NCBI GenBank assembly: GCA_003971905.1
Contig: RSEE01000042.1
Coordinates: 62,001 to 126,000 of the forward strand
Length of the DNA: 64,000 nt
Origin: Moniliella sp. 'wahieum'
Lineage: Eukaryota
Direction of reading: 5' to 3'
Shown here: piece by piece, positions 1-64,000 of the stretch
Numbering within the stretch: position 1 is the stretch's first letter
Layout: every line of letters begins with the position of its first letter
The notes under the pieces: generated by a model
What the model saw: only the letters and a program-made list of their open reading frames with translations
What the model was told of the DNA's origin: nothing
The model's database searches: none
Translations under genes and position numbers: made by a program

Positions 1-85
1 GCCAGCTCCACAGCAAGAGCCGATCGAGCACGCTTCCTGGGCTCGTCAACGAGTGCTGGTGGATCAGCTTCACGCTCACGCTTGG

Positions 86-1800
86 TCACGTCGAGCATGC
101 GCCGGAACTCCGCGCGGGCGATGTCCCTCCCGGGTGTTGTAGGGGACGGTGGGGTGGTAAGGCCCGGCGGTCCGGGTGGGTGGACGCCGCGGAGGAAAGG
201 AGGGGAATGTCACCAGCAATACCATCTTCACCCACTGCTGTGGGATAGGGTTGAGCAAGGGGATCAAGGGATATCACGTACATAATCGTCCTGGAGGCGC
301 GGCTGCTCCTCCAGCCGACCCGACTCTCCTCAGCAAATGCACATCGTAAACTGTCACGATACGGTCCAACACCTCGACCCAAACACGTGACCTTTGACTT
401 GGCCCGGCAGGTCACTGTAACCCAGGTACACCCCTCGAACGGCACGTGGAGCGAGGTATTTGCCGCTGAGTTCACTAGCTTGTGTCCAGGCACGTCGATT
501 CCCACCATGCAGCACAACCCAAGCAGTGCAACCAAACACCCGCAGAGCAGACAGAGTGGGGGGTTGGCCCGTCCACAGTTCATACGGCGTCTTCCAGGCA
601 TGCGCTTTGCTGGCGAGGCGGTTGTGAATGTATCCGGCGTGCGTCGCAGCATAGGGCCAAAACCGCCCGGCAACTGGGCGTGGTGCATGAGACAACGGGA
701 CAACTTCTCAATCTCTTGGTTCATTCGCTCTGCGACGGCGTTCCCTGTGGATTCTTGAGTAGGAGAAGCTGTCAAAAGGCAACCTGAACGAGCAGCCCAT
801 GTCTTGACCTCATTAGTCCATAATTCGCCTTGGTCCACACGTAATTCTTTTGGATGTTTTTCTGTTTCGCGATGAATTAAGGTAGCCCACTGAATGAGGC
901 AGGGTGCAGCACTGGCCTTGTCCTTCAACGGCCAGACCCAGGTCATGCCACTGTAATTGTCCACCACGACAAGAATGTAGTGCCAAGGTACCTTGTGCTG
1001 CAAAGCATCTGGCTCATTCCAAGGGCCCACCACATCGGCTGACACCAGGTCGAGGCGGGCCAAGATGAGACGAGAATCATTCCCCCGCCGGGCTCGCGAC
1101 TTGGCAGTACGGCAAACATCGCAGGAAGAAAACTCAGGAAACGAAGGCGGCCAAGATCCCCCTTTGCTGGCCGTAGACGTGTGTTTCACGGCCTCAGCGC
1201 CGGCATGGCCAAGCCGAAGGTGCCACAACCAAGCTGACGCGCGCGTCAAGTCGGGGGCTGGGTCTCAGCTACAGGCCGAGGAAAGAGTTTGTCCCGCAAC
1301 TGGTCATCAGGATCATTCAAAGAGTCATCCTCAGTCTCCGATAGAATAGGGAACGCTAATACTGCACCGTCCACCTGGCAGTCATCCGTGCACACTACCA
1401 TTTCCGCTCTGGGGTAGGTGCCCTTCAGTGGAACCCCGAGGGAAGTGCCATTCTTGGTGAAAAACACCACCTCATGGTCCCGAAATAGCGTACTCCCACC
1501 CGTGGCTGCCACTCCTTGGGTACTGAGGAGATTAGTAATGAGGTCAGGTACCAGCATAACCCCATTGAAGTGAAGCGCCTCCCACTTGCGCTGGGATGGA
1601 TCATATTGTAGGAGGCGTAAGGTGCCATTCACCCCAGCGACCGGCAGTTTCTGCCCCCTGCAGTGACTACCGAGGTGGGACGGGAGGGAGGCACGAAGTT
1701 TTTCGCCAAGCTTGCATCATTGACAAGGCGATGGGAGGCTCCGCTGTCAAAGATAAATTCAGCCGAGCGAGGTGTGGAGCAAGGTGGAGATGGGATGTTG
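86..1800 (-). CDS. pol: Copia Pol N-terminal part: aspartic protease and integrase (frameshifted in this sequence)
   Basis: AEFIFDSGASHRLVND at ~1763-1716; LWHLRLGH...CDVC; LDLVSADVVGP, VVDNYS, LRVDQGE, NAVAERMNQ; FWPYAATHAGYIHNR and LRVFGC in the shifted frame 354-695. Confidence 0.92.
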
Positions 1801-1907
1801 TTGTAGAAGAAGAAGGGGGGGAAAGAAGGGGCGCGGTGGGCGAGTGATAAACAATGCGCTCAACAAGTCCTCTGCGAGGATAATGAGCGCCTCACCCCGC
1901 GCGACCC

Positions 1908-3035
1908 CTATTCGATATCATCAAACCCCGCGGCAGGCTGCCCATCCTCCTCTGAGACGGAGAGGTCCATTACCGTTAAGCCGTGCGCCAAGGCTTGAAG
2001 CACACGCGCAACAGCATGCTGCTGTGGGGGCGCACGGTTGGTATTCGTGTTCCGTCCTGCCCCAGGGAGGGTGCGATTCCATCCTGACGTACCACGGGTA
2101 GAAATGCGGTTGTCCTGACGCGGCGCCGGGCAGTTGGCAGCGATATGTCCAGGCTGGCGGCAATTCCAGCAGACAGCCGCAACCCCCATCGCTCGTAGCT
2201 GCGCTGCCAGAGACATGTCTGCGTTCCCAAGCAGTCCCGTGGTCCCCGAATTAACGGGAGGGGTAGAGACATCAACAGCCAAAGATTCAACCGTAGGTAC
2301 CGAGATGGACGCAATCCGGTTAGATTCCATGACGAAGTTGGCCCGGGCCAACGACTGCAAGTCCCCCAAGACAGAATTGACGTGTGCCACGGTCACACGC
2401 TGTCCGGGAGGTAGCCCCGCGAAAATCAGCGGCCGATACGAATCACCACGCCGGAAAAGGGCTTCCAAACTGGACATCACACGTGCAGGGTCCCAGGTGG
2501 AGTACCCCAAGAGGGTCAGAACTTGGATGGAATCGAGCCAGCGCGTCAGGGCCTTAGAAGCCGGTTCTGCATTGGGATCCCATTCCGTCTGGTGCACCGA
2601 CAGCTGTAGTTCAGAGACGCTGGGCGTAGAAAGACGTACTTCCGCGAACAAGCACGACAAGAAGTCCGGAACCGAGTCAAGAATCCCGGGAGACGTTGTG
2701 GTCGCGAGGCGCGAAATGTAGGACGCGAGGGCAGGCGACACCAGCGTCATCAGTTGCGCAACGATCTGAGAGTGCACCCCCGGCGGCACCTCCATTGTTC
2801 CGGCCAAGATCGAAGCAAAGTCGTGATAAATGATGGCCAAACGAGTACGGAGGCCCTGCAGCCAGCGAAGAACAGCCAACGGGTCATTTTGCTCGGGACC
2901 ATGCACCAGAGGTGTCAGAGGCGAGGAAGCAAAAGCACGCGTCATACGCTTCGCCAATGTCATAACATCGAAATTCATGTGTCCCTGGACTAGACGCGGT
3001 GCATCCACCCACTTGGGCTGCTCCTCGATAGTCAC
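1908..3035 (-). CDS. gag: Copia Gag with CCHC zinc knuckle
   Basis: CWNCRQPGHIAANC knuckle near the C-terminus of a 375-aa ORF upstream of the protease. Confidence 0.9.
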   Translation of the reverse strand: MTIEEQPKWVDAPRLVQGHMNFDVMTLAKRMTRAFASSPLTPLVHGPEQNDPLAVLRWLQGLRTRLAIIYHDFASILAGTMEVPPGVHSQIVAQLMTLVSPALASYISRLATTTSPGILDSVPDFLSCLFAEVRLSTPSVSELQLSVHQTEWDPNAEPASKALTRWLDSIQVLTLLGYSTWDPARVMSSLEALFRRGDSYRPLIFAGLPPGQRVTVAHVNSVLGDLQSLARANFVMESNRIASISVPTVESLAVDVSTPPVNSGTTGLLGNADMSLAAQLRAMGVAAVCWNCRQPGHIAANCPAPRQDNRISTRGTSGWNRTLPGAGRNTNTNRAPPQQHAVARVLQALAHGLTVMDLSVSEEDGQPAAGFDDIE

Positions 3036-3841
3036 CGTGCGAGCAGACGGGGCCCCTCGCTGATACGCTCCACAGAAGGGACGGTCACCGACGGCAAAGC
3101 AGCCGACGGGTCATGAGCAAAAGCCATACCACTGTCAGTCGGAACAGAACCTTTCGGGGTGCCCAACAGGTCAATACGGTGCACTGACTCAGTACTGACT
3201 CGAGCGGTCAGAAGCTGAAGTTCATCGTCAGATTCGGTAGTTGGAGCTGGGTCCTCTGGGTCGAGGAGCATGTCGCGCATGGCACGACGCTTCTGAGCAA
3301 CACGATGTTTGGAAGCCTTATTGTCCTCGTACAGTTTCCAAGCATTACGCACTGCCTTGAGATGGCGAAAGATTGCCTTCTGCAAGTCCTCAAAGGTGGA
3401 GAAGCGATGAGACTTGGTATAAAAGACGTAGGCAACATAGAAGTCGGTCGGTGTGAGCAAGAAGTTTTCGCCACCATGGCCCTTATTGTAGTCGGTAATG
3501 ATATCAGCCACAATAGAGTCCTTGTCTGCCACTGCAGAACCAGGGGCCGGGGAGGCTATGCCCTTCCCCGGGATACCCCAGCGGCGAATGGTAGGAATGA
3601 CGTCCTGGATGAAATCGGCAGCGACATCCACGTCAACGTCCCACAGGATGGTGTTCAGTCCAGACCAAGCACCAATCGTGTGCTTGATGCGAAAAGCCGG
3701 CCATTTCGCTGTCTTGCCAGGAGCCATCCCGTCTTGAGAGTTGGGGTTAAACTCGCCACGACGAACATACGCTTCCACAATGTCATCAGGCGAGGAAACC
3801 GGGTGCGCAGAATGCGCAGAGGCAGAAGATAAGGGCGACAT
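3032..3841 (-). CDS. Copia ORF1 or N-terminal part of Gag (269 aa, no recognisable domain)
   Basis: Open frame from the ATG inside the PBS; its TGA overlaps the GTG of the next ORF (GTGA at 3035-3032). Confidence 0.65.
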   Translation of the reverse strand: MSPLSSASAHSAHPVSSPDDIVEAYVRRGEFNPNSQDGMAPGKTAKWPAFRIKHTIGAWSGLNTILWDVDVDVAADFIQDVIPTIRRWGIPGKGIASPAPGSAVADKDSIVADIITDYNKGHGGENFLLTPTDFYVAYVFYTKSHRFSTFEDLQKAIFRHLKAVRNAWKLYEDNKASKHRVAQKRRAMRDMLLDPEDPAPTTESDDELQLLTARVSTESVHRIDLLGTPKGSVPTDSGMAFAHDPSAALPSVTVPSVERISEGPRLLAR

Positions 3842-3845
3842 AACC
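3833..3845 (-). promoter_or_regulatory. Primer-binding site, half-tRNAiMet (Ty5/copia) type
   Basis: Minus strand CA|GGTTATGTCGCCC immediately follows the LTR and resembles the GGTTATGAGCCC internal-tRNAiMet PBS; its ATG starts ORF1. Confidence 0.75.
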
Positions 3846-4088
3846 TGCTAGACTGCAGGGGAAACGCTATGGGCAGCACGAGAGATAAGCTTCAAGGCGT
3901 GCAAGAAGGCAGGGCAGTTAGCCACAAGTCCTTCAAGCAAGCTCAAGGGAAGAAGATAAGAGTCAAGCAAGCAAGTCGGAACAGACAAAGGGGTGGCGTT
4001 GGCCACGCAAGGTTCGAATCACCCGAACCAGCGAGCATCACGATCCATTGGAGAGAGTGCAGGTGAACCCTAGCACTACCCTCTAGCA
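3846..4088 (-). repeat. 5' LTR of the copia element (243 bp)
   Basis: Plus strand reads TGCTAGA...TCTAGCA (7-bp terminal inverted repeat, TG...CA) and directly abuts the PBS. The partner LTR is not in the window. Confidence 0.8.
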
Positions 4089-6284
4089 ACGTGGGGATGG
4101 GTACTCTAACGCCCGGTAAAAGTATTCCCTCTAAGATCTAACGCCCGGTAAAAGTATATACGCCGATGGGCTGTATACCGCGTATACATGGCTCTACGAA
4201 CCATATACTAGTCAAAACACCCTATATGCGCGATTGCGAATCAGGTACATGACACGCACCAAAATCCCTATCGCGCTTCAAGTCCTGTCCAATTTCAGAT
4301 TCTGTGCGTTCTGATTGCCGCTGACCGGTTACCCGTCCTTAGCAGTATAGTAACTGCTCAGTCACTAGTCACTAGTCACTAGCTTCGCAAGAGGTACCAG
4401 GTACCCCCTGGTACCTTCCCGTCGGTCAAAAGCTGGTGTACACACAGGAACCCCCCCACGTCCATTGAATTCCTCATCGTCCAACACTTGTGTGGCGCCA
4501 ATCCCATACCATATACTCCTGTAAATGTGTGTTCACTTGGACGAGCTTTTCTTATACGCACCTCTGCTGTCCTGCACGCCATACGGGATGGCCATTTTCC
4601 GTGGGTCTCTGTTACAGTAGCTGTGCTGCGTTCCTTGGCGCGGACCATTCTAAGCGACTGTGTGCGTGGCGTGGATGGTGCTCTTCGTGATACTCCGTCA
4701 CCATCGCTGGCAACTCCCCCCCCCCCCCCCCCCCGCACTCGAGGTCACTAGAACCACAGAACCAGGCGACTCTCTGGAGAAAAACTGGAACCCAGAAACC
4801 CGCCCGTCACACTGAGGCAATCAAGAGGGCCACATTGGGTTGCGGAAGCTTCCCGAGTCGCTCGCCTTCACAGTTGGACGAAACGAATCGCCGACTGCAA
4901 AATGACGGGGGTACCTGGAGACATTCCCAGTGAATGCAGTTGATGATGTTAATGGTCGTATGAGGGCCACATAAGAACGATTCAGTGTCAATGAGAAGCT
5001 GCGCAACCGGAACAGTTCTATGGTTACAAGATGGCACACGGAGAGGAAACCTACGTGTTCCTGCGCGCGTCAATAACTCAGCACTCATCCGCTTGCATTG
5101 CGTTACGTTCGCTCTGTATTGATCCGACTGGTAAGGAGGATAAGGGGAGGTGAGCCACGGTTCATCTCACGTTCATCTCGACCTTGCAAAAGCGCCCTTG
5201 CCGTCACTGCTGTTGCCGCTGTTGCCGTCGCGTCTATCGTCGAGACCGTCAAAGGATTCGAATTTCAATCCCGACTCTTTGATTCTTGCCCTTGATTGCC
5301 TTGACCTCCTTCTCCTTGGGGGGCTGCATGCGTACGGTGTAGCACACCCTCACGTCCACATTTCCTTGGGAACCTGAAGGATGTCTTGGGAAATCAAATT
5401 GCACTGCAGGATGACGCCAAAGAAGGTGACACAGATGGCCAAGACCTCTTGCCTGAGCGCAGAAGGATCGGATCTTCAAACTACTCTCCTCGTCAACAGC
5501 TGACCGTATATGTATACCAACACTACGTCCCCATACTCCACTAGTTTTGCTCTGATGCATGATGCATTCCATTTGGAGCGGGGAGGCTGGAGTTGGGCGC
5601 TGGTACGGTCTCTCCCGGCCTCCCAATGTCACATGCGAGGCCAGGAGCAGTCCAGCCCAACGGTTCTGGATTCACGATCGTCCTGAAGAAAAAGGTTGTA
5701 TTCTAGCTCCATTGATTTTTTCACTGAACTCTTGGATTGGCGATCCTTTCCCTCTCTCCCCCGCCCTGGTTCACTTCCACCACGCCATGTGCGTGCTCTA
5801 TATACACACAGTATGGGGGTTGGAGGGTGAGGATGCAGAGTAATATTTTTGCAGCATAACACACTGCAGTCGTACGAGCTCACAGTCTGTGCGCGGTCCA
5901 GCCGCATACACAATCGGATTAAGCGGGTGCAGCGCACTTTGACCACTGAGTTTTTCACCAGCAAGTCAAAGTGGGCGGATGCGGGGCGGGGGGGGGGGGG
6001 GGGGGGGGGAACGCTGTAACTTAAGCGGCTGTTGGCTTTTGACGTAAAGAGGGATTGAAGGAGTACGACTGATGGGTCAGGCGCGAGGAGGGCGCCGAAA
6101 GGAAGGACATGAAATCGAGGTGAGGCGGGGAAGGAACGGAAGGAAGGGTAGCACAATATAGATATCGAGTGAGGGGGAAGAATGTATGGAGAGCAGCGCA
6201 CCGGCCCGGGCGCCGAGCACGGAGCGCAAGAACATGAGAGTGCGAAGTGTTGATGGGCCTGGGCTAGCCACACCATACACAGAT

Positions 6285-8021
6285 TTACGCTGAAGGCCGC
6301 GCGTTGTGGGCCATCTTGTCAAACGCAGCATAAATGTTCTTGACCCGGTTTGCATTGATGTGCGCCGAGACGGAAGCCACACTGGCAGATGAAGCGCTTG
6401 CCACCCTTGCCACACTGGCTACACTGGCCACACTTGCCGCACTTACGACAGACGCGAGGGACATACTCGACACACTCGATGCACTGGCTGCCGACACACG
6501 TGCCACCGACGAGGCGGAAGCTATCTTAGCGCTGGCCAGAGAAGCATGCCGTGCCGATTGCGATGCTGCCTTGACGCTAGCTTGCGATGCCGAGGCCATT
6601 TTGGCACTAGCGACCGAAGCATGCGACGCCAAGGCCAACTTGGCACTGATCTGCGAAGATTTCGACGCCTCAGACGCCTCGGACGATTCCGACACTTCCG
6701 ATGCTCGGGACGCAGCGGCGAGAGAAGAAACGATGACCGGTGCTGTCGGTTGCAAACTGCCCCCACTCGCCTGTACGTCCGAGTGCTCGGTGGGACGGGT
6801 GCTAGATGCGTGGCTGAGGGAGTGGGAGGAGGAAGGGGTGGGGGAGGCAGAAGCGGCGGCCTCACTCGCGTGGGCAAGGTGCGAAGCAAGGTGCACAGAG
6901 GAAGCAGAAGCAGAGGCAAGGGTAAGGGAGGAACGTGACGCCGCCGCAACAGCTGCGGCAGAGGCCGATGCTGAAGCTGCTGCCTTGGAGGCAGAGTAGG
7001 ACGAAGCGTGCGCGAGCCAGGCCTGGACCGATGCGTCAGATGAAGCAACCGACGCAGCCGACGCAGCCGACGCAGCGGAAACACGAGAGTGCTGGGCCTT
7101 GAGCTGAGCTGCTTTGGATGCATGCACGGCAGAGGCAGCAGAGCGGGAGGCCTCGGCGGATTGCGCCGCTGCCTCGCTGGCAGATGAGACGGAGGCTACA
7201 GAGGCAGCCGAGATCGCTGCTGAGCGAGAGGAGGCGGGAGAGGTGACGGGATTTCGAAGCTTGGGCAGCGGCAGCAGCGAACTTGGATTTGGATTGCGAG
7301 TCAACCGAGCTGGGGGAAGGCCTGGAGGGATGAGTGGGGTGGGCTGATCCCCCGCCACGGCCGCAGGGGGAGGGTGTGCCGTCGTCAAAAGTCCATTGGA
7401 CAGGGAAGATGCCAATCGAGTGTTGAGCCAGCTCGCCAAACAGGTCGTAGGTCAAGTCAATGTCACACTATGGTCAGAAAAGAGAGCAGGTCAGGACATC
7501 CGCCCCAACAAAGATAGCACGAGAGGGGACAGAGGGAGATAGATACAATGTTGCCGCAGGTGTTGCCCGTTTGCGGACACTGGTCCATAATTTGCGCTTG
7601 GGCCGTCGTGCCGTCGGGGCCGGTGATGGTGATGGGCTTGTAGCACAGGTCGGACGCGCTGATCCCTTGGTTGGCAAAGTGGGCCCAGCCCACTTGGGAC
7701 AAAGCAACGGCAGGCGTGGCATCGGACAAGGTGCGCCCGCAGCTCGAGATGGCGCCGCCCTCGGTGACGGGGTGGTACCACGTCGCCTCGCCGGACCGTT
7801 TGTCGAGACTGCTGCGCTGGGCAAGCGTGTGGTTGGCAAGGTAGGCGTGCCGCCCGACAGCTGGCGGTGCAGACGCCTGGGGCGCGAGCATGGGCAGCGT
7901 GGGCAAGAGCGGCGTGGTGGTGGGCACGTGGCAAGTGCACGTCCTCGCCAGCGAAGGCGGAGGCGGAGGCGACCGCGGCCAGCACACCGGCCACGGTGGA
8001 AAGACGGAGGGAGATGCACAT
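6285..8021 (-). CDS. Secreted RlpA-like double-psi beta-barrel (expansin/loosenin-like) protein with long Ser/Ala-rich tail
   Basis: Signal peptide MCISLRLSTVAGVLAAVASA; KR site then GEATWY..SSCG..AVALS..LCYKPITIT..AQIMDQCP; intron 7546-7468 (GTATCT...CTGAC..CATAG) joins to CDIDLTYDLFGELA..GIFPVQW; ~300 aa of S/A-rich tail. Confidence 0.85.
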
Positions 8022-9692
8022 GGTGCGAAAGAGGGTGGGGCTGGGTTAGCTGAGGACGAAGGAACGTGGAGGGGGGGGTAACAGGGGAAGGGAACGGGAA
8101 AGGAGAAGGAGAAGGGGGGCGAGGGTGGGCAAGCGGAGGGAAAAGAGAGGATGTGTTTGCGGACGCACTGACGGATGCACTAACGGCTAGCTTTTGCCGC
8201 TTCGGGCAGTCACTAGTCACTCCTGAGAGAGTAACACTGTTGATACATGATCGATGCATGATCAGTGGCGGATTGGTGCCTCGCCTGTGACACCTGCCCC
8301 CACACAAGCAGCACAGGCCGACTCACACGCTGTCTGTATCTTGGCGTCTGTGCCTGGCGGGGCGTGGCGGCTGTGTTGCGTGCTGGTCGTTTCCGCTCAT
8401 CGGTCGTCGATCCTCCGGCCGTGCCGGCTGGGCGTGGCGGCCCAAGCGAACACAAACAGCACGAAGCACTCACCGGACTCCCCTCCTGCTGCCGGCGCCC
8501 ACCCGATCGACACGACACATAATACCGGCAGCCGCCGACACGGCCTCTATGCTCCGCTTCCTGATGAGGCACATCATGCATCACCGATCACCACCATCCA
8601 TTGCATCGCCACTGCCTCTGTCCCGCCGGCCTGTACCCACCCACGTGCGTAGCACAAATTTTGCCCCATCTCAGACTCTGCAGCCTCCGCGTGGCAGATC
8701 TCTCGTAGATCCCATCAATGCATCACATGCTTAATGAACATCATTCTCACTTGCAACCCTCCCAGCATGGCCTCGCCTGCAGCTCAGAACGCAACACATA
8801 GTTGATGGCGGGGGCAGTGCTTGATGGCGATGGGTGTGGGTATGAAAACGTGGCCGTGAAGCCAGTTATGTGTCGGTACTGTCGGCTTGATCCGCGGGCC
8901 CAGTAGGACGAAAGTCACGTGGTGACGTGGCGGAGCGAACGATAACGATGGGTGCTGTCCCGGCCTTACTAGCGAGCAGGGCTAAAGGAAGGAGGGGAAT
9001 GGAATAATCAGCTGTTGAGGTATATAGAGGCGACGGCGAGAGAAGAGACTATATAAGGTTGAGCTCAGACGGGCCTATATAGAATGCGAGTGGAATATTG
9101 TGGCAGTGGCATCAGGAGCTGACGCGCTGATGGTGAGCCAATTGGGGATTGTGGCTAGTGGGTAGCCATCGTATGTTTGTATGATCAAGAAAAGGCACTG
9201 CGTATAGCGAGTGCAAAACAGTGTGTGAGCAATAGAGGGAAGATCAACCAAAGGGCGATATTGGACGAGAGCAAAGGAAAGAAAAGCGGGGTTTCAACAC
9301 GACTAAGTGAGAATAAAAGAAGGGGGGTTGTATTGATGCATCCAAGAAAGAAAGAGGCGGAGCAGTAAAGCGATTTGAAACGATGGAATAGGACGAAGAG
9401 AAGGAATTGAAGCAACAAAGGAGGCAGGTGTCGGTAGGTAAATTGAAAGGCGTGTGAACTTAGTTCCTCCACCCCTTCGGAGCAGCAAGAGATATGTGGT
9501 TCGCCTCTCCCTGAATGTTGCAAGGGAGAGGGGTGTCAGATCATGCCATGCTATTGAAGGAGCCCTTGGCCCACTAGGCCGTATAGGCACCATGGCGTGA
9601 TTCCTATCAGTGGGGAGATCCTGTGTCCACCTCTCGACTATGCTCCCTTCCCGAGAAGTTACATATACCTCCAGTCCGTCCATAGGTGTATC

Positions 9693-10554
9693 TGTCACGG
9701 GCGGGCGCCGCCAGGGGCCCGCCCTGGGGTTTTTTGGGGTACAATCCCTTAGGCAACGGTAGGTCGACTCATGGTAGTTTCGGGCTTGGGCTGGTTGGTG
9801 TGTCCGAGCGGAGCTAGGGACGAGGAGAGGCCTTTGGTGGGGCGGCTGCACGTGTGGCAAGGCTGCATCTGCACCGGCTTGGGCCGAGTAACGTGTCTGA
9901 AGCCTCCGGGACTTAGGGACGGAAAGGGCAGAGGGGGACAAACACTGCCTCAATGAGACTGGGATCGACGCGACCAAAGGAGGGCTCGCGCGACTGGACT
10001 GACGAAGGGCTGGAGGACGAGGTCGGAGGAGATGTCGGATGCTAACAAGAGGAGCTGCCTGTACTGGATCAATTGGCTGGAAAACGGGCAGGAGTCGGAC
10101 AGGATAGGGGGAGGGTAGTAGACGGGGGGTTGAGACGAGAGTGGGGACGAGAAAGGAAGGTGGGGGAAAAGATCCCCATCAACCAGGGGTACAGGCAGGA
10201 TCAAAAGGAAAACGGATACAAGAAGGGGTGTAGAAAGGAAGACATGTCAAAAGCGAGGTTGGTCGCCACAGGCGCGACCGAGAAAGGAAACGGAAACGGG
10301 AACGGGACGGCAGACACGCCACAGCACTGGAAGCTCGGTGGCCTTATTTAGGCCGGCCGACTTGGACTTGGGCGGCGGGCGACTACTGTCGCGCGTACGC
10401 ATGGCAACTCGGGCCACCGTACTTAATTTAGCCACCAACCATCATCACACAGTTGGTTGGCCTGCGGTGCACGCTCTACTGGACATGTGCGGAGCAGGCG
10501 GGCCTTAGCTTGGGTCGGACCATCTCATGTCCGCCGCAGCCAGGCTCCGTGACA
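9693..10554 (-). repeat. LTR copy A (probably Ty3/gypsy type, 862 bp)
   Basis: TGTCACGG...CCGTGACA 8-bp terminal inverted repeat; aligns along its length with 14989-15869; PPT-like GAAGAGGAGCGTAA precedes it on the minus strand. Confidence 0.75.
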
Positions 10555-11479
10555 TTACGCTCCTCTTCACAAGGCGTGTCCGCACGCTTCCATGGATGGG
10601 CTTCCCTCTCTCTCAGCAAGGGGAGGGGGTGAAGGAGTGACGCTTACCCGTGCGCACATCTCTCCTTTCCACGGTGATGAAGCAATGATCGCGAGGTATG
10701 CCCTTTTCTCCTTCAATCTTGGGGCATACAATCGGCGTCAAACTCCTTTCGCGCCGACCAAACTTGGAAACGGGGACTGGGTACTTGGATACTCGGCACG
10801 CCCCTCCTTCCTTCGAGCGTCGGCGGCGCGAGTCAACTAACTCTTCTAATTCGCACGCCCCTCCTTCCTTTGAGCGTGGGGGTGCGAGTCAAAGCCATCT
10901 TGAGAGCAGAGAAACCGAGGGGTAGAGGGCGTGTTGGCCCGCCGGCCAATGCTCGCCTCCTTTGAGACTTGGGGGAGAGTACTTACCCTTTTTTCGCCTG
11001 CGTCAACCGTCGGCCAACCCTTTAGGGTTCACGGACTATAGTAACGCTAGTCCTCCTGATCGTTTCAGTTCAGTACCCAGCCTTGCCAACACGAGCCGTA
11101 TCCGAATTGAGAGGCACAACCTTCTTTAGGTCCGTTCGCATCTGTCAGTAGTGTTCGGGCTCGACAACTGAGTAAGTAGCCTGCCTCCGTGAAGAGAAAG
11201 CAGCCCTCCTAAACCATGGTTGGGCTGTGAAGTCCGAGACCGCCTTTGACAGCGGGGCCTGAGGCCAAATCACCTCTAACTTGAAGTCATACTGACTTGA
11301 TCCTCTCTTCGAGAGTGACCGCGTTTATTCGATCGTGTTCGCGCCGCCCCCAGAAGATTTAACGCCCAATTCTGTGATCTGGAGCCCAAACGATACAGGT
11401 AAACCTTCCAGGCGATCAATCATTCGCATCATATGAGTGGCTGCCACGATGAGAGTCCTTCCCTAGGAAAAAAAAAAAA

Positions 11480-14400
11480 CCTGTGTAGCCGAGTGAATTG
11501 ATCGAGAACGAAATGCTGTATTTGGTAATCTTGACACATCACCCACAGTTATCGCATGACAGCCTACTCTGTTTCCGTTCGAACGGGCGGCCATAACATT
11601 GAGAGTAGGTCAAGAAAAAAAAAGCACTGAGATCTCGCAGGCAGTTTTCTCTGAAATAGATTGTTTTGGCAGCAAACAGGTTGGTTTTCAGAGTGCGGCA
11701 ATGGCCATAAAGAGCACGTTTAACAAACTTTAACACCTGGATGGAGAGACAACAGGCAACATGTCAAAACAAAAATAAACAGAAAATGAAGCCGATTTAA
11801 GTGCAACGTGTACCCGCCATAGGCACGCAACAAGATCAATGTGTCCAGGAATGAACCAATGGACTTGGAGTGTGAGAACGAGCAAAAATCATTGCATTCA
11901 ATGTTACACACAGTTAGCCTTTTGCCTTTAGCCAACATCCGAATGTTTTTGATTCAAAGTAGGAGTATCATTCTCTGTAACTCTTCCGCCGAAACGGCGT
12001 GGCGGTCTCATCAGTTCAGACGGTTATCCTTCCGCATCCTGAGCAATGGTGATTTATTACCACCAGGCACTCAGTATGGCGGTGTAAACCATCGAGTAGT
12101 TTCCATGACACTCATATAGCGACAGGCCAACAACAGGATCTGAATGGAACATTTGTGATGGAAAGGAGCTCTTCAGTCTCCCTAGACGGCTACTGAAGTG
12201 ATCGATAACGATCGGCTACTCCCCTTAAATGTCATTGCTTATTTCAGGAACAATATCATGCTACGGTATGAGTACCCAGTCCATAATGATAGCAGCGTCT
12301 CAGTTAATGGCGATCTATTTACACTGAACTGCGGCAATTAGACAATTGCCCAAGTAGTTAAAGTCCCAGCAGGAACTGTTCCCTGGTAAGGGAAGGGATC
12401 GAGAAATATTAATGGTTGAATGCCCTGCACGGCGATGGGCGTCTAACCCATGTTTCTTCTCCACTTTGTATTGAGCAGCCCAATACAATTTTGTCACTGT
12501 ATCATTACTGAATCCGTTTCGTAATGCTACTGTGACTTGGAAGTCACATTGCGGCCACGAGAGGGAAGCGGCATATCCTCTGAGAACATTTACTAGTTTT
12601 TCAACTGTTTGACTCGCAAGTACTTATAATCGTACCCGCAGTAGACATCGCAACAACTCCCCACTCGATGGACTATTCAGCAATGATCAATCCCTTTTCG
12701 TTCTGCGGAGGCACCAACTTCCTTTGGTATCCGCCGCTGTGTTGCCAAGAAAGGTGTATGGCTCGGTGGGTATATAGCTCTCCATGGCCATATCTAGAAA
12801 GTGATGACAAATTCTTTCTGGTATCTCCTCAAGACTAGTTTCATATTGTTTGCTCAACCATTAGTCTAGCCTTCGTATAGTTAGATGGAAGGATAACTGA
12901 ACACCCAATTGGTGGAAACAAGACCGTCGTCCACATTTTATCTCTTCCCCACGGAATGATGTCTAACCCTTGTGCGTGCCCTAGAAACAATGATCCTACT
13001 TGGGAGGTTGTAGGAATAGTATATCGCTACGGTGGCAAATATAATGACCAGGGACAAAAAATTAGTTACCGGGCCCCGCTCTTTCTGCAATGAAAAACGG
13101 GTGTCGGTTAGAGAGGTCAGTTTGGGAGCAGTGTGGCGTTCTCCAGCCCCCAACTCTGTAAACCATAACAATGCACCAGTAGATGGATTAATGAGGCATA
13201 GAATGTCGTACCGTCCATTCATCCGATATACCATTGAATGATGTATAATGTATCCACTTTTGTCTGAGGTTTACCACTGTCGCCGTAGAGTCGTTGAAGC
13301 AAAATTTGACTGGGGCACTCGAAACTTCGATCATTAAACACAAGTAGTGGTAAAGAAACAGTATTTTTGGTCCATAACTTACCGACTGGCAAGAGCAGCG
13401 ATAACGCTGCGAAAATAATGACCCGGCACGCGAAAGTTCTGCTATCCTGAAAAGGCAAACAGCGTTGTTCTGCACTAATGGTGTCAGCCTCTGTGACATC
13501 CCCTAGGACCGCGCGGACCCGAGTCACGTGAGTCGGCTTTCATTCCTTCCGAGCTCGCACCAGTCTTCTAGACGAGTCAGTCGCAGAAGCTTCTTAGTCC
13601 AATACGACGTTCAGTGCTCACATTCTGTGGTAGTAGCGAGGCCGACAGCCTCACTCCTCTCCTACATCAATATTTGCTTAACGAACCTCAATTATGGGGT
13701 TTATGTTCGTGATTGGGAATCATGGGTAGGATATTCATCAAGAGTTACTAGTGGAGCATTGTGGCGTACTTCCATTCGCCTTCCGTCTCCATACATGGTT
13801 GTGAAAAACATTGATGATGAGCACGTGTTCCCTTGAATGTAGGGTTATCGTTATTGGAGTAAAAGGTGAAACACCCACCGATGGATACGTCCTGCTCTAT
13901 TGATGTTGCTGGGATGGATGCTAATGGAAACGCGCGATATAAGGAGAGGGGTGCGTTCGGGTTAAGATGTTGAAAGTGAATCAGATCCAACAAAAGACTA
14001 TCAATCACCATCGTGGCTTTGTTTTGGTTTCTCGATGGCAATTATCGCTTCCAAAGTAATTTCCAAACTTAACAGAGACAAGCAACCGCGGGGCATATCG
14101 ATTTTGATCGTCTGGACCATCCTTCCCTTTTTCAAACCCCATTCAAGTGAGTAGTTGAATTCCAAACAGTTCGGTCGCCTGTATTTGCAGCGTTTCGTTT
14201 TCAAACTGGATCAATAGGTTACAGCGCCTAAATGCAGCAAGGACCTCTGGAGCTCGTAGAGAGGGGGGCGCAATTGCCAAATTAAAAGAAGGAGAGAAAC
14301 CTGTTGGGGTACCCGCTGGGGTCCCGAAATCCTCCGGGGCGTGGATTCGAATACCACTCTCGTCTCCATGTGGCAGCAGTGGAAGGCGCGCAGGGCAGGA

Positions 14401-14900
14401 GGTAGAAATGGGGTGGATGGAATCCGGGGAAAGGCAGCCGAGAGGCGCAACCGGAAGTGGGTGGAACAGAGGGCTAGACGGAGTCGCCTCGCAAAAAAGC
14501 CCTACTATTAATATTCCTGACCAAAAGGCACTGTATGTCGTGTTGAGAGGCCTCCTCTTCACAGTCGTGTCTGCACGCGTAAAGAAGAGACAGCCACCCT
14601 TCGCTCAAGGGCATCCCCTCACCACACGGCCGATGCCTTTGTGCCCATCATGCATCATCCTTTCCAAACTCATTGCTTTTTGGTACCCACCTCTCTGTCG
14701 ACGGAAAGCTCTGGCAGGATTGGTCCACTCCTGACAATCTTGTTACTCATTTCTTCGGAACAGGCCGTTTTATGATGAACGTATGCGCGATGGATGACTC
14801 TAGCTCCTATGCCCCGGCGTTCTGACCCCATTGTTCCTCTCCTCTTTCCTCAGATGGAAATATCCTTTTTATAAGGCTGACCTGAAGACGTTGAACGTTA
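11480..14900. other. Low-GC island with fragmentary, stop-interrupted exon/intron-like structure (possible gene relic)
   Basis: Visibly more AT-rich than the flanks, no ORF above ~140 aa; one textbook plus-strand intron 12386-12478 (GTAAGG...CTAAC...CAG) whose upstream exon frame contains a stop. Confidence 0.3.
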
Positions 14901-14988
14901 AAGTGTGTAAAAGGAGGGCACCTTCCAGCGAGATCGAATTCACAAAAAGTGGAGTGAGATGCAAGTGAAATAGCCAAATAGAGCCACA

Positions 14989-15869
14989 TGTCACTGGGCC
15001 CCGCCAGGGGCTCCCCAGGTTTGTGGGGTACAATACCTTTGGGACGGCAGGACGACTCACGGTAGTTTCTGGCTTGGGCTAGTTGGTGTATCCGAGCAGA
15101 GCTAATAGGGGCGAGGAGAGGAGGCCTTTAGTGTCAAGCCGAGGCGCGGCTGCATGGTGGCAAGGTTGCGTCTTATGATCGTAGTAACGTGTCTGAAGCG
15201 TGTCTGAAGAGCCTCCGGGCTTAGGGATGGGTAGAGGCAGGGGAGGACACACACCACCAGAACTGAGTCTGGTCAGGGGCGACTGGCGACGTGGCTGGAA
15301 AGGATCCCACGTGATAAGCTGGTACGGGGAATGGACGCGGCTGTGAAAGAAGGCTCGCGCTACTGTGGGCGGGTAGAAAGCTGGAGACGAGGCTGGAAGA
15401 TGAGGAGGAGGCTAAGTGGAGACGAGGCTGCTGCACTGGATTAATTCGCTGGAAACCGGGCATGAGTTGGACAGGGAAGGCGGGAAGGAACGAGAATGGA
15501 AGGTAGGGAAAAGGACACGCACCACCCAGCGGTACAGGCTTGTTCAAAGGGAAACGGATACAATAGGGTATAGAAAGGAAACATGTCAAAAGAGGGGTTG
15601 GTTGCCGCAGGTACAAAACGGAGAAAGGAAAGGAAGTGGTGACGGGGCGACCCGGAAACTTGGTGGCCTCTTTAGGCCATGCGAATTGGACTTGGACGCG
15701 GGCAACTATTGTCGCGCAGATGCGTATGGCACCTCGGGCCACCGTACATGGTTTAACACAACCATCATACTTGGTTGGACTTCGGAGCGTGCTCTACTGG
15801 GTATATGCAGAGAAGGCGGGCCTTATCTTGGGTCAACAGACCATCTTAGAACCAAGGCAGCCCGTAACA
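14989..15869 (-). repeat. LTR copy B, diverged relative of 9693-10554
   Basis: TGTCAC...CCGTAACA ends; shares blocks such as GGGGTACAAT, GGTAGTTTC.GGCTTGGGCT, AGTAACGTGTCTGAAGC, CTCGGGCCACCGTAC and CTTGGGTC with copy A. Confidence 0.75.
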
Positions 15870-18039
15870 CAGCAGTGCTATCGATGCTTACCAAGGATGA
15901 GACCCTTGCTTGCGCGACTCCCACAAAAAATGAGCTCAACTATCGTATTATTGACACCTCCCTGCCACTTCTTCTTTGCTTTGGGCAGTGGGCAATAAGC
16001 CCGTCGGGATCTTATTCTTGATCGCAAGCGCCTGCTTCCTTCCATCGGGCGCCGGGGTACGATGATGAATCAGGAATGAAGGACTTGTAAGCGTCCACGA
16101 AAGACACAAGCAAACCCTTTCACGCCGCGAACGTCTGGCTCACCTCCAACTGGGGAACCAGACGTCTATTCCTTATGCTCATGCCGTTCCGCTGTGTGCC
16201 TTGTCGGCCTCGTATCCGGAGAGAGAGTCGACCGTTCGTTCTGAACCAGCGCTCCTTATCGGCTCATATGGAACGCGTCAGTATCGGATTGCAGTCCTTG
16301 GTTTTTATAAAGAAGGTATATCGGCTTGTCCTTGAATTGACATGCTGCTACTACGGAACTTCATTGTCACATATGTGTGGACCACATGTCTCTGACTACA
16401 CCAAGCTCATCCCTTTACCCACGCATCATCCCTCTCATGGTCGGTGTGTGGGCACCTAACCCAGAACTGAGGAAAGCCCATTCGGGGGCACGTGGTGGCC
16501 TGCCCCGTTCACTGGGCGTACGCAGAGCTGCAGCGAATAGGGCGTGCAGCTGCTCCATTTGTCCGCTCCTGTGCGCATCACCAGAGTCCTCAACCGCCAC
16601 TTGCACGCGGGAAATATATAAACGTAAAAATGCTGCACGTTCATCTCGCCCAACACAGGCCAGTCCCTCCATTTCTTCCCCCGTCGGAGGCGGTCAAGCG
16701 ACCTCCCCGCCCGAGGGAGTGCGAGCGGAGAAGCAGGAAAGTCTTATGAAAAGATCGCGATCTGGCAACTCGACTGTCTTCGTTCTCCTCTTTTTGTCAG
16801 GTCAAGGCTCACTGAGAGAGGCTTCATTTCAAGAGGATATCGAGCTGTATCCGAATGGGGTTGTACGGCTGGACCGAGGTTGCGTGCAGACGACATGGTG
16901 GGCGGTGGACGTTCATGGTTCTTCACAGATTACCTTTATACATCTTTTATCGCCCTTTTATTGACTCCTTTTTCTGTCCTTCCTTTGTCCTTTGCCGTTC
17001 TAACGCTTGGCTCTCTTCATTTCTCAAAGGATTGTTAGTCTTCCACATGTTCTTATTTTGCCTCGTCACAGGACATCAGGGCTGCACGGCCCTCCAACAC
17101 TTTATACGTCACGCTTACGGTGACGCCTCACGCCGGCTCTTCAGGCATCTTTCTTTCTTCTCGCGAATCTGGCTGGCGGTGTGGGTAGTTGGACCAGGCC
17201 GTCCTCTGTGCAGTTCCCGTATGCACGCCCGTGTCCGCGTTTCCTTCCTCTTCCCCTCGCCGTTTGCCGTATCCGTGTCGTGATGGGGTTGGGGGTTGAT
17301 GCATCAACAGTGCCAATAAGGCAATGAGCTTATATCACGCATCAGATGCCGACGCCGCCGAGGTCCGTGAGCACCTTTTGCAGCTACTGCTCCGACCCAC
17401 GCCCTGTGTGTAGATCACTGATGCCCCTCTCCTTGGCTGAGTGAAGAACAAAGCACAGGCCATGTGCTACTCAAAGCCTCCCAGATGTTCCTCCTGTGAG
17501 AACTACATTCTCCTTCCGCTTTCGCTACCGGATGGCTTGCCCAGTTTGAGCCGTTGATCAGAGCAAGCGCTGGGCGAGAGTACCAAAGCTGATAAGAGCC
17601 AGCCCCCTCATACGTAGCGTAGCTAACAAACTGATCCGTGCGACCAATAGCGGCATTAAGCAGAGTGATCTTCAGCTTCCACGTACCTTCAACATGGCAG
17701 GGGCGGCCTTAAGCGCCTTAGCGTTTTTTTTTTTCATTTTTTTACTCCTATCCTCAATCCTGCCGCTTCTACTACCAACGCCCCGCTTAGCCCACCTGTA
17801 ATGCATAAGCTTTGCTACGACTACCTCCTCTACAGAAGCCGTATTCGACAAGCTAGGCCCGCGATGCGGCTGCCCGGGGCAGAAAACACACGGACGGTTT
17901 ATTAGCCTAAGAATCAATCCTCTGGGAGAGGAAAGAAAGAATAGAGAACACTAGGGAATGGGAAAAGTGCCATTGTGGTTTGCTCACAACGCGGTTGAGC
18001 GGGGATCATGAATAATGGGGGAAAGAGCCCACCGGGCAC

Positions 18040-19227
18040 TCACCAAGCGTTGTGGCCACCGTCAATCACCACGTCGCTGCCCGTGCAGAACGACGAGGCC
18101 TCCGAGGCCAAAAAGACGGCAATGCCCTTATACTCATGCGGGCGTCCAATGCCCCATCGGTTGCCGCCCGTCCATGTTACCCAAAATGCTGGGTTGGTCG
18201 TGATGAGTTGGTTGAGCATGGCCGTGCCACGTACCCTGGGCTGACGAGTTGACGCGAATCTTGTACGGTCCCCATTCGCAGGCCAAGTTGCGCACCAACT
18301 GGCCACGGCGGCCTTGGATGCATTGTATGCGCACGAGTACACGCCCCGGTTCGCCACACGGCCCGACATGGAGGCAATCACCATAATCGACGACGACTTT
18401 CCGTGGGGGCCATGATGCGGGCGGCAGTTGGCAGGTAATAAACGTGCCCGTCACATTGATCCGTTGCATCTTTTCAAAGTCCTCGTGCGGGTAATCAAAC
18501 GCTGGAACCTCCTGTTGCGTAGCAGCACAGGCAAGCGACCGGAGCAACTTGGCGGCTTGTCGCTCGCCGCCGCATCGGCTTCAATCTCCTCTTCAATGCC
18601 ACCAAACAACCTCGGCCACTTGTGCGGAATGGGTAATGTCCATCTGGCGGTAGGCCACCTTGACACCCAACTTGTCCGCCTTGTTTTTAAGCGCCTTCCA
18701 CTCGTCCTCCGAGGGCTTGTCCAAAATATCGACACAGTATACGTCGGCTCCGGCCTCGGCCATCGCGGCCGCTAGCGTAATGCCCAAGCCACGTGCGCCA
18801 CCAGTCACTGCATAGATGGAGAGAAAGTCAGTGGTAACCCATTGAATGCTACCCAAAACGCGAAAGAGGGAACGTACCGATAGCCGAGCGGCCGCGCAAG
18901 GAAAGAGAGTAAAGATCTCGGGCTCATTGGTAATTGCCTCGGAAACCACCTGAGAGGGAGCCTTGAGCATGTCGAGCGACTCGCGGTTGAACGTTCCTCG
19001 ACAAACGACTTGGAGCGTTCCTTGGACTGGGGGGGCAAGCCGCGGTCCAGTGCATGGAGCGGGCTGGCCGGGCGGGTGGCAAGGGCAATGGGCGCATCGC
19101 CATAGATATCGCTTGGGCGGCGACCCGAGGAGCCATGGCTGCTGCGCCGGGCGGTGGTCTCGGCGGCAGTGTTGGGGTCGTCGAGGGACGTGAGGGAGAG
19201 GCCTTGCGCAAGACGGTTGCCAGACAT
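18040..19227 (-). CDS. Short-chain dehydrogenase/reductase, D-arabinitol 2-dehydrogenase / sorbose reductase-like
   Basis: AIVTGGARGLG (across intron 18877-18808), ASMSG, YNASK catalytic motif, IRVNS, C-terminal LASEASSFCTGSDVVIDGGHNAW; TATAAAAA at 19292-19285. Confidence 0.92.
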
Positions 19228-21849
19228 GATGGAGGAGGCGGATGCGGATGGGGGAGGGCGACGGGAGGGAGGATGCGGGGGAGGTTTTTATAAGCGGAGG
19301 CCAGCGCAGGGCGGTGGGTTGGGGGTGGCGGGAGAGTGCCCCCGTGCGGGGGCTGGGGAGGGCCCAACGCACGGGTGTGGGGCGGCTGGGGGGGCGTGCG
19401 TGTGGCCTGGCGGCCGGGGCAGCAGGCCCCATCGGGAGACAGACCCGCACCTGCTGTTGGCTGCCTCTGCCGGCCGGCGGTGGTCGTGCGCAGCGGCGCT
19501 GAGCCCAGGCGCTCAGGCCAGCACGCCGGATGGGGGAAGCGCCGGGGAGCACAGGCACGGGGGCGGCGCAGGCGCGAGAGAGGCAGCCTGGGCAGGCCAA
19601 GCAGACACGCGCCGGCAAGAGCGTGTGCGGCGGCAGGGCAGTCTGAGGTGGCCAGCTCTGGCGTGGCACGGTGAACGCCGAACTCTTTCGGCCGCCGGTC
19701 TGGCCTCTCTGGCGTGGATGAATGACTGACTATTGGACGGAGGGATGGATGGATGAGTATGAGTACTGCGTGGCTGATTGGCGCGCTTTGGTCCGTGCGC
19801 GCCGCCACGCCCACCGGTGACCGGAGCAGATGACCGCCTGCGCCGCTTGGGGACTGGGGAGGCTAGGGAGCGCCGAGCTCCCATTCGAGACCGCCCACGG
19901 TGGCTGCTCCTCCGTGGCCGGGGGTTGGGGGGGAGCCCGTTGTACCCGCACAGCGCCAGTGGCGTCCCTCACGCCCCCCCCCGCCGGGAGAAAAAGTCAG
20001 CTGAATTACGATCGTCAGCCAGCCTTCTGGCCAGCCCAGGCCTGCCGCCCATCAACCCCGCCCCCGCATTTCGGCCCCCGCATTTCGTCCCCCGCACCCC
20101 GCCATCGCCGCCTCCGCCCCTGCCGCGCCCCGCTACGCCCTCTCTCGTCCGCGGGGCCGCCGCGGCGTTTGGCTTGCGACAGCCCCGATGATCAAGCGTG
20201 GCTTCCACTGATTGATGGTGCTGTGCGACATGTCGCCACGCCCCGCCGACACGGTCACGATGCACCCACGGAGCGACTAGGCAAGACTGATAGCAGTACT
20301 GCTATAGCGCCTGGCACGGACCCAGTATGGGTGATGCATGATGACTACGGAGTGGTGAATGGCGTGGACGAAGACGACTGGCCTCTGGCGTCGCAACACA
20401 CGGTGGCCCTGCACACAACACCAGCCGCACTCACCAGCTCCTGCTGTGTCTACAGCCCACAAGCCACCCCCGCGCCCTCTCAGCCCGGCCTGCCAGGGTC
20501 TCCCCCCCCCTCTCTGCTCCTGCCTCTCCACCTGTTCACCTGCCCCTCACCACCGCCACCGGCTTCCCAACGTCCAGCATTCGTCTGCCCTTCCACTCCG
20601 CTCTCAGATATCAGGAGGCCTCAGGTGGTTCAACGTTCAACGTTCACAGAAATCCGGATCTCTAAAACCAAGGTAGAGAGGTACCTGCCGCCTGGTACAG
20701 CCCTCGTAGCTGTAACCAATGATTTGTCTTCCGATTGGAATAAAAAAAAGGTGGCGGCGCACATGTGGGGCCCCAGAGCGACGCACGTGGCGACACACTG
20801 CCCCCCTCCCCGCTCCGACGGACGGAGAAGCGGCCCCGCGGCCCCAATCCTCATCGATCATCCTTCCCCATCCAAAACAGTGGTCCTGGAATCAAATCTT
20901 CCCACATTCCCCTTCCCGACCCATTGCATACCCCCTCCCCTTTTCTCTTCCTTACTGTACCTTGATCAGCCTGAGAATGCGGTGCTGGTGCAGTGACCAC
21001 ATCACTGGCCCCGAAGCGCCCTGAGCCGCTCAACACGCGCTCAGCGCTCAGCGCCTCAGCCCGCTCCATTTCCGGGCTGCGACTTTGATTCACACACTTC
21101 TTAGCTCAGACTGAGCCTCAGCGCTGACTCGCCGAAGGGTAAACGCTCTGCTCTCCGGCTAAACCATCACGAAGAGCACCCACTCATTCCCGATTCGCCT
21201 TCTTCTCTTCTCCAATGCAAAAACTGTGTAGCTCTGTTTCCAGCCCTCCTCTCACGCTTGAATTCGAGTGTAAATCGAACAAAAAGCGTATAAGCCCCCG
21301 TAAAAGCGTGTAAGCGGTAACCCCCTAAGTTACGGTCAACCAGCAACTTGGGCTCCCAGTAGACCCTCCTCGTCACGCACATCAGGGGGCAGATCGGATC
21401 TACTCTGTGTCACATGTCACATCTCAGATCGCTGACTCTCACTAGCGGTCCACCCGGCTGTGCTATACATATCATCATCATCACCTCATCGACCTTAGGC
21501 CTCATCGATCATCATTGCTTCCGATCTCAGATGTCAGAGATCCCATCGCCACGATGCATGAACGCCAGCTGCGCTTCAGTTCAGCAGCCTTACTAAAGCT
21601 TCGAGCTCCGCGCTAGCTTCAAGCTCTTCGAGAGCCTCATAGATGTCGCGACAGTGTCAAAAAGCTTGAAGCGTGTTGCAAGCGGCCGTCAAGCTTCATG
21701 TTTCAAAGGTACGGTTCAAGCTTCCGCCATCCACCACAGGAGTTCTACTCTGCATCCATATTGTTGACAGAGCTTAAGGCTGGGACAGGGGAAACACTAC
21801 GTCTAAACCGAACTGTTCATCTTGCGGGGGTTACTAAGCGCCACCAAGG

Positions 21850-23580
21850 TTAATGAACCAGGGGGATCGCCAGGATATCAGGACCCTCAGGTTCTCGCCA
21901 TCCGGTCCCGTAATACCCTACTAGGTAGCGCGTGTGGACATGGATGAACGTGGTTGACATCCGAGCGAGGAACCATTTCCATTGAGACTGAGTAGCCAAA
22001 TCCTTCCAATGCGCAAACATCTTGCCCGCCAGTGTCTTGGTGCCGTAGTATCCTCGCGTCTCGTCAAAACCATGGGGAAAAACGGCTCTTGAGTGTATCC
22101 CTGGTACTTGGCGTTCTTGTCGCATTCTGCTTGTTCCAGCAGCCGAAGCAGCTCCTTCGCCCGGCGTTCCAAAGGCGTCGCAGTGCTCTCATGTACCACT
22201 CTCCGGTACGCGCTCTGCGCCTCCAGCGTTCCCGTGTCGCGCAGCGTTTGGTCCACTTCCATTCCGGATCCTCCAATTGCTCCGGGCCCCATCACACGGT
22301 AGTCGGTGCGCAGTGCCCTCCGCTCGCGCCTCGACCCCTCCTCTTCCTCCAAAGTAGGTTCGTTGCGGAAGTAGGTGTCGGGAATGGAGCGCACGAGCTG
22401 GAGAATGGGCTCCCGCCCTGTCTCATGCAACGCACTAAACTTGGCCTGGGAGCGGGTACACATCATGATGTGCTCCAGCGAAGACATGACGCCGCACTTG
22501 CGCATCTGCGCGTGGAGCGGCCCAGGTTGCGGAGCAGGAGACCAACCTGAATCTGCTGGTCAGAGTGTTTGAGGCACGGGACGGACGGAATGGCGGAGAG
22601 CCAGTTGTGGCTCAGCGGGTTGCTGTGCTCAACCACATGGCGGCCATCGTCAGCGTCCAGCTTCTGGAGCAGCTTCTGTCGACTCTGCTCCCACATTGCC
22701 CGGCAGCGCTGGCGTTGCTTCGTAAATGCGTTGGTCGTAGCCGTTTGCGGTCCCGACCGGTCAACATAGGTGGTAATAAGAAAGTCGTTGACCTCATTGG
22801 GCGCGGCGCGGGCGTGGGGCGCAGTATACGAGTAAAGCGGGCTGCCACATCCTCCTATCCGGAGAGGCAGGCTCATGAGCATGTCAAAGTGGTCCTCCTT
22901 GGCACCTTGGGGGTCCTCGTCTCCCCGGATCCGTCTGAACTCCGTACAGATGAAGGCATCAATCTCCGCCAGCACATCGTCTAGCTCGCCCTCCATCTGC
23001 ATGGTGCGGAGCATGTGGTGCAGCTTGGTCTGAGTACTGTACCGCCATAGTAAAAGCCGTCCCTGGCGGGTGATGATGACATCAAACTTGGGCATGTTCT
23101 CTCTAAAGCTGGCCATTGGTCCCGGAGCCACGATCGACGACAATCTACCCCTTCACAGAAGTGCCCAGAACCTGCAGATCATCCTCCCGAATCTGGTCCC
23201 GGTCCCGCTCGGTAGGAGGGAGATTGCTTCGGATGCCGACAGGTATTCATTCAGGCTGCATGGAATGGCGCCTTATATACCAAGGAGAAGGAGAAGCTAT
23301 CACACGGTAGACCACGCGTGATGAGGGGAAAGAGACACAAAAGGGGTCAAGGAAAATCTAGAACAAGGATCATACCCACATCCTGTGGGAACGTGTGTGT
23401 GATCCGTCACGCTCGACGCACTTGCGCAGGTTGAGCGTGAGGCCCGACTCGTCGTCTTCCAAAATCTCCGCAGCTAGGCTGGTAATGCCTGGTCCTGGAC
23501 CGAAAATCGTAATGTCGTCCAGGTACGCCGTCACCAGAGTTCTACCATAGGGCCGGAATGCATCGTTGAGGACGACTGAA
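21850..23580 (-). mobile_element. 5'-truncated, degenerate non-LTR retrotransposon of the CRE/Cnl1-like (RLE) group
   Basis: RT motif VTAYLDDITIFG (~23535-23500), GLTLNLRKC, LQVLGT, LMSLPLRIGGCG; C-terminal degenerate knuckle (RKCG..EHIMMC) followed by RTDYRV...D and FFPMVLT, typical of a restriction-like endonuclease domain. Confidence 0.8.
23211..23409. mobile_element. 199-bp solo-LTR-like insertion inside the non-LTR RT frame
   Basis: Flanked by a perfect 5-bp TSD CGCTC (23206-23210 and 23410-23414); ends GG...CA (near TG...CA); removing it restores KCVERDRDQIREDDLQVLGT. Confidence 0.8.
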
Positions 23581-24644
23581 GATCGAGAGAACTAAGGAAT
23601 AGAAGACTGACTATCCTTTTCAGAGTCACTGAAGCATCAAGGTCATTAACAGGTCTCAACTTAAAGAATGGAGCTGTTACGGGCCGCGTTTTTGGATCCA
23701 AGGTGGTCTGATCCAAGCGAAAGTCCGCCTGCTCTACACATGCCCACTGGTATTATAGAGCGCGCTCCGCAGTCCAACCAAGTGTTCTGCCCTCTTGTCA
23801 GCCGCAAGCAAGCCGACTGCATGCATGGGCTTCATGCTTCATGCCCCATTCCTCCATGAACGAAACAGCTAGCCCTGACCGCAGGAGCTGGATTGGCAGA
23901 TCAACGTCCAACCCGCCTGTCACTGACATTATTGTCATGCACCACTGATAGGAGAGGATGCGATGTAGTTCATTCTCATATCTTGGAAGGTCGCCACTCT
24001 TGGCCCATCGATGGATCGGGAGTGAAAAGTGACTAGTGACTAGTGAAATGAGAGCCTATACTCTACGTAGAGTATACAAGCCCACCGCCCAAAATCCACA
24101 ACAAGTGAATGAAAGATAGGGGAGGTCCGGTGACCTATGTGTATCCCCAACCGGGGGAAGAACCCGAACCGTCCCCATGACATCAATCTTCGCACTCCTC
24201 AACTCTCAACTCTCAACTCTCAACTCCCGACTCTCAATATCTCAATCCTCATCCTCAACCATGCAAATGACCCATAGGTCCATAGGTCCATACCAAATGT
24301 CAAATCATGAATTCACGGTGGCATACCAAAAAAGCCCAGCCCGGGCCAAAAATCAAATAAGAATAAGCTTGAACGTACGTCTTGAACAGCACCACCCCAC
24401 ACGTCGAACCCGGAAGGGTGTGCTTGTGCGCACTACAAACCAACCAACCAACCAACACAGGTGAACGATGACGTCCCCTCCGCTCCGCTCCGCTCCACGA
24501 ACCATGGGCGCCGGTAGGACTGTTGGGTCAGGCGTTGAGTCCGGCATTGAGTGTGAGGCCTCACGCGCGCAAAAAGGGGGGCAAGAGGGACTTAGTTGGT
24601 GCCCTTCATCGTCGTCAAGCGCACCTGACTTTCCGGTACGGTGG

Positions 24645-27600
24645 TCACGCTCTCGCAGTCCGAGTCCGAGTCGAAATCGGTATGGGACGAGGCGAGGGTT
24701 GTAACGGTCGAAGCTGATGTGCGCACGAGGGAAGATCGTATGGGCAGAGTGGTGGCCGGAACCTCCAGGGCAGTCGTACCTTCCCCTTCCCTTTCTCCTT
24801 CCCCATTTCCTTCCCCTTGGAGAATGGTGGACCCGACCCGTGCGTTCGCGACGTCGGACAGAACGGGGTTGGTACCCACACCAGACCGGGGGCCCAAAGG
24901 CATTCCAGAACCCACGGCAGGACGAGCCTGCTCACCCAAAGAAGGGCCAAACGGGGTCTGCAAACCCGTTGGCGACGAAGCAAGAGCATACCCAAGAGCA
25001 TACCTAGGACCAGGACGGTACCCAGGACCTTCGTCTGGGACACAGCCAAGGCAGGACGATTGAGTCGTTCCAACATGCTCATCAGACGATCCGTTTCCAC
25101 CTGGGCTTCGTGCTCCGTCATCCCGTCCCACTGACTCCGCCGCGGTCGCGGTCACGGTCACGGTCACGGTCGTGATGGGAGACAGGTACGGGTCCACGGA
25201 TCGGGTCCCACTCCTGGTCCTGGTCCTGGTCCTGGTCCTGGTCTTGCTCCTGGTCCGGGGCAAAGTTCGTGCCCTGGGGCTGGGCGTGGTTCTGGTGCGG
25301 GACCCTGAGGGCCAAGGACGAAGCGGGGTAGTCTGTGGGAGCACGGGCTGAGGCAGCTGTGCCAGCTGGGGAAGGGTGAAGTGACCTGTCTGTGCGCGTG
25401 CCAAGCCGGCGGAGAGGAGGAGCCCAATAGACGGCCGTAGCCTACTTGGCTAGCGAGCCAATGGGGGTCATTGTCGAGCGCACTGAGCATCAGTGCGCCA
25501 GCGGCCGTCATGAGACGTGGAAAGGCAGGTGTGGAGAGGAGGCGAATGAGCAAGGCGGTAAAGTCGGTGCGACGTGAAAGGATCACGGTCCGGTCCTGGT
25601 AGGGTGGAAAGAGGAATGTGCGTACGATGGCTCGAAGGCCAGCAGGGACAGAGGTACTGTGCTGCGATCGGACGGGTAGTGTGCTGGGTGTGCTTACCCC
25701 TTGGCCCGTTCCTGTTGCGCGCTTGGGATCGTGTTCTTGTCCTTCTTGTTCTTCTTGTTCTCGTTCATTCTGTTCCTGTTCTTGTTGATCTTGTTCGTGT
25801 TCTTCATCTTGTTCTTCTTCCTCGACCACCTTGCGGAGCAAGGACAACAACGAAGCCAGGCCCTCCTCCACATCTCTCACGCCATCCATCTCGCACATAC
25901 GCTCATTGACGTACACCGCCATCCCGTCGTCTTCCAAACAGACAGAAGCGGAAGAAAGAGAAGAAGGAGGGGAAGAAGAAGAAGAAGCACCCATCTTGGG
26001 CCCGGAGCTCGACCCAACCAAGTACCGCACCACCGACTGTTCCAACAACGTCATCAACGCCAGAACAAACCCCGGTGGTCGGGCCTCGCGCCGGCCCGGG
26101 TCAGGGTCAGCCGGCTTGGGCTCAGGCTCCACTTCCGGTTTGGGTTCCGGTTCCGATTCCCTCTCGGCCGAAGAGGGGAGGTGGCACGACCGTCGTTTGC
26201 GCGGGTACGGCGTATGTTTCTGCGCGCGGGCCAAGAGGCAAGCGGCCAAGCGTCGTGCCGACGACGGTCGCGCCGAACGCAAAGGCCGGTCGTGATCCTG
26301 GTTGTGGGTGGAGTTGTGCTTGGAGTTGGAGTTGGAGTTGGAGTTGTGATTGTGGTTCGTCGCAAGTGACTCCTTGGTACTTGGGGGGACGGTGGGCGCT
26401 GTCGCAGCGGTTGCCCGGGATGGGTCGCGTGGGGCAGGGGAGGCGGAGGAGGCAGGCAAGGCGGGCGAAGCGGGCGCGAGGGGAGTGGTGGGCGAGACGG
26501 GCGCGAAACGGGCGAAACGGGCGAAACGGGCGAAACGGGGAGACAGAGACGACGGGCAAAGCAAGGGGCCAAGAACCGCGGGGGACGACCATAGGGTCCC
26601 ATTGAGCTGGCGAGCGCCATGCCGAGTCCAGTTGACCCAGGGGGAAGTTGAGTAGGGCATTGATGGTGTAAGTGAGGAGCGGGGTAAGCGGTACCGTCTT
26701 GGTCCCTGCCTCGTCTCGAACTGAGGTTGGGGCCGTACTGGGTCCAGGCCACGCCGAGGGCGAGGGCGAGAGAGAAGGGTCGGTAGGAGTGCAAGTAGAG
26801 AGGGAGGTGGCTGGGGTGGAAGACAGGGCGGTGGACACAAAGGATAGCGGTGGTTCCCGGGCCGAGCTAGTTTGGTGGATAGCCTGTGGGGGTACACCAG
26901 CAGTAGGCGGGCTGAGGACCGTATCGGTAAAAAAGTGGACGAGGATGGCCAAATTTCGGCCCAGTCCGTCAAGTGCGGAGGCTGGGGCGGGCAATAGAGC
27001 GACACATTGAAGAGCAAGCGCAGCGTTTCGGACAGGGCCGAATCGGCAAGCTCGACAATGACAGGTTCCGAATCGGGCAGGGTGCGGAGGCTGGTGCAAA
27101 TCCGGGTGGAGGAGAGAGAATGTCGCGCACGCTGCTCAGTCCGTCGAGTTCGTGGACCAGGACGGAATTGAATTTGAGGCGAAAGGGGGTACTGAGGAAC
27201 AAGACGCGCGCGGCGAGGAAGGCAGCGTCTAGGGCCGAGGTAGCGCCGCGGGGGCCTGGCGCATGGGCTTCAAGCAGGAAGCTAAGATGTCAGTGTGCTT
27301 AGCAAGCACGACCGGGTCGGCCTGGGAGGGAAAGAAGATGGATTCCAGCAAGGACGCGACGGGGGAGAGGATGGCGAGCACTTGGGCTGCGCCGCCAATC
27401 CCAGGCAGGGGCGGGGCATCGGAAAAGGGGGCACGGAGGTCCTGATGAATGAGGAGGACATTGTTGATCGTTCGCAGCGCCGAGTCGGCCACGGCCCAGT
27501 CGTGCGGGGTGTCGGGGCCAAAGTGGGCGAGGGGCGCAATGCGGGCGGCGAGGCGGGTAAGCGCTTGCGAGGAGGCGAGGGGCTGGGTGCCGTCGGGCAA

Positions 27601-27822
27601 GCGGGTGAGGAGCTTGAGGAGCGCCATGGCCTCGATGCTGGCGGCGGGCGGGGCGGCGAGGAGCATGTGGGCGAGGGCGGGGCGGCGGGCGGCGGGGATG
27701 CGGTGAAGCTGGTCGGGGTTGGCCTGGACTGCTGCGCACAGCTCCAACACGGCCTCGGGGGGCGGGGCGGCAGAGGAGGCGAGGCATGCGTCGAGGAGGC
27801 GGGCCAAGCTGGGTGCGCCCAT
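24645..27822 (-). CDS. RIC8: Ric8/synembryn G-alpha guanine nucleotide exchange factor and chaperone
   Basis: ADSALRTINNVLL, FLAARVLFLST, LRAIVRTFLFPPYQDRTVIL, LLIRLLSTPAFPRL, WLASQVGYG and the C-terminal MTEHEAQVETDRLMSMLERLNR helix are Ric8 hallmarks; stitched across several frameshifts. Confidence 0.88.
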
Positions 27823-30155
27823 GATGCTGGGCGGGGGCGAGGGAGATGGGGATGGGGATGGGGATGGGTGGAGCAGCAGCATGGCGGGTGGGGGGGGGGG
27901 GGGGGGGTGGCGTGGCGGTGGCGGTGGCGGTGGCGGTGGCGGGTGATGCTGGCTGGGCACGCAGGCAGGACGAGGGCGATGGATGACGATGAGTCGATGA
28001 CGTTGTGTGGGTCGCAGTCTCATTCACACGTGCCAAAGTAACGATCGGGGGCAGGTGGCAAAGACCGGGCCAGGGAGCAAGGAGAGCGTGGGTGCAGAGC
28101 CCCGAATTCGGAATGTGGATCGGGGGCGTTCGAAGGCAGGTTCGAGGCTACGGTAGCTTCAAGCTGCAAGTCAAGGCTGGAGTCGAGCCGCAGCGGATTG
28201 GCGTCAGGCCTCAAGCAGTGTGTCAGCGCTCGGGCCGAGTGCTCGGGCTGAGTCGCCGAGCACAGCGACATGTGACAGCGTGTGGCCACTTGTCGGCGTT
28301 GTCTCTGTCACTCACATCAGGGGCACCGCGTCGCGCATCGGATCCGATGGCCCATTTCAGATGGGGATCTCTGTCAGCCTCCCGGACGGTGATCGCCACC
28401 CCACCCCGCTCCGATCTTGGCGCCTTGGAGAGAGTGTTGAGGTCGAGCGCTTGCGGAGGCCAAGGGGGGTGTAGGCTGGTTACCGGTTGCCGGCTAGAGG
28501 GACTAGCTTCACTAGGCCACTAGCCACGCCAAGATTCAAAATTCACCAGGGAAGACCCAGGGAAAAGGGATTCATCGATGCGCGTTGGACGCTAGGCGGG
28601 GTTACTATGTAACGCGCAACACGTCATGCATCATTGGCTGAATGGCCCGGAGGGGCTAGTGAAGCTAGTGACTAGCGTAGGGTTAGCCCGCCAACCGATC
28701 GGCTGCGGAGCGCAGCAAGCGTCGGGGTGCCGCAGTTGGCGCCACAGCGGCCACCGCACAGCGCTTGGATCGCAGCACCCAGGCTGAGTCAGCAGCTGCG
28801 CGCTTTCTCGCCATGTCCGATGCGCGGGGCGCCCTCTCCAATCTCCGATGGCCTCCGCGGCGGGCTCCGTGCGTGTGCGAAAGCGATCATGGTGGGTGCT
28901 GCTGACGCCCAACGCCATCCGACGGGCCCCGAGGCTGCCCAGCACGCCTTCTCGGCCGAGAGCAGGCACAGGTGTGGTGCAGCAGGGTACAGCCGTGGTA
29001 CAAAATCCCCGCCAAGTACTGGACCCCACTATGCCACACCATCCCCACCACCAGGGCGCGTGACGCCTGTTGTCACATGCCACCTTGATGCACCTTACGC
29101 CCGCTTACGCGTGGCCCAGCTTAGCTCAGTTTTCTAGCCTGCCCATCGACCATCGCTCCTCGATCGACGATATCAGCTCTCATCAACCGTGGAGCTTCAA
29201 GCTCCAAGCTTCAAGCTTCATATAGCATAGGTCCTTACCCGGAGCCTCACCTCCTCACCGCCTCACCGCGCCGTGAATAAGCTAAAGCTTCAAGTCAAGC
29301 TTGAGGTGTTTTAAACAGGCACCCTTCAAGCTCCAACAGGCGTTTAGCTCTCCGTTGGTTGTTGTCTTTTCTGCTCAGTACCAGTACTCTGTACCAGTAC
29401 TCAGTATGCGTCTCAGTTAGCAGTTCGCAGTTCGCAGTTCGCATCCAGTTCTTGATCTGAGAGCTGAGGTTCACTGTGGCTAAGTGCCGAGTCCAGCTGC
29501 AGCCCCCCCAGCGCCAGATCCTCCACCAGCCCGTTCCTCTCATTGGCTGCTCGCCCCGCCCGCGCCCTCTGACCGGCTGGCTTAGCATCCATCGCAATAC
29601 CCAACCGCAACTGCATACTATCACTTGTCGCCATTGCACCAACCCAATCCGCTTTCACCGAACCGATCGAATCCTCCAAGCAACTCGCTCCCCATCTTCC
29701 CTTGCACAAAGCAACAGGCCAGAACTAGGGTTCCAGCTTCCAGCTTCCAGCTTTCAGTGGCTTGGTAAACTGTACCTGTTACCTCTTGGCTGGGATGGTA
29801 AGCTTGGTCGGTAGACATCATACATAGTATAGCCTCGGTAGACATAGTAGAAGGGATAGAAGGGATAGACATAGTACAAGGGGTAGATAGACATAGTAGA
29901 AGAGTAGAAGAGTAGAAGAGAGGGGCCTCGGTAGTTTGGGTCTCCACTCGTACTCACTATAACGAAGCGAAGCGCGCATGGTGGAGGGTCGAACCAAATT
30001 TCAAAGGAGAGATGCGGGGGTGGAACTTGGAGATAGCCGGTACCCCCCTCCCCAACCATGCACCAGAAAACACTTCCAGTTTGCCATAGCAATCGCTATC
30101 TAGAATGCAATCCAATATGCATCCAACGCAATGCAACGCAGTCCAAAGCAAGCCA

Positions 30156-31668
30156 CTACTCTGTGCCGGTCCACTCGTAGCGCAAGCGGGACTGCAAGTC
30201 CTCGTTGCATTGGCTACGCGCCCGACTACCGAGGGGGTACATCCGCTCCCCCCGCCCCCCGAGGGGGTGGACGGAGGACACCGCACCGCTCCGGGCCGAA
30301 GTGGCGCCGTAATCTTCTTGTTGCGCATCATGGCCAGTTCAAGCGAGAGCATGTAGAGGTACTGGCCATTGGCTCTTCGAACGCATCCGTGTCCGTGTCC
30401 GTGTCCAAGTCTGAGTCCAGGTCCGGGGCGGTGCTCGTGTTCGCGTCCGTGTTCGTATCCGGATCCGTGTCGACGCAGCGCCGTCCCGCCCCCAGCCCGC
30501 TCCAGGCCATGGCCAGGGTTTGGGCCAGGATCAGGATGGCGGTGGGGGAGAGAAACGAGTGCGGCGTGTGTGGCGCGGGGAAGAGACGGTGCAGGGTGAA
30601 GGAGGAGGGGGGAGGCAAGGTGAGGCGGGTGTTGTCGACGACGAGGATGGGATGTGGATGGGGATGAGAATGGATGTGGGTGTGGGTGTGGGTGTGGGTG
30701 TGGGAGGGAGTGCAAGGATGTACGAGCGGGGGGGGAAGATGGGTAGCTGAGTCGGCTTGTATGGGCCTGGTGCTGAACCTGGACCGGGACCTGCACCTGG
30801 ATTTGGACCTGGACCTAGACCTGGACCTGGACTTGGACCTGGGGCGGTGTTGGACGTGGAAGTGGTGCTGAGTGTGGGCAGGGCCTCTGGATCGGGAAGA
30901 GCCCTCGAGGGTTCAACGTGTGCAGGGGTGCGGTCCATGCTGGGATTGTAGTTCGATCGAGCAGGGTGGGAAGTGGTACGACAGTTAGAGCACGAACACG
31001 AGCACGAGCAAGAGCAAGAGTAAGAGTAAGAGTAAGAGTAAGAGCAAGAGAAACAAGAGGATACCAATGAGATGTCCCTGTGGTGGCCAGGACGGAAGGA
31101 GGAAGCGGGGGGATGTTCCCGGACCCGCTCCTGCTCCTGCTCCTGCTCCCACTTCTCCTTCGTCTTGGCCTTGGCCATGTCCTTGGTCTGGGCCGTACTC
31201 TCCACCTCCTGCGACCAGGACGAACTACGTTCGTGGCTAGTCTGCCTACTCAGTAGCGGAGCAGCCGGTACGCGGGCGGGCATCGGGGCCACGGACAACC
31301 CACGGTCCCTCTGCCCTCTCCATCCCACTTCCCCTTCCCCCTCCCCTTCCCCTTCCCATCCCCTTTCCCTTCCCATTCCCTCTCACGCCCGATGCAGCGA
31401 CCTGGGCCTGATGGGGAAGACGAGGGATGCCTCTTGGTCAGGTAGCGTGTGTGCCAGCGGGGGATGGGTCTCGACGGCCGGGACAGTGACAGTGACGGTG
31501 ACGCAGACTGTAGCAACGGTAGCACGTGCGGGAGAGCAGGGGAGGAGCATGCGTGCGGGTGGCGCGGGGGAGGAAGAGGGGATCAGGCCCAGAGGGGTGG
31601 GCCGTGACGGGGAGGGTAACTCAGCCAGGGGCACAGACGGCACGGGGAGGGTAGTCGGGAAGGTAATG

Positions 31669-31700
<32 letters not shown>

Positions 31701-32488
31701 ACCGGGGATGGGGACGGGGACGGGACTTGAATTTGAGAGGGAGAGCATGCTGAGGACGGGGCCAAAGAAGGTAGGCAACGAAGTCCAGACACCAGAAGAG
31801 GCTGTGTCGCGTCGCCCTCGGGGGAGGTCGGAGCCGTTTCCAAGGACGAAAGGGACGATGCAGGGGAGACGGAAGTGGGTCCGCGCGCGGCTCGTTGACT
31901 GTTGGCGGGGGAGGGGGACGGGGGGGGAAGAAAGCGAAGAAAGCCACTCTTCCTGCACGTGCACGTCTGGGGTAAATGTCTCCCCCTCGGACGGGGAGGG
32001 AGGTGGGAAAGTAGGTGGGGAACGAAGGCTAGGTGACGGCGGAGTGGGCGCACTGACCTGCAGAAAGGGGACTCGGTAGGGGACCCTGCAGAGCAAAGAA
32101 GAAGAAAGGAGAAAGAAGGAAAACGGGTTCCCCTGTGCTCTGCTAGGGCAATGGGCACGGTGCGGACGGAACCTGGACGAGTTGAGGGGGTGCCGAACGG
32201 GCGAAACCGAACAGGGGAGGACGGACGCAGTCACTCGTGGAGGACCAAGGGACCCTGCTGCCACCGTTGGGTGGGGGGGGGAGGGAACAGGTTCCCACAC
32301 TGCGCCAGGAACAGGTGCTGTGTCGGGGGTAAGGAAGCAAGGGAGGACAGGAGGGCCGACCAACGCGGCAGCGGTGGTGGCAACAGGAACGTCGGTGGCC
32401 CAACTGCGACGGTTGGCGGGCGGGCAAAAAGGTCCTGGTCGTGGGGGGGCAGGTGGGACGGTGGGAGGGGTGGGGCAATAGGAGACAT
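30156..32488 (-). CDS. Hypothetical Pro/Ser-rich protein with short C-terminal conserved-looking motif
   Basis: Chain of overlapping minus-strand low-complexity ORFs ending in QYLYMLSLELAMMRNKKITAPLR and ..LRYEWTGTE*; start uncertain. Confidence 0.5.
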
Positions 32489-33927
32489 GAAACGGGTCAG
32501 GAGTCTCGGGGGGGCGTGGTAGTGGTAGTGGTGGCGGGGCGGGAAGGAGACACCGAAAGACACACCCGCCTCGGGGCCAATACAGCAAGCGTCGGACGAC
32601 GGATGGGGTGGGCGTAAAGGGAGGGAGGGAGAAGTGAGTGGTGGGGATGGGAGGGCCGGCTCAAGGGATGACGATGATGGATGAGGAGGACAAGCGCAAG
32701 GTTGAGGCAGTGGAGAGGAGTACAGCAGAGTAACCCGCCCAGGGGTATACCACTGTGGCGTACCCCAGAGTGGGACCTGAGCGCCTGAGCCTGAGGCCTG
32801 TCTGAGGGCCATGTAGAGCCCATCCACCTAGGCTGGCAGGGGGCTGGACTGCACCAACCACACAGGTCTGGCGCCTAACCTTAAGTCTTAGGTCTGGTCT
32901 CAGGACGAGGTGGATGAGGCCGATGAGGCGTCAGCGCGTCAGATTGCGCTCGGCAGGTCTTGGGGTGTACCCGTGATTGACGAGTGATTGATGACTCGAC
33001 CCTCGCGCCCACGACGGACAAAACGCGGCGGCTTGTCTTTGGCAGCGGGGAATGAAACAGGATGATGAGGGCGTCGGAGATGCTCGGGGCTGGCTACCAG
33101 ACAGACCAGTAACTGGCTGGACCTGGCTGGACTAGTGAGGGCTAGCAAGGTCTGGTAATTTAAGGCCGGTAACATGTAACAGGTAACCGGTATCAGGCCT
33201 CGGGGCCTCAGGGCGCCTCAGGATCCTAACTGGCACCAATTAATAATTGCCTCTGACATGGAGCTTGGCGATACGGCAGTGGCTTGTTGTATACGGCAAG
33301 GTACGCTACCCAAGCCCCCATGGTCCCCCCAACCGAGCGCAGTGTCCCCGTATGAGCCCTAGTGTCCCTCTCCCAGCCCTTCCAGCTCCCTCCTCGGCCT
33401 CTCTGTTGAGTCCGTATCGTTCCCCAGGGTCACCGGTCACTAGTTCCTGCTCACTCTCGGTGGTCGCCGGGACGGACCAATATGTCAATTCGTTTCAAAC
33501 TGCGTAAGCCCCCTGTAACATGCAACCGACTATGCCTGACGCAATGCTTGAAGTTAATGGATTCTGAATGGATTGTCGGCCCCACCAGGCCCACTCAGTA
33601 CTGAACTCAGTACTCAGCCAAGCCAAGCCCCAGCAGCGCCCAGACCAGCTTGCCAGTTTGCACCATCCTCTTCTTCCTCTCTCTCTATCGATGATCGAGC
33701 CGCGCCGAACGACGCTGCCCAGCTTCCGCTGAGCGCTGAGTCACTGAGTGACGCACTAGCCGATGTGACATGTGATGACTCCACCTGCAGCAGCACACCT
33801 TCATCACACGTGTCACGGGAGATTACGTCAGTCATTTGCGCTGTTCGACTCTCCCTCGTTCACTTGCAGGGACTCGTGACGGTAGGTTGGTCTCCGCCCC
33901 TTATTCTATGTCCCCCCCGTGATGCAT

Positions 33928-34760
33928 GTCAATGCGCCATAGCGTGGACGACAAGTATGTTGTAGCGGACGAGATGCCGCTCCGCTCGAAACCAAGGTCG
34001 ACGCTCGTGACCAAGTTGGTTAGGTACGAGTTGGGTGCGCAGACGCAGGTTGACGAAACAGAAAACGAAAACGAAAACGAGCGCTACATGATCAATGGCA
34101 AGCGCGAAGCTGGTCGTCTACGCGAAGTGTTGGACGTGTTCATTGGCAAGGGTATGTTTGGGGGGGCATGCAAGATCCCAGAGCCCGACCTGCAGTGGTT
34201 GTCAAAGGCCCAGAAAACCTAATCCGTCGTCCCTGCAAAGCTTGTGGTGCTGCCGACTTGGTCGACATGCGGCACCAACTCACCGTATTCATGATCAACC
34301 ACCCGCCTTCCAGGCGCAAACAAGGGTTCAAGGGAGGCAGCAAGGACGGCAGCCCCCATGTCGGAGACGAGGAGGAGGAGGAGGAAGCCGCTGGAGGTAC
34401 CTTCTCCGCTGGATCGGACGATGGAGATGGCGAAGCAAATGGCTACGGATGGAGCTACGTTGCCATCGGCCAATGTGCCGCAACCTGCAGGAAAAGCACC
34501 TGAAGGCGCTCTTGGGTGGCTTGGCGCGTTTGGCAGGTATGGAACAACCGCCGGTCGTCCCGCTTGGAGAGCCCAAGCTGCTGCTGTGTTGTACCAACGG
34601 GACGTGATGGACGATGGTTATGAGCTTGTCGAGAATTACGAGGGCACACAGATGCAGCAAAAGCATGTCGACAAGAACATCTCTAAGAAGGTTGGTCGTT
34701 CTGCTGCACCTTTCTGCAGTGGCTCAAAGAGGCCGACAACGAGGCGTCGGGGGAAGAGTC
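33928..34760 (+). pseudogene. TIF5: Degenerate, internally deleted copy of translation initiation factor eIF5
   Basis: VDDK..MP, ELGAQT, RYMING..AGRLREVLDVFI, CKIPEPDL, CKACG..VDMRHQLTVFMINHPP, then W2-domain remnants KALLGGLARLAG, LYQRDVMDD, KHVDKNISKKVGRSAAPF, LQWLKEAD. Confidence 0.85.
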
Positions 34761-35154
34761 AGTCGCGGGTAACTTTGGTAGCGGCCACAGGCGTGCGAGC
34801 TGGCCATGGCTCATGCACCACCCATCTGATGGGGCCTCATCAACTCATCGATCATCATCTCATCGGCATCTATGATCGCCCCTCCAGGCGGCCAGCAGGC
34901 TTGAAGCGCACCTGGGCCGACTAAAAAGAAAATGAAATGAAATAATCCCATTCCGGCTGGGAAGCTGACGATGGATGACCTCAGTTTGGGCGCTGGGCGG
35001 GGCGGCCGTTGTACCGCGAGGGAGGCCAGCATCCTTCTGCCGCTCTTCCATCCACAAGGTTCAGGAGGGGTATCCACGTCCCCTGCCGACCGCCCCCCTG
35101 GAAAGCCCGTTTGACCGCCGACTTCCCTACTCTCCACCTTGTTCCTGCAGCACC

Positions 35155-35759
35155 ATGGCGAACCAGGTACGTGGTCCTTCTGGTCCGAAGGCGCGGGCGC
35201 GGGCGCGAGTGGGAGCAGGCGGGAGGCAGCCTGCGCTTTCTCCTCGAACGGCAAACGGCAGGAGGTGGGGGGACTAACCTTGTCTTTGGATACTCTTTTT
35301 GTTGTTCTTCTTCTTGTTGTGTGTGTTTCGCAGGACCCACCTAGGTTAGAGTACGCCGAGCCCTCTCCATTGACGACGGGGAGCTGATTGAAGTCAAGCC
35401 CAGTCGGGTGGGCCGAGTACTATGCTGCGATCAAGCAAATTTCGCCCATCGAGGACGCCAAGAACTTTACCAAGATGCCCTGTGCGGCGAGCTCGATGTT
35501 GATGGGACTCTTGACGGGCGGGTCGGTGTTTGGGATTACGTTTATTACCGGCAGGCCGTTGCCGTCGGCGATGCGCTGGAGTGTGTCGGGCTTTGCGTTT
35601 GTGTCGATTGCGATGCACTACCAATGCGAGCGCGACCGGATCCAAGAACGTAACCGCATGCAGTTCATTGTCGACCAACTCAACCAGGCTAGTCACGGCA
35701 AACGCAACCTCACAACAGGGCACAATGCCGTGGCTGGTCAGCGGCAAGAGGGCGAGTAA
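35155..35759 (+). CDS. COX20: Cytochrome c oxidase assembly factor Cox20
   Basis: Exon 1 ATGGCGAACCAG, intron 35167-35333 (GTACGT..CTAAC..CAG); KMPCAASSMLMG, two TM helices, C..R..E...M pattern of Cox20/FAM36A. Confidence 0.85.
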
Positions 35760-36318
35760 CCAGGCAGACCCCCTGGCCCAGGTGGCTTGAGGCCTGAGGG
35801 CCTAAGACCTGACCTCTCGTTCCGTCTCACTTCGTCTAGCAAAGCCAGCGCTACAAGTTTGGCCTCAGGCCTGACCTGGCCTTCGAAAGCATCCTGCCAC
35901 TGCACCTCTCGTGGGCATATTGGTGGGATACCCAACATACATAGTGCACCGACGCATCTATCTGTGCTCCGAGTCGAGCGCATAGCATAGGTGGTTCTGG
36001 GCGGGTAGGTGTGCTTGCGCGACTCTCTGGCCGGTCCGAGCTGGGTTGGAGACCTCTGTCCCGTCTGGCGAGTTGAGAAGGTAGATCTGCCTCGATTACG
36101 CCGCAGCCTGGGGTGGGGGAGGTGAGCAGGGGGGCGTAACCGGTGATGCGTGTCGAATGTGCGGTGACTTTCGCGTTCCGCCCGTTCCGCCCACAGTTCC
36201 GCCCCGCTTGCTGGTCTGGCTGGCCAACTTCTAAACGCGGGTTTGTTTTTGGGGGGGGCAGAGCAACGCGGCGGCCATCTCCACTTCCACTCCACCTCTG
36301 CCTCCACCTTGGGCGGCA

Positions 36319-39300
36319 ATGACGGACGTTTGGCTCGCGCGGTGCCTATGCCCCCTTCCAGCTGCTGGCGCCCGTGGATGCGGATGCGGAGGCTGCTGAC
36401 GCGACGGTGATCAGTGCTCATCCTGCCTCTGCCCATCCCTCGGTCGATGTGGCGACGCTCTTGTCCCGCTGTCCTTCGCTCGCTACTCCGCACTCGGACT
36501 ATGCTGCGCATGCGGCGTCAGCTCCCGTTCCAGCTGCCCATTCTAGTGCGCCACCGGTTGTGCTTGCGCGTGCGGTGGAGGATGCAACGGTGCTGGAGCT
36601 GCGGTGGCTGCCTTCGCGCCTGACTGTGCCGGTGTCCTCGACGTCGGTCGCTTCGGCAGGCACTTGGCATGTGCCCTACCCTTCCTCTTCCCCACGCTTA
36701 TTTCAGTTCCCTGCACCGCTCTTGCCCGGCATGGCGATCTTCTTTGACGCCGAGTGCTACGCTGCAAGTACTGGCGGTGACCCTGACGGGCTACCTGTAC
36801 CGCCTTGCCTTTACCTCTCCTGATTACTTTTCCCCCGATGCGCTTCCTGATGGCGCGCTCTCTGAGTTCTGCATTGCCCATACCGATGTGATTGACACGT
36901 ATGGTCAGATCTTCTCGCGTTGTCTCCCTGAGCAAGTCCATGTTGTCGACCCCGGTCTGGTGCTCGTGACCTGCACCGATGGCTCGATTGTCAAGCTGGA
37001 ACAGACCCGCTCCTACCATTCTTCGTCCGGGTTTGAGAGTACGTGTTTTTCTTTCTTTGTGCTCTCTCTTCTTTCTTGCGGGATCATGTGCGCTGACTGA
37101 TTCATGGCATGGACTGATGAAGATTGATGATTGATAATTGGTTGTTTTTGTTTCTTGTTTCCACCAGGCTTTTGGTCCGAAAGCGTTCTTCACCCAGGCT
37201 CGGCACTTGGCAGTCTGGCCCGCATCTTTTCTCGCAAGCCTGCGTTGGGGGAGCAGGACGCCACGTCGCCCTTGCGCGCTCTGAGCGTGACGAGCTACAT
37301 TGTAAAGAGGTGACACCCTTGGCGTTTGCCGTTTCCAAGGACCGCAAACTGCGTGTATGGGATCTGATTTCCAATACGGTGTCCGAGTCCTCGGGCTGCC
37401 CACCAGTGCCCGTGCCCACCTCTCCCCCGAGGGAGGTGGGGATGGATCGGACGGCACAAGCCACGTGTTTGGACCGCAAGCCAAGCCGCTCGTTTCCGTC
37501 CTTGGCACCTCTGCTTCGACGTTGCATCTCTTGGTCCATGTGCCTGCTACGGGTGGTGCGAGCAACTTTTTCGCGCTGTATGAGATGCAGGTGGTGCAGG
37601 CCAAAGGCCATGGCCCGAGCAAGGTAGGAAGCATCGAGCCGATCTGGACGGGCGAGTGTGCGCCCGGTACGTGTTTGTCCGAGGTGGAGCTGCGTGACGT
37701 GGCGTTGGTGCAATTTGGCTCGGCGGGCCTGCGTCTATGGGCAGTATGGGACGACTCGGGCAACCCGCTGGTCAAGACGATCACAGTTTTGGAGGAAGTG
37801 TACCACGAAGCAGACACTAGCACCTTGTCCATTGCGGCCAACTCGGGTCCTGCCTCTTGGTCCACGGTTCACGACGCGCGCTCCTTTTTGCCTCTGCACG
37901 GCAGTGCGTTCGAGCTCGCCGTATCTGCCGTCCCGGACGGGCGGGAAGACTTGGCCGACTTTTTCTTGGAGCGCATCTTTGATGCCGGGCGCTTTAGTCA
38001 GCGGTCGATCGAAGCTGCGCTGGCCAAGTACGAAGAGGGACTGTTACGCGTGCTGGGACCGGACACGCTGCCGCCCGAGTTGCAGGAGAGCATGGCGTTT
38101 GATACGTTGCGCGACCACTGCTTTTAATGTGGTAGGCTCGTCGATTGAGCTGGAAACCGATCCGGTCACGGGCAACTCGCTCGTACCCCAGTACATGTCG
38201 GCGTTGCGACGCGAATGGATGCGGTTCGTGGGGTACATTGAGAGTTTCCAATCTGCGGCCCGGTGGCCACTTGGGTTTGTGCGGCCTTCGCTGCCGCACC
38301 CGCGCAGCGCGCTGCGCAGCGCGCCTGCGCTCTTGACGCGAGACTACTTTGTCACGGCGGCGGTGGAGGATGCCGGGTCAGCTTGGCTCCGGATCGCAAG
38401 CCAGATCGATGCGGGCTACCCGGACAGTTCTCCGTTGGCGCGCAGCGGCGCAATCGTGAAACGGCACAGGCTGCAGCCGATGAAAAGGCCTATCTTACCA
38501 GCGCATCTCATTCGGCCAGCCTTTCGCGCTCGCTCTTGGCCCGTTCCCCGTTAGAGGAGAATGGTGTTCCTCTGTTTTGTTGGAGTCGACCGTCTCGTTG
38601 GCCCACAGCACGTCCGCACCCCACCTCCTTACGTTTTGGCGTGAGTTGGACGCTCGCTTTTCGGGCTTGGTCACCCAAACTGCGGAAGATCAAGTGCGGC
38701 AGTTTGGGACGAAACGCTTACCGAGGTGGTGACCGACGACGCGTTCCGGTTTCTGGCCGAGACGTGTGACAAGATCCAAGGAGTGGAAGCGGCTCTGACC
38801 GCCTGGGCCGACTTGCTGCGAGACCAAGGTGGACAGGACGATGTACCGACGTCGACCGTCTTGGCTGCGAGCCAAGTGGACTCGCTCTTGCTCACCGACT
38901 CGCTGACGACAGTGCTGCGAGAACGCCAACGAAGCGCAGGCCTGTTGGTCTTTGTGCTAGCTTGTTTGTGGGTGTCGAACGGGTTGGAGGGGTTGGTGCC
39001 TTCCTTGCCACGCTTGTTCTCTCGTGCCCTATCCACACTCCAAGCCACCCATGCCCTGCTCGAAGCCAGTTCCCTAGCGGGCGCACCCAACATTGCGCCG
39101 CCCGCGGCGTTGTTGCCAGGGGAAGAGGATGTGGCAGATCAGCTAGGCATGATGCACGTCTCGTCTCCGATAGCGACCGTGCCCGGTCCGGCGGTCCGGC
39201 ACTGTCTCCGTTACACTATGCTGTACAAAAGTCCTTGCGGCGCGTCGTTTGTTGCCGTCGTGCCCGACCCTTGCTCGGCTTGGACTGCCGATTGATTCTG

Positions 39301-41450
39301 GGCAGCAACACGTTGGCATTGTACAGTTACTTGGTCGGGGGGGGACGAGGCGACTGCGCCAGCGCACCCGCAACCCGTCTTGACTGAGTCCCTTCGCTCC
39401 TAGCCCAACAATGGCTTCAAGCAGGCTACACTTCGGCTGCCGATCAATTCTAATGGCCTTCCCCGCCTCGCTTGCTGGCACGTACCTCTCTGCCGTATCG
39501 CTGCTGTTCCACGACGAGGCGGAGGAGGAAGCGGTGGCGCGGCGAGGTGACATCCAAGTTTGTGCGGTTGGCACGGCGTTGAGTTCGCTCGATGCGTTGG
39601 CGGACGATGCGAGTGGGCTGTTGGCGGTCATACCTCCTCCAGTGGCCAATTTGGTTCCCTATGACGCTTCGGTCGCACTGTACTTTTCCACTTGTCCAGC
39701 CTCTTCTTGGCTGGAGCGTCCGGCCGAGGTAGCGTGGTCGGGTGCCAAGGCGCTGGCTCTGCTCCATGCTGAGCGAAACAGGAACTGATCGAGGCTGGGG
39801 GCATGACGAAGCAGGCATTGAAATCGGTCGTGTCCGATTTGTCCTTTAGCACGTTCCGTGCGCAAGTGCAGCTACGGGACTTTGCGGGGGCGTATCAGAC
39901 GATCATGGCGAGTGGGGACAAGTCGTTCAAGGGGGAGTGTATTCATTCTCTCGTCACGGCCATGTGCGAAGCTGGGGAGGCAGCCACGCTACTCCGGTTC
40001 AACTTTTCGGGCTTGCAGGCCGAAGTGGAAAAGACACTCAACTTTAAAGCGCGCAACTCCAACCCGTTTGCCACGCCCAACTACTTTCATCTGCTCTACT
40101 CGTACTTTCTCCATCGGGGCGACCTCAAAGCCGCAGCAGCCGTCATGTACCAGCATGCGCATCACCTCGCCGAGCAGTACGAGCGACAAGCTGCCACGTC
40201 GGCCCAGGTCGCCATGGAGTTCGCCTCGACTGCCGCGGCGCAAGCGGAGAGCCTGCTGTGCTCGCTCACTGTCCTCGCTCTCGTTCCCAGCCACGACGCG
40301 TGGTTTGCCCATGCCACCGTGGTGGGTGCGAGCTCGGTGGGGGGTGCGCCCTCGCCCTCCCCCTCGGCTTCTCGGCAGGTGTGGGAGGCGACAGAGAGCG
40401 ATCGGGTGGAGCGACGGGGTGCGCGACACGTGACGCAGTACGTGCCCGAGTCAGAGTTTTGTCCGACCAGTGGTCCTTTGGAACTGGTGCGAATCGAGGA
40501 CATTCGCAAGGAACGTGCGTTGCTCTGTGCACGGTTGGACTTGGCCAAGCAGTACCCTGAGCTGGCTGCGCCGCACGCGGCGTTAGCGCCGGCAGATGCG
40601 GTGGCGCTGTATGTGCGCGCCGAATCGTTTGATGCGGCGCTGCGGCTGGCGCGGGTGCTGGAGGTGGATACGAAGCTGGTGTTCCAAGCGCTGACGCTGC
40701 GTGCGATCAAGTTGAGTCTGCTAGGCCAAGGACGGCAGGCGGACCTGCGCGCAGCCGGGATCGAGGCGGACACAGCGAGTGGCACGGCATTCGTCAGCTG
40801 CGGGAAGAAGTGAGACGCAGCAGTGGGACGAAGCGCGGTTCTTGGTCGGCTCGGAACTGAGCAGCACGTGGACCGGCGCGCCAGAAGACAAGGCGTGGCG
40901 GTACCTGCGTCTACTGCTGAGCAATACGACGGAAGAAGAGCGAACGGGGTACTACCAAGTGGTGCTGTCGCATGCGCTGGACCAAGGAGTGGAGGCTGAA
41001 GCGGTGCTGCCGCGCTGGCTGACCTCGTGGTTTGCCCTCAACAAGCCCGACCTGTTGATCCGGAGCTACATGCGGGTGGGGTGGGTGCAGCGTGCGCTCG
41101 AGGCGGCCTGGCTGGTACAAGCGCCGCTGGGCACGGCGTCGCTAGCGCTGGGTTCGGACCAAGCGGCGTTGGCAGCACGAGCGACGGACGCGTTTGTGCC
41201 GTACACGTTGCTGGACGAGCTGGTGCACGAGGTGGAGAACCCGGACCCGCTCGTGCCCGTGTCGGGGGGGCGGGGGCAGGGGTGGATGTGCTGGCGACGC
41301 GGACGCTGGCGCAGCATGCGCGCGGCAGTGGCGGAGCGTCTGGAGCGGCTGCGCGCTCCAGGAGCGGCGCCAGGCGGCGTGGGCGCGTGCGAAACGCGAG
41401 GCGTGAGGCGGAGGGGTGAAGCGGCCGAGGGCCCGATGGAACGACGCGGA
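36319..41450 (+). CDS. NUP160: Nucleoporin Nup160/Nup120
   Basis: ~5 kb coding region; N-terminal propeller with DRKLRVWDL; C-terminal GLQAEVEKTLNFKARNS..PNYFHLLYSYFLHRGDLKAAAAVMYQ, LPRWL, PDLLIRSYM, VPYTLLDEL; intron ~37040-37167. Ends approximate. Confidence 0.9.
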
Positions 41451-41896
41451 TTGATCGCATGGCGGGTGGTGTTCTGGCGCCACGGGTTGTATTTTGTAGG
41501 GCGCAGAGGGGAAGGAAACGACATAGGCGTGTCACAGCGCACACGCACAGAGACCGTGCGATGGGTGAGGGGAGTGTGGTGATGCATGATGCCGGCGATG
41601 CCCCGGTCGATCGCTCGCCGATCGCGACACTGGCGCACTGCGGCTGCTGCGGCTGCGTGCGCTTGCCCGATGCGGCAGGCCGAATCAGGCAGCGATTATC
41701 ACACGCCCATCACTGCCCCTCATCACCCGCCGCCACCACTGCCCCCGTGCCCGCCGAACGCCCAGGCGGCCACCCCGCATCGGACTTGGGCGCCCCCCCG
41801 CACGGCGGCGGTGTGGCAGTCGGCTGCCCCATCCTCGAACCCTCGCCGCACCCCGCCGCCTCCGTCTCTACCCCACCACCCCCCCCTGCGCCCGCC

Positions 41897-43525
41897 ATGC
41901 GCAGCCACCTCGCCCTCGCCCTCGCCCGCGCCCTCGCCTTCACCGCCCTGCTCGCGCCCCTCGCCGCCGCCCTGCCCTCGCCCGCCGACGCGCTCCTGCC
42001 CCTCGCCGACCGCGAGCCCCGCGGCGTCCAGGCCATCCGCCGCGTCTCCCTCGCCCCCCGCTCCAACAAGGACCTCTACCCCCCCCCCGCACCGACCCCT
42101 TCTACCTCCCTCGCCCCAGCAACATCAGTCTCTACAAGCCCGGCGACGTCATCCGCTCCCGCTCCGTGTCATCACGCCCGAGTACAAGGTCTCCGGCGCC
42201 GGCCGCACCTCCCAGATCCTCTACCCACCACCACCAACACCCAGGGCCACCCCTCCGCCACCGTCACCACCGCCATCGAGCCCGCCAAAGGCTCCCCGCC
42301 CCAAATGATGTCCTACCACATCTGGGAAGACTCGACCAACCGCGACTGCGCCGCGTCCTACACCATCCTTCTCGGTAGCGAAGCCCCCAACGTCTTGGTC
42401 CTCGGTCCGTATCTGCCTCTTTATCCTTTCTCCTTTCTCCTTCATGCCTCTCGCCCCTCCAGTTGGGGGAAGAAATGGGGCTGCTGCTGACCGACAGATA
42501 TGATGCGTTGCTGCCTTGCTGCCTTGCTTGTCTGCTACCTCCACAGGCGACGATGTACCGGTCTGGTTCGACTTTTTGTTGTCCAAGGGCATCACCGTTG
42601 TCATACCCGACTACGAGGGCCCCAAGTCGGCGCTGTTTGCAGGGTTCCAAGCCGGCTATGCCATCCTCGACTCGGCCCGTGCCGTGAAAAACTACCTCCA
42701 TTGGCCCGCCGACGCCAAGGTGACCATGACGGGCTATTCCGAGGGTGCGCACGTCACCTGCTGGGCGGCCAACTTGGCCCCCTCGTACGCTCCTGAACTG
42801 AACATTGTTGGTGTCTCGCACGGTGGCACGCCGATTGATATGGAGCTGACGTTGCGTCACTTTGACAACACCTCCTTCTCTGGCTTCACGCTTGGAGGCA
42901 TGCACGGTATGATCGCCGCGTATCCCAAGTTCAACCGTACCATCACCCAGCATGCGCAACAACGCGTCCTCAATGACCTGGCCACCATTTACGCGCCGCC
43001 AGTCTGCCACGCCATCTTGCGTGGCCCACAATTTGCCAATGTTCCGTACATGGAGATGCTCAACCTGCCCAGCGGGGATCCCTACAACGACCCGGTCGTG
43101 CGCGCCGTGCTGAACCGCGAAACAATGTGGAGCAACAAGTCGTCGGTGGGAGTAGGGTACCCCAAGTTCCCACGGATGATCTACCAAGGCCGGCACGACG
43201 ATGTGATTAGTTTTGATGCGGTGCAGGCCTATGTCACCCAGCAGTGTCAGCATGGTGCCAACATCCAATTCAACATTTACGAAGCCAATGCGCACACGGC
43301 GCCGCAACTGGTGATGGTGGCGACTTGAACGCCATGGCGTTCACCCTGCAAGTACTCGGCATTGATGGACAAAAATTTGTCCCTGTGCCCTGTGGCTCGC
43401 CTACGCCTACTCTGCTCAACTTGATCACCTGGGGGATCGACGAGTTGTTGGGCGGCGACATTCTTGGTGCGTTAGCAGCGCTCTGGAACGAAGGCCAGGA
43501 AGTTCTGGGCAGCATTGGGTTTTAA
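41897..43525 (+). CDS. Secretory lipase (LIP / CalA-like family)
   Basis: Signal peptide; QILY.TTNTQG..ATVTT, SYHIWEDS..CAASY, VVIPDYEGPKS, GYSEGAH, YAPELNIVG..GGTP, HDDVI; intron 42405-42546. Confidence 0.92.
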
Positions 43526-44337
43526 CTATCCCACCGCTCTCTGTACCTTTCTTGTCCTATCCTGTCCTGTCCTGTTCCATGTCCTGTTCTATGTCCTGTT
43601 CTATGCCCTGTACCGTCTTGCTTTCTTTCCCAAGACGACCCGATCCCGCCCTTTCCCGTTCTTTGCGCCCCCCCGCCCAAAACGCCCTTGTTATCCTCGT
43701 TTATCCGCTTGCACCTTCGCACCTGTTGACTCTTTTGGTTTTCGGTTGGTTACGCTCTTCTTACACTCTTCGTTCCTACGCGCACGCGCCTCATCGATCT
43801 TCACTGTCTTTCTTCTTGTGGTCGTTTATCTCCCTGTATTCTTCCTATCCTTCCACCCTCCACCCCTCCACCCCACCCCCTCTCCCGCCGTTTCTGCGCG
43901 GGTGGTACTCTGCCCTGTTGGTTCTCCTGTACCGCCTCCTGTTCTGTTTTGTTCTCTTCCACTGCGTTTCCTGTTTACGCGGGCGTTGTTGCGTTGTTTG
44001 TTACCCTACTGTCGCACTGTAGCACTGCCTGAGTGCCTATGCCTGTGCCCGTGCTGTGCCTGTGCTGTGTCTGTGCCTGCTGTGGAACCCACTTTGTCTG
44101 TATCCACGAACGAGTAGTTGTTGGTCGAGGGTAGATGGGTTCTTGATTTCTTGATTCTGCCAATGGTACCCCCTTTGGTTACCCCCTTTGGAGATGGCTA
44201 TGGGTATGGGTATGGGTACGGTTACGATAGGCGGGTCTGCGTATGCGGATGCGGATGCGGATGTGTTCAACGTTGCGTCCGAATCGCCCTCGTCGCTCCG
44301 TAATTCGGTCCCGCCCGCCGAGGATGAAGTCTATGTG

Positions 44338-44555
44338 CAAAAGGCAAAAGGCAAAAGGCAAAAGGCAAAAGGCAAAAGGCAAAAGGCAAAAGGCAAAAGG
44401 CAAAAGGCAAAAGGCAAAGGCAAAAGCCAAAAGCCAAAAGGCAAAAGCCAAAAGGCAAAAGGCAAAAGGCAAAAGGCAAAGGGACAGGACCGGACAGGAC
44501 AGGGCGAAACAACCCATCCCATCCCATCCCATCCCATCCCATCCCATCCCATCCC
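44338..44555. repeat. Compound microsatellite: (AAAAGGC)n followed by (ATCCC)n
   Basis: About 20 tandem 7-mer units at 44338-44480, then pentamer units at ~44513-44555, between convergent gene ends. Confidence 0.95.
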
Positions 44556-44596
44556 AACCCAGCCGGACCACACCCTCCGAACTCCGAACTCAAAAC

Positions 44597-46691
44597 TCAG
44601 AACCACATGGATACGGACGCGCTCTGTGCACAAGCCAACCCCACGTGGAAACCCGTACAATCCGGACCATCCGTACAATCCGTACAATCCGTACAATCCG
44701 TACCAGCAGTACAACCAATCAGAAGAGTCAGTATAGTCCGTTTCCTCGTCCAGTCAGTTGCGCAGAGCAGATGCGACGTGGCCAAGCAGGCGGCACGCAC
44801 GATGGACTTCTGCTCGGAAGCAACGTACCCGTTCGCAACTCTTGAGCGCATGCCACCAGCGCGGGGCAAAAATAGCAGATCGCCCGGGTACAGCGTGCTG
44901 ACTCGTGCTTCGGACGCAAGCATCACGAGTGGGGAGACGGTGGGATCAGGATCAGGATCGGGATCAAGACCAGGATGCAAATGAGGATCGGGATCGAGAT
45001 CGAGATCGAGAGGCGGAGAAAAAACGTCAAAGGTAGCTGTGTTTCCCTGCGGGGTAAGTGCGCCACCTCGGTTTCGCGTGGGGAGGAGCGATCCAAACGC
45101 GTTTGGAGCCGACGAGTTGAACAAAGCAATTATAAAACGGGTCGGTATGAGCTGGGGAGAGGGTACGTTTTGGACCCAGCCACGCATTGACCACGACCGT
45201 TGGCTCGCCCGCTGGGTCCAGCGGAGGCGCGTACCGGCACCGCGCACACTGGTCCACTGGTAGCGGTGTGGGGCACGCACATGCGCCCGAAGGCCCGGGC
45301 GGTAAGGCGTACACCACGTCTGGCACTACAATGTCTTTCCATAGCGCGGGGAATTGGCTCAACAGATCGTACTGCGCCAAGTAGCATACCTTGTCGTCCG
45401 ACCCATCTGGCTCATTTGGCTCATTTTGCCCATATGGCCCATCAAGCCCATTTGACCCATCCTTCCCATCTGGCCCACGTGACGAAGCACCCGACGAGTG
45501 TGCCTGTGGCAGCGGGGGGCTACGTTGCCCCGCTTTTCTTGCGCTGGTGTATCCGGGCACGGGGCAGGAACAAGGGTAGACGGTGGGGGGTGGTGTGCAT
45601 CCCATCCGGCGCAATGCAAAAACCGAGCAAAGTCCATGACCTCTTGGTGCCATTGAGACGAGGTATAAGTCGTGCCCACTTCGACAGGCACGAGCCTAGC
45701 TGTGCCAGCTACGTGGCGCAAGTAGTGTGCGTTGGGCCACTTGTGTACCGCGGCCAGGCGCGTGCGAATCCCCGCACGATAAATGCGTGCTCCCACCAGC
45801 GCTCGTGATGCCCTTGCCCTGCTTGGGCTTTGGCCTCGGCCTTGGAATTGGGATTGGGAGTGGGAGTGGAATTGGGAGTGGGGTGGGATTGGGATTGGTA
45901 GGCGGAGCAGGAAGGCGAGGAAAAGGGAAGGTAAGAAGTTCAATTCGGGAATGGGCAGCAAAGGCAAGTGGGAGCTGATCCGTCTTGTTTTTTCCTTCCT
46001 TCGTGCCGTTTTCGTTTGCCTTGGCTTGGGCCCGGCGAGGCGGGTAGATCCAACGAAGGAGAGCAAGAAGAGGAAGGAGAAACGGATGAGCCAACTGGTC
46101 CACCGTCCCCCTCTTGCCTCCCTTGCCTCCCTTGCCTCCCTTGCCTCCCTTGCCTCCCTTGCCTCCCCATGCTCCCTTGCTCATGTGTACCTTGCGTAGG
46201 TTGGCTCTCTTTCCATGCCACGCCTTGGCTCGCCTCGTGGCCCGTAACAGGCCATCCATGGGCCTGATGAACGGGCTCGGGGTCGGCATGGTATTGCGCC
46301 TCGGGGAGCGAGAGCGTGGACCCAGGCAAGAGCAAGAGACAGAGCCAGAGCAAGCTCCAGAGCCAGGCAAGCGTTGTTGTAGCCAGGCGACCATGGCGAG
46401 GATGTGGTCGTGACGTGGTTCGTGGTCCGCTTGCCATGCGGGGCACCCGAGACGATCAAGGCGGTATCCAGGACGTGAATGACTTGTACCACACTGTTTC
46501 CGTATCTGCCCGTCGTACCCGTCTTGCACGTCGTGCTTGCGTGCTTCAGGCGGGCAGGATAGCGCACTTGCATCAGGCGGGTGCGGGTGCTCGCTTAGTT
46601 CAAGCGGGTGCGGGTGCTCGTTTGGCTCAGGACGCTGCGGTGGGAGGGACAGGGCCAGGTCCACGGCCCAAGCCAGCGCAACGTCAGTCAT
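44597..46691 (-). CDS. JmjC-domain protein, JMJD5/KDM8-like
   Basis: RLVPVEVGTTYT, YLAQYDLLSQFPAL, NAWLGPKRTLSPAHTDPFYN (HxD), VGSKRV, PGDLLFLP..WWHA; intron 44828-44624 gives last exon SASVSMWF*. Confidence 0.92.
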
Positions 46692-48159
46692 CAGCGCGCG
46701 ATCCAGTGGGTAACGTGGAGCGGAGCGCGTCGTTGGATGCCGTGTTGAACCAAGCTCCAGAGCGATGGGAAGTCGAGCGCAGGACAAGGAGAGAACAAGC
46801 TGGGTAAGAGCATGGAGGAGAGTGGGGAGGAGAAGCAGAAGGAGAACACGAGAAGAAGTAGAGAAGTAGAAGAAGAACACCGAGAAGAAGAAGAAGAAGG
46901 AGGAGGCGGGGGGGGGCACAGTACGGGCCCAGTGGCGCAGGTGGATGGAACACTGCACTTCTTCCTTGGTAGCTTGGTCAGTGGAGCTGGGAGCGCACGC
47001 GGGTGCGAAGCCCGAGGCGAGAAGGGCGAGGACGGGGGCAAGCGGATCGCCCTCGGTGTCGCTGTCGTGTTCGGGCGAGGGCGAGGGCGAGGCGGCATGG
47101 GGGGAAGTAGCGGGGCAAGCGGCAGCCGACGAAAGAATGGTGGATGGTGGGGGTTTGGGTGCGGGAGGGGACGAATGCGGGAGGGACGAATGCGGGTGGG
47201 GCGTGGTCAGATCTCAGAGCGAACGAGACGGCATGAGCGTCAGCGTGAGTACTCAGACTGAGTACTGAGTACTGCGTGCGGATCGGCAGGGAGGCTGGCG
47301 AGTGGGGAGAGGGCGAGGCGACTGGATGGAGCCATACGGCCGTGCGAGCGTAGCGCACATACCAAGGCATGTGACATGCGATATGTGATGTGCACGTGAC
47401 GTCGACGTGCCCACATGGTGGACCACCATGGTGCGTGGGGCATCCTTCTCCTCGTCGACGTGAGGGACAACGAAGGGGGAGACACCATGTACGCGCTGGC
47501 CTGCATGCCATTCAGGGCTCCCGACTCTGTTCGTACTCGCGGTGGACCGAAGCAGATCGGTAGAGAGAGGAGAACGGGCCAAGGAACGAACGAAGAGGGC
47601 CAGAGGGCAAGAGGGCAAGAGCAAGGCCCTGAGGCCCGTAGGGAAACAGGAAAAAAGGAGAGAGGGACACACACACCAGATTCAATTACAGTACCAGCTA
47701 AAATGGAACACGAAGAAGATGAAGATGAAGATGAGGGTAGGGCAGGGCGCGGTACACGATCCATCCGAGCCAGACAAACTTTAAACCAGACAATAGAGCG
47801 ATCGAGGCCAAGAACAGAATGCAATTTGATATGCTGTGTGCACAGAACATGGGGCTTAAGGGCAGGACAAGAAGCGAGCGCAAGGCAGGGGGAGGGGGGG
47901 AATAGGACAACAGGATACCGGTTCACCAGGGCAACAAGGGGACAGCAGGGCTCCAGGGGACAAGGGGGACAACAGAGCACCCACGCAAGAGGGGCAACAA
48001 GTAGGAGGGCGACCGACTGAGACGCAAAACAAGGGCAAGCGAGGCGACAATGGCAACAAGGCAGCCAAGTACGAAGGCGGACAAGACGTAGCGCTTCCAT
48101 TGACTCTGGGCGCTCTGGGCGTCGCAGCCGTCGCAGGCGGGTGGGGGAGGCAAGCGCGT

Positions 48160-48470
48160 CAATGGTAATGATAGGATAGGATAGGATAAGATAGGATAGG
48201 ATAAGATAGGGTAGGGTAGAATAGGATCAGACAAAATAGGATAGCATAGCATAGCATAGGAGAGGAAGAGAGAGAGAAGGAGAGGAGAGAAGGAGAGGAG
48301 AGGAGAGGAGAAGAGGTAAGGACGCGCGGGACGGGCCGACGAGCAATGTCGATGAGCTGGTACTAAGATGCATGAGCTGGGCGGCAGGGCAAGCAAGCAA
48401 GCAAGCAAGCATTGAAGCCAAAACCAAAACAACAAACCAAAACAAAAAAAAAAACAAAAAAAATAACCCT
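48160..48470. repeat. Cluster of simple repeats (GATAG, CATAG, AGAGG, GCAA, AAAAC units)
   Basis: Directly visible consecutive microsatellite arrays. Confidence 0.9.
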
Positions 48471-48598
48471 GAGCACTAAAGTCGGTACCCGTACCCCTGT
48501 ACAGCAGAGCAGAACGAACCCCATAGCCCGTAACCCGGGACCTGCGAGCACCAGTACCGCAGCGCGAGGGGGGAATAAGCGTTAAACCGGCACCTTGG

Positions 48599-50512
48599 TC
48601 ACGGATCCGCGGGGCCAGGCGCAACGGCCGTCGCAGGCGGACTGCGTCCGGGGGAGACCAATACCGGTTGATCAGTTTCGGATTGGCATTAGGATTGGGT
48701 GTGGAATTGGAAGTGGAATTGGGATTGGGATTGGAATTGGGGTTCTGGGTGGAATTGAGATGAGATGAGGATGAGGATGAGGATGAGGATGAGGACGACT
48801 GCAAGTCGGTGCGAGTTGGGACGTGAGGGAGGTAGGGTCGGCCAGAGCCGGGCGGGTAGGGGGCTAGTGAGTCCCGGAGGAGAGGAGCTGTGCCCAAAGC
48901 GGGGGAAGTAGATCGGCTGGAAGACTGTCCCGGGAGGCCCGGGAGGCCCGGGGGGGAGAGGCGTGGGTAGAGGAAGATGTGGAAGTGGATCCCGGAGGGA
49001 CATGGACGAGTTCAAGGCAACGGACCGAGGCCGAGCGGGCTAACGGGTCCAGGGGAAACGGGTAAAGTGAGTGGGGGTGAGCTGAGCGGGCCGAGCGGGG
49101 CGAGGGAAGCACCAAGTCCAAAGTTGCCACTGGCAAAGCTACCTGCTTCACCGAGACTGTTGATGCCCGCGATACCTGGCGAAAGGAGCCCGGTAGGCCG
49201 GGGGGCGCCAGCCCGCCTAACGGGACCATGCCGAGACCGGGATTGCGCAGCTCCGAGGGCGCGAGGAAAGGGTGCCGATCGCCTGTTTGGCGGGACAGAT
49301 GGGGCAGCGGGTGAGGGTGAGGGTGGCTCAAGGACGGGTGGTGGGCCGAATGGTGAGCAGTCGGACCCATTCCCGATGCTAAGCCCGCAGGACCAGGAGG
49401 CGACATGGACCCCGTCCCGCCGCCCGCTAAGGTCCGTGACGATTTGGTGTGCAAGTTCTTTTGGCCATCTCTGTCTTGAGCACACACCCGCGTTCCGCAT
49501 CGACCATCCGACCATTGAGGAAATCTCGCGCGCTCATCGCTTCGCCACGGGTGCGAAATTTGGCAAATCCAATGATTGTGTTCGGTCCGGTTGCGCGCGG
49601 TTGGAGCACCAGGACCAGGACCAGGACCAGGACCACCAGGACCACCACCGCCAGCGCCAGCGAGTGAGGAGCCGAGAGGGCTGAGGGGCCCGAGGCATTG
49701 CTCGCTGGCCTGGGCGCATGGGCGCCGGACCGAGGGGGAAGAAGGCCTCTTCCTGGGTCTGGTTGGGCAGTGTGGGGAACTTGAGTGACGCCGCCTCGAA
49801 GCCACGGGCAAAGACAAAGTAATTGGTAACTCGCGCTCGGTAATGTCGTCGGGGAAGCCAGCGAGGAAGACGGTGGTGATCTCCTCGTTGGGGTCCTGCT
49901 TGAGCCGGTTGGGAACGGAGGTTCCGCTAGGTGCAGGGGCAGAGGCAGGGTTACCCGGACCCGGACCGGGACCAGGACCGGGCCAGGACCAGGGCCAGGA
50001 CCGGGACCGGGACCGGGAGGACAGAAAGAGGGGGTACGTTGGAGGTGGGAGGGGCCCGGGCGGAGGGATAGCCGCGGTGGGCGGGCGGGGCAGGAGGAGG
50101 CAGTGCGGATGGGGGCTTGTGCGTGGGCGGAGGTAATAGTAGTTGGGGTTGGGGTTGGGGGCGTGCGGCGGGGGGTGGGGCCCATCGGCGAGCGGGAGCT
50201 GGGGAGCGGCGGGGGCTGTGGGCTGGAGCTGCGGGGCGGCGGGGCGGGGGCGGGGGCGGGGCGAGGCGAGGTGGGGGAAGAGGTGGGCGAGGTCGGCGTC
50301 GAGGCGAGCGGGGGGGGGCATGAACGGGGCGGCGGGCTCGAAGGGGCCGGCGGGCGGAAGAGGGCGGGTGGTAGGCGGGGTAGGCGGCGGCGGGCGCGGC
50401 GGGCGGGGCGTCGGGGCGTCGAAGGCGAAGAGGTCGTTGGCGCCCCAGAAGCGGTCGCCGGGGAGGAGGCGAACTGGTGCAGCTCGCCCGTCGACGGCGG
50501 CGCAGAGGACAT
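48599..50512 (-). CDS. RRM RNA-binding protein, Whi3/Scw1-like
   Basis: EEITTVFLAGFPDDITERE..FEAA then IIGFAKFRTRGEAMSARDFLNGRMVDAERGCVLKTEMAK.NLHTK; Pro-rich flanks; stop inferred at 48599-48601. Confidence 0.85.
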
Positions 50513-52512
50513 GGCGGGGGTTAATGAGCGCGACGCGTCGGGCAGGCGCAGCAGCAAACACGCAAACACGCTAACACGGGGACTGGTGGTGGTGCGCTGC
50601 GCGAGCGTCGCCCGCAGCGCCGCGCCTCTCCGCCCGAAGCTTGGGTGCCAGCCGCGTCCCCACACCGGCCCGTGCCTCCCGCCCAGCGCGTGCGCGCGTG
50701 CCTGCGCGCGTGCCTGCCGCCCCGGGTGCGCACCGCGCCAGTGCGCGGCCATAGCACTCGCAGCCACCGGCATGTGCAGACGGCCGCACCAGCCGACTGC
50801 CCAGCCTCCCGCCAGTGCGCCAGTGCATCATGCAGCGTGCCGCCCCCAAGCCACGGCCCCTGGCTGCCCCCTGCATTCGATCCGGCGGCGGAACTGCAGG
50901 GAGGAACACGGCCTCCGTGCAGCGCGTCTGCGCTGCACTGGCCCCGCCAGCTCTGCAGCTGGCACAAGGGGGCATCATGCATCATTCATCATGCATCCAT
51001 CTTCAAGCTGCAATCTCATCGGGGCAACGATGGTCACCACTCTGTGGTTGACAATTCACATCCCATGTGACTAACATGTGACAAGGCACTTGCGCATGCC
51101 GGCCGCATCACTGCCTTACGCCCCCGTATGGCACAGCGCCCAATGTGGCCTGCGGGGTGGCTACTACTTGAGAACACGTCGCATCCCTAGTCCCTACTTA
51201 GTCCCTAGTCCCTAGCCACTAGCCACTAGCCACTAGTCTAGTCATTTCTTTTGCAAGATGCCGGGTTTTGATGATCCCGACACAGCCTTCCTCTCCATAG
51301 TGACTAGTAGGGACTCGTGAATCTGCCCCCTTTGTTTTTCTTGGGTTATGCATGGTTATGGGCAGGCAGGGTCCCGGATCCATGTCATCGACCATCTCTT
51401 GCGACGTATCAGGCGGACCATGGGGGGGCACACAACACACAAACACAACCCACCGTAGAATAGGCCCTGATCGATGGAATGCCAGTCATGGCGACGACAG
51501 AGAGCATCGTACCAAAAGTTCCACCAAGGATTAATTATCTTCTTCTGCCATCAACCAGTGCATCAACGTACAAAGGGACGCTGGACTAGGGCCCAAGTCA
51601 CAATGTCTACTGCAAGTACAAAACTAGGGGACCACCGGGTCTACGGTCGGTCAGCTGCGGCTTCGCCCCAGCCTGGTGTGCTGGTATACAATGCAGTGTC
51701 AGGGCTCTGCCTATCCTTTAATTCCACGGATGGTCGATGGTCGACGGTCGATGGCAGGCCTCCCACCGTATTATACAGACCAACAGTTCTACAATGTGCA
51801 CTGATGGATTTGGCCTGCTGACGTGGTTTCCCCCGCATGCTCATTCAGGCTTCAAGGTCCCGAGTCAAACGTCAAGCGTCAAGCTACAAGCCTCAAGCCT
51901 CAAGACGGCCAGACTCACGGTGCCCGATGCCCACTGCACGCGTCAAATCTGAGCTGCTCACTGCGGCCGTATTACGTGCTGGGGTACAAGGACTTACCGG
52001 TTACCCTACAGCGGCCACACGGTCTCGCACGTAATCTAAGAGCGAGGACCCGAGCAGGTCTCAAATCAAGGGGGGGGGGGCGGGCACAACATGCTGGTAC
52101 AGTCTGGTTTGGTATAGTGCATCAGGTATATTGAGAAATTGAGAAAAGGGTAGGGATCGAGCGGTGGCGGTACGGAGGAAGATGCGGGAGCGTGTTCAAC
52201 AGGTGGGGCGGAAGGGGTTCAATCGCTCATGATTGGTAGGTCGCCTGGGAGTGGGTTGTTAGGATAGGGGGGCGGAACGAGGAACATGGTACAAGGAAGA
52301 AGAAGAAAAAGAAAAAGGGAACGGATGATGGATGAATGGGGACCAAGCTGTTGCTCCGTCGTGTGCAGAGAATAAGAGAGAGAGAGAGAGACGAGAGAGA
52401 GAATATGTGTGAGGGGGGTAGGATGGCACGAAACGTTCTGATATGGGTGGGATGGTTGGAGGGGGGCGCAGTGGATCCGAAACACTGACTTGTAGTAGTG
52501 CGTTAGTTCAAT

Positions 52513-52812
52513 TCACTTGGTCGTCTTGATCGGTCGAATGGCAGCCTTGCAGTTGCTGCAGTTTCCCGGACTGACCAAGCGGGCGTGGGTGTGGCAGATG
52601 GGGCACTCGATTCCGCTGGGAGGGATCGATGGGAGGGAAAGCAAAGATCAGGAGTCAGGGGTTAGGGGTCAGTACGTGGTCAGTCCGGTCCATTTTGGGT
52701 ATGAGAGATAGGATGATCCGATGATGGATGGGAAGGCTCCGAGGTTACCTGTGGGCCTCGGATGGACCAATCTATAGTGGGCGGGAAGGGAGGAGGGGAC
52801 GTACAAGGCCAT
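52513..52812 (-). CDS. Putative 36-aa zinc-ribbon microprotein MAFGIECPICHTHARLVSPGNCSNCKAAIRPIKTTK (exons 52812-52805 and 52615-52513)
   Basis: CACAATGG start context, GTACGT donor, CTAAC/CTGAC branch candidates, pyrimidine tract and CAG acceptor; splicing gives an intact frame with CxxC-x11-CxxC and needs no sequence correction. Confidence 0.7.
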
Positions 52813-53005
52813 TGTGGGGAACAGCAGAGGATATGCGTTTGGGGTTTTGGGTTTTGGGTTCTGGGTGGCGTGCGAAAGAAGGAGGGAGCCAGCGAGGATG
52901 TCGTGGTGGGTCAAGCCGGGATGGAGAGATGAGAGAGAGAGAGAGAGGGAGAGAGAGATGGTGATGAGATAGCAAGCAGTGGGGGAGGGGGGTCTTGTCC
53001 CCCTC

Positions 53006-53012
53006 TTTAATA
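53006..53012 (-). promoter_or_regulatory. TATA-like box upstream of the microprotein gene
   Basis: Minus strand TATTAAA(GAGG) followed by a CT-rich leader, ~200 nt upstream of the ATG at 52812. Confidence 0.45.
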
Positions 53013-54521
53013 GGCTCTCTAGTCACATTTGCGTTTTACCACACAGCAACCCGTTAACGGATTGATGAACGCGCGCTATTGTTCCGTCGCTGCATTGTCC
53101 GAGACGAAGGCCGATGAGGTGGGAGGAGCATGTTTGCCTTGGTATGGTACTCCCACTTGTATCCTACATCACGAAAAGTACCTAACACACACACAGCAAT
53201 TGTGTATAACTCGATAGCAACAGTAGTGCTAACCAGCAACATAAGGCGCTGCTAAGGCGCTGGGTGGTGTCCGAGCGAAAGACAAAAGCAGTGTTGTGTT
53301 CTTCTCACCTTAGGGTTAACAGGGCGCCCAAAACACACAGCAGAGCACCCGCACAACACCACCTTACTATACTGATTGTGTCTGATGCGCGGCTCTGGCA
53401 CCGCCGACAGACGATGATAGTGTGGGGGGGGCATTTGTGGGACGCGGGACGGGCGGGCACGAGACGAGCCGAGCCGAGCAGAGAGAGAGTGTGGGGTTTG
53501 GGTTTTGGACGGTGAATGGCGGTGGTTGTGGGAGGATGTGAGCGGATGACCCTTCGCTGTGAATGTGAGGCCGAGGCGGCGGGGGGGCCGATGAAACAGA
53601 ATAGACGAGAGACGAGTGGCTGAGTGCCAGTGTGTGTGGTTCTGCGTTCTGCCCCGCCGCGTGGCTAGTGGCTGAGACTGCCGAGAGAGGGTGCACTGCC
53701 CCCCTGCCCCCTTGCAATCGGCACGCTCCATGCTCCATGCTCCCCTCCTTTATCAGTACTTGAACTTTCAATTCCACTCGCCCTTCCCTCGGCCACCGGC
53801 CACGCCCGATCCCGCAGCGCTTCCTGCACACTGCCCGTAGCTAACCCCTAAACCGTCAGGCGTCCAGGAGGGGGATGAAAAACAAGGGCCATACGCGCAA
53901 GATGACCAACGTAACGGACACCACCCGCGCCTGTGTGACCTGAATATGAATGGTGACAAGAAGGACATGGCAGTACAGCGCGTGAGGTTCCCCCTCCCCC
54001 GCGGTAGTGCAATTTTGTCTTCGGTCTCCGCAGACGAGCTCCCAACGCCCACTGCGAGTTGACAGAGGGACTGGCGGAGGGTTTTGTAGGGTGCGGTAAG
54101 GTGGATGAACCAATGGACAAATGGATCATACTTTGGACCTTTTCCTACAGTAGTAAGCACAGTGAACTGACCGCCGACTCGCTGGGCGACCGCACACCAA
54201 GGCTAAACGCGGGTGTTGCAGTGTACTCCAGGTTGCACTCTGTTGTTCTGACGTACCGTCTTCCGTCGGCGGCCAAGCAGCACAACTATCGATGGGACCT
54301 TGGTGCCAGCAGCCGGCGTTGGCCTTCAGCAACTCTCACTGCAGATTGGAGGATTTTCGCTAGTACTGTCGTTGTGATCGAAACGTCTAATGAGCTGGTG
54401 GGGATGTGCTTGCCGCATCCCTGCCTAACCTACCTCCTGGTCGCCGACAGAACAAGCAAAACCCCATGATGGATATACGATTGAACCAAGCAGGGTAGCA
54501 AGTGAGCTCGGGTGGTGTGGC

Positions 54522-55581
54522 TCACATGGTCCAACCGGTGTAGTCTCGCTGGTTTCCGATCTTGGGGTACTTGTGCTGGGAACCCGAACCAGCGTGTCGG
54601 ACACGGTAGATGGCCTCGCGCATGCGCGCCTCGTCGCGCTCTTCCCACGTTACCGTATCGGAGAACAAACTGGACACGACCGGTGCGGTGGATGATGCGT
54701 CCTGCGCGGCCCTTGTTCTTATACTCGATGCTCTTTGAGTGAGGGCCCTTGCTGACCCAGATCTGGTCGACAATCAAACGGGAGACATCGAGGCCTTTGG
54801 CGCGTGCGTGTTCACGCGCCAAGACAAGGGAGGACTTGATCCACTTGGCCGCGCGCTTGGGCGAGTACTGCAATTGCAAAATAGCAAATCAATCGGTTCC
54901 TTAGCCACGAGCCTGGCGAGGTGACGCAACTTCTTGTGGCTAGTACGGTGCATGGCAGTACTGTACTTGTGCTCGGGGGGAGCGTTCGGTCCGCCCCAAC
55001 GTTTGCGCAGCAACCGAGCCCGTTTCTTGGCCCACAACCGTTCCTCCGCATCCCGCTCTTCCCATCCCACCCTCTCCTGTTCCTGCTCGTTCTCCAACAG
55101 AGGCGAACCATCAACGCCGACGGCACCCAGGGCCGCGCGTCGCGACGCTCGTCCGCAGCGACCTGCTGCGCGTCGGAAGGCAGCATACCACCCAGCTTGC
55201 GCTGGCGCTCGCGCTCTTTACGGTTACGTAGATGATGCGGCCCAAGCGATCGCCGAGACGGGGTGCGATCTGGTCCGACAGCCAGCTGGGACGGGCGGCC
55301 GAGGTGTTCAGACTAGGGGGGGGGGGGGGGGGGGGGGTCAGAAGTCAGAGGGGGGTCTGGACGCGCAGGCGGAGGGGAGAGACGCACGAGCGGGCAGGAG
55401 GGCGCGAGTACGCAGACGCGAGTGCGATGGTGGGCAGGTGGCGGGCAGGCGGACAGGCACGGGGCGCATGGCCATGGCCAGGGCCGGCCGGCCAGGGCAA
55501 GGGCTGGAGCGGGCGCCATTGGGATTCGCACGGGTGGCGAGCGGTTGGGGTGGAGCGGGCGCTGGCTGGATGGAATCCCAT
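54522..55581 (-). CDS. MRPL22: Mitochondrial ribosomal protein uL22m
   Basis: HKYSTAMHRTSHKKLRHLARLVA, LQLQYSPKRAAKWI, LIVDQIWVSKG, KGRAGRIIHR; Arg/Ser-rich presequence-like N-terminus. Confidence 0.92.
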
Positions 55582-56050
55582 CTTCTTGTTCTTGGCTGCA
55601 ACCCTCGCTGCTCCCGCTGCTTCTCCATTCCGCCCGGTTAGCATTCCGCCGGGCACTGGTGTGTGCGTACGTCAGCAGCGCACGTGAGCGTGCGGTGAGC
55701 TGGAAGATGGAAATGGGCAGCGGCGGAGCGCTGAGTATGGGCTCACGCGGAGTTTGGTCGGATGATCGGATGATCGATGATCGGATGAGGCCGATGGCTG
55801 ATCGGAGGCCTGCTGCGCTGTGCCGATGAGGGTGATGAGGTGAGTAAGGATTCACACTGGGGCTGCATGTGATCGATCGAAGCAGCCGTCGGCAGGCGGG
55901 AGCGGAGCGCAGCGCACAAAGAAGCGCACTAGTCCCGCGCCCGCTTCTGCCGCCTGCGATTCTATTCGCGTTTGCCATCTGCGGTGCGCTGCTCGCTGCT
56001 CGCCACGTAACTCCTTCTCGCCTCGCTTTGCCGCGCGCTTCCTGCCCGGC

Positions 56051-59000
56051 ATGCCGCCCATCCCCACCTCCGCCTCCGCCCCCGCCCGCCCGCTCCTCTC
56101 GCCCTCCCCCCCACCCCACCCCCCCCCCGCCCCCGCCCCGACACCCACACCCACCCTCCGACCCAGCCGACCGCTCCCGCGGCGCATCTGCCAAGCGTCC
56201 CCGGCCCTCGGGCACCAGTGGCAAGGCCACCTCGTGCGAGAACTGCCGCAGGTACGTGCACCTTTCCTCTCTCCAGGCCGCATGCTGACCCCCCCCCCCC
56301 CCCCCCCCCGTCTACCCGTCTACCCCAGGCGCAAACTCAAGTGCGACCGCAAGTACCCGTGCAATGGGTGCGTGCTGCCACCAGGAGCATCTGTGCAAAT
56401 GGGAGCCTGGCACCCAGCCCCTGCAGGCCAACCAGGAGCCTGTGCAGCCCGGTCCGATGCTGGAAAGGCTGGATCGGATTGAAAAAATGGCGTTGGCGCT
56501 GGCCGAACGTCTGGGCGTTGACCAGTCCTCGGCTCCCGCGCCCCCCAGCCGCAGTGCCAGCCGCAGCCACAGCCGCAGCCCTAGCCCCAGTCGCAGTCCC
56601 AGCGGCAACCTCAGTGGCCGCGGCAGTCACAGTCGCAGTCGCAGCTCCAGTCCCAACCATCGCACCACCGCCACCCGCACCACCCACAGCTCTCGTCCCA
56701 ATCATCGCGGCGCCATGGGTGGCGACGCCATCTTTGGCCGATACCGTCACCGCACTTCGTCTCGTGCCGGGTGTGCGCCGCTGACGGACTCTTTACCGCC
56801 CTCGCCTGGTCTTCCTAGCGTGCGTGTCCGCCGCCGCTCCATTCAAGGTTCCATTCCCGTTGTTCCTCCTGACCGAGGCGACGGCAGCTTTTCCATCGCC
56901 TTTTCCATCCGGGACGATTGGAAAAAACAACCAGCGGAGCACGCGGCAAGAATCGCTGCGCGAGTTGAGTTTGGTCATGCCCCCGCCCGAAATGGTGCAA
57001 AAGATGACCCGGGCTTTCTTTTCCGACGTGATTTTCTTCTCGTCGATCATTGACCAAGCCACGTTCCACGCTCGTCTGGACGTGTTTGAGAAATACCGCA
57101 CCCGGTCGCACCAGGACAAGTTGAATGTGGGCGACGAAGAAGCGCGTTGGTACCTCGAGTTTAGCGCGCTGTGGGCCATGTGTTCTACCACCTTGGTCGA
57201 GGCTGGACACCAGGCGTTCCCTGGATTGGTCGAGATGTTTGAGCATCCCGTCTTGACGTTTATGGATGCCTGCATCCAAGCCATTGATTCCTGTCAAGGC
57301 CTCGAGATTCCCTCGGTGGAGACGGTCCGGGTTCAAATCCTCCTGGCTCATCTCCTGCATATGTTGCGTGGCGACTCGTGGGGGTCGGTGACCTACCTCA
57401 TGGCCATTGGCAATGCATTTGCCGTTCAACTGCACAAGGAACCGCCTCCCAACTTGCCCCAAGACATTTTTTACGACCGCATCCGCCTCTTTGCCTTTAT
57501 TGTGTTCATTGACGCGTTTGGTGCAGGCGGACCGGGGCCCGTGCGACGCGGGTGCTTGGTCCCGGACAATGGCATCTACTCTACCCCGCGATTCTTGTTC
57601 TCGGAAGACAGTTGGACCATGGCTACGGAGGATGGGCCGTGGCCGATCGGACTGAAGGTACGTCCCACCACCACCTCACGGGTAGCATCCATTCCTGGAG
57701 ACAGGGGTGGGAGAATGATACCCAGAGCTGATCTTGCTAATCTTGCTAACCTGGCACCCAGTTGTTTGAGATGAGCCGTGTGATGAGCAAGGCGACCGTA
57801 CGAGAGTTTATGCCTGAGGACGAAGCGTACCAACTTACTCAGCAACTGCAAGCCCAACTGGACGCTCTCCTACTGCGTTTCCCGCCCGACTTTTGCCCTG
57901 ATTCCGGAGCGGTGTGGGTGCCTACGAAAAAAACACCCTTCTCCGCCGCCATGCAGCTCGCCGGACACCATGTCACGCTCACTCTGCATGGCCGACACTA
58001 TGTCGCGGGCTGGCTGGACGGCAGGTACGCTAGCAGCCGGAACATGTGTCTGCAAGCGTCTCTGCATATCATCCGTACTTTTCTCACCTTTACTGCCCAC
58101 CTCATTCCACCAGAAAGGATGGCCGGTATGACGCAGGACGAGGTCCGCGCGGCACTAAAGAACCCTGAGAAACTGATGCTTGCACGGGGCTCGTTTTTGG
58201 GGCGGAAGGCAGCGCCGTGTGGGCTGTTACTGCAGCACTACCTCTTCATGATCACCCACCCCCGGAGCAAGTGGCCTCCACCTTACCTGGGATGGGCAAG
58301 GAAGAAATGTTGATGCTACTGGGGCAACTCAAATCGACGCTGGAACTGGTTGCGCCGGCGATGAGGGTGGATGAAGATCAAGTGGCCGAACTGTTACCGC
58401 AGGGCAGCGTTAGCTTGCCTACCACTATACGCGTCTCGCCCTTGATCAACCCACGGCACAAACAGAGACGCCCATCCACTGCGTCCATGGCGCGCGTATC
58501 GACGTTGACGGAGGACGCGCCATCAGCCGAATCGGTCGTCAACACTGGTCTCTCTACGCGCGGACCACAAATAGGAACCGGGGTCGGGGGGGGCCGGGAC
58601 GGGGACAGGACCCGGGACGGGGACAGGACCCGGGACGGGGACAGGACCCGGGACGGGGACAGGGACAGGGACAGGGTCCGGGACGGGGACTCAACCACAT
58701 TCGTGCATGGATCGCCGCTTAGCACCTCGAGTCCTACCTGGGTATCTCCCAGCTGGCCTGAAATCCCGCCTTCGCTCGAACAAGATGCGTCGATTGTAGC
58801 TACCGCACCTTGGTTCCAACAAACGTTTGTGGATTTCGAGACGTTTGTTTCCGCGCTCGTGGCGACGGAACCGGGACTTTCACCTTCGGGCAGTATCTTG
58901 TACCCTGCTGCACCAGCTCAACCTCAACCTGGACCACCTCAACCTCACGCCGCACCGCCTCCCGCTACTCAAGCGTTGAATGGAGCCTCGTACGCCCCCA

Positions 59001-59191
59001 CGTCCGGTCCGACGTTCGGGTTCGACGTGCCGGGTCTATCTCCGCACCCTAGTTCGGCTGGCTTGGCCGGTGCGTTACCGGCCACCTCGTCTTTTGTCTC
59101 TGACACTTCCTCCACCATGGGTCAACGCCCGGCTTCCCGTCCAGGCGCTGTACCTAGCCCAGTGGGCTTCTCCTCCTTCCGGTCCCAATGA
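56051..59191 (+). CDS. Zn(II)2Cys6 fungal transcription factor
   Basis: SCENCR|RRKLKCDRKYPCNGC...LCKWE across intron 56252-56328; coiled-coil LERLDRIEK; middle homology-like region; second intron ~57658-57761. Confidence 0.92.
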
Positions 59192-60165
59192 CCCTTCGGG
59201 TTGCTCCCCCTCCCCCATGTGTTTCGAAAGATGCTTTTTGTCATTTGTACTTGCGATCAGCGCTCAGCCTGAGCAATCAACCTTCGACGTTCAAGATCAA
59301 CGATTATCGGAAACCGGTAACTGGTAATCCGACTAGACTGTCCTGGTAGAATTGGTAAACCACATCATGCAGCAGGTGCAAGCTGCTACCTGTACACCAC
59401 CGACCCCTTTTGGATATCCATGACAGTCATGGTATCACAGGCGCTGCAACTGGGATCCAGCGAATTACCCCAGCTGGTTTCAAAGTCCGTGAGACAGCTT
59501 CTCCCCCAAGTTGTATATTCAGCAAATCGAGACAGAAATAAAGGAGGATGCGAATGCGCATCGCAAGCATACTATGCTGCCCTCTCCACGCCATGGGGAT
59601 TGGGGCCATAAACTCCCAGGTTATGTTTGACAACCTGCTTGTGAAATGAGGCGACACGGACAGCACCCGACATGGGCCCGCGGGCCTGACTTACCCAGTG
59701 GTGCGTCTCCACCTGCAAGAGGATTCGGGCAGAAGCGTTCAGAACGCCGTGAAGAGGAAAGGAGCCAAATGAAGATACGCACATTAGTTACAATCTCGTA
59801 GCGGATGCCCGCTATGGCTCGCGTTATTCGTGCCCGTACTTCGTTGCCTAGGAGTCTCTTGGGCTCACGCTTAGATAGTCAATGTACTGCCGAGCCAGCC
59901 GGCGCTCTGGTGCATGGCACTGAGAGAGCCACTGGCGCTCCTGACACCCTGGATGTCAGAATAGATAAGTTTTCCGACATCAGCGTGACATCAAGGCCAT
60001 GATGGATGTTGATGAAATCCATAAGTGTAGGCAGTGGGGACGAATTAGTAGGAATGCTTCCTATCTTGTTGTTATGTGTCTGGCCGCGCAGATTGAGCCT
60101 GGCCTCGGTAGTGCTTGCTCCTTCAAGTCTCGAGATGGGGTCAGCTGCCGAGGGATGCGCCAATT

Positions 60166-60319
60166 TGTCGGAGGAGATCTGTCCAGCGGTCTGCTATCGG
60201 TGAGAAGGAAGATGGTTGACTGGGAATGAATTACTGGGGGGCAGAAGCTTCGGGAAGATCTGCTCCGGAATAAACCAGAGGCTAAATGGGCTGGGCCGCA
60301 GGCGACGTCACACTCAACA
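60166..60319 (-). repeat. 3' LTR (154 bp)
   Basis: TGTCGG...TCAACA; direct repeat of 61874-62010 with a few substitutions and a ~14-nt indel. Confidence 0.95.
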
Positions 60320-61873
60320 CCCCCCCCCTACGGCCTCTAAGGCCCCAGGCCCAACTCGGCCTCCGAAGAAATGACTTCTTGACCGAACTGGGAGATGGCG
60401 TGTAGAAGTTGCGGACGCGCCAGCGGTTTTGTTAGCGTGTCGCCTTATTTTCGCTTCCGGGAATTTTGATAACATCAAAGGTGCCCTCCGCCACTTTGTC
60501 GCGGACGAAGTGGTGGCGGATCTCGAAGTGCTTGGCTGCACCGACGCTGCCCACTTTGTGCGAAAGGGCGACGGCGACAGCGGAGTCGCAGTAAATTGGA
60601 ACCGTGTAATCCTCGTTCAGTTGTTCGAGTTCAATAAGGAGGTTCCTGATGTAGATGGCTTCGGTCATGCCGGTGAAGACGGCCAGGTACTCGGCGTGGC
60701 CTGTGCTGGTGCGCAGTCTTGGTGCTGACGTTGGAAACGTTGTTCACTGCTTTTCCGACTGAGATGGCAATCGCGTACGCTTCGTCGTAGGTCGCGTGGC
60801 GCGGGATGCGTGGCTGGAACTCAGTGGCCAGGCCCGCTGCAAGGCAGGCGACGAGCATGTCGTCCGGACAGGACGACACATAGCTCTGCAGGCGGCGGCG
60901 CGCGGCCTCGAAACGACCCACGTACCCGGCGCCAGTGTCCTTGCCTTGCTTGACGGAAGCCAGGTTGGTAACTGCGGCGCTGATGTCCTCCCATACGTGC
61001 GGGCGACAGTAGTCGCGAGCGCGGCGCCAGTATTCGCTGGCGCGGAGGCATTCGGCGCCATGGTTGTCAATGACAGAGCCGACGGTGCCGGTGAGGGACG
61101 ATCTCATCCACATGCCAATGGCAACGTCGGCGTTGATGAGCTCCTCGTCGTCCAGGGAGTCGTCGGGATCCAGAATGCGGAGGAGGGTCTTCGTGCTCAG
61201 AGGAACGTCAGGGTGCGATCCGATGAGGCTGAAGGCGGTGTAGACGTAGGTGGTCCAGGCTTCGTACTGGTCCGGAGTCGAGAGCAGCTTGACTCTGAGG
61301 CTTTTGGTTCTTCAGGACTTCGGGGATCAGCACGTTCCATTCGCGCCCGGGTTCCGCCTTGTCAGGATAGAGGTCGACGAGCGTGAGCATGAAAGTATCT
61401 CTTTCCATGTCGGGGAAGGCCGCCGAGATGGTCTCAATGGCGTCCTTGAAGCTGATGCCCTTGTTCTTTTCGAGTATGCGCTTCATGATGTATCTCTGTT
61501 GCTCCGTGGGACGCCCGATCCCACTTTTCAAGTCAACAGAAGCCGGGAATCCCTTGCCGGGAGACGGCACACGAGGTAAAACTCTCTGGCCAAAGGCGTC
61601 CGTGGTGATGGAGGCCTCGGTCTTGTGGGGTTTGCTCTCGATGCTCATCTTGCACTTCTGGGTGGTTGTGGGTTGGGAAAGAAGCGGGCGGGATCCGGTA
61701 AGGCAGATGGATTCGGTTGCCTCGTCAGCAATTTGCGATGCCGCGAGGGAGTCGTCGAAGGACATGGGCTCGCTTGCGAGTCTTGTCCTGCGAAATTCGG
61801 GTCTGGTCGCCTCTGAGGTGATTGCAGACTCGATCCAGCTAGCTTTGGCGGGTCAGAGGTGGGTTCGATAACC

Positions 61874-62010
61874 TGTCGGAGGAGATCTGTCCAGCGGTCT
61901 GCTACCGGTGAGAAGGGGGATGGTTGACTGGGAATGAATTACTGGGGGCAGAAGCCTCCGGAATAAACCGGAGGCTAAATGGGCTGGGCCGCAGGTGACG
62001 ACACTCAACA
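61874..62010 (-). repeat. 5' LTR (137 bp)
   Basis: TGTCGG...TCAACA; adjacent to the PBS. Confidence 0.95.
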
Positions 62011-62537
62011 CAATTGCGTCTTTGTTTCCTTTCAATTAGGGATTCAAGTCCTGCCTCCACGTCCTGCCTTGCCCCGCCCCAAAGGCAAGAGCTTCAACTG
62101 GGCTTTGCCTACCTTCCCACCCTGGGGGAAGACTGCCAAGTAGGTTCCATATCATCACATCTGCTTTGCTTTGCTCGCCACTACTTACACCTCGATGCCC
62201 AGCTGCGGTTCCCATACGTCCATGGGGGTCGGCCCAAAAGGCCAGGATGCGATTGAATGTGCATGTGGATGTGCATATGTGCCAAAGCACAACAACCATC
62301 TCTAGGGCTAGGCCACGAGCCGATACGCAGCAGTGGATCGACCGTCGCATCGGCCCGGGAGCAAGCGGGACAAAAGCGTAAGCAGCGAAAAAAGGATTCG
62401 GCGCTGGTTCTGTCTTTTGGTTTTGTGATAAGAGGAGGGGGAGAGGGGGGCTAGGGTACGAGGGACCCAAAAGACCCCGCGGGCACATTCACACCTCCCG
62501 CCCCAGTAAGCCAAGCGGATCCGTACCGGTCCACCAC

Positions 62538-62975
62538 TTAGTTCGACACGGAGCTGAGCAAGTCCGAGTCGCCGGCGTCGGTAACGGCGAGCACACTGTA
62601 ATTCACATCGTGTCAGTCCACTGGGGCCGCCAAGCCTCAAAACAAAACCAAGGAAGGAAAGGAAAGGAAACAGAACGATTCCGGGACCCAACGTACCCAA
62701 CGCGGAAGAGTTTACCGGCAGCGGTGCCAAGAGCGACGTTGGAGCCCTGGTAGTGGTGGACCAAGGTCTTGGACAGCATGGCGTAGTACTCCAGCTCCGA
62801 CTTGCGCAGCGGCGGGGTGTTGGCCGAGATGAGGACAAGCTTGGCCTTGCCACTGCGCAAGGTCTTGAGCGTGCTGGCGTACCCCAGTTGCATTACCCGA
62901 CTTCATGACAAGCTGCAGCTTGCCATTGATGTTCTCCTGCGTGGAGGTCTTCTTCTTGTTGCTCACAGGCGCCAT
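62538..62975 (-). CDS. RPL30: 60S ribosomal protein eL30
   Basis: [62 protein letters not shown]; intron 62696-62596 gives [13 protein letters not shown]. Confidence 0.97.
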
Positions 62976-62982
62976 TCTTGCA

Positions 62983-63441
62983 CTGCTCAACGACAACAAA
63001 ACCAAACAAAAAGGTAGTTAGTTCTTCCATCCCGGTCACCAGTCTTCGGCGATAGCAGGACTTTGGCCAACAGCCTGCGCACAGCCACCCAGATCTCCAT
63101 CCGCCACCCCCTCCTGCCCCGTATCCTGTGCCCATGCCACGGCTACGTTCCCATTGGCCCACCACAGGCCGATCACGAGGCCGTGTGAGCACATCCTGGT
63201 CCCGCGGAATTGGACAGCCGGACAGCAGGACAGCAGGACAGCAGGACAGTAGGACAGCCGGACAGAAGGGCAGCCAAACAGAAGGGGCAGGGCAGCAGGA
63301 CAGTAGGACAGCCGGACGAAGGGCAGCCAAACAGAAGGGCAGCAGGGCAGCAGGGCAGCAGGACAGCAGGACAGTAGGAAGCAGGACAGCAGGACAGGAG
63401 GCGAGCGGCTGAGCAAACCGCCAGAGTCGGTCGATACTCAC
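62983..63441 (-). other. 5'-UTR intron of RPL30 (459 nt) containing a (CTGTCCTG)-like repeat tract
   Basis: GTGAGT donor at 63441, AACTAAC branch point, T-rich tract and CAG acceptor 7 nt before the ATG. Confidence 0.75.
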
Positions 63442-64000
63442 GAGTTTGTCGGTCCGGTCGGGAGCGTTGAGGAGATGGGCAGCAGAGAGGAGCGGTGACC
63501 CCGCTGGAAGACGGCGAGCAACCCTAAGGCTGGGTCATCCGCGGGGATTGGTGACCGGGACGGTGACTATGCTCAAGGTGCGCTGCATCGCCAGGCAAGG
63601 AAGACTGGCGCTAAGCTATCTTTGAAATAGTGTGCCGCAGCAACTGGGTCAACGCACCTAGTGCGGTTTACGCCGGAATTGCGCCAGCTTGGCTACACCG
63701 CCCCTGTGCTGTGCCGCATTGGTTTGCTGCGGATCGGGGGCCGCAAGGGCCCAGTCGGTGCGCAACGCAGGCTGGGCGAGCGGAACCAAGCGAGGCAGCA
63801 GCGGTGACTGCTGCTACCACACCACCTCGCACCCTTTTCCCCGGCGCGCTTACCCGGTACGTTGATCCCCCTTTGCCTGCTTAGGCTTTGTACGCCTTGG
63901 TGCCTTGCTGCTGCGGCGCTGTGGTGCTGTGATGCTGTTGGGGGCGACGCCGATGCGCTTGGATGTGCTCATCGCCTATCGCATTGTGCGCGCCGCGCAC

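Follow-up and report, generated by a model that had tools for sequence, protein, structure and literature searches.

We describe a candidate two-exon gene for a 36-residue peptide with four cysteines. It occupies 52812–52513 on the minus strand of the window (the whole 64,000-nucleotide stretch analysed here), within a gap that is poor in genes. The chances that this is a real, lineage-restricted gene for a basic, zinc-ribbon-like peptide appear to us about evenly balanced. Points in favour of the real-gene reading are that the start of the candidate resembles that of the Cox20 gene in the same window, a cluster of branch-point-like motifs precedes the acceptor, the GC content of third codon positions (GC3) is periodic in the proposed phase, the pyrimidine content dips in the second exon, the leader is free of ATG, the combination of features is rare, and the gap has room for a gene.

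The gap measures approximately 4 kb. It is bounded by the gene for mitochondrial-type uL22 (uL22m), which ends near 54525, and by an RRM-like gene on the minus strand, which starts near 50300–50800. There is space in it for one small gene, and it contains no other recognisable domain. The first-pass annotation had called the interval apparently empty, and this description agrees with a Pfam search at E≤0.01, in which none of the 67 frames of at least 38 aa across 51037–54692 gave a match. The only Rfam match over 50500–55500 was to an archaeal snoRNA model, at 29.9 bits against a cut-off of 50, and it was rejected. Downstream of the candidate, at 51185–51250 on the minus strand, the gap also contains a short tandem array of units resembling GGCTAGTG and GGGACTAG.

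Several elements can be read in order along the minus strand. A TATA-like TATTAAA occurs at 53006–53012, about 200 nt upstream of the ATG. It is followed by a putative promoter-proximal region and 5′ leader (52813–53004), which is 47% C and 23% T, contains no ATG, and includes a (CT)8 tract at 52931–52946. Exon 1 (52805–52812) is only 8 nt long, comprising the ATG at 52812–52810 in the context CACAATGGC and five further nucleotides, and ends in phase 2; the start region as a whole reads CACAATGG. The proposed intron of 189 nt (52616–52804) runs from GTACGT through a pyrimidine tract to CCCAG and contains both CTAAC and CTGAC motifs. These belong to a branch-point-like cluster of five CTRAY motifs (three CTGAC, one CTAAC and one CTGAT) at 52647–52683, located 32–64 nt before the acceptor. 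Exon 2 (52513–52615) provides the last base of the split codon, 33 full codons (P0001) and a TGA stop, and encodes the CxxC-x11-CxxC pattern together with a basic tail. Within this exon, a 9-nt tandem duplication at 52546–52563, AACTGCAGC / AACTGCAAG, in which 7/9 bases are identical, encodes the second CxxC knuckle, N-C-S-N-C-K. Past the stop, a pyrimidine-rich stretch at 52080–52512, with a (CT)n tract at 52375–52402, may represent a 3′ UTR, with limits drawn from composition alone.

The frame of exon 2 is open only from 52647 to 52516 (44 codons) and lacks an ATG. Splicing would therefore be required for it to code. Ahead of the first Cys codon, the open frame contains a single AG, that of the proposed acceptor. 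Alternative acceptors at 52484 and 52437, which lead to low-complexity products of 77 and 72 aa, were rejected. When the two exons are joined by their coordinates with a script, they yield 111 nt with a single terminal stop, encoding 36 aa with a pI of 9.25 and a mass of 3.9 kDa. The anatomy that the first-pass annotation had described, from the TATA-like box and the CT-rich leader through the start, the 8-nt exon and the 189-nt intron to the second exon, was thus recovered in full, as was its claim that the frame needs no correction.

From the observed anatomy and statistics, a course of transcription, splicing, translation, zinc binding and contact with a partner can be proposed. Transcription would start in, or just past, the CT-rich tract, and the first AUG, in the context CACAAUGGC, would open the 8-nt exon. 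The 189-nt intron would then be removed through a GUACGU donor, CUGAC/CUAAC branch sites and a CAG acceptor, and a basic peptide of 36 aa (pI 9.3) would be translated. In the segment CPIC-x11-CSNC, the four cysteines would hold one Zn2+ as the two knuckles of a minimal zinc ribbon. Finally, the Lys/Arg-rich tail would most likely touch nucleic acid or a larger complex.

The start of the candidate is built in the same way as that of a genuine gene in the window. The Cox20 gene, at 35155–35759 on the plus strand (Pfam Cox20, E=7.6e-20), has a 12-nt first exon, ATGGCGAACCAG. Its start at 35155 reads CACCATGGCGAACCAG directly before the donor GTACGT. The intron that follows is 167 nt long, contains ACTAAC and ends at a CAG acceptor (35333), beyond which the reading continues in frame into the Cox20 ORF. 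Cox20 and the candidate both have the CAC(A/C)ATGGC context and the GTACGT donor; in each, a CT(A/G)AC branch motif lies about 50–60 nt ahead of the CAG acceptor, and the leader is rich in pyrimidines. They differ in the length of the first exon (12 nt in Cox20 compared to 8 nt) and of the intron (167 compared to 189 nt), and their products are unrelated. The splice consensus applied to the candidate is that of fungi in general, and the local Cox20 intron supports it. Splice-consensus data were also looked for in passages of PMC3879195 and were not found. The Cox20 reading includes an in-frame TGA at 35385–35387, which is probably an assembly error, or else a sign of a different acceptor.

The sequence around these signals has several distinct features. 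The ATG at 52812 is the first after 215 ATG-free nucleotides, the next one upstream being at 53028, and ATG spacings this long or longer make up 7% of the ATG gaps on the minus strand. The start context CAMMATGGC occurs 7 times in the window compared to 3.0 expected, a modest enrichment, and the Cox20 start is one of the other six. At least one CTRAY motif is present in 12% of 62-nt windows; four or more within 62 nt are found nowhere else in the 64-kb window when both strands are scanned. The pyrimidine fraction falls to 0.49 in exon 2, within a sense-strand domain of about 1 kb where it is otherwise 0.6–0.8. The window has just two (CT)/(GA) tracts of at least six units, and they lie on either side of this domain, which also coincides with the highest GC skew of the window. 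The domain extends about 430 nt beyond the stop, and the composition changes sharply below ~52050. In addition, the putative 5′ leader contains a 7-nt tandem repeat (GTTTTGG on the plus strand, CCAAAAC on the minus strand, 4.3 copies) at 52837–52866, downstream of the CT tract and ahead of the ATG.

How often such features arise by accident bears directly on the first alternative, which holds that the candidate is a chance open frame in intergenic or promoter DNA. According to this explanation, an ATG happens to lie beside a donor-like hexamer in the C/T-rich stretch, and a 44-codon frame happens to carry accidental Cys pairs, one of them made by 9-nt slippage, without being translated. We regard this as somewhat unlikely. 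Paired CxxC motifs are not in themselves rare: in the six-frame translation, CxxC-x8-20-CxxC gives 12 matches at 8 loci, compared to a mean of 1.3 in 200 Markov shuffles, and at least two of these loci are, by eye, simple Cys-rich repeats (46115–46195 and 30981–31055). The exact CxxC-x11-CxxC frame is found once in the window, in the candidate, compared to 0.08 expected. Gene models of this kind are also readily produced. To pass a mini-exon filter, a model needed a purine at -3 of its ATG, an exon no longer than 30 nt, a strong donor followed by a CTRAY branch motif and a YAG acceptor, and a product of at least 30 aa; the filter finds a mean of 5.6 models per window in 150 shuffles, compared to two ATG/donor loci in the real window. 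These two loci are the candidate and the Cox20 start, so that the only other locus with such start architecture is a real gene, which argues against chance.

When 20,000 upstream regions are simulated while the acceptor is kept in place, 2.8% of them provide an in-phase ATG (purine at -3) with a strong donor. This fraction is 0.75% when the exon may not exceed 30 nt, and 0.4% when a branch motif is also demanded. In the real sequence, the ATG/donor pair of the candidate is the only one within 600 nt upstream that combines a purine-at-(-3) ATG with a strong donor and joins the exon-2 frame in phase. Each feature alone is no more than chance would supply, and it is the combination that is rare. 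Motif and anatomy together are expected in roughly 0.002–0.02 chance cases per 64-kb window, with the GC3 periodicity uncounted, which speaks against a chance frame, as does the position of the branch-motif cluster exactly where a branch site is needed. This expectation is small for one window but not when very many windows are scanned. Since the candidate was selected from such a very large scan, rare coincidences are to be expected somewhere, which favours chance. Moreover, the second knuckle lies within the 9-nt duplication, and replication slippage could make a CxxC by accident.

Two kinds of coding statistics were obtained for exon 2, and they do not point in the same direction. The GC content at codon positions 1/2/3 is 0.42/0.58/0.82, a GC3 excess of 0.318 that is in phase with the proposed frame. 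An excess of this size or larger is seen in 0.1% of 973 other windows of the gap and in 0.05% of 2189 stop-free windows of 33 codons, so that exon 2 is an outlier among gap windows, and this weighs against a chance frame. The mean excess in 101 windows from Pfam-supported coding stretches is 0.205. By hand count, the excess of exon 2 is about 0.29 without its four TGC codons and about 0.21 without two short repetitive patches. The GC3 periodicity is largely independent of the motif and the anatomy.

Codon usage offers no such help, which is a further point in favour of a chance frame. Measured against the exon's own composition, the codon-usage log-odds are -4.9, within the lowest 11% of the 101 real coding windows. 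Measured against the gap background, they are -0.16, compared to 8–13.5 in three of four pieces of neighbouring genes and 2.9 in the fourth. The antisense frame of the candidate, which shares its third positions, scores 8.8 against the same background. In sum, the GC3 periodicity is strongly coding-like, and the codon-usage log-odds give no support.

The predicted peptide, read from the translation, contains CPIC-x11-CSNC followed by a Lys/Arg-rich tail. It thus has four potential ligands in two CxxC knuckles, with a spacing inside the range of 8–20 residues. The best Pfam scores were to DZR (PF12773, 16.0 bits, cut-off 27.3), DZR_2 (PF18912, 14.7–14.9 bits, cut-off 27) and Zn_ribbon_3 (PF13248, 14.3–14.4 bits, cut-off 27), and the peptide reached the gathering threshold of none of these zinc-ribbon models. 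With its x11 spacing, it did not match Rpb12/RPABC4 (PF03604) among Pfam matches at E≤10, and none of the ribosomal zinc-ribbon families (eS27, uS14/eS29, eL37, eL43, eL40 and bL32) appeared at that level. The mismatch to Rpb12 and the ribosomal zinc-ribbon proteins, which had been suggested from the sequence, therefore held. The RanBP2/NZF family has the pattern W-x-C-x2-C-x10-C-x2-C, with a conserved Trp and Asn. It was rejected, since the peptide gave no match to PF00641 at E≤10, has x11 spacing, and carries no Trp before its first Cys. Lipopeptide pheromone precursors of basidiomycetes are about 35–40 aa long and end in a CaaX prenylation motif; the peptide ends in ...IKTTK and has no Cys in its last 14 residues, and this assignment was also rejected. 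An AlphaFold2 prediction from the single sequence, with no alignment, gave a mean pLDDT of 61, a pTM of 0.27, one helix and no hairpin, a model too weak to use.

Judged from its sequence, the peptide would belong to no described family among those tested, and in kind it would be a minimal stand-alone zinc ribbon. The first-pass annotation had named a match to a described small protein family as the outcome that would count against its microprotein; such a match was looked for and none was found. Its microprotein reading survives in part. The gene anatomy and the zinc-ribbon layout of the cysteines are present as described; the Pfam scores remain below threshold, the codon usage is unsupportive, and no homologues were found. 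Because of this codon usage, the 9-nt duplication under the second CxxC and the lack of homologues, a chance open frame stays a live alternative. The roles suggested in the first-pass annotation (a regulator that senses metal or acts in redox, or a binder of nucleic acid) and its long upstream regulatory region are conjectural.

Several known systems resemble the candidate to different degrees. DZR, DZR_2 and Zn_ribbon_3 resemble it in having about 30 residues and two CxxC knuckles, the first of them CPxC, with a separation of about 11 residues. However, these are mostly prokaryotic domains or portions of larger proteins, whereas the candidate would be a stand-alone spliced gene of a fungus. 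In a protein-language-model comparison, the nearest look-alikes were unnamed clusters of 32–39 aa, followed by PhnA/YjdM-like and rubredoxin-like ribbons, with scores of 0.88–0.92. The archaeal DUF7129 and DUF7837 proteins, the one-domain zinc-finger micro-proteins of haloarchaea, most of which have no known function, are likewise stand-alone proteins of a few dozen residues with a single four-Cys ribbon. DUF7129 aligns to residues 3–28 of the peptide at 14.6 bits, compared to a cut-off of 30. These proteins belong to another domain of life, and no sequence kinship to the candidate is detectable.

Rpb12/ABC10-alpha and the ribosomal zinc-ribbon proteins are, like the candidate, small, basic and eukaryotic, with one four-Cys ribbon. 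In fungi, their genes often have an intron directly after the ATG. Rpb12 has the spacing C-x2-C-x13-C-x2-C, and Rpb12 and the ribosomal ribbons as a group have spacings of x13–x15, lengths of 50–90 aa and universal conservation, whereas the candidate has x11 spacing, 36 aa and no homologues. The best match in the PDB was the LysW amino-group carrier protein (PDB 5k2m chain E), a zinc ribbon of 53 aa with a first knuckle of the form (I/V)ECP(I/V)C. LysW is acidic, serves as a carrier in prokaryotes and ends in a tail of the EDWGE type. This tail is missing in the candidate, and the alignment, at E=0.54, covers the knuckle only; nothing in the PDB sequence search with the peptide fell below E=0.5.

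Searches for relatives of the candidate gave no homologue, which again counts in favour of a chance frame. A word search with the 44-codon frame found no candidates among proteins of 24–77 aa and no scoring sequence among proteins of 78–2000 aa. A phmmer search against 1.84 billion representatives returned three matches, all of them to multi-repeat proteins that fit '...LSPG.CS...' and lack the four cysteines, and these were set aside as artefacts. A degenerate two-knuckle DNA pattern matched a single metagenome locus (L001), which was rejected as an orthologue, being part of an unrelated protein of about 600 aa on an AT-richer contig. At 1300–1700 on its plus strand, this locus encodes at least two CPICH-x10-C-x2-CK ribbons with the x11 Cys spacing of the candidate, and more CxxC pairs follow a kinase-like N-terminal part. 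A literature search for zinc-ribbon microproteins in fungi returned no papers, and a looser search gave nothing relevant among the matches listed.

Blank protein searches weigh little here, because gene callers rarely predict genes whose first exon is only 8 nt long, and because few members of the lineage have been sampled. The window comes from a fungus that resembles Ustilaginomycotina, and the thin sampling can be seen in the best matches of a Nup120/160 piece from the window, which are 69% identical in the closest sampled relative, 48% in Tilletiaria anomala and 35–39% in named Malassezia species.

A second alternative accepts the intron and the transcript and denies that the frame makes a stand-alone product: the RRM-like gene would instead have a long, spliced 5′ leader with the frame as an upstream ORF, or the frame would belong to a non-coding RNA. 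This we consider quite unlikely. The RRM-like gene does lie on the same strand, about 1.7–2.2 kb downstream, the pyrimidine-rich domain continues for about 430 nt beyond the stop, and the evidence for the splice signals is better than that for coding. However, a leader that reached some 2 kb would be long in so compact a genome, the composition shifts sharply below ~52050, and the in-phase GC3 periodicity and strong start context point to selection on translation of the candidate frame. It is very improbable that exon 2 belongs, as the last exon, to a larger gene with its upstream exons obscured by introns or 1-nt indel errors: although indels break every gene checked in the window, so that the stops bounding short frames are not fully reliable, the 67 frames of at least 38 aa in 51037–54692 have no Pfam match, the exon shares words with no longer protein, the frames upstream are low-complexity and non-coding-like, and the ATG/donor pair suits the acceptor phase without correction.

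If the candidate is a real gene, it is one that standard annotation would not see, with its 8-nt first exon, its product of 36 aa and its lack of homologues. It would also mean that microprotein genes with mini-exons go unnoticed in basidiomycete yeasts, which are poorly sampled. Moreover, a stand-alone four-Cys ribbon of this size would offer a simple system in which to study the origin of minimal zinc-binding folds and their binding partners. A more specific version of the real-gene reading, which we advance tentatively and consider rather improbable, is that this is a young, lineage-restricted microprotein gene near its birth. C/T-rich intergenic DNA would have gained a promoter-proximal ATG and an intron, the 9-nt duplication would have completed the second CxxC, and relatives would be confined to a narrow clade of Ustilaginomycotina. 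If so, a metal-binding fold would have originated de novo in a fungus. If the candidate is not a real gene, it becomes a calibration case, in which a full-looking anatomy and a textbook motif have come together by chance at about 0.002–0.02 per 64-kb window. At this rate, such calls need transcript or conservation evidence.

Pfam-supported genes in the window include a copia-like gag/integrase, an SDR, Ric8, Nup120/160, a secretory lipase, a cupin, Cox20 and the mitochondrial-type uL22. Most genes here had been described as frameshifted at first reading, and breaks were indeed encountered in uL22m, the RRM-like gene and Nup120/160, in addition to the in-frame TGA in Cox20. By reading, single nucleotides have to be corrected in uL22m (54525–55300, minus strand) near 54885 and 54650, and in the RRM-like gene (49400–49900, minus strand) near 49825. 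Nup120/160 (37306–41579, plus strand) is spread over at least three ORFs with Pfam hits, including an overlapping pair in different frames. Indels appear to occur in the assembly at about one per few hundred bases, and such frequent 1-nt indels make any short frame less certain.

Other features were noted elsewhere in the window. A homopolymer of about 25 C at 55313–55340 on the minus strand, just upstream of the uL22m coding region, is a likely hotspot of assembly length errors. A copia-like retrotransposon remnant occupies 89–3847 on the minus strand, with gag_pre-integrs and rve in 89–1264 and zf-CCHC in 1911–3110, in separate frames. The secretory lipase gene (42504–43325, plus strand; Pfam LIP, E=1.6e-42) has an unbroken frame of 274 aa and is among the few long frames with no obvious break.
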